A stretch of DNA of 64,000 nucleotides from NCBI GenBank assembly GCA_963823555.1, contig CAWGMA010000001.1:1-64000 (forward strand), written 5' to 3'. Made by a program: the position numbers and the translations under genes. The stretch is from Candidatus Eiseniibacteriota bacterium. Lineage in GTDB: Bacteria > Eisenbacteria > RBG-16-71-46 > CAVPCR01. The notes below the pieces were generated by a model. It saw nothing but the letters and a program-made list of their open reading frames with translations, searched no databases and was not told where the DNA came from. This document shows, in pieces, positions 1 through 64,000 of this stretch. Each line of letters begins with the position of its first letter. Within the stretch, counting starts at the first letter, position 1.

Positions 1-382
1 CGGCGACGAGGTGTGTTCTACGTGGCGGTTACCGGTGCCGGCATCTCACGTCGGTGACGCTGCACTGGTGGCCAATGTGGTCGCCGACGCTGGAGCGCCG
101 CCAGCGACGTTGTGCCTCGGTCCGGCCTTCCCCAATCTTCAATCTGGCCACATTGATCCGCGTTGCGCTCCCCTACGGCAAGCCAGGCGCGCTCGATGTC
201 TACGATGTGTTCGGTCGATTCGACGCTGAACTCTTCATGACTGGCTGCTCGCGGCTGTGCGACTTCGTATCGCCTGGGCGGTCGTAACGACGACGGACGC
301 CCGGTGCCGTCGGGGACCTACATCGTGCGGGCCACGAGCGCGTTCCGGAATCGCCGAGCTGAAGGTCCTGCGCGTCAGGTAG
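1..382 (+). CDS. 3' end of a secreted protein with a C-terminal FlgD-Ig domain (partial, frameshifted or error-rich)
   Basis: Pieces in different frames read PSPIFNLATLIRVALP..LDVYDVFGR, then GRNDDGRPVPSGTYIVRAT, then LKVLRVR-TAG (380-382). This matches the PNPFN...YDVxGR...WDGRD..G..V.SG.Y pattern of other genes in the window. Confidence 0.6.
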
Positions 383-397
383 CGACGCTCGCCGAAC

Positions 398-1855
398 CTA
401 CACCGTGCGCGAGAAGACCGGCCGCTCGCCGCGTGCTGCGCAGGTACCGTCGAAGACCATGCAGATGTTGCGGATGAACAGCCGTCCGTCGCCGACGACC
501 TCCAGGTGGTCGGCATCCATCGTCCAGGAAGCCGTGACTGACCGGTCCGCCGTCCTCGGCCAGCTCGGCCAGCTCGGTCGCGAAGTAAGCCGCGAAGTCG
601 ATCTCGAATCGCCTCTCGATCTCGGCCGCGATCGAGGTAGAAGTTGCACATCAGGCGCGTGATCACGTCGCGGCGGATCAGGTCGTCCTGGTTCAGCAGG
701 TAGCCGCGCTCGACCGGGAAGCGGCCCGCGTCGAGCGCCGCGTAGTAGGTCGAGAGCTTCTTCTCGTTCTGGGCGAAGGCTCCGCGCACGTCGCCGATCG
801 CGGAGACGCCGAGGCCGACCATGTCGGTGCGCCGGCTTCACGGTGTAGCCCATGAAGTTGCGGTGCAGCCGGTCCGCTTGGCGATCGCCAGCGCCAGCTC
901 GTCGTCGGGCAGGGCGAAGTGGTCCATGCCGATCTGCACGTAGCCCGCGCGCCAGGAAGCCGTCGATCGCGCGACGCGAAGCAGCGCGAGCTTGGTCTCC
1001 GGGCCGGGCAGCGTCGTCGTCGTCGATCGCGCTTCTGGTTGCCTTCGGATCCACGGCACGTAGGCGAAGGAGTAGACCGCGACGCGGTCGGGCCGCAGCT
1101 CGATGACCGACTCGAGGCGTGCGCGCGGAAGGTCTCCGGGGTCTGGCAGCGGCAGGCCGTAGATCAGGTCGATGTTGATCGAGTCGAAGCCGAGCCGCGC
1201 GGCCGTACGTCGAACAGGCGCCGCGTCTCGCTCTCAGCGTCTGGTTGCGGTCGATCGCCTCCTGCACCTCGGGGTCGAAGTCCTGCACGCCCATGCGAGA
1301 GGCGGTTGAAGCCGAGCTCGCGCAGCAGCGTCGAGCTGCTCGCGCGTGGTCACGCGCGGGTCGACCTCGATGGCGACCTCGGCGTCGCGGCCGATGTCGA
1401 AGTGCGCGCGTGACCCGGCGCTGCAGCGTCGCGCATCTGCGTCGGGTCGAGGTAGGTCGGCGTGCCGCCGCCCCAGTGGTACTGGACGACGCTGCCGCCG
1501 GTCGCGGCAGGTGCCGCGGCCAGCAGGTCGATCTCGCGTGCGAGGTAGTCGAGGTAGCTCGCCGCGCGACCTCGCGCTTCTGCGTGATGACCACGTTGCA
1601 GCCGCAGAAGGTGCAGCGCTCGCTCGCAGAACGGCAGGTGGACGTAGAGCGAGAGCGGCTCGTCCGGCGCGCAGTTCGGCCGGCGCCGAGGCGCCGGCGG
1701 TAGTCCGCCGCGGCGAACCGCTCGTGGAACTCGACCGCGGTCGGGTAGGAGGTGTAGCGCGGCCCCGGCCGGTCGTACTTCTGCGAGCAGCTCGGCGCGT
1801 GACCGGGGCGACTCGAGGCCTGCGAGGATCGTCGCGGAGGCTCCGGTTCCCGGGC
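398..1855 (-). CDS. hemN: Oxygen-independent coproporphyrinogen III oxidase (radical SAM); multiple frameshifts; 5' end approximate
   Basis: Motifs across frames: KYDRPGPRYTSYPTA, PLSLYVHLPFC..RCTFCGCN, HWGGGTPTYL, MGVQDFDPEVQ, YVQIGMDHFALPDDEL, LHRNFMGYT, GLGVSAIG, C-terminal RLFIRNICMVFD..FSRTV. Confidence 0.9.
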   Translation of the reverse strand, partial: AREPEPPRRSSQASSRPGHAPSCSQKYDRPGPRYTSYPTAVEFHERFAAADYRRRLGAGRTARRTSRSRSTSTCRSASERCTFCGCNVVITQKREVARRATSTTSHARSTCWPRHLPRPAAASSSTTGAAARRPTSTRRRCATLQRRVTRALRHRPRRRGRHRGRPARDHARAARRCCASSASTASRMGVQDFDPEVQEAIDRNQTLRARRGACSTYGRAARLRLDQHRPDLRPAAARPRRPSARTPRVGHRAAARPRRGLLLRLRAVDPKATRSAIDDDDAARPGDQARAASRRAIDGFLARGLRADRHGPLRPARRRAGAGDRQADRLHRNFMGYTVKPAHRHGRPRRLRDRRRARSLRPEREEALDLLRGARRGPLPGRARLPAEPGRPDPPRRDHAPDVQLLPRSRPRSRGDSRSTSRLTSRPSWPSWPRTADRSVTASWTMDADHLEVVGDGRLFIRNICMVFDGTCAARGERPVFSRTV

Positions 1856-2923
1856 GGGTGAGCGGTGCACGGCCTCGACCAGGCGCTCGACGTTCTCCGC
1901 CGGGGTCGTCGGGCAGGATGCCGTGGCCCGAGGTTGAAGACGTGGCCCCGGTCGGCCGCCGCCGCTCGGCGAGCACGGCGCGGGCGCGCTCGGCGATCGA
2001 CCTCGGGCGGCGCCGAGCAGCAGCGCCGGGTCGAGGTTGCCCTGCACCGCGCCGCCCGGGGCCGGCGGCGCGCGCGCGGTCGAGCGGGACGCGCCAGTCG
2101 AGCCCGCACGACGTCGCGCCGAGCTCGCCGATCGCCTCGAGCAGTGCGGCGCCCAGTCGTCGGCGAAGTAGATGAGCGGCAGCGTCCCGGAGCGCCGGCG
2201 ACGCTCGACGATCGGCGCGCAGCGCGCGGCGGCCGAAGCGCTCGATAGTCCGCGGGGTCGAGGAGCCCGGCCCAGGAGTCGAAGAGCTGCACCGCCTGCG
2301 GCGCCGGCCTCGACCTGCGCGTCGAGCTAGTCCGCCGACCGCCTCGGCCAGCCGCTCGAGCAGGCGGTGCGCGAGCCGCCGGGTCGGCGTACGAGCAGCG
2401 CCCGCAGGTGCGGTGAAGTCCTTGCGCTGCCGCCGCCCTCGACCAGGTAGGCAGGCCAGGGTGAACGGGCGCGCCGGCGAAGCCGATAGCGGCGCTCGGC
2501 CGCCCAGCGCGCGCGCGATGCGCCGGATCGCCTCGAGCGAGTGCTCGAGGTCGCGCGTCGCGCGTCCGGCACGCGCGAGCGCGCTCGATGTCGGCGCGCG
2601 TCGCGGACCGGCTCGGTCGAGCACCGGGCCCGGGGTCGAACGTCAGCCTCGATGCCCATGGCCGTCGAGCGGCATCAGGATGTCGGAGAAGAGGATCGCC
2701 GCGTCGAGCGCGAAGCGGCGCGATCGGCTGCAGCGTGACCTCGGCGGCCAGCTCGGGGGTGCGGCACAGCGTCGCGGAAGTCGTGCTCGCGCGCGGACCG
2801 CGCGGTACTCCGGCAGGTAGCGCCCGGCCTGGCGCATGATCCAGATCGGCGTGCGGTCGACCGGCTCGCCCGCGCCGCGCGCAGGAAGCGTCGCGCCCGT
2901 GTCACGAGGTGCGTGGACCGCAT
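1856..2923 (-). CDS. hemE: Uroporphyrinogen decarboxylase; multiple frameshifts; 3' end not defined
   Basis: ATG at 2923, then [80 protein letters not shown]. Confidence 0.9.
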
Positions 2924-2931
2924 GCGCGCTG

Positions 2932-4263
2932 TCAGCGCCCCCTCCAGCGCCTCGCCGGCGCGCGCCGCGCTCGTCCGGTCGACGTCCTCCGTCGGTGTGC
3001 GCGGCGCGACAGGAAGCGCCGCCTCGAACGGCGAGGGCGCGAGGTAGATCCCCGCGCTCGAGCATCGCGTGGAAGAAGCGGCGCGAAGCGCTCGCGGTCG
3101 CACTCGCCGCCGCGTCCCAGTCGGCGACCCGGCCCGCGGTGAAGTAGAGGCAGAACAGCGAGCCGACGCGCTGCACCGTGCCGGCGACCCCGCGCCGCGG
3201 CGAGGGCCTCCCGCATGCCCGGCGCGAGCGGCGCCGAGCGCCTCGAGCCGGTCGTAGAGGCCGGGTCGCGTCGAGCAGGCGCAGCTGCGCGAGCCCGGCG
3301 GCCATCGCGAGCGGGTTCCCCGACAGCGTGCCGGCCTGGTAGACGGGCCCTCCGGGCGCGACCTGCTCCATGAGGTCGCGCCGGCCGCCGTAGGCGCCGA
3401 CCGGCAGGCCGCCGCCGATGATCTTGCCGAGGGTCGTGAGATCGGGTCGGACGCCGTAGAGCTCCTGCGCGCCGCCGCGCGCCAGGCGGAAGCCGGTCAT
3501 CACCTCGTCGAAGATGAGCAGCGCGCCCGTCGCGCGCCGTCAGCTCGCGCAGCCCTCGAGGAAGCCCGGCGCCGGCGGCGACCACGCCCATGTTGCCGGC
3601 CACCGGCTCGACGATGACCGCCGCGATCTCGTCCGGGATTGGCGGCGAAGAGCGCCTCGACCGATCGCAGGTCGTTGTAGCGCGCGGTCAGCGTGTCGGC
3701 GGCCGTGCCCGCCGGCACGCCCGGGGCTCGTCGGCGCGCCGAAGGTGGCCGCGCCCGAGCCGGCCTTGATCAGGAACGCGTCGCCGTGGCCGTGGTAGCA
3801 GCCCTCGAACTTGACGATCTTGGCGCGGCCGGTGGCGGCCCGCGCCAGGCGCACGGCGGTCATCGTGGCCTCGGTGCCGGAGTTGACGAGCCGCACCATC
3901 TCGACCGACGGCACGCAGCTCGCAGATCAGCTCGGCCAGCTCGACCTCGCGCTCGGTGGGCGCGCCGAAGCTCGTGCCGTCGCCGGCCGCCTCGCGCACG
4001 GCCTCGACCACCGCGGGGTGGGCGTGACCGAGGATCATCGGGCCCCAGGAGCCGACGTAGTCGATGTACTCGTTGCCGTCGACGTCCCACGAGCGCGCGC
4101 CCCGGGCGCGCGCGATGAAGGGCGGCGTGCCGCCCACCGCGCCGAAGGCGCGCACCGGCGAGTTGACGCCGCCGGGGATCACGCGCTTGGCGCGCGTCAT
4201 CAGATCTTCGCTTCGGGGCAGCGGTCGCCCGGCCGGCGCTGCCGTGTTCGTCGTTGCCTTCAC
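2932..4263 (-). CDS. hemL: Glutamate-1-semialdehyde 2,1-aminomutase; frameshifted
   Basis: [85 protein letters not shown]. Confidence 0.92.
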
Positions 4264-4275
4264 TCCTTCACTCCT

Positions 4276-5326
<1,051 letters not shown>

Positions 5327-5330
<4 letters not shown>

Positions 5331-6178
5331 GACACACCTGTCCGGGGATTGGAGTTTTCGCCGGCCACGAGCGCGGTCCGGAGCGCGGCGAGGATTCCGG
5401 CCGGATCGGGATATTCCGCCGTCGAGTCGGCGGGGCGGCCGAGCTCGGCGAGCCGGGCCGATGTTACCGGTCCGATCGCCACGAGCCGGACGTCCCGGGT
5501 GAGCCGGGCGAAGAGCTCGCCTGCGGCGGACGCGAGGGCATCCGCACTGGACGGGCTCGTGAGTACGATGGCGTCGAGCTCGCCGCGCTCGATGGCGCGG
5601 AGGAGCGCTCGGGCTGAGCTCGCATCGGATCGGGTCGAGTAGGCTTCGACCTCATCGACCCGGGCGCCTGCGGTGGTGAGCCCATCGGGCACCGCACGCC
5701 GGGCCAGGTTCGATCGCGGGAAGAGCACGCGGGCGCCATGGAGCCGCGTACCTTCACGGGCGGCGAGCTCGGCGGCGAGACCCGCGCCATCCTCCCGCTG
5801 CGGCACGAAGGCGACGGGAATCGAGCGTTCGGCCAGCGCCCGTGCCGTGGCGCCGCCGACCGCTGCCACGGCGACGGCCGCCGGCCATGGCGCGGCACCG
5901 CGCGCTAGGGCCAGCGCCTCCGCGGCATGAGCGCTGGTTACCACCACCCACGAGTAGCGTTCGATTTCGGCCGCCGCCGCCGCGAGCGGAGCCGGATCGC
6001 CAGGCGGTTCGATCCGGATCAACGGGATCGCCGTCACCCGCACGCCGAGTGGAGCGAGGAGCATGGCCAGCGGCTCGGCTTCAGCAGGGGAACGGGAAAC
6101 GGCGATACGTCTCCCGCGGAGGCCGGATGGGCTCGCCCTGTCTGCATGCTGTGGTGTTGGCTCCACTCTCGCTCTCAA
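5327..6178 (-). CDS. hemD: Uroporphyrinogen-III synthase
   Basis: LRGRRIAVSRS, WVVVTSAHA, AAVGGATARAL, RVLFPRSNLAR, VEAYST, LTSPSSA, VAIGPVTSARL; stop overlaps the hemB start. Confidence 0.88.
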
Positions 6179-6190
6179 TGGCTGTCTCGA

Positions 6191-7132
6191 TCAGGGCGCG
6201 ATCACGATGCGCCCGACCACCGACTGCTCGCCGGTGGTGAGCTTGAGGAAATAGGCACCGGCGCTCACGCGGGTTCCCGAGGCGTCCCGCCCATCCCAGG
6301 GAAACGTGACCGGACCGGCGGGGACATGGCCGGCATAGATCTCGCGCACGATCCTTCCCGTTGCCGATACCACGCGCAGTCGGACATCCGACGGGCGAGC
6401 CAGCTCGGCTGCAATCGATGTCATGCCGGCCGCTGGGTTGGGGAACGCGGCCAGTCGGATCGTCTCCACCGGCGGAGCCGGCAGGTCGACGACGGCGTTG
6501 GCGTTGTTGCTGAGGAAGATGCCGTCGAGTCCGAACTGGCCCACGATCGGATCGGCGAGCTGGGAGTACGGGGTCGTGTCGTGCCGCCAGTGCAGGCGAT
6601 CGGCGGCGGAGAGCGCCAGCGTGTACGGCCCGCCGGGGAAGCTCCTGATCTGGGTGAAGTTGGTCGAATCGGTCAGATCGACCTCGAACGCCGCCCAGCT
6701 GCCCTCGGGAGGGGCGAATCCCTGGTTGTAGAGCCAGAAGTTCCCGGCGTTGCCGATGACCAGGTGGATCTCCAGGTTCTCATCGGTGTCGACGTCGCTG
6801 AGCCAGAACACGACGCGCGTGACGCCGGCGGCAAGGTAGTCGCCGCCGTAATCCGGGCCTGCGTTGTAGCAGGCCAGGGGGCCGGCCAGTGGCTCGCGCG
6901 CGACCCGGAGGTAGCCGTCTCCGTCGCCATCGCGGCCGCCGGTTCCAGGGTTCGAGAGCAGGGCGCCGCCGGCGAACCCGGCGGTGCCGCCGATCGCGGG
7001 GAACTCCTCGGTGAAACCGAGCGTCGGCCCGGCGAGGGCAGCGCTGGAGAAAGCAAGGGCCAGGGCGCCGGCGGCGATCCCTGCCAGCAGGTTCTTCCGT
7101 ATCAAGAGCTTGGGGGTTCGGGACTGGATCAT
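6191..7132 (-). CDS. Secreted protein with C-terminal FlgD-Ig domain
   Basis: GAGGAG RBS before ATG 7132; signal peptide ending AALA; C-terminal AFPNP...TGRIVR...WDGRDASGTRVSAGAYF. Confidence 0.8.
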   Translation of the reverse strand: MIQSRTPKLLIRKNLLAGIAAGALALAFSSAALAGPTLGFTEEFPAIGGTAGFAGGALLSNPGTGGRDGDGDGYLRVAREPLAGPLACYNAGPDYGGDYLAAGVTRVVFWLSDVDTDENLEIHLVIGNAGNFWLYNQGFAPPEGSWAAFEVDLTDSTNFTQIRSFPGGPYTLALSAADRLHWRHDTTPYSQLADPIVGQFGLDGIFLSNNANAVVDLPAPPVETIRLAAFPNPAAGMTSIAAELARPSDVRLRVVSATGRIVREIYAGHVPAGPVTFPWDGRDASGTRVSAGAYFLKLTTGEQSVVGRIVIAP

Positions 7133-7228
7133 GGTGATGTCTCCTCGTTGGGGGGTGAGGCCAGGCAAGCACCCTATCTTATCACCCCTGCTCCGCTGGC
7201 CGGCGCCGCACCGGGGCGCCCCGTTCCG

Positions 7229-8200
7229 CTAGGACGCGGGCGACCGGGCGCCGGATCGGAAGGCGGCCTCGACCTCCTTGAGGACCAGGTCGGCCCCGCG
7301 CCCGAGCAGGGTCTCGGCGAGCCCGACTCCCACCGCTTCGGGATCGGACGCGGGCCCAGCGGCTCGATCGCGGAAGACCCGCGTGCCGTCGAGCGCGCAT
7401 ACGACCGCGTCCAGGTGGAGCGTCGTGCCATCGAGGCGACCCAGTGCCCCGGCCGGCACCTGGCAGCCCCCGCGCAGGCGGCGCAGGAAGGCGCGCTCGG
7501 CGCGCACGGCGAGGCGCGTGGGTTCGTGCTCGAGCGGTGCGAGGAGAGCGCCCAGCGCGTCATCGCCGGAGCGACCCTCGATGGCGAGGGCGCCCTGGCC
7601 GACCGCGGGGACGATGACCTTGGACCCGAGCACCTCGGTCACCCGATCCGCGAAGCCGAGCCGCTCGAGTCCGGCCCGCGCGAGCACGATGGCCGTGATG
7701 CCGCCTTCTCCCCGCGTGAGCTTCTCGAGGCGAGTGGGCACGTTTCCTCTCAGGTTATCGAAGGCCAAGTCACCCCGCACCGCGAGAAGTTGCGCCCTTC
7801 GGCGAATGCTCGAAGTTCCGACCAGTGCCCCGTGCGGCAGGGCGGCGAAATCCGATCCGTCACGGCTCAGGAAGGCATCGCGCGGGTCGGCACGCTCGGG
7901 GATGGCGAGGAGATCGAGCCCGGCCGGGAGCGTCGTCTCCATGTCCTTCAGGCTGTGCACCGCGATGTCGGCGCCATCCTCGAGGAGGACCCGTTCCAGC
8001 TCGCGGGTGAAGAGCCCGCGCTCGCCGATGGCTGAGAGGGCGCGGTCGCGCACCTCATCGCCCTTGGTCGAGACCTCGATGATCTCGATCTCGAGCCCGG
8101 GGTGCGCCGCCTCGAGCCGGCCGGCGACATGGTCGGTCTGCCAGCGCGCAAGTCGGCTCTTGCGGGTGGCGATGCGGATCCGCAGCGGATTACTGCCCAT
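7229..8200 (-). CDS. hemC: Hydroxymethylbilane synthase (porphobilinogen deaminase)
   Basis: IRIATRKSRLARWQ, TKGD, GLFTRELE, DIAVHSLKDM, VGTSSIRRRAQL, LRGNVPTRL, PAVGQGAL, LRGGCQVP. Confidence 0.96.
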   Translation of the reverse strand: MGSNPLRIRIATRKSRLARWQTDHVAGRLEAAHPGLEIEIIEVSTKGDEVRDRALSAIGERGLFTRELERVLLEDGADIAVHSLKDMETTLPAGLDLLAIPERADPRDAFLSRDGSDFAALPHGALVGTSSIRRRAQLLAVRGDLAFDNLRGNVPTRLEKLTRGEGGITAIVLARAGLERLGFADRVTEVLGSKVIVPAVGQGALAIEGRSGDDALGALLAPLEHEPTRLAVRAERAFLRRLRGGCQVPAGALGRLDGTTLHLDAVVCALDGTRVFRDRAAGPASDPEAVGVGLAETLLGRGADLVLKEVEAAFRSGARSPAS

Positions 8201-9579
8201 TCCAGGAGTCCCCGGGCCCCGGCCCGCACTCGTCCGCATCGGTCCTGGGGCGACGTGAGCGCCCGCCCTCCTCGTCATCGAGGCCATCGAGCGCGAACAG
8301 CTCGCGCGTGGCGGCAAGCAAGGCGACCGGATTGCCGGCCTCGGGGCGTGGCCGCCGGAGGCGCGTCATCGGTGCGTGGAGGAGCTTGTTGAGGAAGCCG
8401 CGACTCAAGCGCTCGAGCTTCTCATACTCGTCGGGCTCGAGCTTGCCCTTCCAGGCGGCGAGCTCCTCAGCCCGCAGCTGCTCGAAGTGCTCGCGTAGCT
8501 GGCGAATGGTCGAGCCGGCCTCGAGCGATTTCTCCCAGCCGACGTGGCGCTCGACTTCCTCGGCGACGATGGCCTCGACGCGCGGAATCTCGCGGTGCCT
8601 CCGCTCGAGGTTCTTCTGCACGATCGACTCGAGAGCGCTCATGTCATGCACGAAGACGCCTTCGAGCTCGTTCACATTGGGATCGACATCGCGCGGCATG
8701 GCGATGTCGATGAAGACGAGCGGGCGTTTGGCGCGTCCATGCTTCGCCGCGGCGACCTGATCACGGGTGATGACCGGATGCTGGGCCGAGGTTGCGGTGA
8801 CGACGATATCGGCGTCGGCCAGGGCCTGGACCACCTCGCCCAGCGCGATGGCCCGGCCGCCGAGCTCGGCGGCAAGCCGTTCACCGCGCTCGAGCGAGCG
8901 GTTGGCGACGATGATCGAGCCGATCCCTGCTTCCGCGAAGTGGCGCCCGGCGAGGGCCGCCGTTTCTCCGGCACCGACGAGGAGCAGCGTCCGATCCTTC
9001 AAGTCCGAGATAGATCTTCTGCGCCAGGCCGAGCGCGGCGTAGCTCACCGACACCGCCCCCTGCCCGATCTGGGTCTCGGTCCGGGCACGCTTGCCGGCG
9101 CGGAAGGCGGCGCCGAAGAGCTTCCCGAGCAGGGGGCCGGCCGCTCCCTCCTCGGCCGCGAGCGTGAACGCGGTCTTCACCTGGCCGAGGATCTGGACCT
9201 CGCCGACCATGAGCGAGTCGATGCCGGCCGCCACCCGGCACAGGTGAGCCACGGCATCGCGGCCGAACTTGATGAAGATGGCGTCCTCGTTGACCTCGCC
9301 CAGGCTCCGCAACAGCTCGCGGCCGGTGCCCGCCGCCCCCTCGCTTTCCTCGGCGACGAGATAGGCCTCGGTGCGATTACAGGTGGCGATGACGGCCGCC
9401 TCCGCGATGCGCGGGTGGGCGGCGATGGCCTTGAGCGCGCGACGCACGCCGGCGTCATCGAGGGCCGCTTCCTCGAGCTCGTGCATGCTCGCGGAACGGT
9501 GATTGATGCCGACGAGCGTGAGGCTGGCCGGGGCCTGCGCCCGGTTCTGATGCAGGGTGAGATCGTCGATGCGCGCCAT
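8190..9579 (-). CDS. hemA: Glutamyl-tRNA reductase; one frameshift near 9003-9010
   Basis: VGINHRSA, IATCNRTEAY, VAAGIDSLMVGEVQILGQVK, GKRARTET..GAVSVSYAA, then LLVGAGET, VANRSLER, IDIAMPRDVD, NKLLHAPM; ATG 9579 overlaps the upstream TGA. Confidence 0.95.
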
Positions 9580-10424
9580 CAGCCGAGGACCTCGGGAACG
9601 AGGAGGGCGAAGTTGTGGAAGGAGCTGAACAGGATGTGGGCCACGGCCATGGAGAAGATCATGATGGCGAAGCCGACGAGCGAGAAGTAGACGACCCGCC
9701 GCCCGCTCCAGCCGAGCAGGTAATAGGCGCCGAGGCAGAGGCTGTAGACGGCCCACAGCAAGATGGTGAAGATGAACTTGGGATCGCGCCAGACGTCGAG
9801 CCCGAGCCGCGAGGACCAGACGAGCCCGACGGCGATGGCCATGGTGAGAAACACGAGCCCGAAGGCGGCGGCGCGGATGCTCATGACCGCGAGGAGATCC
9901 AGCGAGGGCAAGCGCTCGTAGAGCCGGCCGAAGCGACTCGCCTTGAGCTCGCGGTAGAGGAGCAGGAAGAGGATGCCGTAGGTGGCGGAGACGGCGAAAC
10001 CGGAGTAACCGAGGATGGCCGTACCGGTGTGGAGGCCGAACAGCGGCGAGGAGAGGAGCGGGTTCGTGCTCTCAACGGGCCGCATGAAGGCCGAGGAGAT
10101 GAGCTGGAACACGAAGACGAGCCCGACGACGAATACCCCGGCACCCTGGTTCTTGTGGGTGACCTCGATCACGAGATGAACGACCGCCACGGCGAACGCG
10201 ATCATGGTCATCGATTCGAGCGGGTTGGCGATGGGGTGGCGGTGCATGACGAGCCCACGCAGGATCAAGCTCAGGGCGTGGAGCGCGACAGCGACCATGA
10301 GCCCGCGCGTGGCGAGCTTGTGGGCCAGCGGGTCCTCGCGGATGAACAACCCGAGGTAGTTCATGAAGACGATCGCGTAGGCGATCGGGAGGACGGTACG
10401 TAGGAGATCGAGTAGGGCTTGCAT
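9579..10424 (-). CDS. CcsA/HemX-family multi-pass membrane protein
   Basis: About 8 hydrophobic segments; conserved His (LFGLHTG, terminal SFHNF); RLPSLDLL and WRDPK motifs; directly upstream of hemA. Confidence 0.8.
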   Translation of the reverse strand: MQALLDLLRTVLPIAYAIVFMNYLGLFIREDPLAHKLATRGLMVAVALHALSLILRGLVMHRHPIANPLESMTMIAFAVAVVHLVIEVTHKNQGAGVFVVGLVFVFQLISSAFMRPVESTNPLLSSPLFGLHTGTAILGYSGFAVSATYGILFLLLYRELKASRFGRLYERLPSLDLLAVMSIRAAAFGLVFLTMAIAVGLVWSSRLGLDVWRDPKFIFTILLWAVYSLCLGAYYLLGWSGRRVVYFSLVGFAIMIFSMAVAHILFSSFHNFALLVPEVLG

Positions 10425-10634
10425 CGTGTCAGGGGGCCTCGCCGCGATGGTTCTCGCCGGGGGGCGGAGGCTCGGTAACCGCTTGTGAAATCTAGCAAAG
10501 GTGCCCGGCTCCCGCCATGGGAGGCCGGTTCCCGGGGCCAGCGGGCATCCGGGGGCCTGCCGGTGGTTGTCCCTCGCCTCGTAGTGGCCAGAAATGGGCC
10601 AACGCCCGGGGCGTACCTGGCTCCCGGGCGTTGG

Positions 10635-10666
10635 ATGTAAGTCACTACTTAAATAATGAATTACAT
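10635..10666. promoter_or_regulatory. AT-rich imperfect 32-bp palindrome upstream of the hem operon
   Basis: ATGTAAGTCACTACTT|AAATAATGAATTACAT; 13 of 16 positions are symmetric, in an otherwise very GC-rich context. Confidence 0.45.
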
Positions 10667-10801
10667 TGACGGCGTGGCAAGCCGCCAGCCATTCCCCGTC
10701 AGGAATCGGGGATGGTCTGACATCCTGTCCGGATTGCTTCGCCGTCAGGCCGGACTTAGTGGCAGGGTCCGGGTTGGACTCCGGCCCCCGCTGCTTCCTG
10801 T

Positions 10802-11215
10802 CTAGTGCTTGCCGGGGGCGAGCTCCACCCCCCGCCGTTCGTAGGTCACGTAGGCCTCGATGGCGATCATCTTCGGGTCATCCAGGGCGAGCTCCTTGCC
10901 CTCGAGCGGATTCCTGAGGCACCAGTTGATCATCTCCCGGAGCGTGGCCACCTTGCCCAGCTGCTGCTGGAACTTGGGGTAGGTCTCCGGGTGGGTGTTG
11001 GTGGCGTTGGGGTGGCACTGGGCGCAGGCGACCCCGTTGGTCCCGAGCTCGGCGCTGGTCCACAGGGCGCGCCCCTGCTCGACCACGCTCATGAACTCCC
11101 CCTCCCAGCGTTTCAGGTCCTCCTCGGTGAACTCATCCCCCTGGGCCGCGACCCCCGCCAATCCCACGGCCAGGATCCCGGCCACGATTCCAGCCTTTGC
11201 CGTCTTCCTCCACAT
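10802..11215 (-). CDS. Small periplasmic monoheme cytochrome c (SoxA/TsdA-domain-like)
   Basis: Signal peptide; one CAQCH heme motif; downstream TYPKF...LREMINWCL resembles the YP...RINxC segment of SoxA/TsdA. Confidence 0.85.
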   Translation of the reverse strand: MWRKTAKAGIVAGILAVGLAGVAAQGDEFTEEDLKRWEGEFMSVVEQGRALWTSAELGTNGVACAQCHPNATNTHPETYPKFQQQLGKVATLREMINWCLRNPLEGKELALDDPKMIAIEAYVTYERRGVELAPGKH

Positions 11216-11236
11216 CGCTCTACCTCCTCCTCGTGA

Positions 11237-12325
11237 CTAGTAGTGGATCTGCGGCGGAATCTGCGCCTTCGGATCCTGGAAAGATTGATCGACGGGTGTT
11301 CCCTTGTTGGGATCGAAGGCCACGATGCGATTGGTGTTGTTGTAGAGGTTGTACTCCATGGCCACGCGCCCGGTCGCGACATTGATGAACTGCCAGCCGG
11401 TCGCATCGCGCTCGAAGAAGGGATCGGCGCGGTTCATGGGCACGGTCAGCTTCGGCAGGTGGGTCTCGGCCTGGGCGTAGCTCTGCGGGTACGGCCAGGG
11501 CCAGGCCGTGGCCATCACCGAGTTGAAGCTCAAGTTCCCGATCTGGTTGTACTGGATCTGATGCACGTGTCCGTAGATCACGTTCACCTTGTTGAAGGGC
11601 TTGAGCAGGGCCTGCACCTCGTCGGCATCCTCGGTCCAGAAATTCCATCCCTTGTAGATCTTCTGGATCGGCGAATGCGAGAACACGACGACGGGCGTCG
11701 ACTTGTCGACCTTGGCGAGGTCGTCCGCGAGCCACTGCCGCTGCTTCTCCCCAACCATGAACGGGGAGCCGTTCGGGTTGTCGAGACCCGCCATCTCCAG
11801 CATGCGCTGCTCGGGAGTGGGCCAGCGATTGAAGGTCCAGTCGTCGTACGTAATGACCGAGTTGAGGACCACGAAGTGCACGCCCTTGTGATCGAAGCTG
11901 TAGTAATGCGGGCCGAACAGCTTCGACCAGTGCTCACCGAGGTCGAGGTAGTAGTCATGCTCGCCCATCACGCAGTGGAGCTTGTAGTTGAGCTTGGACA
12001 GCATCTCCGCTCCATGGTCCAGCTCGGACTTCTTGCCGAGCTGCCCCAGGTCGCCACCGAACATCACGAAGTCGGGCTTGGGCGTGAGCAGATTGGTCTC
12101 TGCCACCGCCCGGATCAGGCCGCGGTCCCAGTTGCGGACGAACCGCCCGCCACCGATCTCCTGGATATGGGCGTCGGAGATGTAGGCGAACGTGAAGTTC
12201 TGGCTCTTGTCGGCAAAGGCGAGCTCGACCAGGCTCACGGGAAGGGCCGATACGGCGGCCAGAGCGCCCGCGGTCTTCATGAAATCGCGCCGGCTCAGTT
12301 TGCTTCCGGTATCGCGCATCTTCAT
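11237..12325 (-). CDS. Tat-exported calcineurin-like metallophosphoesterase
   Basis: Tat motif LSRRDFMK; phosphoesterase motifs SDAH, GGDL, GEHD (variant of GNHD), FSHSP, GHVH. Confidence 0.9.
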   Translation of the reverse strand: MKMRDTGSKLSRRDFMKTAGALAAVSALPVSLVELAFADKSQNFTFAYISDAHIQEIGGGRFVRNWDRGLIRAVAETNLLTPKPDFVMFGGDLGQLGKKSELDHGAEMLSKLNYKLHCVMGEHDYYLDLGEHWSKLFGPHYYSFDHKGVHFVVLNSVITYDDWTFNRWPTPEQRMLEMAGLDNPNGSPFMVGEKQRQWLADDLAKVDKSTPVVVFSHSPIQKIYKGWNFWTEDADEVQALLKPFNKVNVIYGHVHQIQYNQIGNLSFNSVMATAWPWPYPQSYAQAETHLPKLTVPMNRADPFFERDATGWQFINVATGRVAMEYNLYNNTNRIVAFDPNKGTPVDQSFQDPKAQIPPQIHY

Positions 12326-12355
12326 TTCTCCTCTCGTTGGCGCGTGCGGCCGCCG

Positions 12356-13477
12356 CTAGCGGCTGAACTCCGGGCTCGTCAACGCTTCCATGAACGCCAC
12401 CAGATCTTTGATCTGATCCGGATCGAGATCGAGGGGGCGAATCCCTCCGCTCAGGAAGTCGTTGACCGGGTCGGTGGGATTGGTCACCCCACCGTTGTTG
12501 TAGTGCTCCATCACTTCCTCGAGCGTCTTCAGGCTGCCATCGTGCATGTAGGGAGCCGTGACGGCGACATTGCGCAGGGTCGGGGTCTTGAAGGCGCCGA
12601 CGTCATCGAAACCGCGGCTGATGGCGAAGCGGCCGAGCTCCGAGGTGCGCTTGTCGGTGAGCACCTTCTTGTCGACCTCGCTGGCCGTGGCCTTGGCCTC
12701 GAGGAACTCCCCGGCGAGCTCGGGCACCTCGTTCTGGATGCGGTTGATGCCGACCCCGATGTTGTGGAAGCGACTGTCGGTGAAGATCGCCTGCGTCTGC
12801 TCGATGGCGTGACAGGAGACGCAACGGCCATCGCCGACGAAGACCTCGAAGCCGCGCTTCTGGGCGTCCGTCATGGCGTTCTCCTCGCCGCCGAAATACC
12901 AGCGATCGAAGGGGGATCCGCCCGAGATCTGCTTGCGCTCGAAGGCGGCGATGGCCTTCGTGATCTCGTCCATGGTGATGGCGTCACCGCTCTTCCCGAA
13001 GACCTGCTGGAAGGCCTTCTGGTACTCGGGATCGGTGCGCACGATCTCGAGGATCGGGTCGTGGGTCTCGAGACCCATCTCGACGGGATTGAGGAAGGGG
13101 TGGAGCGCCTGGTCCTCGAGGCTCGGCGATCGCCCATCCCAGAACTGCGACTCCATGTAGGCCGCGTTCAGTACCGTCGGTGCATTGCGCGTGCCGGTGA
13201 GCTTCTTGATTCCCTCCGAAACCTGGAGGGGGCTGTCGGTGAACGCCTTCTCGATGGCGTGACATGTCGAGCAGCTCACCTCGCCGGTGGTGCTGAAGCG
13301 AGCGTCGTGGAAGAGCTTTTCCCCGAGCGCGATCTTCTCGGGGGTCTGCGGGTTATCCGCCGGCACCGGGAGCGGCGGCAGCCCGAGCGGAACCTCTGCC
13401 GCCTCCTCGCCGCCGCCAGTGGCGGCGACGCCAAGCGCCGAGAGGGTCACCAGAGCCAGGGCGAGATAGATCTTCAT
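12356..13477 (-). CDS. Di-heme bCCP/MauG-superfamily protein, MauG-type (Tyr at the distal ligand position)
   Basis: Signal peptide; LGEKLFHDARFS..SCSTCH; RNAPTVLN; FWDGR; NPVEMG; CVSCH; FKTPTLRNVAVTAPYMHDG..LEEVMEHY. Confidence 0.92.
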   Translation of the reverse strand: MKIYLALALVTLSALGVAATGGGEEAAEVPLGLPPLPVPADNPQTPEKIALGEKLFHDARFSTTGEVSCSTCHAIEKAFTDSPLQVSEGIKKLTGTRNAPTVLNAAYMESQFWDGRSPSLEDQALHPFLNPVEMGLETHDPILEIVRTDPEYQKAFQQVFGKSGDAITMDEITKAIAAFERKQISGGSPFDRWYFGGEENAMTDAQKRGFEVFVGDGRCVSCHAIEQTQAIFTDSRFHNIGVGINRIQNEVPELAGEFLEAKATASEVDKKVLTDKRTSELGRFAISRGFDDVGAFKTPTLRNVAVTAPYMHDGSLKTLEEVMEHYNNGGVTNPTDPVNDFLSGGIRPLDLDPDQIKDLVAFMEALTSPEFSR

Positions 13478-13926
13478 GGTCTCCTTTCCTCCTCGCGGCA
13501 GTCGTGGCAGATGCCGCGGAGTTGAACGCTGAAATCGACGGTCCGAAAGCCCCAGGTTGAGGTGTCGGGGATGGACAGGGCGTTCAGCCGGTCGTCATGA
13601 AAGTCGCGAATGCGGTCGCAGCGCAGACAGACGAGATGGTGGTGGATCTCGGTGCGGCCGTCGTAACGCACGCCGCGGCCGGGATGGCTGGCCTTGGTGA
13701 TGAGGCCAAGGCGGACGAGGATCTCGAGGGTGCGATAGACGGTGGCCCGCGAGATGCCCGGCAGGCGCCGGGCGACATCGGCGAAGACCTGGTCGGAGGT
13801 GGGATGGTCGTCGCGATCGAGGACCGTCTCGAGAATCAGGCGGCGCTGGATCGTCATGGGAAGACCCATCTCGCGGCAGCCGTGGGCGAACCGCTCGAGT
13901 CGATCCTGTCTCGCGTTCCGATCCAT
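13474..13926 (-). CDS. Fur-family (PerR-like) transcriptional regulator
   Basis: TIQRRLIL, DHPTSDQV, ISRATVYRTL, RYD...HHHLVCLRC, GICHDC; ATGA overlap with the di-heme gene. Confidence 0.92.
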   Translation of the reverse strand: MDRNARQDRLERFAHGCREMGLPMTIQRRLILETVLDRDDHPTSDQVFADVARRLPGISRATVYRTLEILVRLGLITKASHPGRGVRYDGRTEIHHHLVCLRCDRIRDFHDDRLNALSIPDTSTWGFRTVDFSVQLRGICHDCREEERRP

Positions 13927-13949
13927 GCCGATCCCCTGGGGAGACGCGG

Positions 13950-13966
13950 TTGCGACAATATCTCAT
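13950..13966. promoter_or_regulatory. Candidate Fur-family operator (autoregulatory)
   Basis: ATGAGA-TATTG-TCGCAA on the minus strand, about 24 bp upstream of the regulator ATG; same 6-5-6 form as the site at 46331-46347. Confidence 0.45.
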
Positions 13967-14017
13967 CCGCGGGGGGGAATCAACCCGGGGGCCGGCTGGG
14001 GGGATGTCGGAGACGGA

Positions 14018-14581
14018 CTACCGGATCTCGCTCACGACGGTCTGGAAGGGAATGCGGGGCGGGTCGGGCAGGGGATGGGGGACGGCCGGGGTCCGGGCCT
14101 CGACGACCAGCGAGGCCGGAGCGCTGGCCGCGTCCGCCGGAGCCGAGGGGGCGACCGGGATCTGTACTGTTTGCCGGCCGGCCCAGAAGCCGGTCAGGAA
14201 GAGAACCAGAAGCAGCGCGGTGGCCGCCAGAGCGGGGACGAGGCTCGCGCCGAAGCGCCGGAAGCGGGAACCCACAGCCCCTGATGGGCGGCGGTCGTCA
14301 GCATGCGCCACTTCGTGATGCGAGGCGATCGCCGGTTGCCTCGCCGCGTGGAGCGCCGCCTGCTCAGCCATGAGATCGACGAGGATGCGCGCCGGCGCCT
14401 CGGAGCTCCGGCTCTCGCGGAACTGGCGTATCGCGCGGGCGAGGGTCCTCACCACTTCCGCGCAGCGGGGACACGCTTCGAGGTGCTCCTCGATCTCGAC
14501 GCGCTCTTCCCCTTCGAGTCCTTCCATCTCATCGAGTGCGCGGGCGATCAGGAGATCGTCGGCTGGATGTCGATCGTTCAT
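14018..14581 (-). CDS. Zinc-finger (HxxxCxxC) membrane anti-sigma factor
   Basis: EEHLEACPRC; one TM segment (ALLLVLFLTGFWAG); coupled to the sigma gene by an ATGA overlap. Confidence 0.85.
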   Translation of the reverse strand: MNDRHPADDLLIARALDEMEGLEGEERVEIEEHLEACPRCAEVVRTLARAIRQFRESRSSEAPARILVDLMAEQAALHAARQPAIASHHEVAHADDRRPSGAVGSRFRRFGASLVPALAATALLLVLFLTGFWAGRQTVQIPVAPSAPADAASAPASLVVEARTPAVPHPLPDPPRIPFQTVVSEIR

Positions 14582-15204
14582 CTCGGTTCGACCTTTCCCG
14601 GAGGTCTGACGCCTCCCGGTGGATTCGTTCCTTCCGACCTCGACGGCGGGGCCCCGAAACCAGCGCGGGTGAGCGCCTGGCGGATGCGTTTCAGGCTGTG
14701 GTGAACCCGCGAGCGCAGGGTGCCCTCGGGTTCGTCGCAGATCACGGCCATCTCCCTGTAAGAGAAGCCCTCGCTTACTCGCAGGTGGAATGCCATGGCG
14801 TAGGACGGTGGCAGGTCGGTGAGCGCCGAGTCGATGAGCGCCACGATCTCCTGCCGGGCCAGTTCCTCGACCGGATCGATGCGGTGTCGTGCGGCGAGCG
14901 CTTCGGCCACCACGGCCGCCAGTTCCCCGCGCCGTTTCCTTTGCTTCAGACGATCCAGAGCGAGATGGGTGGCGACCGTGTAGAGCCAGGCGCGGAACCG
15001 TCCCTGTCCCTCGTAGTGCCCCTGACCCGCGAAGATCCGCAAGAAGACTTCGTGCAGGACGTCCTCGGCATCGGATCGCTCACCGAGGACGCGGCTCAGG
15101 TAGCCGAGGAGACCCGGAGCGAAGCGCTGATAGAGGATCGCCAGCGCCCGGGGGTCTCCGTGGCGACTCCTTGCGGCGAGAAGGTCATCGTCTTCTAGAG
15201 CCAC
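14578..15204 (-). CDS. ECF sigma-70 factor
   Basis: Probable GTG start at 15204; DAEDVLHEVF, FRAWLYTVATH, region 4 FHLRVSEGFSYREMA...GTLRSRVH. Confidence 0.92.
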   Translation of the reverse strand: MALEDDDLLAARSRHGDPRALAILYQRFAPGLLGYLSRVLGERSDAEDVLHEVFLRIFAGQGHYEGQGRFRAWLYTVATHLALDRLKQRKRRGELAAVVAEALAARHRIDPVEELARQEIVALIDSALTDLPPSYAMAFHLRVSEGFSYREMAVICDEPEGTLRSRVHHSLKRIRQALTRAGFGAPPSRSEGTNPPGGVRPPGKVEPR

Positions 15205-16514
15205 GGATCCATCTCCCGGCTCTCGGGGTCGAGCTCCTTCCAGTACCGCGCCAGCTGCTTGACCGTCCCTTGATCGTCGTGAAAGTCGAGGATCTCGATC
15301 GCCGACCGGAGAGCAAAGGCGACCTGGGCGCGGTCGCCACGCTCGCCGGCATCGGTCGCCAGGACGCGCAGGACGGCCGGGTAGTTCTTCATGATATGCC
15401 GCACGGCCGAGTCCGGCGACCACGGATAGGCGAGATCCGTCGCGCTTTCGAGCCGGAATCCCTCTCGGAAGAGCTCGGAGGTCCGCGCGGCATCGATACC
15501 CGGCTCCTCATCGTCTCCACGCTTGGGCTCCTTCTCGACCCGGAACAGGATGCCCTCGATCTCCAGGTGGCGATCACACGCCTCGAGGTGCTGGGGGGCG
15601 ACGGTGATCGCCAGGTAGACCGGTTTGGTCCAGCGCCCATCCCGCACCTTCTCGAGCAGAGCTTTCATCACCACGGTCGAGAAGGGTGTGAAGGGCTCCC
15701 GGGACGCCTTCATGTCCCGCTGCCAGCGTTCATGAAGATCCCTGATCTCCGCCTTGGTGAAGGGCCCCTTCGCGCCCAATGCGTCGTCCCAGACGTCGAG
15801 GCCGTACTCGATCTTCTGCAGCAAGGATAGATTGACGATCGCGACGTCGGGGCGCATGCCTTGAACGGCCTGCAGCGCCAAGGGTGGGTAGGTGTCGTTG
15901 TCGCCATTGGTGAAGATGACGGCTCCGGGTTCGGCGCTCGACAGCGTGTTGTAGCCATAGTCGAGGAGCGGGGAGGGAATGCCGCCCTTGGCGATGAGAG
16001 ACCGGAGGTGCTCCTTGGCCTCGTCGTGACGGCCGAGGATCGTGCATATCGACCAGAGCGTGAAATGAGGCTCCGGCCAGTCCGGAGCGAGAGCCACGGC
16101 GCGCAAGCCGCGTTCGCGCCCTTCCTCCAGGGATGCGGTCATGGGCTTGCTGCTGAAGAGAGCCGTCTGGCAGATCGCGTCGAGCGCTTCCGGGCAATTG
16201 GGGTCGGTCTCGAAGGCTCTCCGGATCAGTTCCTGCTGTTCCTCGATGGGCGCTCCGGCGTAGCGGAGCGCTCGCGCGAGCTGGACGTCGGCCATGGCCG
16301 ACTCCGGGTGCCGCTTCAGGTAGTCTCGCCATTCGTTCGCGAGCTTCTCGTAGCTCGCCTTCTCGAGGATGGTCACCCGCCACGACAGGATCTCGGGCGG
16401 CATGTCGGCGGTCCAGGACGGCGAGCTGGCAACGGCGCTCCCGGGCCAGGTGACCAGGAGCCCAAGGAGTGCCAGGGTAGCCCCCGTCAGGCCAACTGGG
16501 CGATGGGTATTCAT
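15195..16514 (-). CDS. Secreted TPR protein with a DUF2723/TMEM260-like C-terminal soluble domain
   Basis: Signal peptide; TPR-like helices (RAFETDPNCPEA, RAVALAPDWPEPH); AVIFTNGDNDTYP...RPDVAIVNLSLL motif. Confidence 0.7.
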   Translation of the reverse strand: MNTHRPVGLTGATLALLGLLVTWPGSAVASSPSWTADMPPEILSWRVTILEKASYEKLANEWRDYLKRHPESAMADVQLARALRYAGAPIEEQQELIRRAFETDPNCPEALDAICQTALFSSKPMTASLEEGRERGLRAVALAPDWPEPHFTLWSICTILGRHDEAKEHLRSLIAKGGIPSPLLDYGYNTLSSAEPGAVIFTNGDNDTYPPLALQAVQGMRPDVAIVNLSLLQKIEYGLDVWDDALGAKGPFTKAEIRDLHERWQRDMKASREPFTPFSTVVMKALLEKVRDGRWTKPVYLAITVAPQHLEACDRHLEIEGILFRVEKEPKRGDDEEPGIDAARTSELFREGFRLESATDLAYPWSPDSAVRHIMKNYPAVLRVLATDAGERGDRAQVAFALRSAIEILDFHDDQGTVKQLARYWKELDPESREMDPWL

Positions 16515-16720
16515 ATGCGGCTCCCTCGCGGTCAAAGACGAGATTGTCTCTGCCACCCTTCACAACGATTGGCCAGGCCGAGTCGTTGACCTCGCCGCAT
16601 CGACCCTCGCAGTTACCCTGCAATGAGAATTGCAGATCTGCCGCATTGACGCCCGCCTCCGCAGGCGAGGAGACTGGCATGGGATGCCGACCATGAATCC
16701 TCGACACGGAGGTTGCGGAG

Positions 16721-19700
16721 ATGCGACACGTCATCGGTAGCGGCCTCGGTGGCTCATGGTCCATCCGGAGGCGCGTGAGCCCCCGGGCGGTCACGGAAAT
16801 CGCGACGATCATCGCACTTGCCCTTACAGTCGCGCTTCCGGCTGGAGTCACTGCTGCCAACAGGGACCTGTGGGTCCGTTCCATCGCCTACGCCAAGAAT
16901 TCCGCGGACACGACCAAGCTCGACATCACGATCGAGGTCGAGCGCCAGGGGACCTTGCCGATTGCCGGCGCCCTCCTGACGCTCAAGAAGAACAGCACGC
17001 TCCTGCGCACGTTCACTCTTCCCGATCCCATTGTCGGGTCCTTCACTCACTCAGCGGTGACGATCCAGGCCAACGATGCGATTGAAGTGGCCGTGGATCC
17101 CGGCAACCTGTTTCAGGAGCTCAACGAACTCAACAACAAGCTGACATGGACCTTCCCGAGCAACTGGTCGCTTGCCAGCCTGCAGGAACCGTTCCCGGAG
17201 GAGATCACGATCAGCGAACCGGAAGATCTCACGCTCAGGGCAACGGGGATGGTCAAGGTGGAGCGTACGGGGTTCTTTCCCTGGGCTCTGTTGCTCATCC
17301 CGCCATTCAACTGGTGGCAGGCCCAGCACGACGGCACCATGGAGACCGAGCTCCAGCAATCGAACATCTACTACACGGAGGACGAACACTCGGCGGGGGT
17401 GTCGGCTGCGCTTGCGGTGGAGGCTGGCTTCGCAATCGAGGGCTTCGGCGCCTCTGTCGGGGTCGAGCTCGAAGCGGCGATGGCCACCGCCCTTGGGCGC
17501 ACGATCACGCAGACTTATTCCGAGAGCTTCTCGGCTGCCACTTCCAATACCTATATTCCATCTGGCGATCACACCGTCGTCCTCTCGCAGACTCGATATG
17601 ACGTCATGGAATACGTCGTGATCACGAGCGGATCCTACTGGGGCCATAAGATGTGGATCGGGGTCCCGCAGGTTTCCGATGTCGATCCCAATCCCGAGCT
17701 CACGGCCGAGCTGCTGGCTGTTTATCCCGATCTCAAGGACCCGCAGGCCGTCGATCTCGACGGCCACCACCAGATCGGAAAGATCAATACCTACGTGAAC
17801 AACTCGACCACGATCGAGAGCAGCGCCTATCATCTCGATACGGTCACCAGCTGGAGCAAGAGCGTTCTCGCCGAACAGCAGCAGACCATCGGGACCGTGG
17901 CGACCGACTGGGCCATCTCCATCGAGAAAGGTACATATCAGACGGATTCCCAGTCGTTCCGCTGTAATCTCTTCGCCAAGAGCGAGCTGGGGGGCAGCAG
18001 CGTGCAGGCTTCCTTCGGCTCCTCCGAGGGCCGGTCGCACAAGGTCTACCAGGGGAAGAAGCACGAGTACCACTTCCATATCGCGCCGGTGATCCAGTCG
18101 AAGAACCGCTACAAGGTCGGCGGCTGGGCGGCGAACTACACGTTCACGCATGGGGTTCAGCAGCGAAGGGATGGTCTGCTGGTCCTCTGCTACTACGTCA
18201 ACGAGCCACCGGGCGACAACACCTCGCCCGTCCGTGAGATCCTGATCGGGGGTTCCTGGGACGACTACACCAACAACTGGGACGTGTCGATCGCCGGTTG
18301 GCCCGGCAGTGTCAACCTGGCCGGCCCGATCCTCGACGGGCTGACCGTGAACATCAACTCTCCGGTCGTCCACCTGCTCAACGACTTCTATCAGTCACTC
18401 CTGGATCTCCTGAATGGCGAGATCGTCTGGGCCACTTCTCTGGAGCCACCGCCAGATGAGCTCGACAGCTTCCTCAGCCTCGCCACGCTGGCGCGGGATG
18501 AGGTCGAGAACATCGTCCTCAACGATCCGGAGAATCCAGACTGGATCCCCAGTGTTCTGGCCATGGTCGACAACGTGCACGAGATGGCGAACCGCACCTT
18601 CACGGCGCGCCAGTGCCGGATCGATCCCGAGATCCCGCGCGCCGGCGAGCCGGTGATGTTCTTCTACAATCCGGTGCGAGGCACGCTGCCGCCGGGAGGA
18701 CAGGTCTCTGTGCGCCTGGGATTCGACGGCTGGCAGGGCGGGTATGTCGACCATCCGATGGTCATCGATGAGGAGAGCGGCATGTGGCAGAGCGAGCCCG
18801 TGCCCGTGCCGCCCGCTGCGACGGTCATGAACTACGTGTTCGCGGACAACCTGGGTCACGTCGACGACCGCTCGGGAATCGAGTGGCATGCCGAGGTGGC
18901 GGGTATGGTGCGCACGCATCGTAGCGGCAACATCGATGCATCGTTCACCGCCGAGGGCATGCTCGGGTTCACCGACGATGCCCACACGCAGGGCGATGGG
19001 TTCTGCTATCCCGCCGGCAGCACCAATCTCCTCTACCTGGGCGGCCTCTGGGTCGGCAACGAGGAGTTCGTGGCCAACCGCGACTATGCGGCGGATCCCG
19101 ATGCCGACTGGGCGGTCAGCAGCACGATTCCCGGCGGTATCGTGCGCGATGAGTGTCTCGGCGCGCATCTCACGTACGCCGCCTACACCGATTCCGCGGC
19201 GGTGAGCCCGCGCGGGCTACGCATCGAGCAGGGAGCGGTGACCCAGGCCAGCGATCCCGACGACGATTTCGTCATCGTGACCTACAACCTCCACAACGAT
19301 GGCGACGCGGCGTTCGAGGATCTGTGGGTGGGGCAATTCGCCGACTTCGATGTCAGTGCCTCATCACTGGAGGACCGGGGCGGCACCAACGCCGACCTGG
19401 CGCTGGCCTACATGTACCAGGACCAGGGTACGCCCTACGTGGGCGTGAGTCTCCTCGACCGGCACGCCACGGCCAACCTCACGCTCATTCACAACCCGAC
19501 CTACGTCTGGCCGTTGCACTACGTGCCGGATGCCGAGAAGTCGCTCTTCCTGCGCGCAGCCGATCCGGCGCATTCGGTACCGACCGCGACCGAGGTGTCG
19601 GACTGGAGCCTGCTCGTCTCCGCGGGCCCCTACAATGTGCCCTCCGGCGGCAACGTGGCGGTGACGTTCGCGATCCTGGGCGGGGATGATCTCGCCGATC

Positions 19701-20071
19701 TCGAGGCGAATGCCGATCGGGCGCGGGTCTGGCTCCTGCCCGGTTCCAGCCCGACGGGTCTCGGCGATCAGGGCGCGGGCGACCTGGCGACCGTTCCCGT
19801 TCTCTACCAGAATGCTCCGAACCCGTTCAACCCGCTCACCTGGATCGGATTCGATCTGCCGGAGCCGGGCCATGTGACGCTTCGCATCTACGACGTGAAC
19901 GGGCGCGCGGTGCGGACGCTGATCGACGGGGTGTGCCGTAGCGGGCGCACCACGCTCACGTGGGACGGGCGGAACGAGGCCGGGGACCCCGTGGGATCGG
20001 GCGTCTACCTTTACCGGCTCGATGCCGGACGGAAGACGGTGGATACGCGCAAGATGACGATCCTGCGCTGA
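16721..20071 (+). CDS. Large secreted multidomain protein (CARDB-like, beta-hairpin-rich core, CBM53-like, FlgD-Ig)
   Basis: 1116-aa ORF (alternative GTG at 16775); VDPGNLFQELNELNN (CARDB-like); GEPVMFFYNP..LGFDGW..MNYVFAD..DDRSGIEW (CBM53/25-like); QNAPNPFNP..WDGRNEAG. Confidence 0.8.
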   Translation: MRHVIGSGLGGSWSIRRRVSPRAVTEIATIIALALTVALPAGVTAANRDLWVRSIAYAKNSADTTKLDITIEVERQGTLPIAGALLTLKKNSTLLRTFTLPDPIVGSFTHSAVTIQANDAIEVAVDPGNLFQELNELNNKLTWTFPSNWSLASLQEPFPEEITISEPEDLTLRATGMVKVERTGFFPWALLLIPPFNWWQAQHDGTMETELQQSNIYYTEDEHSAGVSAALAVEAGFAIEGFGASVGVELEAAMATALGRTITQTYSESFSAATSNTYIPSGDHTVVLSQTRYDVMEYVVITSGSYWGHKMWIGVPQVSDVDPNPELTAELLAVYPDLKDPQAVDLDGHHQIGKINTYVNNSTTIESSAYHLDTVTSWSKSVLAEQQQTIGTVATDWAISIEKGTYQTDSQSFRCNLFAKSELGGSSVQASFGSSEGRSHKVYQGKKHEYHFHIAPVIQSKNRYKVGGWAANYTFTHGVQQRRDGLLVLCYYVNEPPGDNTSPVREILIGGSWDDYTNNWDVSIAGWPGSVNLAGPILDGLTVNINSPVVHLLNDFYQSLLDLLNGEIVWATSLEPPPDELDSFLSLATLARDEVENIVLNDPENPDWIPSVLAMVDNVHEMANRTFTARQCRIDPEIPRAGEPVMFFYNPVRGTLPPGGQVSVRLGFDGWQGGYVDHPMVIDEESGMWQSEPVPVPPAATVMNYVFADNLGHVDDRSGIEWHAEVAGMVRTHRSGNIDASFTAEGMLGFTDDAHTQGDGFCYPAGSTNLLYLGGLWVGNEEFVANRDYAADPDADWAVSSTIPGGIVRDECLGAHLTYAAYTDSAAVSPRGLRIEQGAVTQASDPDDDFVIVTYNLHNDGDAAFEDLWVGQFADFDVSASSLEDRGGTNADLALAYMYQDQGTPYVGVSLLDRHATANLTLIHNPTYVWPLHYVPDAEKSLFLRAADPAHSVPTATEVSDWSLLVSAGPYNVPSGGNVAVTFAILGGDDLADLEANADRARVWLLPGSSPTGLGDQGAGDLATVPVLYQNAPNPFNPLTWIGFDLPEPGHVTLRIYDVNGRAVRTLIDGVCRSGRTTLTWDGRNEAGDPVGSGVYLYRLDAGRKTVDTRKMTILR

Positions 20072-20135
20072 TAGGGGACGAACGCATTCAACACCGTCCA
20101 GGTCGGGACGGAGGGTGGGGATGAGGATAGAAGAA

Positions 20136-20165
20136 GGCCCTCCCGCGCCAGAGCGCGGGAGGGCC
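20136..20165. terminator. Bidirectional intrinsic terminator
   Basis: 13-bp stem GGCCCTCCCGCGC-CAGA-GCGCGGGAGGGCC between convergent genes, flanked by AAGAA and ATGTTTT. Confidence 0.75.
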
Positions 20166-20222
20166 CATGTTTTCCTCTGGTCTCGCCGGCGGATCAGAAG
20201 ATCTGCCGGTGAGGACCTTCGG

Positions 20223-20948
20223 CTAGCGGTACAGCGCCTTGACCGTGCCCCAGGTGCCTTCCTCGACCGGAGTCACGCCGGTACCGTTGAGAATCAGGAC
20301 CCAGTGCATGCCGGGGAAGCCGAGCACAGCCGTGTCCGTGGGCTCGCTGACACCGCAGTCCACAGCCGCCAGGTAGGTCGGGCGGATCTGGCCATTGGCG
20401 TTGGAGCCGACGAAGAAGCTGTTGCCCGCGGTCTGGCCATTGGGCGTGAAGACCTCGACGACCACGTCAAGGCCCACGGGGTCGAGCAGCAGATCCGGGA
20501 AGTCGACGTTGAAGATGGTCAATGACTGATCGGGAACCGTCACGTTCGTTGCTCCGCCGAACAGGAAGAGGTTGGCGAAGAGCAGCGGCGCGTTAGGATC
20601 CATCACGTAGATGTTGACGTCGATCGGCTGGCTGCCGCCGGCGCCGACTGCCTGCTCGATACCGAAGTCGATGCTCTGCAGCGTCCATGGATCGGTGATG
20701 CCGTGATCGCCGTTCAGATCGAAGCGGCGCATGTAGCTGTTGTCGGTGTGCAGGCCGCCAGCGTTGCAGGACACCGAGTTGCCCGTCGTAATCGTGACGG
20801 GGTCCGCGTTCTGGGTCACCTGGTCACGATTGAAGTCGTAACCGGTGTTGGTCGGCACGCCCGGATCCAGCGAGCTATGGGTGAAGTCCCCGCCGATGGC
20901 GGGGATGGCCAGGCACAGGCCGAAAACGATGATAGCGAGTGACCTCAT
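20223..20948 (-). CDS. Secreted protein with C-terminal TWGxxKxxYR motif
   Basis: TAAGGAGA RBS; signal peptide; ends TPVEEGTWGTVKALYR. Confidence 0.85.
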   Translation of the reverse strand: MRSLAIIVFGLCLAIPAIGGDFTHSSLDPGVPTNTGYDFNRDQVTQNADPVTITTGNSVSCNAGGLHTDNSYMRRFDLNGDHGITDPWTLQSIDFGIEQAVGAGGSQPIDVNIYVMDPNAPLLFANLFLFGGATNVTVPDQSLTIFNVDFPDLLLDPVGLDVVVEVFTPNGQTAGNSFFVGSNANGQIRPTYLAAVDCGVSEPTDTAVLGFPGMHWVLILNGTGVTPVEEGTWGTVKALYR

Positions 20949-21118
20949 TGCAGGTTCTCCTTAGTTGTGTGTTTCCTGGATGATCGACCGGGCCAGCCCA
21001 GAAGGCTGACAATCAGGCGGGATGTGCCCCGTGAAGTGGCCAGCTCATAGCAGCCCCAGTGATGATCCGAAGTCAAGTCCAAGAGCCTCCCCAACCCAGG
21101 GCGACGTCTTTCATGGGT

Positions 21119-21147
21119 ATCCTACAGCACTTGCGGGGATTTGGCAA
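21119..21147 (-). promoter_or_regulatory. Candidate sigma70 promoter for the gene starting at 20948
   Basis: Minus strand TTGCCA-N17-TAGGAT. Confidence 0.5.
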
Positions 21148-21269
21148 GTCTTGGAGACGCGGAAGATCGCCTCGGCTTCGGACCCACGGGGCCTCAGCGC
21201 TCCAGAATTGGGTGAGATGCCGCAATCCGCCGGGGGGATCACGGGCTTCATGCCGGCGAAGGCAAGTTC

Positions 21270-22877
21270 CTAGCGCCTCCCGGTCGCCGCGGCGTAGAAG
21301 CGATCTCCATCCGCGGCGAAGCGCGCTCGCGACTCGTCCCAGCTATAGAACATGTGCCCGCCCTTGTAGTTGGCGGTGACCAGATGCTCGCGCTGGGCGG
21401 GCGTGAGCTTCATGTGATCGATCAGGCGGCGGCTCGAGAAGTAGGGGGTCACCAGATCGAAGTAGCCGTGGGCGATGAAGACCTGCATGTGCTCGTTGAG
21501 GCTCATCCCGTAGCGGAGGTCGTCCATGGCGCCCGTGAGCTTCTGGAAGACATGCTTCGAGCTCGAGTCCTTCCAGGATTCGTTGACGTCCATGCTCAGC
21601 AAGCGATACTCGAGGTCGGTCTCGACTCCGAGGTTGCTGCGCAGCTGATGGTTGATCGCGGCCGTGAACAACCGATCGATGGAGAACAGGGTGGGGTCGG
21701 GGCCCTCGTAGTTGTCGCGATCGGGGAAGGGATCGGTCGTGGTGATCGATGCATCGTAATGACCGCAGAGACGGCGTTGCGCCCTGAGGAGCTTCCGGCA
21801 GAAGAGCGTCGAGGTGACCCGACCGCTCGCCCGGTCGAGCAGCTCCGCCGGCAGGCCGCAGAGGCTCCCCATGCGCGCGATGAGCTTGGCGCGCTCATTT
21901 GCTGCAAGGGCGTCCCCCTGCACCAGTAGCTTCGGCAGCTCGTTCTTGGCAAACGACTCCGCCTCGGCGAGGACGCGGTCGAGCGTTGTGCCAGCGGGGA
22001 TGCCGAGCGCCCGGCGATGACACCAGGCGGCGGCGGCCAGCGAGGGGAAGAGCTCCACCCAGTAGGTCAGGTCGTAATCGGTGCCCGACAGGGACTCGAG
22101 CTCGATCGCCGGCGAGATCAGGATCGATCCGCACAGCCCGACGCCGTGGCTCTCCTGGAGCTTCCGCGCCATCTTCGCCACCCTGAAGCCCCCGTAGCTC
22201 TCCCCGGCGATGAAGATCGGCGCCGTCCAGCGGTGGTGCACGGACAGGAAGCGGCTGATGAACTCGCCGAGCGACTGGAGGTCCTTCTCGACATCCCAGA
22301 ACTCGGGGTTCTCCTTCGGATCGTCGGCCTCGGGTTTCGCGCCCGGTTCGTCGCCCGCGGGCTCCCTGGCTGCTCCCTTCTTCTCCGGCTTCAAGGCGCG
22401 GCTGAAGCCGGTGCCGACCGGATCGATGAAGACGAGATCGGTGAAGGCGAGCCACGTCTCCTTGTTGTCGACGACCGTGGTCGGGGGCTGGGGCAGCGAC
22501 CCCGATTCGCCGAAGACGACCCGCTTGGGGCCGAGGGCGCCCATGTGGAGGTAGGCCGAGGCGGCGCCTGGTCCGCCGTTGAAGACGAAGGTGAGTGGCC
22601 GGTCACTCTTGCCTCCCTTGGCCAGGTACGCGGTGTGGAAGATGTGGGCCACCGGCTTGTGGATCTTCCGCAGGCTGATCCAGCCCGTGATCGCCCGGTA
22701 GTCGAGCTTACGCCCGGGTAGAGCGAGCGAACCTGCGGTGACCTTCTCCTTCATCGGGAACGGCATTTCGGTCTGCGGCACATATCCGGGCTCTTCGCCG
22801 GGCTTGTTCCCGAGCTTCTTCTGCGGGCCGGCCATGGTCCTGTCGGCCGGTGTCTTGGCGGATCTTCTTGTGGTCAT
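21270..22877 (-). CDS. Serine carboxypeptidase, peptidase family S10
   Basis: RPLTFVFNGGPGAAS, DLVFIDPVGTGFS, AGESYGG (catalytic Ser), GYFDLVTP, YKGGHMFY; start approximate. Confidence 0.92.
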   Translation of the reverse strand: MTTRRSAKTPADRTMAGPQKKLGNKPGEEPGYVPQTEMPFPMKEKVTAGSLALPGRKLDYRAITGWISLRKIHKPVAHIFHTAYLAKGGKSDRPLTFVFNGGPGAASAYLHMGALGPKRVVFGESGSLPQPPTTVVDNKETWLAFTDLVFIDPVGTGFSRALKPEKKGAAREPAGDEPGAKPEADDPKENPEFWDVEKDLQSLGEFISRFLSVHHRWTAPIFIAGESYGGFRVAKMARKLQESHGVGLCGSILISPAIELESLSGTDYDLTYWVELFPSLAAAAWCHRRALGIPAGTTLDRVLAEAESFAKNELPKLLVQGDALAANERAKLIARMGSLCGLPAELLDRASGRVTSTLFCRKLLRAQRRLCGHYDASITTTDPFPDRDNYEGPDPTLFSIDRLFTAAINHQLRSNLGVETDLEYRLLSMDVNESWKDSSSKHVFQKLTGAMDDLRYGMSLNEHMQVFIAHGYFDLVTPYFSSRRLIDHMKLTPAQREHLVTANYKGGHMFYSWDESRARFAADGDRFYAAATGRR

Positions 22878-23082
22878 TCTTGGGTCCCCAATGTCCGTTG
22901 GAATCAGCATCACCTCACGGCCTGCGGTGCGACTCGGTGGCCATGAGACGGAAAGGGAAACAGCCAACCCGGGGATACTAGCAGCAAGGTGCCCGGCGAG
23001 CCCCTGAGTCATGCTCCCACCGGAACCGAGGGCGCGATAGAATGGCGCCCAGTCCCACGGCGCGTATCGAACCTCGAACACG

Positions 23083-24573
23083 ATGAACCCAGACCCCGGC
23101 GTTTCCTTGCCGACAGCTGAAGCGGTGGCGCTGCCGCCGCCTCCCGAACACCCGGGCCCGATCGCCCATCCGGGTTCGGCCCCGCCTCGAGCGGGCCCGC
23201 CAGGGGCCGGGGGCTCGGTGCGCGAGGTGGCGGCCCTCGCCGGCCCCGCCGTCGTCAGCATGCTCTCGGTCACCATGATGTGGACGGTCGACACCTTCTT
23301 CGTCGGCCGCCTCGGGAGCGCCGAGCAGGGAGCGGTGGGGTTCGCCGGCGTTCTCACCTGGACCATCTTCACCTTCGTGGTCGGCCTTCTCAACGCGGTC
23401 CAGGTCTTTGTCGCCCAGCATGTCGGGGCGCGCTCCCCGCGCGGCGCCGGCGAGGTCACCTGGCAGGGCATCTATGTCGGCCTCGCCGCGGCGGTGCCCA
23501 TCGCGCTGCTCTCGCTCGCGGCGCGCGATCTCGTCGCCGTCTTCGGCATTGATGCGGCGATCGCGCCCCATGCCGCCATCTACCTCAGGATCCGCCTCCT
23601 CGGCGCCGCCGGCATCTTCCTGTCGAGCGCGAGCGAAGGTTACCTGCGAGGCATTGGCGACACCCGGACGCCGATGGTCGTCACGATCATCGCCAACGTT
23701 CTCAACATCTTCCTCGACTATGCTCTCATCTTCGGGAACTTCGGCATGCCGGTCCTCGGTCTCGCGGGCGCGGCGTGGGCGACGGTGGCGGCGGGATTCG
23801 TGCAAGGGATCACGCTCTTCCTCTGCTTCGAACGCCGAGCGCTGCGCAAAGGACATCTCGAAAGCCCGGTCGCACCGCTCCTGCGCGCCCGGCTCTTGCC
23901 CATGGTGCGGGTCGGGCTGCCGATCGGGGTTCAGTGGTTGCTCGACATGGGATCCTGGACCGTGTTCACGGTTCTCATCGCGCGGATCGATGCGGTTCAG
24001 GCCGCGGCGCACCAGGTGGCCACGACGCTCCTTCACTTCTCGTTCATGCCTGGATACGGAGTCTCGGTGGCGGCGACCACGCTCGTCGGGCAGTACCTGG
24101 GGGCCGGCGACCGGCAGTCGGCGCTCAACACCGCGCGAAGCGCCCTCCGTCTCGTGCTCACCTTCATGGGCGCGATGGGCGTGGTCTTCCTCGTCTGGCG
24201 CCACACGCTGATCGGGATCTTCAATCCGGATCCCGCGGTGATCCAGCTCGGAGGGGTGCTGCTGGCCCTCGCCGCTCTGTTCCAGATCGGTGATGCCACG
24301 AACATGGTGCTCTCGGGAGTGCTGCGCGGCGCCGGCGACACGCGCTACCCGATGGTGGCGACGACCGTGATGTCGTGGTTCGTGTTCGTGCCCCTGGTGT
24401 GGTTGTTCGCGGTGCGGCTGGGCCACGGGGCGGCCGGGGGCTGGTTCGCCGCCGTGATCTGGCTCGGGGGGCTCGCCCTGGTTCTGCGCCGGCGCTATGT
24501 CAGCCGCAAATGGATGGAGCGGGTCCTCGTGAAGCGCGAGCCATCCGAGATCTCGGCGACGGAGGACCGGTGA
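23083..24573 (+). CDS. MATE-family transporter
   Basis: About 12 TM segments; VDTFFVGRLG, LRGIGDTRTPM, NIFLDYALIFG, VGQYLGAG, LRGAGDTRYPM. Confidence 0.93.
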   Translation: MNPDPGVSLPTAEAVALPPPPEHPGPIAHPGSAPPRAGPPGAGGSVREVAALAGPAVVSMLSVTMMWTVDTFFVGRLGSAEQGAVGFAGVLTWTIFTFVVGLLNAVQVFVAQHVGARSPRGAGEVTWQGIYVGLAAAVPIALLSLAARDLVAVFGIDAAIAPHAAIYLRIRLLGAAGIFLSSASEGYLRGIGDTRTPMVVTIIANVLNIFLDYALIFGNFGMPVLGLAGAAWATVAAGFVQGITLFLCFERRALRKGHLESPVAPLLRARLLPMVRVGLPIGVQWLLDMGSWTVFTVLIARIDAVQAAAHQVATTLLHFSFMPGYGVSVAATTLVGQYLGAGDRQSALNTARSALRLVLTFMGAMGVVFLVWRHTLIGIFNPDPAVIQLGGVLLALAALFQIGDATNMVLSGVLRGAGDTRYPMVATTVMSWFVFVPLVWLFAVRLGHGAAGGWFAAVIWLGGLALVLRRRYVSRKWMERVLVKREPSEISATEDR

Positions 24574-26459
24574 AGGAACGCCAGCGCGAACGGCGGGCGG
24601 CCAGGAAGCCGTGGTCCGCGAGCCGGAGCGAGCTCATCGTGCTCGCCCTGGTCCTCCTCGTCCGCACCATCCATCTCGCCGGCATCCTTGGCGATCCGCT
24701 GGCTCTGGCGCCCCGGATGGACCCCGGCTATCACGACACCTGGGCCCGTGCGATCGCCGGCGGCGATCTCACCTTCGACGGGCCGTTCTTCCGCGCGCCG
24801 CTCTATGCCTACTTCCTCGGCGCGATCTATGCGCTCTCCGCGGGGTCGATCGCGCTCGCGCGCGGTATCCAGCTCGCTCTCGGGCTCGTCACGGTGTTCC
24901 TGATCATGCGCATCGGGCGGCGGACCGTGGGGGAGCGAGCGGGGCTGGTCGCCGGCGCCGCCTACGGCATCTATCCGATCGCGCTCCGCTACGAAGGCGA
25001 TCTCCTGGTCGAGGGACTCTTCATCCTGTTCGCGATGGGAGCCCTCCTCGCGTACCTGCGGGCGCTCGAGCGTCCCACCCGCGGGCGCTGGTTCACGACC
25101 GGTCTCCTCTTCGGGCTCGCGGCCGTCACGCGCCCCAACATCCTCCTCTATGCGCTCATGGTGCCGGTGGTGACGGCGGTCACGCGCCGCGTCGAGCGGG
25201 CGGGCGTTCCGTTCCGCCGGGCGGTGGGGGAGGCCGCACTCCTGGGCGCCGGTCTTCTCCTGCCGATTCTCCCCGTCGCGCTCCACAACGCGATCGTCGG
25301 CCACGACTTCGTCCCCATCGCCAGCCAGGGCGGGGTCAACTTCTTCATCGGCAACAACCCCGTGGCCGACGGCTTCACCGCCATCGTTCCCGGCACGCGC
25401 CCGACCTGGTGGGGCGGGCACGACGACGCGGTGGCCCTCGCCGAGCGCGCCCGCGGGCGCGCTCTTCGTGCTTCGGAGGTGTCCCGCTACTGGACCGGAG
25501 AGGGGCTCCACTACCTGCGGGCCGAGCCCGTTGACGCGCTCCGCCTCTACGCGCGCAAGCTCTATCTGTACTGGTGGGGCGCCGAGATCTCGAACAACGA
25601 GCACATCTACTTCCTGCGCCGCTACTCGCTGCCGATGCGGATCTCGCTGTGGCACGCCGGCCTCTATTTCCCGTTCGGCCTCGTGGCTCCGCTCGCGCTC
25701 TTCGGGATGGTGCTCGGCTGGGTCCGGCTCCGCGCCCGCGTGCTGCCGCTTCTGGCCTATGCCCTGCTCTACATGATGTCGGTCATCCTCTTCTTCGTCT
25801 GCGCCCGTTTCCGCCTGCCGGCAATCCCCGTGCTGCTTCTCTTCGCCGCCTATTTCGCGCTGGCGTTGCCCGGACTCATCAGCGGCGGGCGCCGGCCGGT
25901 GCTGATGCTCGTGGCCCTCGCCGGGACGATCATCGTCCTCAATGCCGATCCGTACCGCATCGGACCGGCAGTTCACGGATCGCAGGCGCTCAGCTATCTC
26001 GATCTCGGAGCTTTCTACCTGAAGGAGGGAAAGTTCACCGAAGCCGAGGTGAACCTGCGGCAGGCCTCCGAGCTCGATCCGGGCCTCCCGACGCCGCATG
26101 CCTGGCTGGGTCGGATCGCGCTCGAACGCGGCGATCTCGCGACCGCGGAGGCGGAGCTCAGGCTCGCCACTCGGGGCGATCCGGTGCTCTTTCGCGAGGT
26201 GGTGACGCAGGCGCAGCGCGATCTGGGACGCCTGGCGATGGCGCAGGGCTGGTATGACCGGGCGTTCGATGTCTATGCCCGCGCGTTCGCCCTCGATCCG
26301 GGGAGCGCGCCCGCGGCGGCGGGGGCCGGAACGGCGGCGCTGGTGATGGGTGACACGATGACGGCCCGGCGCTATCTCGAGCAGGCGCTCGCGCTCGACC
26401 CGGGAAACCGCGCTGCCCTCGATGCCCGGGCGCGTCTCGAGCGCAACATCCAGCGATAG
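24570..26459 (+). CDS. GT-C (ArnT/PMT-like) membrane glycosyltransferase with C-terminal TPRs
   Basis: GTGA overlap with the MATE gene; MDPGYHDTWA, PFFRAPLYAYFLG, LAAVTRPN, GGVNFFIGNNP, ARFRLP, then TPR repeats. Confidence 0.85.
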   Translation: MKERQRERRAARKPWSASRSELIVLALVLLVRTIHLAGILGDPLALAPRMDPGYHDTWARAIAGGDLTFDGPFFRAPLYAYFLGAIYALSAGSIALARGIQLALGLVTVFLIMRIGRRTVGERAGLVAGAAYGIYPIALRYEGDLLVEGLFILFAMGALLAYLRALERPTRGRWFTTGLLFGLAAVTRPNILLYALMVPVVTAVTRRVERAGVPFRRAVGEAALLGAGLLLPILPVALHNAIVGHDFVPIASQGGVNFFIGNNPVADGFTAIVPGTRPTWWGGHDDAVALAERARGRALRASEVSRYWTGEGLHYLRAEPVDALRLYARKLYLYWWGAEISNNEHIYFLRRYSLPMRISLWHAGLYFPFGLVAPLALFGMVLGWVRLRARVLPLLAYALLYMMSVILFFVCARFRLPAIPVLLLFAAYFALALPGLISGGRRPVLMLVALAGTIIVLNADPYRIGPAVHGSQALSYLDLGAFYLKEGKFTEAEVNLRQASELDPGLPTPHAWLGRIALERGDLATAEAELRLATRGDPVLFREVVTQAQRDLGRLAMAQGWYDRAFDVYARAFALDPGSAPAAAGAGTAALVMGDTMTARRYLEQALALDPGNRAALDARARLERNIQR

Positions 26460-26684
26460 GGAATCGACCTATTTCGCACATGCAGCTGACAAGGACAACA
26501 CGAGAATTGCACAAGAGACTGCAATCTCCACTTGCTGCTTTCGTGGTTCTTGCGCAACACTTGTGCTGTCGAGAGTCACGATGATCTCGAAGGCGGGCGC
26601 CCGCTCGCCAGGTCCCGGCATCTTCACCCCGAAATCGAAGCGCGGTTCATGCACTGGCCGTCTTCGAGTCGGAGGAGGTGGGCG

Positions 26685-27455
26685 ATGTTACGCTTGTGTC
26701 TTCTCTGCATCGCGACATTCTGCATCCTCGGCCAGACCACGCCGGCCACGGCTCAGGTCAGCGACCATTACCTCAGCTACTCCGTCGAGCCACGCACGCT
26801 CGGAGTGCCGGTCCTGGTCGGCGACCAGTTCATTCCCGAGCTTCAGGTGGGAGTCATGGTCTACGAGCGTCTCCTGAACCCGGTCATGCAGGACAACGTG
26901 CCCATGATCGATCCCACGGCGCACCTCGACTGGTGGCGCGTCGAGCCTCCGGTTCCAGTGGGTCGTCACATCGCTGTGACCAACAAGTTCGGGCAGTTCG
27001 AATGGGACGTCCACCACCTGGAGTTCCTCCTCGCGCCGTCGCGCAAGAACCAGCCGGGGCCGCCACCGGAAAACATCAACCACTTCCTGTGCTACCGGGC
27101 GTCAGGTCCCCGGCCCGATGTCACCGTGCGGCTGGAGGACCAGTTCCGTCAGATCACGGCCGTGGTGGGAGAGCCGGAGTTCTTCTGCAATCCCTGCCGC
27201 AAGAACCACGATGGTCGCATCTACCCCATCGTTGACCCTGACGTCCATCTCGCTGTCTACCAGGTCCTGACACCGCCTTTCACGGCGACCGTGTTCACCG
27301 AGGACCAGTTCGGGATCTTCCAGAACCTGGTGCTCGGGGCTCCCGTGGAGTACCTGTTCGTTCCCTCGTTGAAGGATGAGCCGGTGCCCGTCGAGTCCAG
27401 CACGTGGGGGCGGATCAAGTCGACCTATCGCGACGACGAGATCATCATTCCATAG
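26685..27455 (+). CDS. Secreted protein with internal H-x3-Y/W...DQF repeats and a near-terminal TWGxxKxxYR motif
   Basis: GGAGGAGG RBS; signal peptide; ends VPVESSTWGRIKSTYRDDEIIIP. Confidence 0.8.
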   Translation: MLRLCLLCIATFCILGQTTPATAQVSDHYLSYSVEPRTLGVPVLVGDQFIPELQVGVMVYERLLNPVMQDNVPMIDPTAHLDWWRVEPPVPVGRHIAVTNKFGQFEWDVHHLEFLLAPSRKNQPGPPPENINHFLCYRASGPRPDVTVRLEDQFRQITAVVGEPEFFCNPCRKNHDGRIYPIVDPDVHLAVYQVLTPPFTATVFTEDQFGIFQNLVLGAPVEYLFVPSLKDEPVPVESSTWGRIKSTYRDDEIIIP

Positions 27456-27484
27456 CGCTTGATCTTGCATCGATGGCAAGGAAG

Positions 27485-27525
27485 CACCGACGCCCTGGTG
27501 GATGGACTCCGCCAGGGCGTCGGTG
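27485..27525. terminator. Long stem-loop between convergent genes (probable terminator)
   Basis: 18-bp stem CACCGACGCCCTGGTGGA / TCCGCCAGGGCGTCGGTG with one G-U pair and a 5-nt loop. Confidence 0.65.
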
Positions 27526-27585
27526 TCACTGCCTGATGGCTCGGCTGCGCCGCCGGAAGTGAAGGATCGGTGCGACGACTCGCTG

Positions 27586-30222
27586 CTACTTGAGGAGCAC
27601 TGCCTTTCCGGTCGTCAGCGTCCGACCATCGAGGCGCAGCGAATAGAGATAGATCCCCGCCGGTGCGGCCTGGCCGTTCTCGTCGCGCCCGCTCCAGACG
27701 ACCGCATGCCCACCGGCTGGGAGCGCTTCGTCGACGAGCGTGCGTACGAGGCGGCCCGATGCATCGTGGAGCTCGAGCGCCACCTGGCCCCGTCTCGGGA
27801 TCGTGTACTCGAACGTGGTCGATGGATTGAACGGGTTCGGGCGGACCGCGACCGCCGCCATGAGCGGCGGTGCGCCGTTCGCTTCATCCTCCACGGCGAC
27901 CACACCGCAGCTCGGGACATTGGGACCGGTGATGGTGAGCTGATACCTGGAGCCGCAGGGGACGCCGGAGAAGACGTCGGGTGAGGCGAAGAGGTAGAAG
28001 GTGCCGGGCCCGGTGAAGGTAAGAGCGCTCGACTGGGTGCAGCTCTCGGCGGCCGTTGTGCCGATGGACTGGGCGGGGCACACGGGGTTCATGACGAAGA
28101 GCCGGAGCCGGAAGCCGCTCGAGATGCCGGAGAAGGTGTAGGTGCCGGCGCCGACGGTGATCGAGTACCAGTCGGTGTCGCGGAAGTTCTGGCCGTTGTT
28201 GAGGTAGGTGCCGGTCTCGCCGCAGATGGTGCCGCACTCGACGGGCTGGAAGACGTTGGGGGAGAAGTTGCAGCCGCCGTTGGTGGTGTCGACGTAGTTC
28301 GGACCGCACTCGGGCTCGCCCTCGACCTGGGCGTTGGGTGGACACTGCTGCACGCAGCAGGTCGGGACCTCCGGACCGGTGATGGTGAGCTGATACCTGG
28401 AGCCGCAGGGGACGCCGGAGAAGACATCGGGTGAGGCGAAGAGGTAGAAGGTGCCGGGCCCGGTGAAGGTAAGAGCGCTCGACTGGGTGCAGCTCTCGGC
28501 GGCCGTTGTGCCGATGGACTGGGCGGGGCACACCGGGTTCATGACGAACAGTCGGAGCCGGAAGCCGCTCGAGATGCCGGAGAAGGTGTAGGTACCGGCG
28601 CCGACGGTGATCGAGTACCAGTCGGTGTCGCGGAAGTTCTGGCCGTTGTTGAGGTAGGTGCCGGTCTCGCCGCAGATGGTGCCGCACTCGACGGGCTGGA
28701 AGACGTTGGGGGAGAAGTTGCAGCCGCCGTTGGTGGTGTCGACGTAGTTCGGACCACACTCGGGCTCGCCCTCGACCTGGGCGTTGGGTGGACACTGCTG
28801 CACGCAGCAGGTCGGGACTTCCGGACCGGTGATGGTGAGCCGATACCTGGAGCCGCAGGGGACGCCGGAGAAGACATCGGGTGAGGCGAAGAGGTAGAAG
28901 GTGCCGGGTCCGGTGAAGGTAAGAGCGCTCGACTGGGTGCAGCTCGCGGCGGTCGTTGTGCCGATGGACTGGGCGGGGCACACGGGGTTCATGACAAAGA
29001 GCCGGAGCCGGAAGCCGCTCGAGATGCCGGAGAAGGTGTAGGTGCCGGCGCCGACGGTGATCGAGTACCAGTCGGTGTCGCGGAAGTTCTGGCCGTTGTT
29101 GAGGTAGGTGCCGGTCTCGCCGCAGATGGTGCCGCACTCGACGGGCTGGAAGACGTTGGGGGAGAAGTTGCAGCCGCCGTTGGTGGTGTCGACGTAGTTC
29201 GGGCCGCACTCGGGCTCGCCTTCGACCTGCGAGGTGGATGGGCATGGAATGGCGCAACAGACCGGGATCCCCGGACCGGTGATGGTGAGCCGATACCTGG
29301 AGCCGCAGGGGACGCCGGAGAAGACGTCGGGTGAGGCGAAGAGGTAGAAGGTGCCGGGTCCGGTGAAGGTAAGAGCGCTCGACTGGGTGCAGCTCGCGGC
29401 GGTCGTTGTGCCGATGGACTGGGCGGGGCACACGGGGTTCATGACGAAGAGTCGCAACCGGAACCCGTCGGCAATGCCGGAGAAGGTGTAGGTACCGGCA
29501 CCGACGGTGATCGAGTACCAGTCGGTGTCGCGGAAGTTCTGGCCGTTGTTGAGGTAGGTGCCGGTCTTGCCGCAGATGGTGCCGCACTCGACGGGCTGGA
29601 AGACGTTGGGGGAGAAGTTGCAGCCGCCGTTGGTGGTGTCGACGTAGTCCGGACCACAGTCGGGCTCGCCCTCGACCTGATCCTCGGGGAAGCAGTCGGC
29701 ACAGCCGGTCGGGGTCGCTGTGGGCTCCCATGCCTCCTCGGCGTCGAGCCCGCTCGGCTGCGTGGCCGAGGAGACGGCCTCCGCCGGGTCGAGGATCGCG
29801 GGCGGAGCAGGGAACGACCGAGCGGACGCCGCGCGCGCCGCTGCGATCTCCGGTGGCTCCACGGCCGAGGTCAGGCGCGCGATCTCCTCCTCCGACAGGA
29901 CCACGGGGGACGGGATCGGGGATCCGTTCGGAGGCTCCGCCGCGGCTCCGGGGTAGCCCGCCGGTTCGGCGGCCGAGGTCAGGCGCGCGACCTCTTCATC
30001 GGACATGACTGCTGTGGGCATCGGCGGCGCCTGGTGCGGAGGCGTGACGGCAGCGGTGGCGGGGTAGCCCGCCGGCTCGGCAGCGGAGGTGAGTTCCTCG
30101 ATCGATAGGATGCCGGCCGCGGGATGCGTCACCGGAGGGGCTGGCGTTTCGGCCCGGGCGGTGAAGGCCGGGACACCGAGCGCGAGAAGACCGAGCACGA
30201 GAAGTGCAGGGGGGTGCTTCAC
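27586..30222 (-). CDS. Secreted protein with four tandem 150-aa Cys-rich domains and a FlgD-Ig domain
   Basis: GGAGA RBS before GTG 30222; signal peptide; Pro/Ala-rich repeats; 4x (EGEP.CGP.YVDTTNGGCN...RDTDWY...GVPCGSRY.LTITGP); RPNPFNP...WSGRDENG. Confidence 0.88.
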   Translation of the reverse strand: MKHPPALLVLGLLALGVPAFTARAETPAPPVTHPAAGILSIEELTSAAEPAGYPATAAVTPPHQAPPMPTAVMSDEEVARLTSAAEPAGYPGAAAEPPNGSPIPSPVVLSEEEIARLTSAVEPPEIAAARAASARSFPAPPAILDPAEAVSSATQPSGLDAEEAWEPTATPTGCADCFPEDQVEGEPDCGPDYVDTTNGGCNFSPNVFQPVECGTICGKTGTYLNNGQNFRDTDWYSITVGAGTYTFSGIADGFRLRLFVMNPVCPAQSIGTTTAASCTQSSALTFTGPGTFYLFASPDVFSGVPCGSRYRLTITGPGIPVCCAIPCPSTSQVEGEPECGPNYVDTTNGGCNFSPNVFQPVECGTICGETGTYLNNGQNFRDTDWYSITVGAGTYTFSGISSGFRLRLFVMNPVCPAQSIGTTTAASCTQSSALTFTGPGTFYLFASPDVFSGVPCGSRYRLTITGPEVPTCCVQQCPPNAQVEGEPECGPNYVDTTNGGCNFSPNVFQPVECGTICGETGTYLNNGQNFRDTDWYSITVGAGTYTFSGISSGFRLRLFVMNPVCPAQSIGTTAAESCTQSSALTFTGPGTFYLFASPDVFSGVPCGSRYQLTITGPEVPTCCVQQCPPNAQVEGEPECGPNYVDTTNGGCNFSPNVFQPVECGTICGETGTYLNNGQNFRDTDWYSITVGAGTYTFSGISSGFRLRLFVMNPVCPAQSIGTTAAESCTQSSALTFTGPGTFYLFASPDVFSGVPCGSRYQLTITGPNVPSCGVVAVEDEANGAPPLMAAVAVRPNPFNPSTTFEYTIPRRGQVALELHDASGRLVRTLVDEALPAGGHAVVWSGRDENGQAAPAGIYLYSLRLDGRTLTTGKAVLLK
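27923..29680. repeat. Four near-identical 450-bp intragenic tandem repeats
   Basis: GGACCGGTGATGGTGAGC recurs at 27923, 28373, 28823 and 29273; the units are almost identical apart from scattered substitutions and the linker. Confidence 0.97.
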
Positions 30223-30389
30223 GGGATTCTCCGAACGTTGCGACCCGGCGGGGGGAGCCGGGCCGAGGGGGCCAACAAACAGGGTGGGATAACGAGCTGC
30301 GATCATAACGCGGCATCGAACTCGAAGGGAAGATCGGAGGGTGGCAAGAGGCCTTGAACCGCAGGGCCCAGGTGTGGACAATCGCGGCC

Positions 30390-31925
30390 ATGCGTAGCCC
30401 ATCCATCCAGCTGGCGGGCCAGGGGGTCATCCTCGGGGGGTTCGTCGTTCTCATGCTCGCGGCCTGCTCTCCCAGTGCTGCCGGCGCCGGCGGCGGGGGC
30501 GCGACCCTGGAGGCGCCTTTCCCGCCGTCCCTGGACAGCTATGGCGACGACCATCTCACGAGCCTCTGGGCCATCCTCGAGAACCGGGTGGAGAGGGAAC
30601 CCTTCAACCTCTGGGCCACGCTGATCTTCCTTGCCGCCATCATTCATACCTTCCTCACACATCGCTTCCAGCAGATCGCGCACGTGCTCGAGGACCGGCA
30701 ACGAGAACGGCTCCGATTGATCGAAGATCCGCATGACGCCGCCACGCCGCGGTTCTCGACGGGCGCGCGCATCTTCCATTTCCTGGGAGAAGTGGAAGCG
30801 GTGTTCGGTATCTGGGTGATTCCGCTGTTCATCGTGATGTGGCTCTCTGTCAGCGAGGGAGCCGCTCTCGGCTACCTGAACGAGCGGGTCAATTTCACCG
30901 AGGCTGTGTTCGTGGTGGTGATCATGGCCATCTCGTCGACGCGGCCGATCCTCGAGCTGGCCGAGCGCCTCCTGCGCCTCCTGGCTCGATTGGGCGGTGA
31001 GCGGCCGGTCGCCTGGTGGCTGGTTCTCGTCACGATCGGCCCGCTCCTCGGATCCTTCATCACCGAGCCGGCGGCAATGACGATCTGCGCCTCGCTCCTG
31101 TCGCGCAAGTTCTACAGCCTCGAGCCGGGCAAGAAGCTCGCCTACGGCACCCTCGGACTCCTCTTCGTGTCGATCTCGGTGGGAGGCACGCTCACCCACT
31201 TCGCTGCGCCTCCGGTGTTGATGGTGGTGGCGGCCTGGGACTGGGACACGCCCTTCATGCTGGCGCACTTCGGCTGGAAGGCGGCGATCGGCATCTTCAT
31301 CGCCGCGACCGGCTACCTCCTCTTCTTCTACAAGGATCTGAGGCGGCTGGGTGGCGGCGCCCCGGTCACCGATTCCGGTCCGGTGGCGCCCCCGATCCCG
31401 CTCTGGGTCACGCTCGTCCATGTCGCCTTTCTCCTGTTCGCGGTGCTGAATGCCCACCATCCCATTCACCTCATCATGGGTTGTCTCTTCTTTCTTGCGG
31501 TCGTGGAGGTGACCGAGGATTACCAGCGGGACTTCACCCTGCGTCCGCCCGTTCTCGTCGGCTTCTTTCTCGCCGGACTGGTCATCCATGGTGGACTGCA
31601 GCAGTGGTGGATCGCGCCCGTGCTGGGCCGGCTCGACGAGATCCCGCTCCTGATCGGGGCCGCGGGGCTCACCGCCTTCAACGACAATGCCGCGATCACC
31701 TACCTCGCCACCCTGGTTCCGACCCTCACGGAAGGCATGAAGTACGCTGTCGTGGCTGGGGCGGTGACCGGTGGAGGGCTGACCGTGATCGCCAATGCGC
31801 CCAATCCGGCCGGGCAGTCGATCCTCAAGAAGCACTTCGAAGATGGCATCGGCGCCGGGGGGCTCCTCCTGGGCGCGCTGGTGCCGACCATCATCCTCGG
31901 GCTCTGCTTCATCCTCCTGCGATGA
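30390..31925 (+). CDS. Putative Na+/H+ antiporter (DUF1504-type)
   Basis: FHFLGEVEAVFGIW, GSFITEPAAMT, ISVGGTLTHFAAPPVLMV, TAFNDNAAITYL, GAVTGGGLTVIANAPNPAG. Confidence 0.85.
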   Translation: MRSPSIQLAGQGVILGGFVVLMLAACSPSAAGAGGGGATLEAPFPPSLDSYGDDHLTSLWAILENRVEREPFNLWATLIFLAAIIHTFLTHRFQQIAHVLEDRQRERLRLIEDPHDAATPRFSTGARIFHFLGEVEAVFGIWVIPLFIVMWLSVSEGAALGYLNERVNFTEAVFVVVIMAISSTRPILELAERLLRLLARLGGERPVAWWLVLVTIGPLLGSFITEPAAMTICASLLSRKFYSLEPGKKLAYGTLGLLFVSISVGGTLTHFAAPPVLMVVAAWDWDTPFMLAHFGWKAAIGIFIAATGYLLFFYKDLRRLGGGAPVTDSGPVAPPIPLWVTLVHVAFLLFAVLNAHHPIHLIMGCLFFLAVVEVTEDYQRDFTLRPPVLVGFFLAGLVIHGGLQQWWIAPVLGRLDEIPLLIGAAGLTAFNDNAAITYLATLVPTLTEGMKYAVVAGAVTGGGLTVIANAPNPAGQSILKKHFEDGIGAGGLLLGALVPTIILGLCFILLR

Positions 31926-33058
31926 CTCAGCGGCGCAAGAAGGCAACTCGGCGGAATGACGCTATCCGGCGCGTCGCCATCAGCACGGGGGGTGGAGACG
32001 CTCCGGGGCTGAATGCGGTGATTCGCGCGGTCGCCCTCAGCGCTCTCGACCGGGGCTGGGAGTGCCTCGGCATTCGCGATGGCTACTCGGGTTTGCTGGA
32101 GCCAGAACGTTATCCGGAGGGCGGTCTCGTTCCGCTCTCCAGCGCGTCGGTGCGCGGCATCACCCACCTGGGCGGCACCATTCTCGGCACGACCAATATC
32201 GGCAACCCGCTCAAGTTCCCGGTCGAGGGCCCGGATGGTCGGATCAAGGAAATCGATCGGTCTGATGAACTGCTCCAGGCCATTGCCAGGAACCGTATCG
32301 ACGCCGTGATCGCCATCGGCGGCGATGGGTCGCTCTCGATCGCCAACGTGCTCTCCCAGAAGGGGCTGCGGGTGGTCGGAGTACCGAAGACCATCGACAA
32401 CGACCTCGACGGGACGGTCCTCACCTTCGGCTTCGACACGGCGGTGGCCTTTGCCACCGAGTGCCTCGATCGCCTGCACACAACCGCGGCCTCCCACCGC
32501 CGCGTGATCGTGGTCGAGGTCATGGGCCGCTACGCCGGCTGGATCGCGCTCCATGCGGGTGTTGCGGGAACCGCCGACATCATCCTCATCCCGGAGATTC
32601 CCTACGACATCCAGGCCGTGGCCGAGAAGGTGCGAGAACGAGATGCCTCGGGGGCACTGTTCTCGATCGTGGTGGTTGCCGAGGGGGCGGTGCCCAGGGG
32701 CGGGAAGCGTTCCATCATCGAGAAGCGAGTGGGGTCGGCGGAGCGGCTGGGTGGTGCCGGCGAGTGCGTGGCCCGCGATCTCGCCGCCTTGACCGGCAAG
32801 GACACGAGACACGTTGTCCTCGGCCATCTCCTTCGCGGCGGATCGCCAACCTCCCTCGATCGACTGATCTCGCTCCGTTTCGGCGCCGCCGCCGTGCGCT
32901 GCCTGGCCGCCGGGGAGTCCGGGGTGATGGTGGCGCTCGATCCCCCGCGGGTGCGCACCGTGCCCCTCGAGAAGGCGACCAGGCGCATGAAGGTCGTCCC
33001 CCTCGACTGCGACACCATGGTCACGGCGCGCGATCTCGGCGTTTGCTTCGGGGATTGA
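31922..33058 (+). CDS. pfkA: 6-phosphofructokinase (PfkA family, group III-like)
   Basis: STGGGDAPGLNAVIR, GGTILGT, IGGDGS, PKTIDND, TFGFDTA, EVMGRYAGWIA, LGHLLRGG. Confidence 0.95.
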   Translation: MTQRRKKATRRNDAIRRVAISTGGGDAPGLNAVIRAVALSALDRGWECLGIRDGYSGLLEPERYPEGGLVPLSSASVRGITHLGGTILGTTNIGNPLKFPVEGPDGRIKEIDRSDELLQAIARNRIDAVIAIGGDGSLSIANVLSQKGLRVVGVPKTIDNDLDGTVLTFGFDTAVAFATECLDRLHTTAASHRRVIVVEVMGRYAGWIALHAGVAGTADIILIPEIPYDIQAVAEKVRERDASGALFSIVVVAEGAVPRGGKRSIIEKRVGSAERLGGAGECVARDLAALTGKDTRHVVLGHLLRGGSPTSLDRLISLRFGAAAVRCLAAGESGVMVALDPPRVRTVPLEKATRRMKVVPLDCDTMVTARDLGVCFGD

Positions 33059-33261
33059 CGTCGGCTCGAAACAGGGCAAGTGGATCGATGTGACGCACGG
33101 TCCGCGAGCCGGCAGAGTCGGATGTTCCGCAGCACGGCTCACCCGGCCCCTCGCGCCCCAGACTCCTGGTCCCAGACTTCCCGGTTGCCGATAACCGCGA
33201 GTGTGGCCTTCGGCTCCTCGCCGGTGGCTTCGTGGGTTCTGGTGCGCGAGGGACACGACTC

Positions 33262-34068
33262 ATGGCTGGACCGCAAGTGGAATCGATCGAACGCCAGCGC
33301 GGCTCCTTGTGGAATCTCGGTCTCGTGCTCGTGGGTGCGCTGTGTGCCGCGCTCGTCGTCATGAGCTGGACGACAGCGGACCAGGCGCTGCGCACCGAGA
33401 TGCTCGAGCGGCGCTGGCCGGCCCTGGTCGGGCTCTCGGGCCTCGTCCTCCTGTTCGTGCTCTACGCCACCAAGAAGCACCGGGAGCTCTGCCGCATGCA
33501 GGCGCGCTGGCAGCAGATGGCGGTGCGTGAGGCCTCGCTGCGCGCCCGGTTGAGCGAGCTGTCCTTTCTCTTCGATACGAGCACGCAGCTCCAGCTCCGG
33601 CTCGACATGCAGAGCATGTTCGACCTGGCATGCCAGCGGCTGCTGTCCTGCTTCGAAGCGCACCAGTCCTCGATCATGATTCACAACGAAGAATCGGGGT
33701 TTCTGGAGGTGAAGGCGGTCTCCGGGGTCGACTCGAGCCTGGTTGCCGGCTCGACCGCCAGGCCCGGTGAGGGCATCGCGGGCAAGGTCTTCACCTCGGG
33801 GGAAGCGCTCCTCCTGACGCCCGCGGTGATGAAGCGCCGGTTCCCCAACGACCAGAAGCCAGGTCGGAGCATCTCGTCGAGCCTCAGTGTGCCGATGCGC
33901 TTCCGTGACATGACGATCGGCGTGGTCAATGTCAGTCGCAACGGCGGCGAGGATTTCACCGAGATGCACGTGCGGATGCTCGAGTCCTTCGCCGAGCATT
34001 GTGCGGCCACCTTCATCAAGACGCGCCACCACCAGGCCGTGCTCGCCGGCGGGCGCCAGGCGGCCTGA
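33262..34068 (+). CDS. Membrane protein with two TM segments, a coiled coil and a GAF domain
   Basis: Two hydrophobic segments; GEGIAGKVF..GEALL, SSLSVPM..IGVVNVS..FTEMHVRMLESFA. Confidence 0.8.
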   Translation: MAGPQVESIERQRGSLWNLGLVLVGALCAALVVMSWTTADQALRTEMLERRWPALVGLSGLVLLFVLYATKKHRELCRMQARWQQMAVREASLRARLSELSFLFDTSTQLQLRLDMQSMFDLACQRLLSCFEAHQSSIMIHNEESGFLEVKAVSGVDSSLVAGSTARPGEGIAGKVFTSGEALLLTPAVMKRRFPNDQKPGRSISSSLSVPMRFRDMTIGVVNVSRNGGEDFTEMHVRMLESFAEHCAATFIKTRHHQAVLAGGRQAA

Positions 34069-34072
34069 GGCG

Positions 34073-36460
34073 CTACCGGCGGTCTCCCGGAGCGACCTCG
34101 ATCACGACCGGCGCGGTACGTTCCGCTCCGCTGCGGAGCGCGACCCGGTGACGTCCCGGCGCCAGCGGCCAGCGTAGCTCGCGCCCGCTGCCGATGACCA
34201 TCCCGTCGATTTCCCAGATGGGCGTAGCGTGCGGGTCTCCGCCTCCGGCGCGGAGCGCGATCGTCTGTACCGATCGCGGCAGGTCGGGTGCGAGGAAGAA
34301 CTGCTGGCCATCACGCGGGGACTCGATGCGAAGCGGGCCGCCGGCGCTGGCCGCGACGGCCGCGGTGCCGAGGGCCGCCCGCCGGAGCCAGGGCCCGTAC
34401 TCGGGCGGCAGCGACACCTGGACCTCGCGACCCTGGCGCCGATGCAGCGTGCAGGGCGCAAGCACGTGATCGGCCGGCAACCACTCGCTCAGGATCTCGC
34501 TGCAGCCTGGTCCGGGGGCCGCCCCGGAGAGAGCGCAGATCCGGCGCCGCGCGAGATCGGAAGGCGGGGAGAATACCGACGCCACCGACGCCGGGTCGAG
34601 TTCCCTCGCGATCACGTCGCTTGCCGCGCCAGACGATGGAATACTGCGTTCCTGCTCCCAGTCCCGGATCCCATACCAGGCGGCCCGGAACAGCGGGGCC
34701 GCGGCATGGGCCGCCGAGAGCCGGGGTAGCGGCTCGCCGTCGAGGTTCCCCACCCAGACCCCGACCACGTAGCGCTCGTCGAAGCCCACGGTCCAGGCAT
34801 CGCGGAAGTCCGACGAGGTCCCGGTCTTGGCTGCCACCCGGAACGGGAGCTCGAGCGGGCCGTGGGCGCCGAAGGCCGGCATGCGCGCATCGGGGTCGGA
34901 GAGGATGTCGGTGACCCAGAACGCGGCGCGCTCGGGAAGGATCGCCTCGCCCCGGTCGGCGCGCGCGGCGCGCGCGTCTGCCGGCAGTCCCGGCGCGGGG
35001 ATCGGACGGCCTCGTCGATCCCGCACGTCGGCGATGATCGCCATCGGTAGCGCCCGGCCATGGCGCGGGAAGACGGCATAGGCGCGGCAGAGATCGAGGA
35101 GGGTCACCTCGCCGACCCCGAGCGTGAGCCCGAGGCCGTACGTCGCGGGCGGCGCACCGAGGGTGGTGATCCCGGCGTCATGCAGCAGATCGAGGAGGCG
35201 CGGGCTTCCCACCGCATCGAGCATGCGCACCGCCGATACGTTGTAGGAGGAGGCGAGCGCCTCGCGCAGGCGCGCCGGCCCGTGAAAGGTCTGGCTGAAG
35301 TTGCGGGGCATGTAATCGCCGTCGAGGGCGAGAAAGGCGGTGGGAATGTCGGCGACGAGATCGGCCGGGGTGTGTCCGTCGGCGAAGGCGAGAGCGTAGG
35401 TGAACGGTTTGAGCGCCGATCCGGGCTGGCGGCGGGCGAGCGCCGAGTTCCACTGTCCCCCCTCCGGGCTCCGGTAATCGGGCGAACCGATGAGCGCGAG
35501 CACTGCGCCGCTCCGGTGATCGAGGACGGCGATGGCGCCGTGCGGTGGGGTGGCGAGGCGGTGGGGTGCCAGGTTCTCGGCGAGGACCGCGGTCAGGCGC
35601 GCCGTCAGGTCCCGGTCGATGGTGAGGCGCGCCACTCCGGCCGCGGCCGGCAACGACGGGGCCACCCAGTCGACGGCGTGCGGCGCGGCAAAGGCGCCGG
35701 GACGCGCTGCCAGGCGCAGCGGATCGGCGAGCGATCGTGCGAGCTCGTGATCATCGAGCCAGCCCGAGGCGCGCATGCGCCGGAGCACATGCTGGGCGCG
35801 CGCCCGGGCCCGCGTGGGCGCACGACGCGGATCGAGGTGCGACGGGGCACGCGGCAAGGCGGCGAGGAGCGCGGCCTCGGCGGCGCTGAGCTGCGCCGGC
35901 GTGCGATCGAAGTAGTGGTCGGCGGCGGCCGTGATGCCGAGACAGCCGTTGCCGTAGGGCACGCGGTTCAGATAGGCGGCGAGGATCGCCCGCTTGCCAG
36001 CGGTGAGCTCGAGGCGCAGGGCGAGCTCGAGCTCGCGGAGCTTGCCCCGCCAGGTGCGCGGCCCGGGCTCGAGGATGCCGGCCAGCTGCTGCGTGATGGT
36101 CGAACCTCCGGCCACGATGCGGCCGGCCCTCCAGTTGGCGATGGCGGCGCGAGCGATGCCGACAGGGTCGAAGCCGGGGTGGATGAAGAAGCGCCGATCC
36201 TCGGCCGCCAGGGTGGCGTGAACGACGAGCGGTGGCAGATCCTTGTCGGTAAGAAGCGGCGCCCGAGCGCAATCTCCTGCGCCAGGCGGTGCGGCCAGGC
36301 GGAGGAGCCGGCCCTCGCGATCAACGATGGCCGAGCGCGTGGGAGGATCGTGATCGATCGCCACCAGCGGCGGTATCAGGTGCGGAGCGACCGCGAGCAG
36401 CAGTGCCGCGGCGACGAGGACGGCCGGGACCACGACGGCCCGGCGTGGGCGGCGTGTCAT
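34073..36460 (-). CDS. pbpC: Penicillin-binding protein 1C
   Basis: Transglycosylase motifs EDRRF, GGSTITQQL; transpeptidase motifs SALK, SYN, KTGT; BiPBP_C-like tail; coupled to the alpha-2-macroglobulin gene. Confidence 0.92.
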   Translation of the reverse strand: MTRRPRRAVVVPAVLVAAALLLAVAPHLIPPLVAIDHDPPTRSAIVDREGRLLRLAAPPGAGDCARAPLLTDKDLPPLVVHATLAAEDRRFFIHPGFDPVGIARAAIANWRAGRIVAGGSTITQQLAGILEPGPRTWRGKLRELELALRLELTAGKRAILAAYLNRVPYGNGCLGITAAADHYFDRTPAQLSAAEAALLAALPRAPSHLDPRRAPTRARARAQHVLRRMRASGWLDDHELARSLADPLRLAARPGAFAAPHAVDWVAPSLPAAAGVARLTIDRDLTARLTAVLAENLAPHRLATPPHGAIAVLDHRSGAVLALIGSPDYRSPEGGQWNSALARRQPGSALKPFTYALAFADGHTPADLVADIPTAFLALDGDYMPRNFSQTFHGPARLREALASSYNVSAVRMLDAVGSPRLLDLLHDAGITTLGAPPATYGLGLTLGVGEVTLLDLCRAYAVFPRHGRALPMAIIADVRDRRGRPIPAPGLPADARAARADRGEAILPERAAFWVTDILSDPDARMPAFGAHGPLELPFRVAAKTGTSSDFRDAWTVGFDERYVVGVWVGNLDGEPLPRLSAAHAAAPLFRAAWYGIRDWEQERSIPSSGAASDVIARELDPASVASVFSPPSDLARRRICALSGAAPGPGCSEILSEWLPADHVLAPCTLHRRQGREVQVSLPPEYGPWLRRAALGTAAVAASAGGPLRIESPRDGQQFFLAPDLPRSVQTIALRAGGGDPHATPIWEIDGMVIGSGRELRWPLAPGRHRVALRSGAERTAPVVIEVAPGDRR

Positions 36461-39400
36461 GGCTCATCCTCCTTGGCGGCCACGACCTCGATGCGGAGCG
36501 GAGCGCTCCGCCCGCGCACCTCGGGGTCATACATGAGCTCGGCTTCGGCCGGCGGCGCGGCGAACTCGCCGGGAGTCGCGGCCCGCGCCAGATACTCGAA
36601 GCGGTAGATCCCCGCCGGCACCACCGGCGCAAAGGCCACGACCCGATCGTCCCGCTGTTCGACATGAAGTACGGGCAAGGCGCCCGCGGTGGCGATCGGG
36701 GACTCGACGTCTTCCCCCTCGTCTCCCTCACCCCACTGCCGGGCAGCGAGCCCGCGTCCCAGCGAGCGGGCGACGGTTTCGAGATCGAGGATCATCGGTT
36801 CGAGTCCGGCCGGGAGCGGGTCCTCGAGCGCGAGGTCGGTCGCGGCGCGCGGCACGACCAGCGTGACTTCGATGCGCACGAGGTCTCCCGTCACCGCCTG
36901 TGCGATCGGTTCCACCGCGGCTGTGGGCGCCATGGAATCGAAGGGGAAGGCAGCGCGGCGAACGATGAGTCCGGCCTCGGCGGCATCGAGGCCCAGAGCC
37001 GGCCGTGCCGACTCGAGGAGGACCATGAGATAGAGGGACGGCCCCGTGCCTTCGCGACCGGATGGAATGATGCGTGCGAGCTCGAGCGGAGAGCTCGCGC
37101 CCGGGGCGAGGCCTTCCATCCCGGCCAGCGGCCACGTCAGGCGAAATGCGGCCTGCGTTCCCGTGCCGCCGAGCTCGCGCTCGAAGAGCGGCCGGGTTCC
37201 GAGCCGGCCGGCGGCGCGGATCGGTGCCGGACCGGGCTCCTCCTCGAGGCGCGCCAGGTCACGGAGCGCCAGCACGGCATGAGCAGTGGCGTGCGTCGAT
37301 CGCCAGTGCCCGCTCCGCCGCTCGGTCGCGAGCCAGCGCGTGAAGGGTTCAACCAGCGGATGGTCGGGCCAGGCCGAGACCAGGACGCGAACAGCCAGCG
37401 CGGTCGCCGACTCGTCGCTCGCGAACGGACCTGCGCCGGTCAGGAAAGCACGGCCGCCGGTCATGCTCACGTCGTTCAGGACCTCGTTCAGGATCTGCCC
37501 CACGCGCGCGTCGAAGCGAGAGGTGAGATTGAGCGCGGCGGCACTGAGGAGCAGGCCCTCCTGGTCCAGGTCGCGGCGGTTGGCATAGAGCCGTTCGAGA
37601 TCCGAGGGGCGCAGGAGACCGCCGAGCGGCGAGCCGGGTACGCGCGCTTCGCGGGCGAGGAGCACGGCGGTCAGGGCATCACCCGTCGCGAAGGGAGGGC
37701 CGCCGTCGGTGGCGCGCATCGGCGGCGGCGTGGGTACCGGGACCGCCTTTCCTCGGCGGCTCTTCTTCGATTGCGGCGGCACGGGCGCGGGTGGGGCCGG
37801 GCGCTTGGCGTCGAAGATCTCCTTCAGATAGCGGCCGAGTTCCTGCAGCCGATCCCGGTCGACCGCCATGCCGGCGTCACGCGCCTCGATGAGGGCGAGG
37901 AGCGTGTAGGCCGAGAGATGAGGATCGGAGCGAAGGGCTTCGGGCCATACCCGGTAGCCGCCATCATAGTGCGAGAGCGCGGCGATCTGGGCCAGCGTGC
38001 GGGTCGCGACGGCGTCACGCCGCTCAGCATCCCAGTCCGGGAGGATGAGGCGCGGCGCGAGCTCGCTGGCCACGGCGAGGGCGATGAGTCGGGATGCATG
38101 CTGTTCGAGGCAGCCATGGGGATAGGCCATGAGATAGGTGAGCGCCGTTTCCATGCCGCCGACGAGAGTCGTGGCTCCCTGAATGGCGAGCGACGAGACG
38201 AGTGGATCGGTGTCGGCGGGGACCACGATCGGCACCGCGGCCATGGAGTCATCACCGGCAATGACTCCGTAGTGGGCGTCGGTGACCATGGTGAGCGGTT
38301 CCTCGACCCGGAACGGGAAGGCGACCGCGTCCTCAGGCAACTCGTCACCCTTCTTGCCGCCCTTCACCGCCCTGGCGCTGAGCCGCACCATCGCCTCACC
38401 TGCTGCGACGGCGCGCACCGAAAAGCCCACCCGGCGGTTCTTCCCGGCCTCGATCGTGACGGTCTGGTCCGTCTTGCCCGATGACGCGAGGGCCGTTCCC
38501 GCGACGCTGAAATCTGCCTTCACTCTCAATTTACTGCTGGTGCGGTTGGTGATGACGGCGCCGGCGGTGAAGGTGTCACCGGCGCGGGCGAGCCGAGGCA
38601 GGAGGGGATCCAGGACCAGCGGGCGGGTCACGGTGAGCGCGGCCTGGCCGTTCCCGACCTGGTCCTTCCTGTCACAGGCGACCGCCATGGCGCGGAACGT
38701 GGTCAGGTTGTCGGGCAGGCGGAAACGGGCTGAGACCTGGCCGTCGGGGCCGGTCAGGAGGTCCGGCATGTAGACCGCGGTCGAGGCGAACAGGCGCCGG
38801 TAGCGCCCGAGATCGCCGCCGCCGCCGCCCGGGGATTCGCCCTTCTCGGTCTCGCCCGGTGTTTCCACCACCTGGAGCGCTTTGGCCGCGTTCATGACGC
38901 CGAGCCCCTGCGTGCGATAGAAGAAGGCGAAGGGATCGGGTGTCTGCGTCCCGAGAAGGCGGAGCACGGCCTCATCGACGAGCATCAGGGCGACCTCGGC
39001 GTCGGCCGGCATTCCATTGGCCCGTGTGACGGCGATCTCGACGGACACCGAGTCGCCGGGCCCGGCCCGGTCCGGTGTCGCGACATGGACCGCCAGGCGG
39101 CGCCGGTCGGGATGGACCGGCAGCAGGGCATAGCCGATCCTGAGCTCGGGGGTCTTCGACCACAAGGTGTCATCCGGCGCGGCGCCGGGTGGGGGCGTGC
39201 TGCCGCGCACGAGGATGACCGACGCGAACACGTTGGGGACCGCGCTCTCGCCCAGTGGAATCTTGAGGGTCGGCGTGGTGGATTGCGCGGTGAACGAGGT
39301 CACCGTCTCGATGCCCTCGCGCTCCACGGTGAGGAGCCCGCGCGCGCTGGGGAAGGGCGACTGGACGAGGATGGTTGCCGTGTCGCCCGGGCTGTAGGCC

Positions 39401-42348
39401 GCACGGTCAGCAACGAGGGTCAGGCGGTTCCCGGTTTCGCGCGACCACGGGACGAATCCTTGGCCGGCCACGTAGATGAAATCGGCGCTCCGGGTCTTCC
39501 GCCCGGCGTGGTCCTCGGCCCAGGCGCGCGCCACATAGGAGCCGGCGTGATCGGGCACGAAGCGAGCCGTGGCCGGCGCGGCGAGGGTCGGCGTCGTCGT
39601 CACCACGGCCGAGTCGATGATCGTTTCCACCAGCTCCGAGTCATAGCCGAGCCGACCCCCGACCATCTGTCGCATGACGGTGTGCCAGCTCCGACTCACC
39701 CACTCGACACGGACCTCGGTCCCCGCCACAGCGGAACCGGCGAGCGACATGGCCACCACGGCCACATCAACCGGCTGCCCGGCGCGGGCGAGGGACGGCG
39801 TGCCGCGGACACCGAGCAGGAGGTCGGCCGGGTACCAGTTGGCGGTGGCATGCGCCGCGATCGCCCGCCCGCCGGGATCGAGCGCCTGCGCCTCGACCTC
39901 GATCGATTGCGGGGTTGTCACCTCGGGAATTGCCAGCTCCGCGGCAAGCTGCGCCTCACCGCGGGAATCGAGCTTGGCGCTCGCGGTGGTGAGGAGCTGC
40001 CAGGAGGTCTCCTCCAGACCCGGATCGGTGAAGGCGTATCCGGCGAGAGTGTCGCCGGTTGCCGCCGGAAGAGCGAAGCTCTGCTCGCGACGAATGGCGA
40101 GGGAGACCGGCGAGTCGGAGAGCGGCGAGTCGAAGAACGTGCGGGCGATCACGCGGGCCGTGAGCGAGTCGCCGCGCACGAGGGTGAGGGGCTTTCCGGC
40201 TGGACTCGGCCCCCGCGGGCCGGAGAGGGCGACATCCACCTTGAACGCGGCCGGGCGGAAGGCCTCGACGCGGAATCCGAGCGAGCCGCGAAGCTCCACG
40301 TCGCCAGCGGCGACTCCGACCGGCTCGATGTTGGCCCAGTAGTAGCCGAGGGCCGCTGCGCCGGAGAGCGCGATGGCCGTCGAGAAGCTGCCGAAAGGGG
40401 AGAGTCCGATGCGTTGATCGAGAACGGTGTCACCATAGGGATTCATGACCTTGAGCATGAGCGAGTCCAGCGGGGCGCGGCCGAGGCCGCCGCGATCGCG
40501 CCCGCGCACGATGCCTTTCACGCGCACGGTCTCCCCCGGGCGGTAGAGCTCCCGATCCGTGAACAGGAAGCTCTCCGCGCGCCGGGGTGCGCTGGCGTAG
40601 TCGCCGGGCAGATTGAATGACCACGGGGAAAGCTCCCAGTCGGTATCGATGCCGAGAATCGTCATGTCGGGCCCGCGGCGCGCGAGGAGGGTCCAGCCCT
40701 CGGCCCGCCGCCATGGGGCGGGGGTGGCGCCGCGTGCGAGACCTTCCCGGTCCGTTCTCCCGCGCCAGACCGTGGCCCCTTCCGTGGTGAAGATCTCAAG
40801 GTCGACGCCGGCCAGCGGCTCGCCGGTGTGGAGCGAAGTGGCCCATACCACGATGTCGCTCGCCGAGACCTTGGCGACGAGCCCGAGATCGGTGATCTGG
40901 ATCAGCGAATAGCGTGCCGGAAGGGTGTCGGGGACACCCGTCGCCGGATGGGCGAGGCGGTCGGGGCTCGAGGCGCGGACGAGGACGAAGCCGCCTGCGT
41001 CGCGCGGCACGAGCTCACCGAGGTCGATCGGGATGCGCCCGCGCTCGTTGCGTGCAGTCTCGAGACGAACCGTACGCTGAACGGGGCGGGTGCCGGCGAA
41101 GGGATCGAACTCGCCCGCCGTCATGGCCCAGGGCCGGCGAGCGATGGCGGCCGCCTGCTCCGGGGTCAGCGTCGCCGTGCGCACGGTCACGTGCTGGACG
41201 TTGACGGTCCGGATGATCGCGCTCCGCCGCTCCGTCCTGGTTTCGAGCACCGCGTTCTCCGGCAATATTTCAAACATGGGCGCGATATCTTGCGTGGTCA
41301 AGGTGAGGGCGGAGGTCATGGGCAGTGTCTGGCCGAACTGATCGATGAGCCCGGCACGAACTTCGACACGGAGTGATTGCCCGGGTGCGAGTCGCGTGCC
41401 GAGATGGACCCGGGTCCGGGGGGCCCGTCCATAGGCCTCGATCGGGCTGTCGGGGATGACGGCCGGCCCGGAGAGGCGGAGATGGGCGGCGAGGGACTCC
41501 GGCTCGACCGGTGTCGTCATCTCGAGAGTGAGCCCGAACTCATCGGCTTCCCCCTTGACCAGGCCGAGCGGGCCGTAGGTGGCGAACTGGGCGGTGTAGG
41601 GTTTCGCGAGCGGCAGCGGACCCTCGTCGGCAAGCGGTGCCGTGGCGATCTGGACCTCGATCTCGGTCCCGGCGGGAAGCGGCTTCCGCGGGCGCAAGAG
41701 GACGATCTCGTCCAGGTCCGTCACGGGGAGCGGTGGCATTCCGGCCAGATCCGTGGAGTCGGGATGGACGCAGGTGGCCGCGATCCACTGGCCGCCCGCG
41801 GTCACGGTGACCGCTTGACACACGCGGCCGAGGTCGACTGGCTGATTGAACGCGAGTGCGATGGGGCCCTCGGGGCCAAGCAGGTGCGATCCTGGAGGAG
41901 GGTGGATGGCGATGACCGCCGGGGGAGGGGTCGAGAAGGTCCATTCGCTCGCTCGGCCGAGCGCTTTGCCTTCGGCATCGGTGACTCCGGCCGGTACCAC
42001 GCCGCGAAAGGTGGTTGCCCGCGGCAAGGGGCGTTCGGGAACGAAGCGGAGAGCGCGGGTGCCCACCCACATGAAGCGCCCGGGAACCGGCGGCTCGATC
42101 TGGACGAGGCCGGCCTCGTCGCCGCGCATCTCCTGGCCCAGCGGCCGCATGGCGTGGCTGAAGAGCACATCGACCGTCGGCACCTCGTTCACCGCTCCGG
42201 TCGGCAGCGTGAATTCGACGCCGAACTGGTTGGGCCGGCCGGCGCCATCGGGGGAATCGGCGCTCTGTCCGGGAATCGAGGCCAGGAGAACCGCGAGGGC
42301 GAGGAGGCCGAGAGCGCCGGGCCAGGCCCGGCTGCCGGGGAATCGCAT
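36457..42348 (-). CDS. Bacterial alpha-2-macroglobulin family protein
   Basis: About 1960 aa; FTDRELYRPGE, FRVEAFRP, LPDNLTTFR, thioester motif YPHGCLEQ (near 38101-38121), EDPLPAGLEP, PPAEAELMYDPE. Confidence 0.95.
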   Translation of the reverse strand: MRFPGSRAWPGALGLLALAVLLASIPGQSADSPDGAGRPNQFGVEFTLPTGAVNEVPTVDVLFSHAMRPLGQEMRGDEAGLVQIEPPVPGRFMWVGTRALRFVPERPLPRATTFRGVVPAGVTDAEGKALGRASEWTFSTPPPAVIAIHPPPGSHLLGPEGPIALAFNQPVDLGRVCQAVTVTAGGQWIAATCVHPDSTDLAGMPPLPVTDLDEIVLLRPRKPLPAGTEIEVQIATAPLADEGPLPLAKPYTAQFATYGPLGLVKGEADEFGLTLEMTTPVEPESLAAHLRLSGPAVIPDSPIEAYGRAPRTRVHLGTRLAPGQSLRVEVRAGLIDQFGQTLPMTSALTLTTQDIAPMFEILPENAVLETRTERRSAIIRTVNVQHVTVRTATLTPEQAAAIARRPWAMTAGEFDPFAGTRPVQRTVRLETARNERGRIPIDLGELVPRDAGGFVLVRASSPDRLAHPATGVPDTLPARYSLIQITDLGLVAKVSASDIVVWATSLHTGEPLAGVDLEIFTTEGATVWRGRTDREGLARGATPAPWRRAEGWTLLARRGPDMTILGIDTDWELSPWSFNLPGDYASAPRRAESFLFTDRELYRPGETVRVKGIVRGRDRGGLGRAPLDSLMLKVMNPYGDTVLDQRIGLSPFGSFSTAIALSGAAALGYYWANIEPVGVAAGDVELRGSLGFRVEAFRPAAFKVDVALSGPRGPSPAGKPLTLVRGDSLTARVIARTFFDSPLSDSPVSLAIRREQSFALPAATGDTLAGYAFTDPGLEETSWQLLTTASAKLDSRGEAQLAAELAIPEVTTPQSIEVEAQALDPGGRAIAAHATANWYPADLLLGVRGTPSLARAGQPVDVAVVAMSLAGSAVAGTEVRVEWVSRSWHTVMRQMVGGRLGYDSELVETIIDSAVVTTTPTLAAPATARFVPDHAGSYVARAWAEDHAGRKTRSADFIYVAGQGFVPWSRETGNRLTLVADRAAYSPGDTATILVQSPFPSARGLLTVEREGIETVTSFTAQSTTPTLKIPLGESAVPNVFASVILVRGSTPPPGAAPDDTLWSKTPELRIGYALLPVHPDRRRLAVHVATPDRAGPGDSVSVEIAVTRANGMPADAEVALMLVDEAVLRLLGTQTPDPFAFFYRTQGLGVMNAAKALQVVETPGETEKGESPGGGGGDLGRYRRLFASTAVYMPDLLTGPDGQVSARFRLPDNLTTFRAMAVACDRKDQVGNGQAALTVTRPLVLDPLLPRLARAGDTFTAGAVITNRTSSKLRVKADFSVAGTALASSGKTDQTVTIEAGKNRRVGFSVRAVAAGEAMVRLSARAVKGGKKGDELPEDAVAFPFRVEEPLTMVTDAHYGVIAGDDSMAAVPIVVPADTDPLVSSLAIQGATTLVGGMETALTYLMAYPHGCLEQHASRLIALAVASELAPRLILPDWDAERRDAVATRTLAQIAALSHYDGGYRVWPEALRSDPHLSAYTLLALIEARDAGMAVDRDRLQELGRYLKEIFDAKRPAPPAPVPPQSKKSRRGKAVPVPTPPPMRATDGGPPFATGDALTAVLLAREARVPGSPLGGLLRPSDLERLYANRRDLDQEGLLLSAAALNLTSRFDARVGQILNEVLNDVSMTGGRAFLTGAGPFASDESATALAVRVLVSAWPDHPLVEPFTRWLATERRSGHWRSTHATAHAVLALRDLARLEEEPGPAPIRAAGRLGTRPLFERELGGTGTQAAFRLTWPLAGMEGLAPGASSPLELARIIPSGREGTGPSLYLMVLLESARPALGLDAAEAGLIVRRAAFPFDSMAPTAAVEPIAQAVTGDLVRIEVTLVVPRAATDLALEDPLPAGLEPMILDLETVARSLGRGLAARQWGEGDEGEDVESPIATAGALPVLHVEQRDDRVVAFAPVVPAGIYRFEYLARAATPGEFAAPPAEAELMYDPEVRGRSAPLRIEVVAAKEDEP

Positions 42349-42507
42349 GCATGGACCTCGTCGATCGGGTGGATGCGCTGACCGCGCCCTGCTCGAGCAG
42401 GATGCTCTCAGGGCGGGAACGCTAGCACAGGCGCGGTGGGTGGCGGCAAAGCGAAGCGGGGCGGCCAAGAGGCCGCCCCGCCGGGAAACACGTCTGGTGT
42501 GTCTGGA

Positions 42508-45500
42508 CTAGCGCACGAGCGTCATCTGACGCACCTGCATGAAGTCGCCGGTCTCGAGCCGCATGAAGTAGATGCCCGAGGCGGCGGCCCTTCCATCCAC
42601 TGTGCGGCCATCCCAGGCCATCTCGTGCGTGCCGGCTTCGACCACTCCGTCCACGAGCGTGCGCACCAGCCGCCCCGAAACGTCGTAGATGCGGAGCGAG
42701 GCCGGTCCGTTCTCGGCAATCCGGAAGCTGATCGTCGTTCGTGGGTTGAACGGATTCGGCCGGCATGGCTCCAGGCCGCTCTGGCGCAGCACCTCCGGGG
42801 AATCGAGAGCCAATGGCGTGTTGTCCTGATTGACCGGCAGGAACTTGATGGCGCGACCGGTGGTCACCGTGGCGGCGCCCAGCGGATAGCGGTTGAAGTA
42901 GGTGTAGAGGAGGCCTTCGGTGTTGGTCTCGTTCTCGATCCCGACCGTGGCGTACCCATCCGTGCCGTCCGTGCTCACCGCCTGGTTGTACTGGAAGATG
43001 ATGATCCCGTCACCGGTATCGGTCGGGTGGTAGGCCGGGTCATACAGGATTGCCTCGAAGGTCTCGATGTGACCGCCGACGAGGTTCCTGAAGCGGCTCC
43101 ACTCGACGATCCAGCGATGATTGACCGCGTCGTACTTCTGGAAGCACTTGGAGGTGCCGGAGAGCTGGTAAAGCTCGTCCCAGAAGACGGCCAGCATCGC
43201 CGCCGGTCCGCCGGCGCCGGGAATCGTCCAGTTGCGGTAGCTCGTCAGATAGGTCTCGCCCATCGAGAGCCAGCCGTTGGAGCAGATCGTCGCCCTGGTG
43301 TAGTCCTGGCCGTAGTACTGGAAGGTGAACGGCATATCGACGATCCGCGACCTGTCCTGCGTGTCGCCGTAGTCGCCGAGCACGACCTCCGTGCCGTCGC
43401 CACCATAGGCCGGATCCAGCTCGACCCAGCTATAGGTGGGGGCCTCCGGATAGCTGGTGTCGGTGTTGTCGAAGGCGTAGTAGCCGTAGGAGTCGGGACC
43501 GACCGGATCGGTGGTGGCCCGCGCACCGACCGTGAGTGCCAGCATCGTGGTGTCGGTGACCCCACCCGAGAACTGGATGATCAACATGAAGTTGGCGAGA
43601 TGGCCGCCGTAGGTGTTCGAGGCCGCGGTGAGCGTGAAGCGATCCCCGGCGTTGTTGCCGTTGCCGCCGGCCGGGATGGCGCCGAAGCTTCCATTCGGGT
43701 CCGTGACCGTGATGAAGCGGGAGAACGGCACCAGGGTGCCGGTCACCGCGTCAGCCGCCATGCCGCCGTCATTGTTGAGGACGAGGCTCATCTCCACGGT
43801 CTCACCCGGATCGAGCCGCCCGTTGCCCGAGTTGTAGAGGGTGATCAATCCTGCCGTGAGATCGGCCGAGACCACCGTGAGGTCGATGAGCGAGTGGAAC
43901 TGGCCCTCGGTTGCGGTCACGTCGAGCCCGAACCGGATCACGTGACCATCGGGACAGCCGGGAGCGACCTCGAAGTCGAAGTCATCGACCGTCCAGGCCG
44001 AGTTGCCAGCGAGGATATTGGGAAAGGTCTCGTTGCCGTCGGTGATCGTGACGTACGGATCGCTCGAGGTGAGCGTCGCGCTGATCGCAGTGGCCGGTGC
44101 GGAGCCCCAGTTGTGCACCTGGGTCTTGAGCCCGATGGCCTCGCCGGGATTCACGACGCCATCGCCGGAGCCCGTTGCGTCATTGATGAGTGATGAGAGA
44201 TAGCCGACATGGACGTTCGAAGCACCGACGGAGATCGTCGCCATGTATGGCTGCACATCGTGCTTGGTCACGGTCAACTGCATGCTGCCGTTTGTTGCCG
44301 TGTTGATCGGCAGCTCGACGCGTCCTTGCGCGTCGGTGTAGCCGACGGCATAGGTCTCCGTGCCCTTGGCCAGGCACACCTGCGCCCCCTCGACGGGAGA
44401 ACCTCCTGATGCCACTTCGATAGCCGCGGCATTGGCGCCGATGGCGATCGTCGCCGGATGCGTCACGGCCAGCGGCTCGGGGAAGGCGGTCCACACGTCC
44501 ACCGCCGGATCGCCCATCAGATTAGGCCAGTAGGCGTAGATCTCCGCCCAGTTCGGCAGCACCGTGTAGTAGTTGAGGAAGTTCTCCATCTTGCCGCGGG
44601 TGAGCGCGGCGCCCATGGTGTTGAGACGATCCTCGATGAGCCCATGCATCGTCCCGAAGAAGAGGCAGTTGTTGTAGCGGGTATGAGTGCCGAGGGTGGC
44701 GAGGCCGATGGCGCCGATGGCGCCCTTGGGCTGATCGACCCCGACCCCCGCTCGCAGGAAGCCCTCGGAGCGCGCGGTCGAGCTGGCGAAGGAACCGGTG
44801 CCACAGGTTATGATGGCGGCGAACGGCATCTTCCAGCCGTTGGTGAGCTGGTAGGTGTTGGCGTTCGACCAGCCGCTCATGCCGACCCACCCGCGGTAGC
44901 CGATGATGGCATCGCCGCGGTTGAACGCGGTCGTCATCTGGCTCACGTAGGGCGATGTGAACACGGTATCGACCGCAGTGAACCCGATTTCCATGAGCCC
45001 GGTCTTCAACCACTGCATGCACTCGATGGTGCTCGGGCCCGAGCTCGCGGGGTCACCCACCCCGCAGGCGCGGGTGAACCAGGTCGGGTCCTGGATGTAG
45101 GGCTGGCTCTCGTAGTTGACGGTCTTGTTGACGATGAGTAGCAGCTCGGTGAGCGAGCTGAAGGAGAGCCGGCCGATGTGGGCATCGCCGAGGATGTCGT
45201 TGCCGGCGAGCGTCGTGTAGGGGTGATCGCCCTCGCCGTTGTAGCCGCTCAGGTTCTCGTACCAGGTCGGTATCGAGTAGGGGGCCTGGGCGTCCCCGGC
45301 GAGGACCACGTACTCGGGAGGCACCGGCCAGTTGTTGAAGGCGTTCTGGATGTAGGCCTTGATCTGCGTGTTCTGCGTTCCGGTTTCGGCCGTCGTGGCA
45401 ACAACGGCCGGGCTCCCCTTGCGCTGCCGCCAGGCGACCAGGTGCGAGAGGCGATTGGTGACCGCGGTGTCGCTGGGGCAGATCACGAGCCACGTGCCCG

Positions 45501-46197
45501 GAGCGACCGTGGCCCCGAGAGCCTCGGCTCCCGGATAGTTGATCACGAGGCTCCGGTAGAGACGATCGAAGCTCGGAGGAATGGTGCTATGCCGGACCGG
45601 GCGCGAATTGGTTGCATTGTCGCCAGTGAACTCGATCGTGACGTCCATCTCGCGGGTCACGGCGAGCGTTGCCGCCGCCGGGTCATAGTGGACCGGCTGG
45701 AAGGTGACGGCGACCACGCGCAGATCGCGCAGGATCATGGGCTCGCTGACGAGGACATCCGCCGCGGTCTCGTAACCGTCGCGCGCATAGGCTGCTGGAT
45801 CGTAGGCGAAGGCGCTGCCGTCACCATCCTGAAGGGGGGCGAGACGGATCCCGGTCCATTGCTCCCGCTCCTTGGAGACGGCGTGGGCCACCACATCCAT
45901 GCCATCGGGCACCGCGACGAGTCGGGTGAAGGTGGGAACGGCCGGCGCGCCGACCTCCCCCTTCAGTCCGCCGCCCTCGAACTGGGCAACGTGGAATTCG
46001 CGACCATCCACCATGACGCTCTCGACTGCGAAGTCGGGCAGCCCGACGGTGAGGATCACGCCGCGGTCGTCGGCCCTCTGAACCTCGAGCACGGGGGAAA
46101 CGGCTTTGGGCTCATGGTTTGCGGCCTGGACGGGGTGGGTGACGAGCAGGGCGGCGAGCAGGCTCAGGGCGAACCCGGCGGATGCGATGCCACGCAT
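42508..46197 (-). CDS. Gingipain-like C25 family protein with propeptide and FlgD-Ig domain (YRGW variant)
   Basis: Signal peptide; GAPAVP propeptide; YVVLAGD, DHPY..IGRLS, YRGW, ITCGTG, KGAIGAIG, NLMGDP; PNPFNP..WDGR tail. Confidence 0.9.
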   Translation of the reverse strand: MRGIASAGFALSLLAALLVTHPVQAANHEPKAVSPVLEVQRADDRGVILTVGLPDFAVESVMVDGREFHVAQFEGGGLKGEVGAPAVPTFTRLVAVPDGMDVVAHAVSKEREQWTGIRLAPLQDGDGSAFAYDPAAYARDGYETAADVLVSEPMILRDLRVVAVTFQPVHYDPAAATLAVTREMDVTIEFTGDNATNSRPVRHSTIPPSFDRLYRSLVINYPGAEALGATVAPGTWLVICPSDTAVTNRLSHLVAWRQRKGSPAVVATTAETGTQNTQIKAYIQNAFNNWPVPPEYVVLAGDAQAPYSIPTWYENLSGYNGEGDHPYTTLAGNDILGDAHIGRLSFSSLTELLLIVNKTVNYESQPYIQDPTWFTRACGVGDPASSGPSTIECMQWLKTGLMEIGFTAVDTVFTSPYVSQMTTAFNRGDAIIGYRGWVGMSGWSNANTYQLTNGWKMPFAAIITCGTGSFASSTARSEGFLRAGVGVDQPKGAIGAIGLATLGTHTRYNNCLFFGTMHGLIEDRLNTMGAALTRGKMENFLNYYTVLPNWAEIYAYWPNLMGDPAVDVWTAFPEPLAVTHPATIAIGANAAAIEVASGGSPVEGAQVCLAKGTETYAVGYTDAQGRVELPINTATNGSMQLTVTKHDVQPYMATISVGASNVHVGYLSSLINDATGSGDGVVNPGEAIGLKTQVHNWGSAPATAISATLTSSDPYVTITDGNETFPNILAGNSAWTVDDFDFEVAPGCPDGHVIRFGLDVTATEGQFHSLIDLTVVSADLTAGLITLYNSGNGRLDPGETVEMSLVLNNDGGMAADAVTGTLVPFSRFITVTDPNGSFGAIPAGGNGNNAGDRFTLTAASNTYGGHLANFMLIIQFSGGVTDTTMLALTVGARATTDPVGPDSYGYYAFDNTDTSYPEAPTYSWVELDPAYGGDGTEVVLGDYGDTQDRSRIVDMPFTFQYYGQDYTRATICSNGWLSMGETYLTSYRNWTIPGAGGPAAMLAVFWDELYQLSGTSKCFQKYDAVNHRWIVEWSRFRNLVGGHIETFEAILYDPAYHPTDTGDGIIIFQYNQAVSTDGTDGYATVGIENETNTEGLLYTYFNRYPLGAATVTTGRAIKFLPVNQDNTPLALDSPEVLRQSGLEPCRPNPFNPRTTISFRIAENGPASLRIYDVSGRLVRTLVDGVVEAGTHEMAWDGRTVDGRAAASGIYFMRLETGDFMQVRQMTLVR

Positions 46198-46330
46198 GGA
46201 CTTCCTCCGGCGAGGTGGGGGTCGGCTCGTTGGCGGCGCGAAACGTGAAACGGCCGTTGAAGGCCAAGACTATTATGGCGCAACCGGCGGTGCCACGCGT
46301 GGCGAAAGTGGTCTGGAATGGACATTCTTT

Positions 46331-46347
46331 TTGAGACTGGTTCTCAA
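46331..46347. promoter_or_regulatory. Perfect 6-5-6 palindrome (Fur-box-like) in a divergent promoter region
   Basis: TTGAGA-CTGGT-TCTCAA. Confidence 0.45.
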
Positions 46348-46613
46348 GTGCAATCTCAAGAGCCCGACTCTGCCTGCAATCGAGGTGGAAGATTTCGCGC
46401 TTTCGCTCGTCGCTGAGGCTGGCATGCATATAGAATGAAATGTGGGCCGTGGGGCCCGGGCCGGAAGCCGGCGCTGCGGTGAGGCCGATCTCGAGCTGTG
46501 GCTGGGCTTTGGATCCGACTCGACTCGAGACCCTGACCTCGGTGCTGGATCCGGCATGTATTTTGAACCGAGCCCAGCAACATTTGAGAGTGCCATCCGC
46601 AGGGGGTTGTGCG

Positions 46614-48269
46614 ATGAGAACCGCTCCGGGCCTCTGGACCCTCGTCCTCGCCGCCGTCGTTGCCGCCATGGTCGTCGTCCCCGCCGGGGCAACGACGCTC
46701 CATGTGCCTGCTCAGTATCCGATCATCCAGGATGCCGTCAACGCCGCCCAGGCCGGGGACACGGTGCTTGTCGCTCCCGGAACGTTCACCCACGTGCGCC
46801 AGCCACCTGGCGCCGACTCTTGCGCCGTCTTCATGAAGTCGGGCGTCACGCTCCGGGGATCGGGTCGCGGCCAGACCATCATCGATCCGCAGTTGCTTGC
46901 TCGCGGCATCTTCTGTCGGAACGTGGTCAACGCCCGGATCGAACGGCTCACCATCAAGCGTGCCTTTGGCCAGATCCACGGGGCAGGCATCTTCTGCGAG
47001 CAATCGTCCTCACCCGTCATCCGCGATGTTGAGGTCACGCTCTGCGAGGATGGTGGGATCATCTGCCTCAACTCGAGTCCTACCATCGAAGGGTGCTTCA
47101 TCACCGACAACATCTCCAAGCAAGGCGGCGGGCTAGCCATCGAGGATAGCTCCTCACCGCAGGTGATCGATTGCTCGATCCTGCGCAATTCCGCCCCCGC
47201 GGGCGGCGGCCTCTTCGTGCGGGCCGCCTCGGCGCCGACGCTGACGCGCTGCCTCATCAAGGACAACACACTCAGCACCGTGAACGGCGCCGGGGGCGGG
47301 GTGGGCATCGTCTCGGCCAGTCTGACCATCTCCGACTCGCAGATCGAGAACAACACGGCGACCGGACCTGGTGGGGGGTTCGCCGTCATCGACAACGCAA
47401 CGCTCAATGCCACCCGGTGCGACATCATGGGCAACGACACGACCGATGATTACGGCCCCGGGGGCGGTATCTACTGCGAGTTCGCTAGCATGACGCTCGA
47501 TCGGTGCCTCATCGTCCGTAACACGGCCCCGGGGGCGGACTCCGACGGCGGGGGGATCATCGCCTTCTTCGCCGTGGACGTCATGATCAATGAGTGCACG
47601 ATCGCGGCCAACGGCACCAGTGCCCAGGCTCTTGGTGGCGGAATCACCTGCATCACCTCGTCGCCGACCATCCAGAGCTCGATCATCGCCTTCAACAATC
47701 CGGGTAAGGCAATGTACTGCACGGACGGCTCCAGCACGCCCGTCGTGTCGTGCTCGGATCTGTTCGGCAATCAGGGCGGGAATCAGATCTGCGGCACGGA
47801 TGCTGGTAATAACTTCTCGCTCGACCCACGCTTCTGCAACCTGGCTCAGAACGACTTCGCCCTTCATGTCGATTCGCCCTGCCTCGACAACCAGCATCCG
47901 AGCGGAGCGCCGTGCGGTCAGATAGGGGCGCGAGCGCTTGGAACCTGCGACGGCATCGGCATCGCCGACGAGGAAGCAGCACCGCGTGGGTTCCTCCTTC
48001 GCCATCATGCCGTTCCCAATCCGTTCAGTACGGCGACGGCGATCACTTTCGAGCTGACGCGGTCCGAGCGCCTTTCGATCGCCATCTTCGATGTCGACGG
48101 GCGGTTGGTGCGGCTGCTCGCCGATGACACGTTCGTTGCCGGGGGGCATGCACTCCGGTGGGACGGCCGGGACGGCAGCGGGCGAGCGGCGGCGAGCGGG
48201 GTCTATTACTACCGGCTTGGAGGCGAGGGCTTGAGAGGACAGACAGGCCGGATGGTTCTTACGCGCTAG
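46614..48269 (+). CDS. Secreted right-handed beta-helix protein with FlgD-Ig domain
   Basis: LHVPAQYPIIQDAV..GDTVLVAPGTF; repeated N-x-GGG motifs; DPRFC..DFALHVDSPC; PNPFS..WDGRDGSG. Confidence 0.88.
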   Translation: MRTAPGLWTLVLAAVVAAMVVVPAGATTLHVPAQYPIIQDAVNAAQAGDTVLVAPGTFTHVRQPPGADSCAVFMKSGVTLRGSGRGQTIIDPQLLARGIFCRNVVNARIERLTIKRAFGQIHGAGIFCEQSSSPVIRDVEVTLCEDGGIICLNSSPTIEGCFITDNISKQGGGLAIEDSSSPQVIDCSILRNSAPAGGGLFVRAASAPTLTRCLIKDNTLSTVNGAGGGVGIVSASLTISDSQIENNTATGPGGGFAVIDNATLNATRCDIMGNDTTDDYGPGGGIYCEFASMTLDRCLIVRNTAPGADSDGGGIIAFFAVDVMINECTIAANGTSAQALGGGITCITSSPTIQSSIIAFNNPGKAMYCTDGSSTPVVSCSDLFGNQGGNQICGTDAGNNFSLDPRFCNLAQNDFALHVDSPCLDNQHPSGAPCGQIGARALGTCDGIGIADEEAAPRGFLLRHHAVPNPFSTATAITFELTRSERLSIAIFDVDGRLVRLLADDTFVAGGHALRWDGRDGSGRAAASGVYYYRLGGEGLRGQTGRMVLTR

Positions 48270-48330
48270 CGGGTCTCCGACCCGCCGGGAAGGCCGCGAC
48301 GAGAATCGCTTTCGAGCGCGGAGGGGTAAC

Positions 48331-51300
48331 ATGCGCAACAGATGGAGCGGGGTCGCGTTCACTCTCGTCGGGGCCGGACTGGCGCTGGTTGCGGGCATCA
48401 CGGTCGGGCCGCCAGCCGCCGCCGCCGATGAGTCCGGCCCCGCGTCGGTGCGGATCCTGGTGGGGAGCGAGGCGACCGCTGGGCGTTTGTCGCTTCACCT
48501 GGACGTTGAGGCGGGGGCGACCATGCCCGCCCTCAAGCTCGTCGCGCTACCCGCGGGCTCGGCTGAGGCCGAGCTCTCGATCGGAGGAGACGCCGCGGGA
48601 CTCACGGTCCGAGCCGGGAGGCCGATGGTGCTCCGCGGGCTCCGCGTGCTGCCGCTTCTCGTCGAGGAACAGGCAGCCTCGGCCGGCAAGGCGGAGGCCC
48701 CGCATTCGCTGGACCTCGAGGTCCGCTACTCAGCGGCGAGCGCCGCCGCGCCATCGCGGGCGCTGGAGTACAGCGCCGGGTTCTTCTCGCCCTTCCTCGA
48801 TCTGCTCCCGGCAACACAGCGTGCGGCGCTCCAGAGCACGAGCGAGGGCGGCTACCTCATCATCACGGCCCCCGAGTTTCAGGCCACCCTCGACCCCCTC
48901 ATCGCCTGGAAGCGGGATGCGGGATTCGCGGTCACGGTCGTCACCACGCTCGAGACCGGGACCCGTAACGACCAGATCCGCGATTGGATTCGCAACTACT
49001 ACGCAGGTGCAGCGGTTCCTCCCCAGTACTTGCTTCTGGTAGGGGATGTCGACCGCCTACCGGGGTTCGACTATCACCAGAGCGTTTCCGATCACTCCTA
49101 CAGCCTCATCGACGGCGATGACTTCCTGCCTGACATTCAGGTCGGTCGCCTCTCGGCTCTCGGCACCCAGGACCTGGCCACCATCGTTGCCAAGATCGTG
49201 AACTACGAGAAGACACCGGACCGAAGTGATCCGGAGTGGTTCTCACGCGCCCTTCTCGTTGCCGGTAACTACAGCTCCTCGACGCCGGTTCCGGTCATGC
49301 GCTGGTGTCGCGACGAGCTCATGGCCCAGAGCTACGCGCAGGTCGATACGGTCTACTACCCGCCGCACTGGGCGACCGGACCGACCCTGATCCGTCCGAT
49401 CATCGACCGCGGCGTCTCGCTGGTCGCCTATCGGGGCTGGGCATACGGCTGGCAGGGCTGGGAACCGCCCAAGTTCACCGTGGAACACATCCCCGCGCTG
49501 GCCAATGGCTGGCGGCTGCCCGTCGTGATGAGCTTCGTCTGTCTGAACGGTGATTTCACCGAGCCCGAGTGCTTCGGTGAGGCCTGGATTCGCTCGGGAA
49601 CCGTCGACGCGCCCAAGGGGGCGGTGGGATTCATCGGCAACAGCGAGCACTGGTCGCACACGCGCTTCAACGATGCCGCGGCGATCGGCGTTTTCACCGC
49701 CTTCGGTGACGGCGAGCGCGCCCTCGGTAACCTGCTGAATGCGGCCAAGTTCGGTATCATGACCCAGTTTCCGGACATCCTCGAGTTCGAGGAGTACGGT
49801 GAGGAGTCGGTCGAGTTCTACTTCCATATCTACAGTCTGCTCGGTGACCCCTCGCTCGAGATCTGGAGCACGGAGCCCGATTCGGCCGTCGTCACGCATG
49901 CGACGGCGATCCCGCGCGGTGCGAACCTCTTCGAGGTGAGTGTGGAGCGTGCCGCGGACGGCACGCCGGTGGCTGGCGCGCGTGTGGGTCTCGTCCAGGA
50001 CGGGATCCTCCTCGGATCGGCCCGGAGCGACGAGAGTGGTGTGGCCAGAGTCTCCGCCGTCTTCGAGCGCGCCGACGTGCCGGTCACGGTCACGGTCAGC
50101 GGTGCCGGGCTCTTGCCGGTCACGGCCAGCGTTCCGGTGGTCGAGGGGGGCCCGTACCTCGCGCTTGCGGGCATCGCCATTCGCGACGACGGTACGGGCG
50201 GCAGCCAGGGCAACGCCGACGGCGAAGTGAACCCGGGAGAGACGATCGCGCTCGAAGCCACGCTCGAGAATCGCGGAGCGACGGCAGCGCCAGCGGGCAC
50301 CGCCACCCTGACTGTCTTGGCGGGGGCGGAGGTCACGACCGGTACAGCGAGCTTCCCGGCGATCGCGAGCGGCGCGAGTGTCGCGACCGCGCCATTCATC
50401 GTCACCGTCGCCGCCGATGCCGAGGACGGACTCAGTCCTGGCTTCCGGCTCAACGCGTTCTCCGGAGCCGATTCCTCGGTGTCCGGTCTCTCGCTGGTGA
50501 TCAAGGCGCCGGCCCTGCGTCATACCGGCCACACGATCGGCGGTGACGGGGTGGCTTCGCCGGGGGACACGGTCGCAGTTCTCGTCACCGTTCAGAACGA
50601 CGGAGCGCTTGCCGCTTCCGTGTCCACGGGGACCCTGCGCGCGCTCGATCCGGCCGTCGCCACGGTCGAGGATTCAACGGCCTCTTTCCCCGCGCTGGCT
50701 TCCGGGGCCGCGGGCGAGTCGCTCGTGCCGTTCTCCATCATCCCCGCGTCCGATGCGCCCAGGGGCCAGACGGCCAGCTTCGTCCTCGAGCTCAGGACCG
50801 CTGAGGGTTACACGAGCCGGACGACTTTCGGGGTGCGCCTCGGCCCGGTCGATCATCGTGCCCCGCTCGGACCCGATGCCTACGGTTACCATGCGGTCGA
50901 CAATACGGATACCGATTATCCGAACGTGACGCCGGTCTACGAGTGGGTACCCTGCTCGCCGGTTTACGGCGGGTCCGGAACCAGACTCGATCTCGGCGAC
51001 AACACCTCGGTTGTCGTCGGGTTGCCCTTCGATTTCACCTTCTATGGTCGGACCTATCGACGTCTCCTCGTCTCCGACAACGGCTGGGCGGCGTTCGACA
51101 CCACGGCGACCTACGACTATTACAACTGGAGCATGCCCAATCCCTACAACAACGGCGCCATGATCGCACCCTTCTGGGACAACCTCGATCCCGAGAAGGC
51201 TCACGACGGCGTTCGAGTGGGAGACGGGATCTATGTCTTCCACGATACGGCGAGGCACCGTTATGTGATCGAGTGGAGCCGGCTCGGCAACTTCTTCTCG

Positions 51301-52149
51301 CAGCATCCCAATCACGAGGACTACGACGACCTGCAGACCTTCGAGTTGATCCTCTTCGATCCCGCGGCCTATCCGACACCGACCGGCGATGGTCTCATCC
51401 GGTTCCAGTACAAGCAGGTCTTCAACAACGATGACACGCGCATGTACTCGACGGTGGGCATCGAGAACGAGGACGAGGATGTGGGGCTCGAGTACTCCTA
51501 CACCAACCTCTACCCGGATACCGCAGCCCCGCTGTCGGCCGGACTGGCGATCGACTTCACGACCGCAGCGCCGCTCTACTCGCCGTTCCGCCTCGCCGCG
51601 TTCAGCGCCCAAGCAGCGGGCGGTGGTGTCGCGCTCTCCTGGCAGCCCGTGGACGAACGGCCCCGATCCGGCTATCGCGTCTACCGGTCCGGAGACGAGG
51701 GGGCCCGGAGGCTCCTCCCGGATGCGGTGCTCGGGGGCGATGCGCGCGGGTTCTTGGACTCGACCGCCGATCCGGATTCGGCAGCCACCTACTGGATCGG
51801 GTCGCTCGATCCTGTCGGCCATGAAAGTCTGCTCGGGCCCTTCGCCTACCCCGGCCGGGGAGCGGCACCCCGAGCTCTCGAGTTCGCCGTTTCCGGACAG
51901 AACCCATTTGCTGCGATGGCCCGTCTCACCCTGGCCTTGCCTGGGCGTGAGCAGGCGAGCGTCCGCATTTACTCGGTCACGGGTCGCCTGGTGCGCACGC
52001 TGGACGCCGGGTTCCTCGAGGCGGGAATCTGGACTCTCGAATGGAATGGTCGAGATGAGTCTGGTCGCGAGCTCCCGAGCGGCGTCTATGTCGCCCGACT
52101 CGAGGCAGGCCTGGAAGAGCGCGAGGCCAAGCTCGTGCTCATTCGCTGA
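48331..52149 (+). CDS. Second gingipain-like C25 family protein with FlgD-Ig domain (YRGW variant)
   Basis: YLIITAPEF, YLLLVGD, SDHSYS..VGRLS, YRGW, FVCLNGDF, KGAVGFIG, YSLLGDP; shares the GPD.YGY...DNTDT domain with the first copy. Confidence 0.9.
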   Translation: MRNRWSGVAFTLVGAGLALVAGITVGPPAAAADESGPASVRILVGSEATAGRLSLHLDVEAGATMPALKLVALPAGSAEAELSIGGDAAGLTVRAGRPMVLRGLRVLPLLVEEQAASAGKAEAPHSLDLEVRYSAASAAAPSRALEYSAGFFSPFLDLLPATQRAALQSTSEGGYLIITAPEFQATLDPLIAWKRDAGFAVTVVTTLETGTRNDQIRDWIRNYYAGAAVPPQYLLLVGDVDRLPGFDYHQSVSDHSYSLIDGDDFLPDIQVGRLSALGTQDLATIVAKIVNYEKTPDRSDPEWFSRALLVAGNYSSSTPVPVMRWCRDELMAQSYAQVDTVYYPPHWATGPTLIRPIIDRGVSLVAYRGWAYGWQGWEPPKFTVEHIPALANGWRLPVVMSFVCLNGDFTEPECFGEAWIRSGTVDAPKGAVGFIGNSEHWSHTRFNDAAAIGVFTAFGDGERALGNLLNAAKFGIMTQFPDILEFEEYGEESVEFYFHIYSLLGDPSLEIWSTEPDSAVVTHATAIPRGANLFEVSVERAADGTPVAGARVGLVQDGILLGSARSDESGVARVSAVFERADVPVTVTVSGAGLLPVTASVPVVEGGPYLALAGIAIRDDGTGGSQGNADGEVNPGETIALEATLENRGATAAPAGTATLTVLAGAEVTTGTASFPAIASGASVATAPFIVTVAADAEDGLSPGFRLNAFSGADSSVSGLSLVIKAPALRHTGHTIGGDGVASPGDTVAVLVTVQNDGALAASVSTGTLRALDPAVATVEDSTASFPALASGAAGESLVPFSIIPASDAPRGQTASFVLELRTAEGYTSRTTFGVRLGPVDHRAPLGPDAYGYHAVDNTDTDYPNVTPVYEWVPCSPVYGGSGTRLDLGDNTSVVVGLPFDFTFYGRTYRRLLVSDNGWAAFDTTATYDYYNWSMPNPYNNGAMIAPFWDNLDPEKAHDGVRVGDGIYVFHDTARHRYVIEWSRLGNFFSQHPNHEDYDDLQTFELILFDPAAYPTPTGDGLIRFQYKQVFNNDDTRMYSTVGIENEDEDVGLEYSYTNLYPDTAAPLSAGLAIDFTTAAPLYSPFRLAAFSAQAAGGGVALSWQPVDERPRSGYRVYRSGDEGARRLLPDAVLGGDARGFLDSTADPDSAATYWIGSLDPVGHESLLGPFAYPGRGAAPRALEFAVSGQNPFAAMARLTLALPGREQASVRIYSVTGRLVRTLDAGFLEAGIWTLEWNGRDESGRELPSGVYVARLEAGLEEREAKLVLIR

Positions 52150-52238
52150 CGGCAGCGTCGTACGGCAGGAAAGAAGCAAGACTGGTGCGGAGCGCAGTGA
52201 GTCAAACGAGCAGGCGAGGACCGGGCCGAAGGCTTGAG

Positions 52239-53447
52239 ATGGTCCGACTCGGTTCGGTCCTGGTCCTGATCCTATTCGCGGCGGCCCATCTCCTGCCCGC
52301 ACCGGCGGGTGCGGAGGATGCTCCCGGATCGAAGGCGGCGCAGCAAACGACGAGAAGAAGCAAGAGCACCAAGAAGAAGAGCTCCAAGAAGAAGAGTTCC
52401 AAGAAGAAGGCTCCGCCTCCAGTGGATTTCAGCGGCGCCTTCGCCTTCGAGTTCATCTACGACGACAACGTCATCCACTATTCGGACGAGGATCTGGAGG
52501 AGTTCGCCACGCAGCCCAACGAGGGCAAATTCTCGATCACCTCGGCCGACGACTGGATCCTGAGGCCGCGTCTCGACATCGTGATGACGACATTCCGTCT
52601 CACAGGGAAGCCGCTCTCCACCCGGTTCCGGTATTCCTATTGGTACTACACTACGAACGACGTCAAGAACAACCAGTCGCTCCAGTTGCGGTTCAATCAC
52701 CCCGGGTTCGACAGCAAGGACAGCTTCGAGTTCACGATCTACTACTCCCCGCTGTCCTATATCCGCAACTTCCGCGATCGGCCCCCCTACGCACCTGCTT
52801 CGCAGCCGACTGAGTACACCGATTTCTCGTATACGTCGAACTCGTTCACGATCGGCTACTTCCGGCGGTGGACGCGATCGATCGATGCCGCCGTCGACCT
52901 CCGGCGTTCGATTCGCTATTACAACCAGGCATTCATGGAGAACGACAACTGGGAGTGGAACATCGGCACCAATGTCCTCTACCGCCTGACGAGTATCTAC
53001 CGCATTCGCGGTGAGTACGACTACAGCCATGTCGTGGCGCGCGGAGCGGACGAGGTGGGTGAGACGCGCGAGCTCTCCGATGATGGTGATCCCTCCTATG
53101 ACCGTGATTCCTATCGACTCTCGTTCGAGTATCGCCCGCGACGGAACCGCTACAAGCTGGACGGGATCACGCTGAGCGGGCAGTACCAGGCGTACTACTT
53201 CACGAGCCAGAAGACGGTCGACGAGGATCCGACGCACGTGGGGCGAAAGGACCAGGTCTATCGCCTCGGGATCGAGGCGGATACGGATCCGCTCATCGGC
53301 AAGGTCGCCTTCTACGCGGGCTATCTCTACAGCCAACGAACCTCCACGAGTCCGTCCGGTGTGGTGGTGGGTGATGATATCGGCGAGGAGAAGGACTACA
53401 CCGACAACCGCTCCTACTTCGGGGCGACTTACCCCCTGCCCTTCTGA
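52239..53447 (+). CDS. Putative outer-membrane beta-barrel with a Lys-rich N-terminal extension
   Basis: Signal peptide; KKKSS repeats; YDDNV start of the barrel; alternating aromatic strands; terminal Phe. Confidence 0.7.
   Translation: MVRLGSVLVLILFAAAHLLPAPAGAEDAPGSKAAQQTTRRSKSTKKKSSKKKSSKKKAPPPVDFSGAFAFEFIYDDNVIHYSDEDLEEFATQPNEGKFSITSADDWILRPRLDIVMTTFRLTGKPLSTRFRYSYWYYTTNDVKNNQSLQLRFNHPGFDSKDSFEFTIYYSPLSYIRNFRDRPPYAPASQPTEYTDFSYTSNSFTIGYFRRWTRSIDAAVDLRRSIRYYNQAFMENDNWEWNIGTNVLYRLTSIYRIRGEYDYSHVVARGADEVGETRELSDDGDPSYDRDSYRLSFEYRPRRNRYKLDGITLSGQYQAYYFTSQKTVDEDPTHVGRKDQVYRLGIEADTDPLIGKVAFYAGYLYSQRTSTSPSGVVVGDDIGEEKDYTDNRSYFGATYPLPF
52356..52409 (+). repeat. 15-bp coding tandem repeat (KKKSS)n
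   Basis: AAGAAGAAGAGCTCC / AAGAAGAAGAGTTCC / AAGAAGAAG, plus one degenerate upstream copy. Confidence 0.85.
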
Positions 53448-53551
53448 ATGGCCAGGAAGAGCGGGAGAGAAGCATGAGGAATTCGAGTATGAGATCGGGC
53501 AGGCGCGAGGTGGGGATCGGGCATCTTGTCGGCGGATGGGAGGCGGGAGCT

Positions 53552-55987
53552 ATGCTCCCCAAGGTGGCGCTTTGCCTGGCTGTTCTTGCCGGCTGCGGTG
53601 CCCAGGATCTCTACGAGCCGCCGACGGCGCCCTACATGATCGCCGGGCGTCTCAGTCTGCCCAGCCGCGTCGAGGACGTGAGCGTGCTCGGCGACTATGC
53701 CTATCTCGCCACCGGGCAGACCGGCCTCGTGATCGTGGACATATCCAGTCCGTCCACTCCCACCACGCTCAGGATACTCGACACGGTCAAGTACGCGGAG
53801 TCAATCAAGGTGGCGAGCACGCCGGCTGCCGACGGCGTGACCGACATCGCCTTCGTGGTCGAGGGCACGGAGGGTATCACCACTTACGACGTGACCGAGC
53901 CGGTCACCGCCTTCTCCTTCCAGCAGGGGACGACCGCCGTCGACGGCAACGGGCTCTTCGTCGAACTGCCTGATGAGCCCGGGGAGCCCTATGTCGTCTA
54001 TCTCGCCGAGAACTGGAAGGGACTCCGCATCTTCGAGTCCGATCCGACGACCCCGGGACTCCTGCGCTACAACGGTGTCTTCGCCGACACGCGCGGCTTC
54101 GCCAAGGCAGTGACCGTGAAGGACGGCTTCGCCTACGTCGCCGATGACGAACTGGGGCTCGCCGTCCTCGATGTCCGCACGCGCATCCTGGGGTCCGTCG
54201 TGATCGTCTCTGCTGCGGATACCCCCGGGAACGCCCTGGGAGTGGACATGGAGGGGGATCACGTCGTGGTCGCCGACGGAGACAACGGCCTCGTGATCAT
54301 GGAGGTGCATCTCGAAGGAGATCCCCCGGTACCGGTGCCCAGCCCGGTGGGGCACATCGCGCTCCCGGGCCGGTGCCGGTCGGTCCAGGTCCACGACGGC
54401 ACCGCGTTCGTGGCCGCCCAGGACGGTGGGGTGCATTTCGTCGATGTCACAACACCGTCCGCGCCCCGGCTCATCGGCACCGTGATCTCGAGCTACGCCA
54501 CCGGCGTTGCGGTCAGCAAGTCGGGAACGGTCGCGGTGAGCGATCGCGATGAGGGGCTTCTCGTTCTGACCGGGGGGCCGGCGCTTTCCGACAGGACCCC
54601 ACCGGCTGCGGTCGGCGACCTCTCGGCCCAGGCGGCGAGCGCTACGAGCGCCAGCCTGAGCTGGCGGGCGCCCGGCGACGACGGGCTTTCCGGGCAGGCC
54701 AGCCGCTATGACGTCCGCCTGGCCACGGTGCCCATCGACACCATGTCGGTCTGGGATCAGGCGACCCCGCTCGAGGGGGTGCCGGCACCGGGTCCCCGCG
54801 GGATCACCGAGGATCTGGTCGTGAACGGACTCACCCCCGGGGCCGAGGTCTTCTTCTGCATTCGGACCGCGGACGTGGCTGGAAACTGGTCCGATCTCTC
54901 CAACACCGCGTCGGTCCGGACTCCGCTCGGCAATGTGCCGCCGACCTTGTGCTGCAGCGTGGTCACGCCCGTGACCGGAACGACGGATTCGACCTTTGTC
55001 TTCGAGGTGACCTATCAGGATGGCGATGGGGATGCGCCCACCGAGGCGCTCGTCGTCGTCAGCGGGACGCCCCATGCCATGGCCCTCGCGAGCGGCGCCT
55101 ATGATACCGGGGCTCGCTTCCGGTACGCGGGATCCCTGCCATCAGGTGAGCAGGAGCACTACTTCTCGTTCTCGGATGGGGTGAATCCGACGGTCGAGAC
55201 TCCGGCGGCGCCGGGACCCTATGTCGCCTATGTCGCCTTCACGATGGGTAGCCCGCCCGAGGAGCCCGGCCGCGACGTGGACGAAACGGCGCACCCGGTC
55301 GCACTCTTGCGTTCGGTGACCCTCTCCGATCATGAGGTCACGCAGGCCGAGTACGAGGGAATCATGGGCGCCAATCCCTCGCGCATCGTCGGCGCCGACC
55401 TGCCCGTGCACAACGTGACCTGGGCCGATGCCGTTCTGTACTGCAACCAGCGCTCGATCGATGAAGGGCTGACCCCCGCCTATGTCATCGCCGGCGAGAA
55501 TGTGACCTGGAACCAGGAGGCCGACGGATACCGCTTGCCGACCGAGGCCGAGTGGGAGGGCTACTGCCGGGCCGGATCGGGGGCTGCGCTCGCCAATGGA
55601 CCGCTCGGCGAGGAGGCATGCGGGCTCGACAGCGGGCTCGATGCCATGGGCTGGTACTGCGCCAACGCCGGCGCGGGGCCGCACGCGGTCAAGACCAGGC
55701 AACCCAACGCCTGGGGTCTCTACGACATGCACGGCAATGTCTGGGAGTGGTGCTGGGATCGCTACACCGAAGATCTCGGCGGCGCCATCCAGGTTGATCC
55801 CACGGGGCCGACCTCGGGGCTGGCGCGCGTGATCCGGGGCGGTTCCTGGTACTACTTCGCTCGCGATTGTCGCTCCGCGGCTCGCGCTCCCTACTGGCCC
55901 AACTCAGCGGATGACACGATCGGGTTCCGCGTCGCGCGAAACGGTGCCCCGGGAGCGGCCGGGCGGGGAGGGCGTCCATGGCAGTAA
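53552..55987 (+). CDS. Lipoprotein with LVIVD repeats, an FN3-like domain and a C-terminal FGE-sulfatase (CLec-fold) domain
   Basis: Lipobox LAGC; YAYLA..GLVIVDISSP repeats; LSWRAPGDDG..YDVR; HEVTQAEY, YRLPTEAEWE, GLYDMHGNVWEWC, RGGSW..IGFRVAR. Confidence 0.88.
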   Translation: MLPKVALCLAVLAGCGAQDLYEPPTAPYMIAGRLSLPSRVEDVSVLGDYAYLATGQTGLVIVDISSPSTPTTLRILDTVKYAESIKVASTPAADGVTDIAFVVEGTEGITTYDVTEPVTAFSFQQGTTAVDGNGLFVELPDEPGEPYVVYLAENWKGLRIFESDPTTPGLLRYNGVFADTRGFAKAVTVKDGFAYVADDELGLAVLDVRTRILGSVVIVSAADTPGNALGVDMEGDHVVVADGDNGLVIMEVHLEGDPPVPVPSPVGHIALPGRCRSVQVHDGTAFVAAQDGGVHFVDVTTPSAPRLIGTVISSYATGVAVSKSGTVAVSDRDEGLLVLTGGPALSDRTPPAAVGDLSAQAASATSASLSWRAPGDDGLSGQASRYDVRLATVPIDTMSVWDQATPLEGVPAPGPRGITEDLVVNGLTPGAEVFFCIRTADVAGNWSDLSNTASVRTPLGNVPPTLCCSVVTPVTGTTDSTFVFEVTYQDGDGDAPTEALVVVSGTPHAMALASGAYDTGARFRYAGSLPSGEQEHYFSFSDGVNPTVETPAAPGPYVAYVAFTMGSPPEEPGRDVDETAHPVALLRSVTLSDHEVTQAEYEGIMGANPSRIVGADLPVHNVTWADAVLYCNQRSIDEGLTPAYVIAGENVTWNQEADGYRLPTEAEWEGYCRAGSGAALANGPLGEEACGLDSGLDAMGWYCANAGAGPHAVKTRQPNAWGLYDMHGNVWEWCWDRYTEDLGGAIQVDPTGPTSGLARVIRGGSWYYFARDCRSAARAPYWPNSADDTIGFRVARNGAPGAAGRGGRPWQ

Positions 55988-57144
55988 GCGTGAGCGAGAG
56001 GGTGGTCGTGAGCGATTCGCCCAGGCCCGAGACGCCGAGGCGCCCCGGCGGCAAGCAGCGCCTCGATTACATCGACCAGTTCCGCGGCCTGGTCGGCGTG
56101 CTCATGCTGCTCGGTCACAGCTCGTACTACTTCAATGCGATCTGGCGTGGCCTCGATCCGCTGGACCCCGTGTTCGGGAGCATGCCCCAGTTCATCCTGC
56201 GCTATGTGGGCTATCTGTGCGCCCCCGGGTTTCTCATGATGAACGGGGCCATGGTCTGGTACTCGTACACCCGCCGCCGCGCAGGGGGGGAGAGCGAGTG
56301 GTCCACGAAGTGGCATCTGCTCCAGCGCGGGCTGTTCCTCGTGCTGGTGCAGATGACCTGGGTGAACTCCTCGTGGGGAGGGTTTGCGGGCTGGCACCTC
56401 TGGCACCTCGGTATCATCGCGGCCATCGGGCTCGCCATGTGCTTCCTGACCCTGATCGTCGACTGGAGCCTGAAGGTGCGTCTGGCCGTGGCGCTCGCTG
56501 TCTTCGCCATCCATCCGCTGCTGCTGCGGATCCCCTACGACACGAGCCATACCTGGGCCACGGTCTTGATGCAGACCTTCATCGACTCCGGCGAGTTCAA
56601 CAAGTACCCTGTCATCCCCTGGTTCGGGCTGGCGGTCATGGGATCGGTGATGGCCACCGGCTGGATCGAGATCTGGCGGACGACGCGGGCGCGGGTCACG
56701 GCGAGCCTCTTGATCGCTGTCGCGGCCCTCGGCCTCGCCACGCTGGTGCGTCTGGGCCGCGGCTACGGCACCTTGAACGATTTCCAGTCGCTCACGCACT
56801 TCTCGTTCCTGCTCGATCAGAAGTATCCGCCGAGCCTGTATCATCAGCTCTGGTTCTTCGGCGCGGTGTGCGGGTGGATGGCGGTGATCCAGTGGCTCGG
56901 TCATCAGGTGCCGCGCGCAACGGCATGGCTCGGCGTTGTCGGTCGCGTGCCGCTCTTCTACTACTGCGTGCACATCGGGATCCTGGGCATCTTCTCGAAG
57001 CGGCTCGGGATCTACTATCGTGAAGGCGGGGTGACCGAGACCTTGATCGGGTTCGGGATCATGCTGGTCGTGATGATGCCGCTGGCGCGCTGGTTCGGGG
57101 GGGTGAAGAGGAGGAGCAAGAACCCCATCATTCAGATGATCTAG
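55978..57144 (+). CDS. DUF1624 / HGSNAT-like membrane acyltransferase
   Basis: RLDYIDQFRGL..LMLLGH, LCAPGF, RGLFL, YPVIPW, KYPPSL, GRVPLFYY. Confidence 0.85.
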   Translation: MAVSVSERVVVSDSPRPETPRRPGGKQRLDYIDQFRGLVGVLMLLGHSSYYFNAIWRGLDPLDPVFGSMPQFILRYVGYLCAPGFLMMNGAMVWYSYTRRRAGGESEWSTKWHLLQRGLFLVLVQMTWVNSSWGGFAGWHLWHLGIIAAIGLAMCFLTLIVDWSLKVRLAVALAVFAIHPLLLRIPYDTSHTWATVLMQTFIDSGEFNKYPVIPWFGLAVMGSVMATGWIEIWRTTRARVTASLLIAVAALGLATLVRLGRGYGTLNDFQSLTHFSFLLDQKYPPSLYHQLWFFGAVCGWMAVIQWLGHQVPRATAWLGVVGRVPLFYYCVHIGILGIFSKRLGIYYREGGVTETLIGFGIMLVVMMPLARWFGGVKRRSKNPIIQMI

Positions 57145-57724
57145 CCTCGTGCTGGTCTTCACTGCTCGCCGCGGACCGATCGGCCCGGCGCGCCGCCTTC
57201 CTTGCGGCCTTCTCCATCTCGGCCTCCGCCTCGGTGCGCAGGCGGAAGTTCTTCTCGGCGATGAGTTCGCGGAAGAGATAGACGCGGAAGGTATAGTCAC
57301 CTGGGTCGCGACGGCTCGGCCGGATGGAGATCGAGCTTTTCAGCATGGTGTCTTCATCGCTCGGATCGAAGGCGATTTGCTTCTGATAGAAGACGTTGCC
57401 GTCAGCAGTGGACCAGACGAGATGGAACTTGAGCAAGCGCTGGCCGAGAGCGTAGGGGTTCTCGAGATCGACGAAGGCGTGGACCCTGGCGCCCTTGGCG
57501 AGCGTGAAGACCCGGCCGGTGCCGAGGCGCTTTCCGGTCTTCTTGCTCACGTCACGGCAGAGCGTGATCGAGGCCGTGATGCCATCCGGCTTCTTGGCCG
57601 GGTAGCTGAGGGTCGAGTCGGGCTCCACGACGGGCACCTCGGATCGGCTGGAGCAGCCCGATGCAAGTGCTAGAGTCAAGATGGCGAGATAGAGGGTGGC
57701 TGGCGCGCGCCGGGCGCTCCGCAT
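57128..57724 (-). CDS. Lipoprotein of unknown function (Ig-like), divergent from pgsB
   Basis: GGAGGAG RBS; lipobox LASGC; PGDYTFRVY..LIAEKNF. Confidence 0.7.
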   Translation of the reverse strand: MRSARRAPATLYLAILTLALASGCSSRSEVPVVEPDSTLSYPAKKPDGITASITLCRDVSKKTGKRLGTGRVFTLAKGARVHAFVDLENPYALGQRLLKFHLVWSTADGNVFYQKQIAFDPSDEDTMLKSSISIRPSRRDPGDYTFRVYLFRELIAEKNFRLRTEAEAEMEKAARKAARRADRSAASSEDQHEARSSE

Positions 57725-57812
57725 CGTGGTCTCCTCCCTGGTGCGCTCCCGGTCGGCCCCCGTTCGGGGTCGACGCGGATGCCATTCTAGCTCATCGCCG
57801 CGGAGTAGGGAT

Positions 57813-58991
57813 ATGTTCGTCGCCCTAGCGCTCATTGCCGTCGTCCTCCTCCTGTGGTCGGTGGAGGCCGTTCGCCTGCGGCGCGGGCTCAGGGCGGTTC
57901 CCATCCGTATCCACGTCAACGGCAGTCGCGGCAAGTCGTCGGTGACGCGGCTGATCGCCGCCGGGCTCCGCGAAGCTGGGCTGCGAGTCCTGGCCAAGAC
58001 CACCGGCAGCCGAGCCCGGCTCATCCTGCCCGACGGGAGCGAGGAACCGGTGGTGCGGCTCGGGACGCCCAATATCGGCGAGCAGGCCGGCATCATCCAG
58101 CGGGCTCGCCGGGAGAGCGCCCAGGTCCTGGTCATGGAATGCATGGCCGTCCGGCCCGACCTCCAGCGCATCAGCGAGAAATCGATCATGCACTCGACGA
58201 TCGGTGTCATCACCAACGCCCGTGCGGACCACCTCGACGTCATGGGACCCACGGTCGCTGATGCCGCCCATGCTCTGGCCTCGACCATGCCCCGACGCGG
58301 CCGTGTCGTGGTCGGGGAGACGCTTTGCATGGACGTGTTCGCCGATGAGGCCCGGCGGCGCGAGTCGGAGTTCATTGTTGCCAAGGCGGCGGACGTACCG
58401 GCCGATGTCATGGCCGGCTTCTCCCATGTCGAGCATGCGGAAAACGTGGCCACCGCGCTGGCCGTGACCCGGATCCTCGGCGTGGCGGACGAGGTAGCGA
58501 TCCGAGGCATGCATCACGTGGCCCCCGATCCGGGAGCCTGTACGCTGTCCCACCTCGAGCATCGCGGGCTCGCCATCGAGTTCGCCAATATCTTCGCGGC
58601 CAACGACCTCGAGTCGACGATTGCGGTGTGGAAGCGGCTCGGCTTCGACCAGCGGAGCCCGGAAACGACCGTCGCCCTCTTGAATCTGCGCGGCGATCGC
58701 CTGGCTCGGTCGCTGGAATTCGCCGCGGCGGTGGAGACCCACCTGCGTGCCGATTACTATCTCCTGGTGGGGGATTTTCCGGACCGCGTCCGGCGGCGTT
58801 TCGAGGAGCAAGTGCCGGCCGACCGTCTGATCCCGCTCGGACGAGCCCACCCTGGGGCGATCTTCGACCGCATTGCCGAGGTCGGGGGGCCCGGAGTGCG
58901 GGTCGGTGGGATCGGCAACATCGGCGGACTGGGTCACGACATCCTGTCCTTCGTCGCCGCCGGGAACGGCGGCGAGAGGGGGAGTTCATGA
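57813..58991 (+). CDS. pgsB: Poly-gamma-glutamate synthase PgsB/CapB
   Basis: IRIHVNGSRGKSSVTRLI, KTTG, PNIGEQ, ECMAVRP, TNARADHLDVMGPT, PDPGA, FAANDLES. Confidence 0.95.
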   Translation: MFVALALIAVVLLLWSVEAVRLRRGLRAVPIRIHVNGSRGKSSVTRLIAAGLREAGLRVLAKTTGSRARLILPDGSEEPVVRLGTPNIGEQAGIIQRARRESAQVLVMECMAVRPDLQRISEKSIMHSTIGVITNARADHLDVMGPTVADAAHALASTMPRRGRVVVGETLCMDVFADEARRRESEFIVAKAADVPADVMAGFSHVEHAENVATALAVTRILGVADEVAIRGMHHVAPDPGACTLSHLEHRGLAIEFANIFAANDLESTIAVWKRLGFDQRSPETTVALLNLRGDRLARSLEFAAAVETHLRADYYLLVGDFPDRVRRRFEEQVPADRLIPLGRAHPGAIFDRIAEVGGPGVRVGGIGNIGGLGHDILSFVAAGNGGERGSS

Positions 58992-59004
58992 GGAGAGGGC
59001 TCTC

Positions 59005-59469
59005 ATGCTGATCGCCGAGGCCATCGGGCTCGGGCTCGTCGTGAGCTTGCTGTTCACGGAGGCCGTGGGTTTCGCCGCTGGCGGGTTCGTGGTGCCCGGC
59101 TACATCGCGCTCTATCTCGACCGGCCGCTCATGTTGCTCGGCACCGTGGTGGCCGCCGGAGCCACCTATCTCACGGCGCGGCTGGCCGGACGCTATCTCA
59201 TCATCTACGGGCGGCGTAGTCTGGTGCTGGCCGTGCTCATCGGCTTCGTCTTCGGCGCACTCATCGAGCGACTGCCGCGCCTCGACTTCACCTTCGAGAG
59301 CGGAACGCTCGCGGCCATCGGGTACATCATTCCGGGCCTCATCGCCTACTGGATGATCCGGCAGGGCGTGGTGCGCACGCTGGCCTCGATGGTGGTCGCG
59401 GCGGTGCTCGTGCGCTTCGCCCTGATCCTCCTGCACGGGGGTGCTGTCCTTGAAACGCCTGTTCTCTAG
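59005..59469 (+). CDS. pgsC: Poly-gamma-glutamate biosynthesis protein PgsC/CapC
   Basis: GLVVSLLFTE.VG.AAGGFVVPGYIAL, IIYGRR, IGYIIPGLIA..RQG. Confidence 0.95.
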   Translation: MLIAEAIGLGLVVSLLFTEAVGFAAGGFVVPGYIALYLDRPLMLLGTVVAAGATYLTARLAGRYLIIYGRRSLVLAVLIGFVFGALIERLPRLDFTFESGTLAAIGYIIPGLIAYWMIRQGVVRTLASMVVAAVLVRFALILLHGGAVLETPVL

Positions 59470-61525
59470 CCACTTGCCGTGGGCGAAGCGGGCCGACCTG
59501 CTGCTCGTCCTGCTCGCCGTGCTGGGGCTCGTGCTCACCAACGTGAGCGAGGTCACGCAGCGACTCGAGGCCAAGCCCGATCTGGCGCGGAAGATGGCAG
59601 CAGCGACCAGCACCGTGCGCTGTTTCGAGGCCATCCGCCAGTACCGCCTGGGTGGTAACGCCAGCTTCGACCGCGAAAACGATCCCGAAGGAAGCGGTCT
59701 CATCGGTCAGGAGTTCACGCTCATCACCACCGATCGAGGCGTGCTCGAGGCGAAGCTGACATCAGTGAATCCGAACTTCGCCGCCTTGTTCGTCCGCTAC
59801 CTGCAGGAACTGGATCTCAAGCCCGGCGACCCGGTGGCCATCGCCATGACCGGATCCTTCCCGGCATTGAACATCGCGGCTCTGGTCGCAGCCGAAGAGC
59901 TTGGTCTGCGTCCGCTGCCCATCACCTCGGTGGGCGCGAGCATGTGGGGAGCCAACGATCCCTCCTTCACCTGGCTCGACATGGAGAGCCTCCTGATCGA
60001 GCGCGGGCTGATCCATACGCGCTCGATCGCCGCCTCGCTGGGCGGTTCCAACGACCGCGGTCGCGGCTTGAGCCCGATGGGACGCACGCTGCTCCACGAC
60101 GCGATCATGCGTAATGGGGTGGCGGTCATCTCCGAGCCGACCCTCGAGGAATCGGTCGAGCGGCGCGTGGCGGTGTTCGACAGCGCGGCGGGCACGGCCG
60201 GCGTCAAGGCCTACATCAACATCGGTGGTGGCTCGGCCTCGATCGGCAACCAGCTGAATGGGACTCTCATCCGGGCTGGAGTGAATCACCGGCTCAAGCG
60301 GTACAACTGGACGCGTCGCGGGGTATTGCACGAGTTTGCGCGGCGCGGAGTCCCGATCGTTCATGTCCTGGGCGTCGAGCAGATCGCCCATGCCAATGGC
60401 TTTCCGGTGGCTCCAGAGCTGGTGCCGGCGGTGGGTGAGGGCAAGATCTACCACGAGGAGGTCTATGATCTCCGCATCGTGGTGCCGGCCTTCCTCACCT
60501 TCCTCGTTCTGTGTCTGGGTGTTCTCTACACCCGCCATCACGCCGCACGACAGGCTGCGCTCGCCACCTTGCCGCCCGGGGTTCCAGTCGCCGGCGAGGC
60601 GGAGCCAGGGGAGCAGAAGACCGCCTCGGCGCGGGCCCGTGTTGCGCTCTCGATGCTCATCCTCTTCCTGGCGATGGCCCCGGGTGCCGATGCGGCATCG
60701 AGCCGCCTCAGAGCCACGAGCTCGGCCGGGAAGATCAGCATTCGCCTCGACGGCAAGCAGGCGAGCTACGATCTGGCCACCGCCGAGCGGCCGTTCGAGG
60801 TCAAGGTGACGGGCCCGGCCAAGATCCGGGTGGTCAGTCGGCTGATCCTGCCCCCTCCGCCGCGGGCGGCCAAGACCACGTACAAGCTGCGGATCGAAGC
60901 CGGCGAGGTCGTTCTGCGCACCCTGTCGGCCAAGGCCGGAGTGAGCCAGAGTGCGCGGACGGCGGACGGCAGGGCGGTGGGAACGCTTCAGCGCAAGGAG
61001 ATCCAGATTCCCGGCGGGTCGCACACCGTGCGCATCGTTCCCGCTGATGGCAGCAGTCAGGTGGCGATTCGTGTCTTCCTTGGATCCGGCAAGCCGAAGG
61101 TCAAATGGACTCCGTTCGCGCCCGAGAGCTACGTGAAAGCCGTGCGGCTCCAGGGCCAGGATTCGGAGGTGACCTACTATCGTTTCAGCCAGGATCAGCC
61201 CGTCGGCCTCACCATCGCCGGTCCGACCACGCTGCGGGTGATCACGCGCATCGACTTCGGTCAGGCGCGAGGCTACTCCCAGGCCTACGCCATCAAGGTG
61301 AACCTCGATTCGAAGCCGCTGAAGACGTTTTCCTTGAAGGCCACGGCCAGCCACACCGCGACCTACCCCGAACTTCCGCTGGTCACTCCGGGAGTCGGGC
61401 GCGATCTGAGTTTCGAGGTACCCAAGGGCCGGCATACGATCACGATCGAGCTGGATGCGGCAACGACCAAGACGGCTGCGCTCCGCATCCTGATTCCGCG
61501 CGATACGGTGACCAACCAACGCTGA
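59450..61525 (+). CDS. pgsW: Poly-gamma-glutamate system protein (PgsW-like) fused to a C-terminal periplasmic two-domain extension
   Basis: DPEGSGLIG.EFTLITTD.G.LEAKLTSVNPNFAA, TGSFPALN, SVGASMWGAN, SLGGSNDRG, YINIGGG; then TM, linker, signal-like segment and about 270 aa of beta-rich sequence; TTG start at 59450 (GTG 59441 possible). Confidence 0.85.
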   Translation: MKRLFSSHLPWAKRADLLLVLLAVLGLVLTNVSEVTQRLEAKPDLARKMAAATSTVRCFEAIRQYRLGGNASFDRENDPEGSGLIGQEFTLITTDRGVLEAKLTSVNPNFAALFVRYLQELDLKPGDPVAIAMTGSFPALNIAALVAAEELGLRPLPITSVGASMWGANDPSFTWLDMESLLIERGLIHTRSIAASLGGSNDRGRGLSPMGRTLLHDAIMRNGVAVISEPTLEESVERRVAVFDSAAGTAGVKAYINIGGGSASIGNQLNGTLIRAGVNHRLKRYNWTRRGVLHEFARRGVPIVHVLGVEQIAHANGFPVAPELVPAVGEGKIYHEEVYDLRIVVPAFLTFLVLCLGVLYTRHHAARQAALATLPPGVPVAGEAEPGEQKTASARARVALSMLILFLAMAPGADAASSRLRATSSAGKISIRLDGKQASYDLATAERPFEVKVTGPAKIRVVSRLILPPPPRAAKTTYKLRIEAGEVVLRTLSAKAGVSQSARTADGRAVGTLQRKEIQIPGGSHTVRIVPADGSSQVAIRVFLGSGKPKVKWTPFAPESYVKAVRLQGQDSEVTYYRFSQDQPVGLTIAGPTTLRVITRIDFGQARGYSQAYAIKVNLDSKPLKTFSLKATASHTATYPELPLVTPGVGRDLSFEVPKGRHTITIELDAATTKTAALRILIPRDTVTNQR

Positions 61526-61559
61526 CGGCGCTCCTCGGGCTCGCGCCGTCCGACCGGAG

Positions 61560-62120
61560 GTGCGATTGACCACAAGCAGCCGCTTCCTGAGAGCAACTGC
61601 GGCTCTCCTGACGGTGCTGATCGCCGGTTTCACCGCGCCGCTCGCTGCGGCCCCCGCTGGCGGCGACCCGGCACCGCCCTTCCGGTTGCCGGCTCTCACC
61701 AGCGGTCATGTCCTGGGCTCGGATTCACTCCTGGCGGCGGGGCGTCCCACCTGTCTCATCCTGTGGAACACGGCCTGTTCCGATTGCCTTGCCGATGTCC
61801 TGGCCGCCGCCGAGCGGCTGGCCGCGTGCGATTCGCTGGCCATCATCGGGATCGTGAGCGGAGAAGAGCGAGTGGGCGATGCACGCCGCTTCATGCGTGA
61901 CACCGACCTCCGCTTCCTGAACCTCTGGGATGCGACGGGCGCCGTCGGTCGTGCCTACGGCATCGGCGAGGAGAGTTTCAGCGCCTACCTCATCGCGGCC
62001 GACCGCCGTATCCTCCTCGGTCAGGTCGGTCATCCTCCCGACCGCGCTGAGTTCTTCTCTCGGATGTGCGCTCTGGCCCATGAGCCAGACGGGGGAGGGA
62101 GTGATGAGCTCGAGCCATGA
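61560..62120 (+). CDS. TlpA/redoxin-like thioredoxin-fold protein
   Basis: Signal peptide; GDPAPPFRL; WNTACSDC; LWDATGAVGRAYGI. Confidence 0.8.
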   Translation: MRLTTSSRFLRATAALLTVLIAGFTAPLAAAPAGGDPAPPFRLPALTSGHVLGSDSLLAAGRPTCLILWNTACSDCLADVLAAAERLAACDSLAIIGIVSGEERVGDARRFMRDTDLRFLNLWDATGAVGRAYGIGEESFSAYLIAADRRILLGQVGHPPDRAEFFSRMCALAHEPDGGGSDELEP

Positions 62121-63615
62121 CGCCGATGGACCTCGACGTCCCTGCCTTCCCGGAGCCGGGATCCTTGCGACGATCCTGCTTGCCGGAAGCCTCATGCCTG
62201 ATGTCGGGCACGGTGCCAGCCTGCTCGAAGGCCGGGTCGAGCTCACGGGTGATGTCCGTCTGCGCTGGCTACAATCGGACGTGGATGGCGGTGTCATCAC
62301 GGGGCTCTACGGGGAGCCTCTTCGCCAGCAAACCTCCTTCCTTCACCGCTTCACCCTCGCGGTGGAAGGTCGACTCACCGACCGGCTGATGGCGGGTGGC
62401 CTCATTAGGATCAGCAACGAGCCCGATCGCGTGCTGGCCCTCGGTCCCGATTACTTCTCATCTTCCTTCGGCAGCGCGTTCATCGCCGCGCAATGGCCGG
62501 CCTTCGAGGCCCGAGGCGGCTACTATCCGGTGCATACGACCCCGCTTGGATTGATGCGCTGGGACCGGGAGGACCTGGGCCTCGGTGGATCGCAACGGGG
62601 CTGCAGCGTGTGCGGAGGCGCTTCGGCCGGCGTGCTCCTCGAGAGCCTCGAGGAAATCGACGACGATCTGACCTTCGAGGGCGCGCGGGTGGGGGGAACC
62701 GTCGATCGCTTCGATCTCGACTGGATGGTCCTCTACGCCCGGCCCCAGGCGGCTACGCTCGACGAGGTGCCAGGGATCGGCGTCTTCGACGAGGAGACGT
62801 TCCGCTATCACCAGGACCTCATCACGGGTCGCCTGATCTTCTCCCGTCTTCATGCGCCCACGCTCGGTTTCCGTCGCTTGGGGCTCGCTGTCTATCACGT
62901 TCGCGATGATCCGGCGAATCCGCCCTGCCCGACCCTGCCCGAGAGCCCGACCTGTTTCGCTCACGAGCAGTCCGCCTTCGGTGTCGACATTCGCCTGCCC
63001 CTCGGCCGGCGCCTGCTCGCCGAAGGCGAGTGGTTGCGCACCGCCGCACGCGAGGATGCACGCGGCGATTCGCTCCCGGTAGCCTGGGAGAACGGCTTCC
63101 GCTTGACCGGGGAGCTCGTGATCCTGCCCGAGCGGCTCCGTCTCAACTCGGCCTATCTCTGGCTTGGCGAGCGTTTCGACTCCCCATACAGCGCGCTCAC
63201 CTATCGTCCCAACCGGACCGGTCAGCGTCACCGCCTGACCGCGACGCTGACGGCGGTCGATCTCGAAGCGTTCGTACGCCTCACGCGTCCCGTGGCTCCG
63301 GAATGGGTGGTGGCCAACCGCGCTCGCCTCCATAGCGAACGGCTGTTGAGCGGCCAAGGATCCTTCATCTGGCGCGAGCGCTGGCGCGCCATCGCCGGGA
63401 TCCAGGTGGAGAGACGTGAACTCGATGTTCTCGCCGGATGGGAGGGCGATTACCGGGATGGTGACCGACGCATCGTGCTGGCCGAGATCCACTACATGAT
63501 GGATGTCCTGGACCTCTACTTCAGCCAGCAGTGGATCCACGAGGAAGAGCCGCGCGCAGCGGCCGACACGAGCACGGCCACAGTCGTTGCGCTCGGAGCC
63601 CGCGCCCGATTCTGA
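62104..63615 (+). CDS. Putative outer-membrane beta-barrel protein with a CxxC loop
   Basis: Signal peptide; VELTGDVRLRW; amphipathic strands; GCSVCGG; terminal LGARARF. Confidence 0.65.
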   Translation: MSSSHDADGPRRPCLPGAGILATILLAGSLMPDVGHGASLLEGRVELTGDVRLRWLQSDVDGGVITGLYGEPLRQQTSFLHRFTLAVEGRLTDRLMAGGLIRISNEPDRVLALGPDYFSSSFGSAFIAAQWPAFEARGGYYPVHTTPLGLMRWDREDLGLGGSQRGCSVCGGASAGVLLESLEEIDDDLTFEGARVGGTVDRFDLDWMVLYARPQAATLDEVPGIGVFDEETFRYHQDLITGRLIFSRLHAPTLGFRRLGLAVYHVRDDPANPPCPTLPESPTCFAHEQSAFGVDIRLPLGRRLLAEGEWLRTAAREDARGDSLPVAWENGFRLTGELVILPERLRLNSAYLWLGERFDSPYSALTYRPNRTGQRHRLTATLTAVDLEAFVRLTRPVAPEWVVANRARLHSERLLSGQGSFIWRERWRAIAGIQVERRELDVLAGWEGDYRDGDRRIVLAEIHYMMDVLDLYFSQQWIHEEEPRAAADTSTATVVALGARARF

Positions 63616-63651
63616 GCGCGGATCGACACCGCTGCGGCCTCGGTCCGGGAC

Positions 63652-63674
63652 GCGCCCGATTCGCGGTCGGGCGC
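63652..63674. terminator. Short hairpin between convergent genes
   Basis: GCGCCCGAT-TCGCG-GTCGGGCGC; no U-tract. Confidence 0.3.
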
Positions 63675-64000
63675 TAGCGGAAGCGCTCCTTGACGGCACC
63701 CCAGGTGGTCGGTTCCACCGGGGCCGGGGTCTCCTGATAGGCGCCGATATGGGTTCCCGGCGGATCGCCGGCGGTGAGGCATGGACTACCGGGAGCGAGA
63801 TGAAAGTCGCAGGTCTCGGACGTGGTTCGTGGGTCGACGAAGCGCGGATCGGCGATCATGCAGTGATGCTCCGGGAGCGGCTCGTATTCCAGGGGTGGGG
63901 TGGAGCAACCGCACCACAGCGCATAGTGGCCCCCCTCACCCGGCGGCAGTCCCAAGCCGTTCTGGAATGCGGCGCCGTGATGCATGAGCGGTGTGTAGAC
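63674..64000 (-). CDS. 3' end of a secreted (probably beta-helix) protein with a TWGxxKxxFR tail (partial)
   Basis: ADPRFVD..DFHLAPGSPCL..HIGAY, then APVEPTTWGAVKERFR-stop. Confidence 0.8.
   Translation of the reverse strand, partial: VYTPLMHHGAAFQNGLGLPPGEGGHYALWCGCSTPPLEYEPLPEHHCMIADPRFVDPRTTSETCDFHLAPGSPCLTAGDPPGTHIGAYQETPAPVEPTTWGAVKERFR

Follow-up and report, generated by a model that had tools for sequence, protein, structure and literature searches.

Three Tyr-ligated di-heme enzymes of the bCCP/MauG superfamily have been characterised; they are described as performing poorly as dye-linked peroxidases, and two act as protein-modifying enzymes (PMC11892367). BthA of Burkholderia (PDB 6nx0), a Tyr/His di-heme enzyme whose gene adjoins that of an exported calcineurin-like phosphoesterase, PhosA, uses H2O2 catalytically when given an external donor; oxidation of the partner is a proposal, and BthA's function is called cryptic (PMC6405878). 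In MbnP, the partner of MbnH, a kynurenine is formed within a conserved WxW motif (PMC11951088). Which roles Tyr-ligated bis-Fe(IV) di-hemes have beyond those of MauG and MbnH is the question addressed by the locus described here. The first-pass annotation, made from the DNA alone, knew of no characterised system of this composition, and our search of the literature, mainly of titles and abstract openings, found no description of the operon, even though BthA-PhosA had already been proposed as a di-heme/phosphoesterase pair (PMC6405878) and a survey of MbnH neighbourhoods or supplementary files could mention the clade. The accessible parts of PMC6180224 and PMC6277846 held no data on these genes.

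The window, that is, the whole stretch of 64,000 nucleotides of the Candidatus Eiseniibacteriota contig that was analysed, carries on its minus strand the genes of a Fur-family regulator, a di-heme enzyme (CCP), a metallophosphoesterase (MPE) and a cytochrome (CYT) (Table 1). The regulator and CCP genes overlap by ATGA at 13474-13477, and gaps of 30 and 21 bases separate CCP from MPE and MPE from CYT. The operon of four tightly packed, co-oriented genes proposed at first pass is real, and its order recurs elsewhere. The claim that all three cargo proteins are exported stood as well, as the TAT_signal of MPE scores above the Pfam cut-off and CCP and CYT, the two heme proteins, each have a Sec-type leader assigned by eye from the sequence. 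The interval first delimited ended at 13966, 40 bases past the regulator start, and happens to cover the operator-like site.

Table 1. Features of the operon and its surroundings (window positions).
Feature	Coordinates	Strand	Remarks
Fur-family regulator, PerR-type metal site	13474..13926	-	150 aa; Pfam FUR
MauG-type di-heme enzyme (CCP)	12356..13477	-	373 aa; Pfam CCP_MauG
Tat-exported calcineurin-like dimetal protein (MPE)	11237..12325	-	362 aa; Pfam Metallophos + TAT_signal
Monoheme cytochrome c (CYT), SoxA/TsdA fold	10802..11215	-	137 aa; Pfam SoxA-TsdA_cyt-c
Palindromic operator-like site, TGAGAY-N3-RTCTCA type	13950..13966	.	24 bases before regulator start
ccsA-like cytochrome c assembly gene	9579..10424	-	opens heme-synthesis cluster; outside conserved unit

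Downstream of CYT lie the ccsA-like gene and then hemA/C/D/B. The operon was thus rightly placed directly upstream of a heme operon in this window, but as a conserved link this adjacency was rejected: no CcsA match was found near the triad at any of 80 related loci, and a single HemA-like match occurred among them, 3.5 kb away. A sigma-70-like site at 10680-10653 (one found against 0.5 expected) weakly suggests that the ccsA-like/heme cluster has a promoter of its own.

Of 80 close loci, 76 have the CCP-MPE-CYT triad in the same order, and the four misses are contig ends; CYT lies beside MPE in 79 of the 80, and identity across phyla is 75-85%. Behind a PerR-like regulator the triad is present in many bacterial phyla. 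MPE follows 28 of the best 30 di-heme matches from 151 Methylococcales genomes, and at 53% identity or more the pairing of CCP and MPE is strict (28/28). The first-pass annotation had named failure of the three genes to co-occur in other genomes as a ground for abandoning the system; since the neighbourhood survey found the triad conserved, that ground falls away. The triad is present in cultivable methanotrophs, and the MPE family in rhizobia too.

The assignment of the di-heme enzyme as MauG-type was also upheld. CCP carries two CxxCH motifs, and its Tyr326 aligns with the axial Tyr294 of MauG and is Tyr in 109 of 110 aligned CCPs (an equivalence drawn from alignment only), while the inter-heme Trp113 and the distal Glu133 are found in 110/110 each. 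By axial Tyr, paired CxxCH motifs and distal Glu, CCP would belong to the Tyr-ligated bCCP/MauG branch. It does not show the Met/His high-potential heme of canonical bCCPs, whose alignments to CCP end before the Tyr ligand, whereas the CCP C-terminus aligns to MbnH/MauG through this Tyr. The place of the MauG relay residue Trp199 is taken by Gly or Ala in 110/110 CCPs. The predicted structure, of middling confidence (pLDDT 72.8), has 6e1c as its nearest fold (Z 21.9, rmsd 3.5 over 299 aligned residues), level with bCCPs and MauG, and does not separate MbnH, MauG and the bCCPs. At the modelled interface with MPE, the MPE-linked CCPs keep Gly345 (110/110) and Arg347 (109/110), the latter being found in 0/7 CCPs not linked to MPE.

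MPE has the class III phosphodiesterase fold, its nearest matches being GpdQ (Z 23.4) and Rv0805 (Z 22.2), and the DxH, GD, H and GHxH ligands of that class, but not the Asn ligand of the class III GNH[D/E] motif; its score with the CpdA model is 27.3, below the cut-off of 225. Its metal ligands are Asp51, His53, Asp92, Glu122, His217, His253 and His255, and the motif reads GEHD where GNHD is canonical, Glu122 standing for the metal-binding Asn in 189/189 sequences. Because all hydrolytic residues are kept, His123 included, MPE may still hydrolyse. A cluster of Trp residues (227/230/275/277) completes the features of this protein. The structure matches listed included no solved GEHD member, and the ESM atlas returned only generic names. 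The identity of S. meliloti SMb20593 as an MPE was not established and this candidate was dropped. The family is now annotated as phosphodiesterase in thousands of genomes.

CYT bears a CxxCH motif at 64-68, and its Cys99, which aligns with Cys123 of TsdA and is invariant (33/33), is likely the axial heme ligand; CxxCH with a distal Cys is the pattern of the TsdA/SoxA catalytic domain. The anion pocket of TsdA, with Arg119, Arg109 and Ser127, of which the first is described as 'invariant in TsdA and SoxA' (PMC4423706), is not conserved, the corresponding residues being Met95, Gln85 and Pro103, each invariant in 33/33. His/Cys hemes are reported to have very low potentials (PMC9562282), which makes a simple relay through CYT awkward.

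The three chains are predicted to form one complex. As the first-pass annotation had suggested doing, their structure was predicted together, and the score was 0.76 against 0.14 for the best of three controls; the score mark is reached by 116 of 157 solved pairs and 2 of 215 mismatched pairs, a calibration set that differed from this model in that the latter comprises three chains, no hemes and its own alignments. Between runs at least 61% of contacts agree, and partner pLDDT is at least 84. In the model the second-heme face of CCP docks on MPE helix 63-81, placing MPE on the CCP side by the second CxxCH, where Trp199 sits in MauG, although the predictor may have carried this docking face over from known MauG complexes. 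The CYT heme motif contacts MPE Trp227/275/277, and Cys99 touches MPE; since the score falls to 0.14 when CCP is replaced, the MPE-CYT contact alone is not confident.

MPE, CYT and the same Trp residues are also found in a sister clade, which has no adjacent CCP. CYT lies beside MPE in all 65 sister-clade loci with downstream sequence, so it tracks MPE, and its proposed role as partner of the di-heme enzyme is not supported. In 55/55 loci with upstream room (80 loci surveyed), the gene before MPE bears CxxHxWM, a motif found in 71/72 of the swapped-slot proteins; together with weak matches (E 0.056) it makes a blue-copper protein likely in this slot. Neighbours at the 80 loci include ccoN-like (49), SCO (23) and ALAS (16) genes, SoxYZ-like genes (26, most with the GGC arm) and rhodanese genes (5); a sulfide-dehydrogenase flavoprotein is encoded at one sister locus of the SoxYZ/rhodanese type and at L084. 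Phosphate-uptake genes did not recur among the neighbours. A CCP_MauG search of three whole, possibly incomplete, sister-clade genomes gave no match in G478 and G1044 and a truncated one in G982. An outer clade without CYT has a cupredoxin domain or a cytochrome c motif by MPE in 16/16 loci, and natural fusions join MPE to cupredoxin (P0219, a 13-member cluster, P0217 and P0261), to a Rieske domain (P0230) and to CCP (P0271 and P0272). An electron carrier is beside or fused to every GEHD-type MPE examined, and none of ten long GNHD relatives has such a redox Pfam domain. The tree neither shows nor rejects the CCP-linked MPEs as one clade (AU p 0.53), and leaves loss of CCP in the sister clade unsupported either way.

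These comparisons bear on the original idea that the di-heme enzyme installs a Trp-derived cofactor in MPE. Here, bis-Fe(IV) CCP would use H2O2 to oxidise an MPE Trp once, at long range, and CYT would serve the matured enzyme; the best candidate targets, to be converted to kynurenine or a quinone, would be the WPW residues Trp275/Trp277 or else Trp227. Several elements of this proposal stood, namely the triad, the MauG-type residues (Tyr326, Trp113 and Glu133 are all retained), the predicted docking of MPE on the side where MauG has Trp199, the strict CCP-MPE pairing with its two fusions, and an almost invariant W-P-W reminiscent of the MbnP WxW. The cofactor installation itself was not supported: 83 sister-clade MPEs that have no CCP beside them conserve WPW and Trp227/230 just as well, two of the three sister-clade genomes lack a CCP_MauG match, the MauG-199 position is Gly/Ala throughout, and in the model WPW faces CYT and not CCP. 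There is, besides, no Trp common to all CCP-linked MPE clades and absent elsewhere; one CCP-linked group, for instance, has Phe in place of Trp66 (9/9), and another lacks the residue. In the alignments Trp275 and Trp277 go with CYT, not with CCP, being present in 173/173 and 172/173 CYT-linked MPEs vs 0/16 of those without CYT (outer clade). We therefore regard a Trp maturase as unlikely; if true, it would yield the third protein-derived Trp cofactor made by the bCCP/MauG superfamily.

Less likely again is a relay resembling the Sox pathway, in which Cys99, off the heme, would bind sulfite or sulfane as an S-sulfonate, MPE would hydrolyse the adduct like SoxB, and electrons would pass to CCP/H2O2 or to an oxidase. 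The SoxA/TsdA fold, the invariant Cys99 with its modelled MPE contact, the kept His123 and the SoxYZ-like, rhodanese and flavoprotein genes of the sister loci and L084 argue for such chemistry, and in TsdA sulfite is reported to turn the Cys into S-sulfonate and to raise the heme potential (PMC9562282). Nevertheless, CYT has replaced the anion-pocket residues of TsdA, MPE is far nearer to GpdQ and Rv0805 than to SoxB (Z 12.2), this genome, which is 92.5% complete, gave no SoxY match, nor did 3 of 5 further genomes with the triad, and the outer clade pairs with cupredoxins and has no CYT.

MPE could instead be a redox-gated phosphoesterase whose dimetal state is set by CCP or by the copper/oxidase branch, an example of such a state being Fe(III)-M(II). 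Tyr-ligated di-hemes do lie repeatedly beside phosphoesterases, as in BthA with its purple-acid-phosphatase-like PhosA (PMC6405878) and in two others with PF04185 enzymes, and the extra carboxylate of Glu122 would favour a trivalent metal. Yet the presence of an oxidase of its own, of SCO, of a heme-synthesis gene and of fused carriers suggests that electrons flow continuously, not in a one-off activation, and this, with the lack of recurring phosphate-uptake neighbours, leads us to consider activation of the metal centre improbable.

As to the regulator, its metal site comprises His41, Asp89, His95, His97 and Asp108. The last is the equivalent of PerR Asp104, one of the diagnostic residues and the one tied to H2O2 sensitivity (PMC8638851), and is present in 34/34 aligned regulator sequences, which favours the peroxide control proposed at first pass. 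At the equivalent of PerR Asn61, which takes part in PerR-box reading, Arg65 is found in 33/34, and the PerR model score is 86.3, under the cut-off of 200. Judged by these residues, the regulator is a hybrid of a PerR-type metal site and a Fur-type DNA-reading head. Of 27 upstream regions, 11 contain an operator-like palindrome with at most one mismatch, where shuffled sequences give 0.03; the consensus had been drawn by eye from the same 27 regions. The site before the regulator gene scores highest in the genome against a matrix from which it was left out, and is likely an autoregulatory Fur-family box. A PerR regulon in this genome was considered and rejected, as the sole other strong site (46331) sits between two secreted-protein genes with no stress gene beside it; there is no strong site before ccsA. 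Two-Cys OxyR-like regulators adjoin 7 of 80 sister-clade loci, and neighbours at related loci include KatG, bacterioferritin-like and encapsulin-ferritin genes. A short LysR fragment upstream in some gammaproteobacteria was rejected as OxyR, having the helix-turn-helix only.

The PerR-like control and the stress-gene neighbours, like the Pfam names and fold matches pointing to hydrolases, would suit an ordinary arrangement, in which a peroxide-scavenging peroxidase and the cytochrome that feeds it are regulated together with a functionally separate periplasmic phosphodiesterase. We hold this to be very improbable in view of the Tyr, not Met, ligation of CCP, the association of CYT with MPE and not with CCP, the CCP-MPE fusions, the predicted direct complex and the identity of 75-85% across phyla.

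The reading we prefer, to which we give a probability of about 0.5, is that the trio forms one periplasmic oxidoreductase with H2O2 as electron sink. The Glu-modified dimetal MPE, capped by Cys-ligated CYT, would be where a small substrate is oxidised; the electrons would pass to the Tyr-ligated di-heme for the reduction of H2O2, and peroxide would switch the operon on via the PerR-like repressor. What was observed is how the genes are ordered and conserved, which ligand residues they encode, and that partners are swapped or fused; the ternary complex is predicted. From these we infer that the dimetal site undergoes redox turnover, which way the electrons flow and that peroxide induces the operon. 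The di-heme would be an exchangeable sink, because its place is taken by a likely blue-copper protein and a cbb3-type O2 reductase in the sister clade and by cupredoxin or cytochrome c in the outer clade. As the MPE site keeps the phosphoester-binding layout, the substrate might, as a weak guess, be a low-potential oxyanion or a reduced sulfur species (sulfite-like).

Extended to the whole GEHD family, the proposal is more tentative, and we favour it less than its contrary: a calcineurin-like fold turned periplasmic oxidoreductase, in which dimetal site, Trp cluster and thiolate heme would make up one composite active site for oxidising an inorganic oxyanion or a reduced sulfur compound, with interchangeable sinks, a Tyr-ligated di-heme for H2O2 and blue copper plus cbb3 for O2. 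An electron-sink role would mean a redox enzyme built on a metallophosphoesterase fold, and the first Tyr-ligated bCCP/MauG member acting as a permanent redox-chain subunit, not a maturase. The triad offers a widespread Tyr-ligated subfamily whose partner is fixed and whose candidate residues can be named, and the sister clade without the di-heme serves as its natural control.

Compared with the described systems, the triad resembles BthA-PhosA in pairing a Tyr-ligated di-heme with an exported calcineurin-like protein, but BthA has Ser in place of the inter-heme Trp (Trp113 in CCP), and no His/Cys cytochrome is described for that pair (PMC6405878). The PhosA-type gene by a BthA orthologue shows GDxxY and GNHE, a purple-acid-phosphatase layout in which MPE has Gln95 for the Tyr, and matches MPE over 25 residues only (E 0.006), as befits a different MPE subfamily. 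MbnH (6e1c) is the best full-length sequence and fold match of CCP, and the two have the Tyr ligand and inter-heme Trp in common; however, CCP scores 255.8 against the MbnH cut-off of 362.85, no neighbour matched the MbnP model, CCP is partnered by a dimetal MPE and always accompanied by a third protein, and the WxW persists without the di-heme. With MauG, CCP keeps the equivalents of Tyr294, Trp93 and Glu113, but not Trp199, and scores 209.8, below the cut-off of 443.85; MADH genes did not recur among triad neighbours, and MPE relatives pair with amicyanin-like cupredoxins, as MauG systems have amicyanin. CYT has the His/Cys cytochrome fold of TsdA/SoxAX, without the anion-binding arginines. 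SoxB is likewise a dimetal protein of the MPE superfamily, and SoxYZ-like carriers occur in part of the sister clade; SoxB, though, is a 5'-nucleotidase-type two-domain enzyme acting on SoxYZ, whereas the 362 aa of MPE form one domain (Z 12.2 against 2wdc). Finally, MPE shares with GpdQ and Rv0805 the fold, six of seven metal ligands and the catalytic His, and differs from them in its Asn-to-Glu ligand, an identity of 16-19%, Tat export and constant redox partners.

The di-heme enzyme of MauG type (CCP), the Tat-exported metallophosphoesterase with a GEHD motif (MPE) and the SoxA/TsdA-fold His/Cys cytochrome (CYT) form a real, widespread and uncharacterised three-protein system, here called the triad. 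The tight, co-oriented packing of these genes behind a Fur/PerR-like regulator, described in the first-pass annotation, was confirmed: an ATGA overlap is followed by gaps of 30 and 21 bases. Among the curated NCBIfam cut-offs, none for a named protein was reached by the operon products and the Tat-signal domain alone passed.

Features of the triad operon, in window numbering
Feature	Coordinates	Strand or position	Basis
Fur-family regulator	13926-13474	minus	Pfam FUR
Di-heme CCP	13477-12356	minus	Pfam CCP_MauG
MPE	12325-11237	minus	Pfam Metallophos and Tat signal
CYT	11215-10802	minus	Pfam SoxA-TsdA_cyt-c
Palindrome (operator-like)	13950-13966	before regulator	recurrence upstream of relatives

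The neighbourhood survey suggested at first pass was run by scanning GTDB genomes with MPE, which gave at least 494 confirmed stretches; from these the top 80, with 75-85% identity, were retained and are therefore close kin, not a random sample. In these best 80 of at least 494, the order CCP-MPE-CYT was conserved in 76 loci (three of the remaining four start just before MPE and one stops just after it), a Fur-family match was present in 34, and CcsA was found in none and a HemA-like match, a distant one, in one. The heme operon directly downstream of the triad is thus true of the window and a local arrangement only. Titles of the related records carried 12 phylum names, with 8 lacking an assignment; the distribution is patchy: of 151 genomes from the phylum to which the window belongs, 2 carry the triad, its own genome included. 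Conversely, among the 30 best CCP matches in 151 Methylococcales genomes, MPE was next to CCP in all 28 at 53% identity or more and did not adjoin the two at 50-52%. A lone MPE (68% identical, Trp277 replaced by Leu) lies amid transposases on a Methylocystis bryophila plasmid (L081:6905-7981) and is possibly a decaying orphan.

Around the window operon, an ECF sigma factor, a zf-HC2 anti-sigma factor and a TPR-like protein are encoded directly upstream of the regulator (14018-16556, minus); in the sister clade described below, 14 of 80 loci likewise have an ECF pair ahead of them. Within 8190-9756, 4276-5330 and 3688-4263, hemA and hemB are each split into two overlapping frames and a hemL-like frame drifts past about 115 residues, likely through single-base assembly errors rather than as pseudogenes.

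In a Methylotuvimicrobium relative, stranded reads from two runs covered the three triad genes evenly in sense and without a gap (depth about 23-93), and in a third run one contig spanned just the triad (depth 48.7, against 16.6 and 14.2 for the flanking sequence); a fourth run gave no coverage of the triad. This coverage is compatible with a modestly expressed operon and has no bearing on induction. A multi-copy, strongly transcribed repeat region with many joints follows the triad there (L031:7548-8283, depth in thousands).

The regulator matched all five metal ligands of B. subtilis PerR, with Asp108 at the H2O2-sensing position in 34 of 34 sequences and Arg65 at the DNA-reading position in 33 of 34 (diagnostic residues from part of PMC8638851). 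Of 27 upstream regions, 11 carried the palindrome with at most one mismatch, where shuffles gave 0.03; its consensus was drawn from the same 27. Elsewhere in the genome just one strong site occurs, at 46331-46347 between two divergent genes for secreted proteins with C-terminal FlgD-like tails, with no stress gene nearby. KatG, bacterioferritin-like and encapsulin-ferritin genes recur by some triad loci. That ordinary co-regulation explains the association seems very improbable to us.

In CCP, Tyr326 aligned with MauG Tyr294 and was kept in 109 of 110 MPE-linked CCPs, with Trp113 and Glu133 in all 110; in place of MauG Trp199, which precedes the second CxxCH by two residues, 103 had Gly and 7 had Ala. 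Over its full length CCP best matched 6e1c, a MauG-like copper-homeostasis protein which we take to be MbnH; neither the MauG nor the MbnH model cut-off was reached. By sequence, CCP is therefore a MauG-type enzyme, as first annotated, and by these models neither MauG nor MbnH. The same genome encodes a second di-heme protein (C4, 286245-291903; 41% identity to the window CCP) with Tyr at the ligand position; its gene closes a cluster of ccsA/resB-like and multiheme cytochrome genes and has no MPE gene next to it.

In fold, MPE matches GpdQ (Z 23.4) and Rv0805 (22.2), with SoxB scoring 12.2; it retains all dimetal ligands except the Asn of GNH[D/E], whose place is taken by Glu in every one of 189 relatives aligned. 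That CCP acts as a metal-centre activase is a distinctly doubtful alternative. Three groups of MPE were distinguished, the first being flanked by CCP before it and CYT after it. A plasmid protein of Phyllobacterium, used as query, led to 80 metagenome loci of the sister clade. There CYT came after MPE wherever the locus extended far enough (65 of 65), and the gene before MPE coded in every case (55 of 55) for a protein bearing a C-x2-H-x-W-M motif (71 of 72), likely a blue-copper site judging from the motif and weak matches. Neighbours in this clade included ccoN-like (49 loci), SCO (23), ALAS (16) and SoxYZ-like genes (26), and two-Cys OxyR-like regulators at 7. A distant CCP-type match lay more than 2.5 kb upstream in 2 of 80, and no CCP_MauG match was found in two of three whole genomes, the third having a truncated gene. 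A SoxY-SoxZ fusion of this clade (L170:5660-6484) retains a GGC arm and also matches the Desulfoferrodoxin model (E 3e-9). Of the 16 outer-clade loci, 12 had a cupredoxin domain and the other 4 a cytochrome c motif. Natural fusions join MPE to cupredoxin, Rieske and CCP domains; the two CCP-MPE fusions, 75% identical to each other, lost the twin arginines, although part of the leader may persist in cleavable form. It is chiefly this constant tie to electron carriers that leads us to read MPE as a redox enzyme; the likeliest reading, at about an even chance, is that the triad is an oxidoreductase with H2O2 as acceptor.

The first-pass proposal that CCP installs a Trp-derived cofactor in MPE now appears unlikely. 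Its appeal lies in the WxW motif of MPE, since MbnP kynurenine sits in such a motif (PMC11951088, in part). However, Trp133, 198, 227, 230, 275 and 277 are common to CCP-linked and sister-clade MPEs, no aligned Trp marks CCP linkage, and the Gly or Ala at the Trp199 position in all 110 CCPs also argues against it. Trp275 (173 of 173) and Trp277 (172 of 173) accompany CYT, being found in 0 of 16 other MPEs; Trp66 and Trp168 are invariant within the closest group only, Trp66 being Phe in 9 of 9 members of one CCP-linked subgroup and both missing from another.

Multimer modelling, as first suggested, used the three mature chains with custom alignments and no cofactors. The triad scored 0.76 against 0.14 for the best control, the score mark being one that 116 of 157 solved complexes attain, as against 2 of 215 mismatched pairs. 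The runs had at least 61% of their contacts in common, and partner pLDDT was at least 84; memory of MauG complexes may contribute. The model predicts contacts of CCP 218, 221 and 340-347 with MPE helix 63-81, and of CYT 66-70 and 99 with MPE Trp227, Trp275-Pro278 and 180-183 (full-length numbering). As replacing CCP lowered the score to 0.14, the MPE-CYT contact alone is not confident. The predicted complex agrees with a wired trimer as well as with a long-range maturase.

CYT Cys99 aligned with the TsdA heme ligand and was invariant in 33 of 33; the best match was the first heme domain of di-heme SoxA. A Sox-like thiolate relay could be imagined because sulfite forms an S-sulfonate on the TsdA Cys (PMC9562282, consulted in part), but the reference residues Arg109, Arg119 and Ser127 of TsdA (from part of PMC4423706) are Gln, Met and Pro in CYT, and SoxY was not found in the window genome or in three of five other triad genomes. 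These differences make a standard Sox or Tsd role unlikely for the triad clade, and the relay improbable.

Compared with known systems, MauG-type enzymes are described as poor dye-linked peroxidases (part of PMC11892367), which counts against a plain sink. Tyr-type di-hemes in two other genomes adjoin PF04185 phosphoesterases or purple-acid-phosphatase-like PhosA (L196:1-2682, L198:3-2598, L199:44-2667); di-hemes and phosphoesterases appear to have come together on several occasions. The first-pass view that no characterised system has this composition holds for the triad operon, of which our literature search found no account; it is qualified by BthA, which always adjoins a putative purple acid phosphatase whose oxidation was called conceivable (in the part of PMC6405878 consulted). 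The partner of the BthA orthologue found here is of the purple acid phosphatase type (GDxxY and GNHE) and nearly unalignable with the window MPE, so BthA sets a precedent for this type of pairing, though with a different family.
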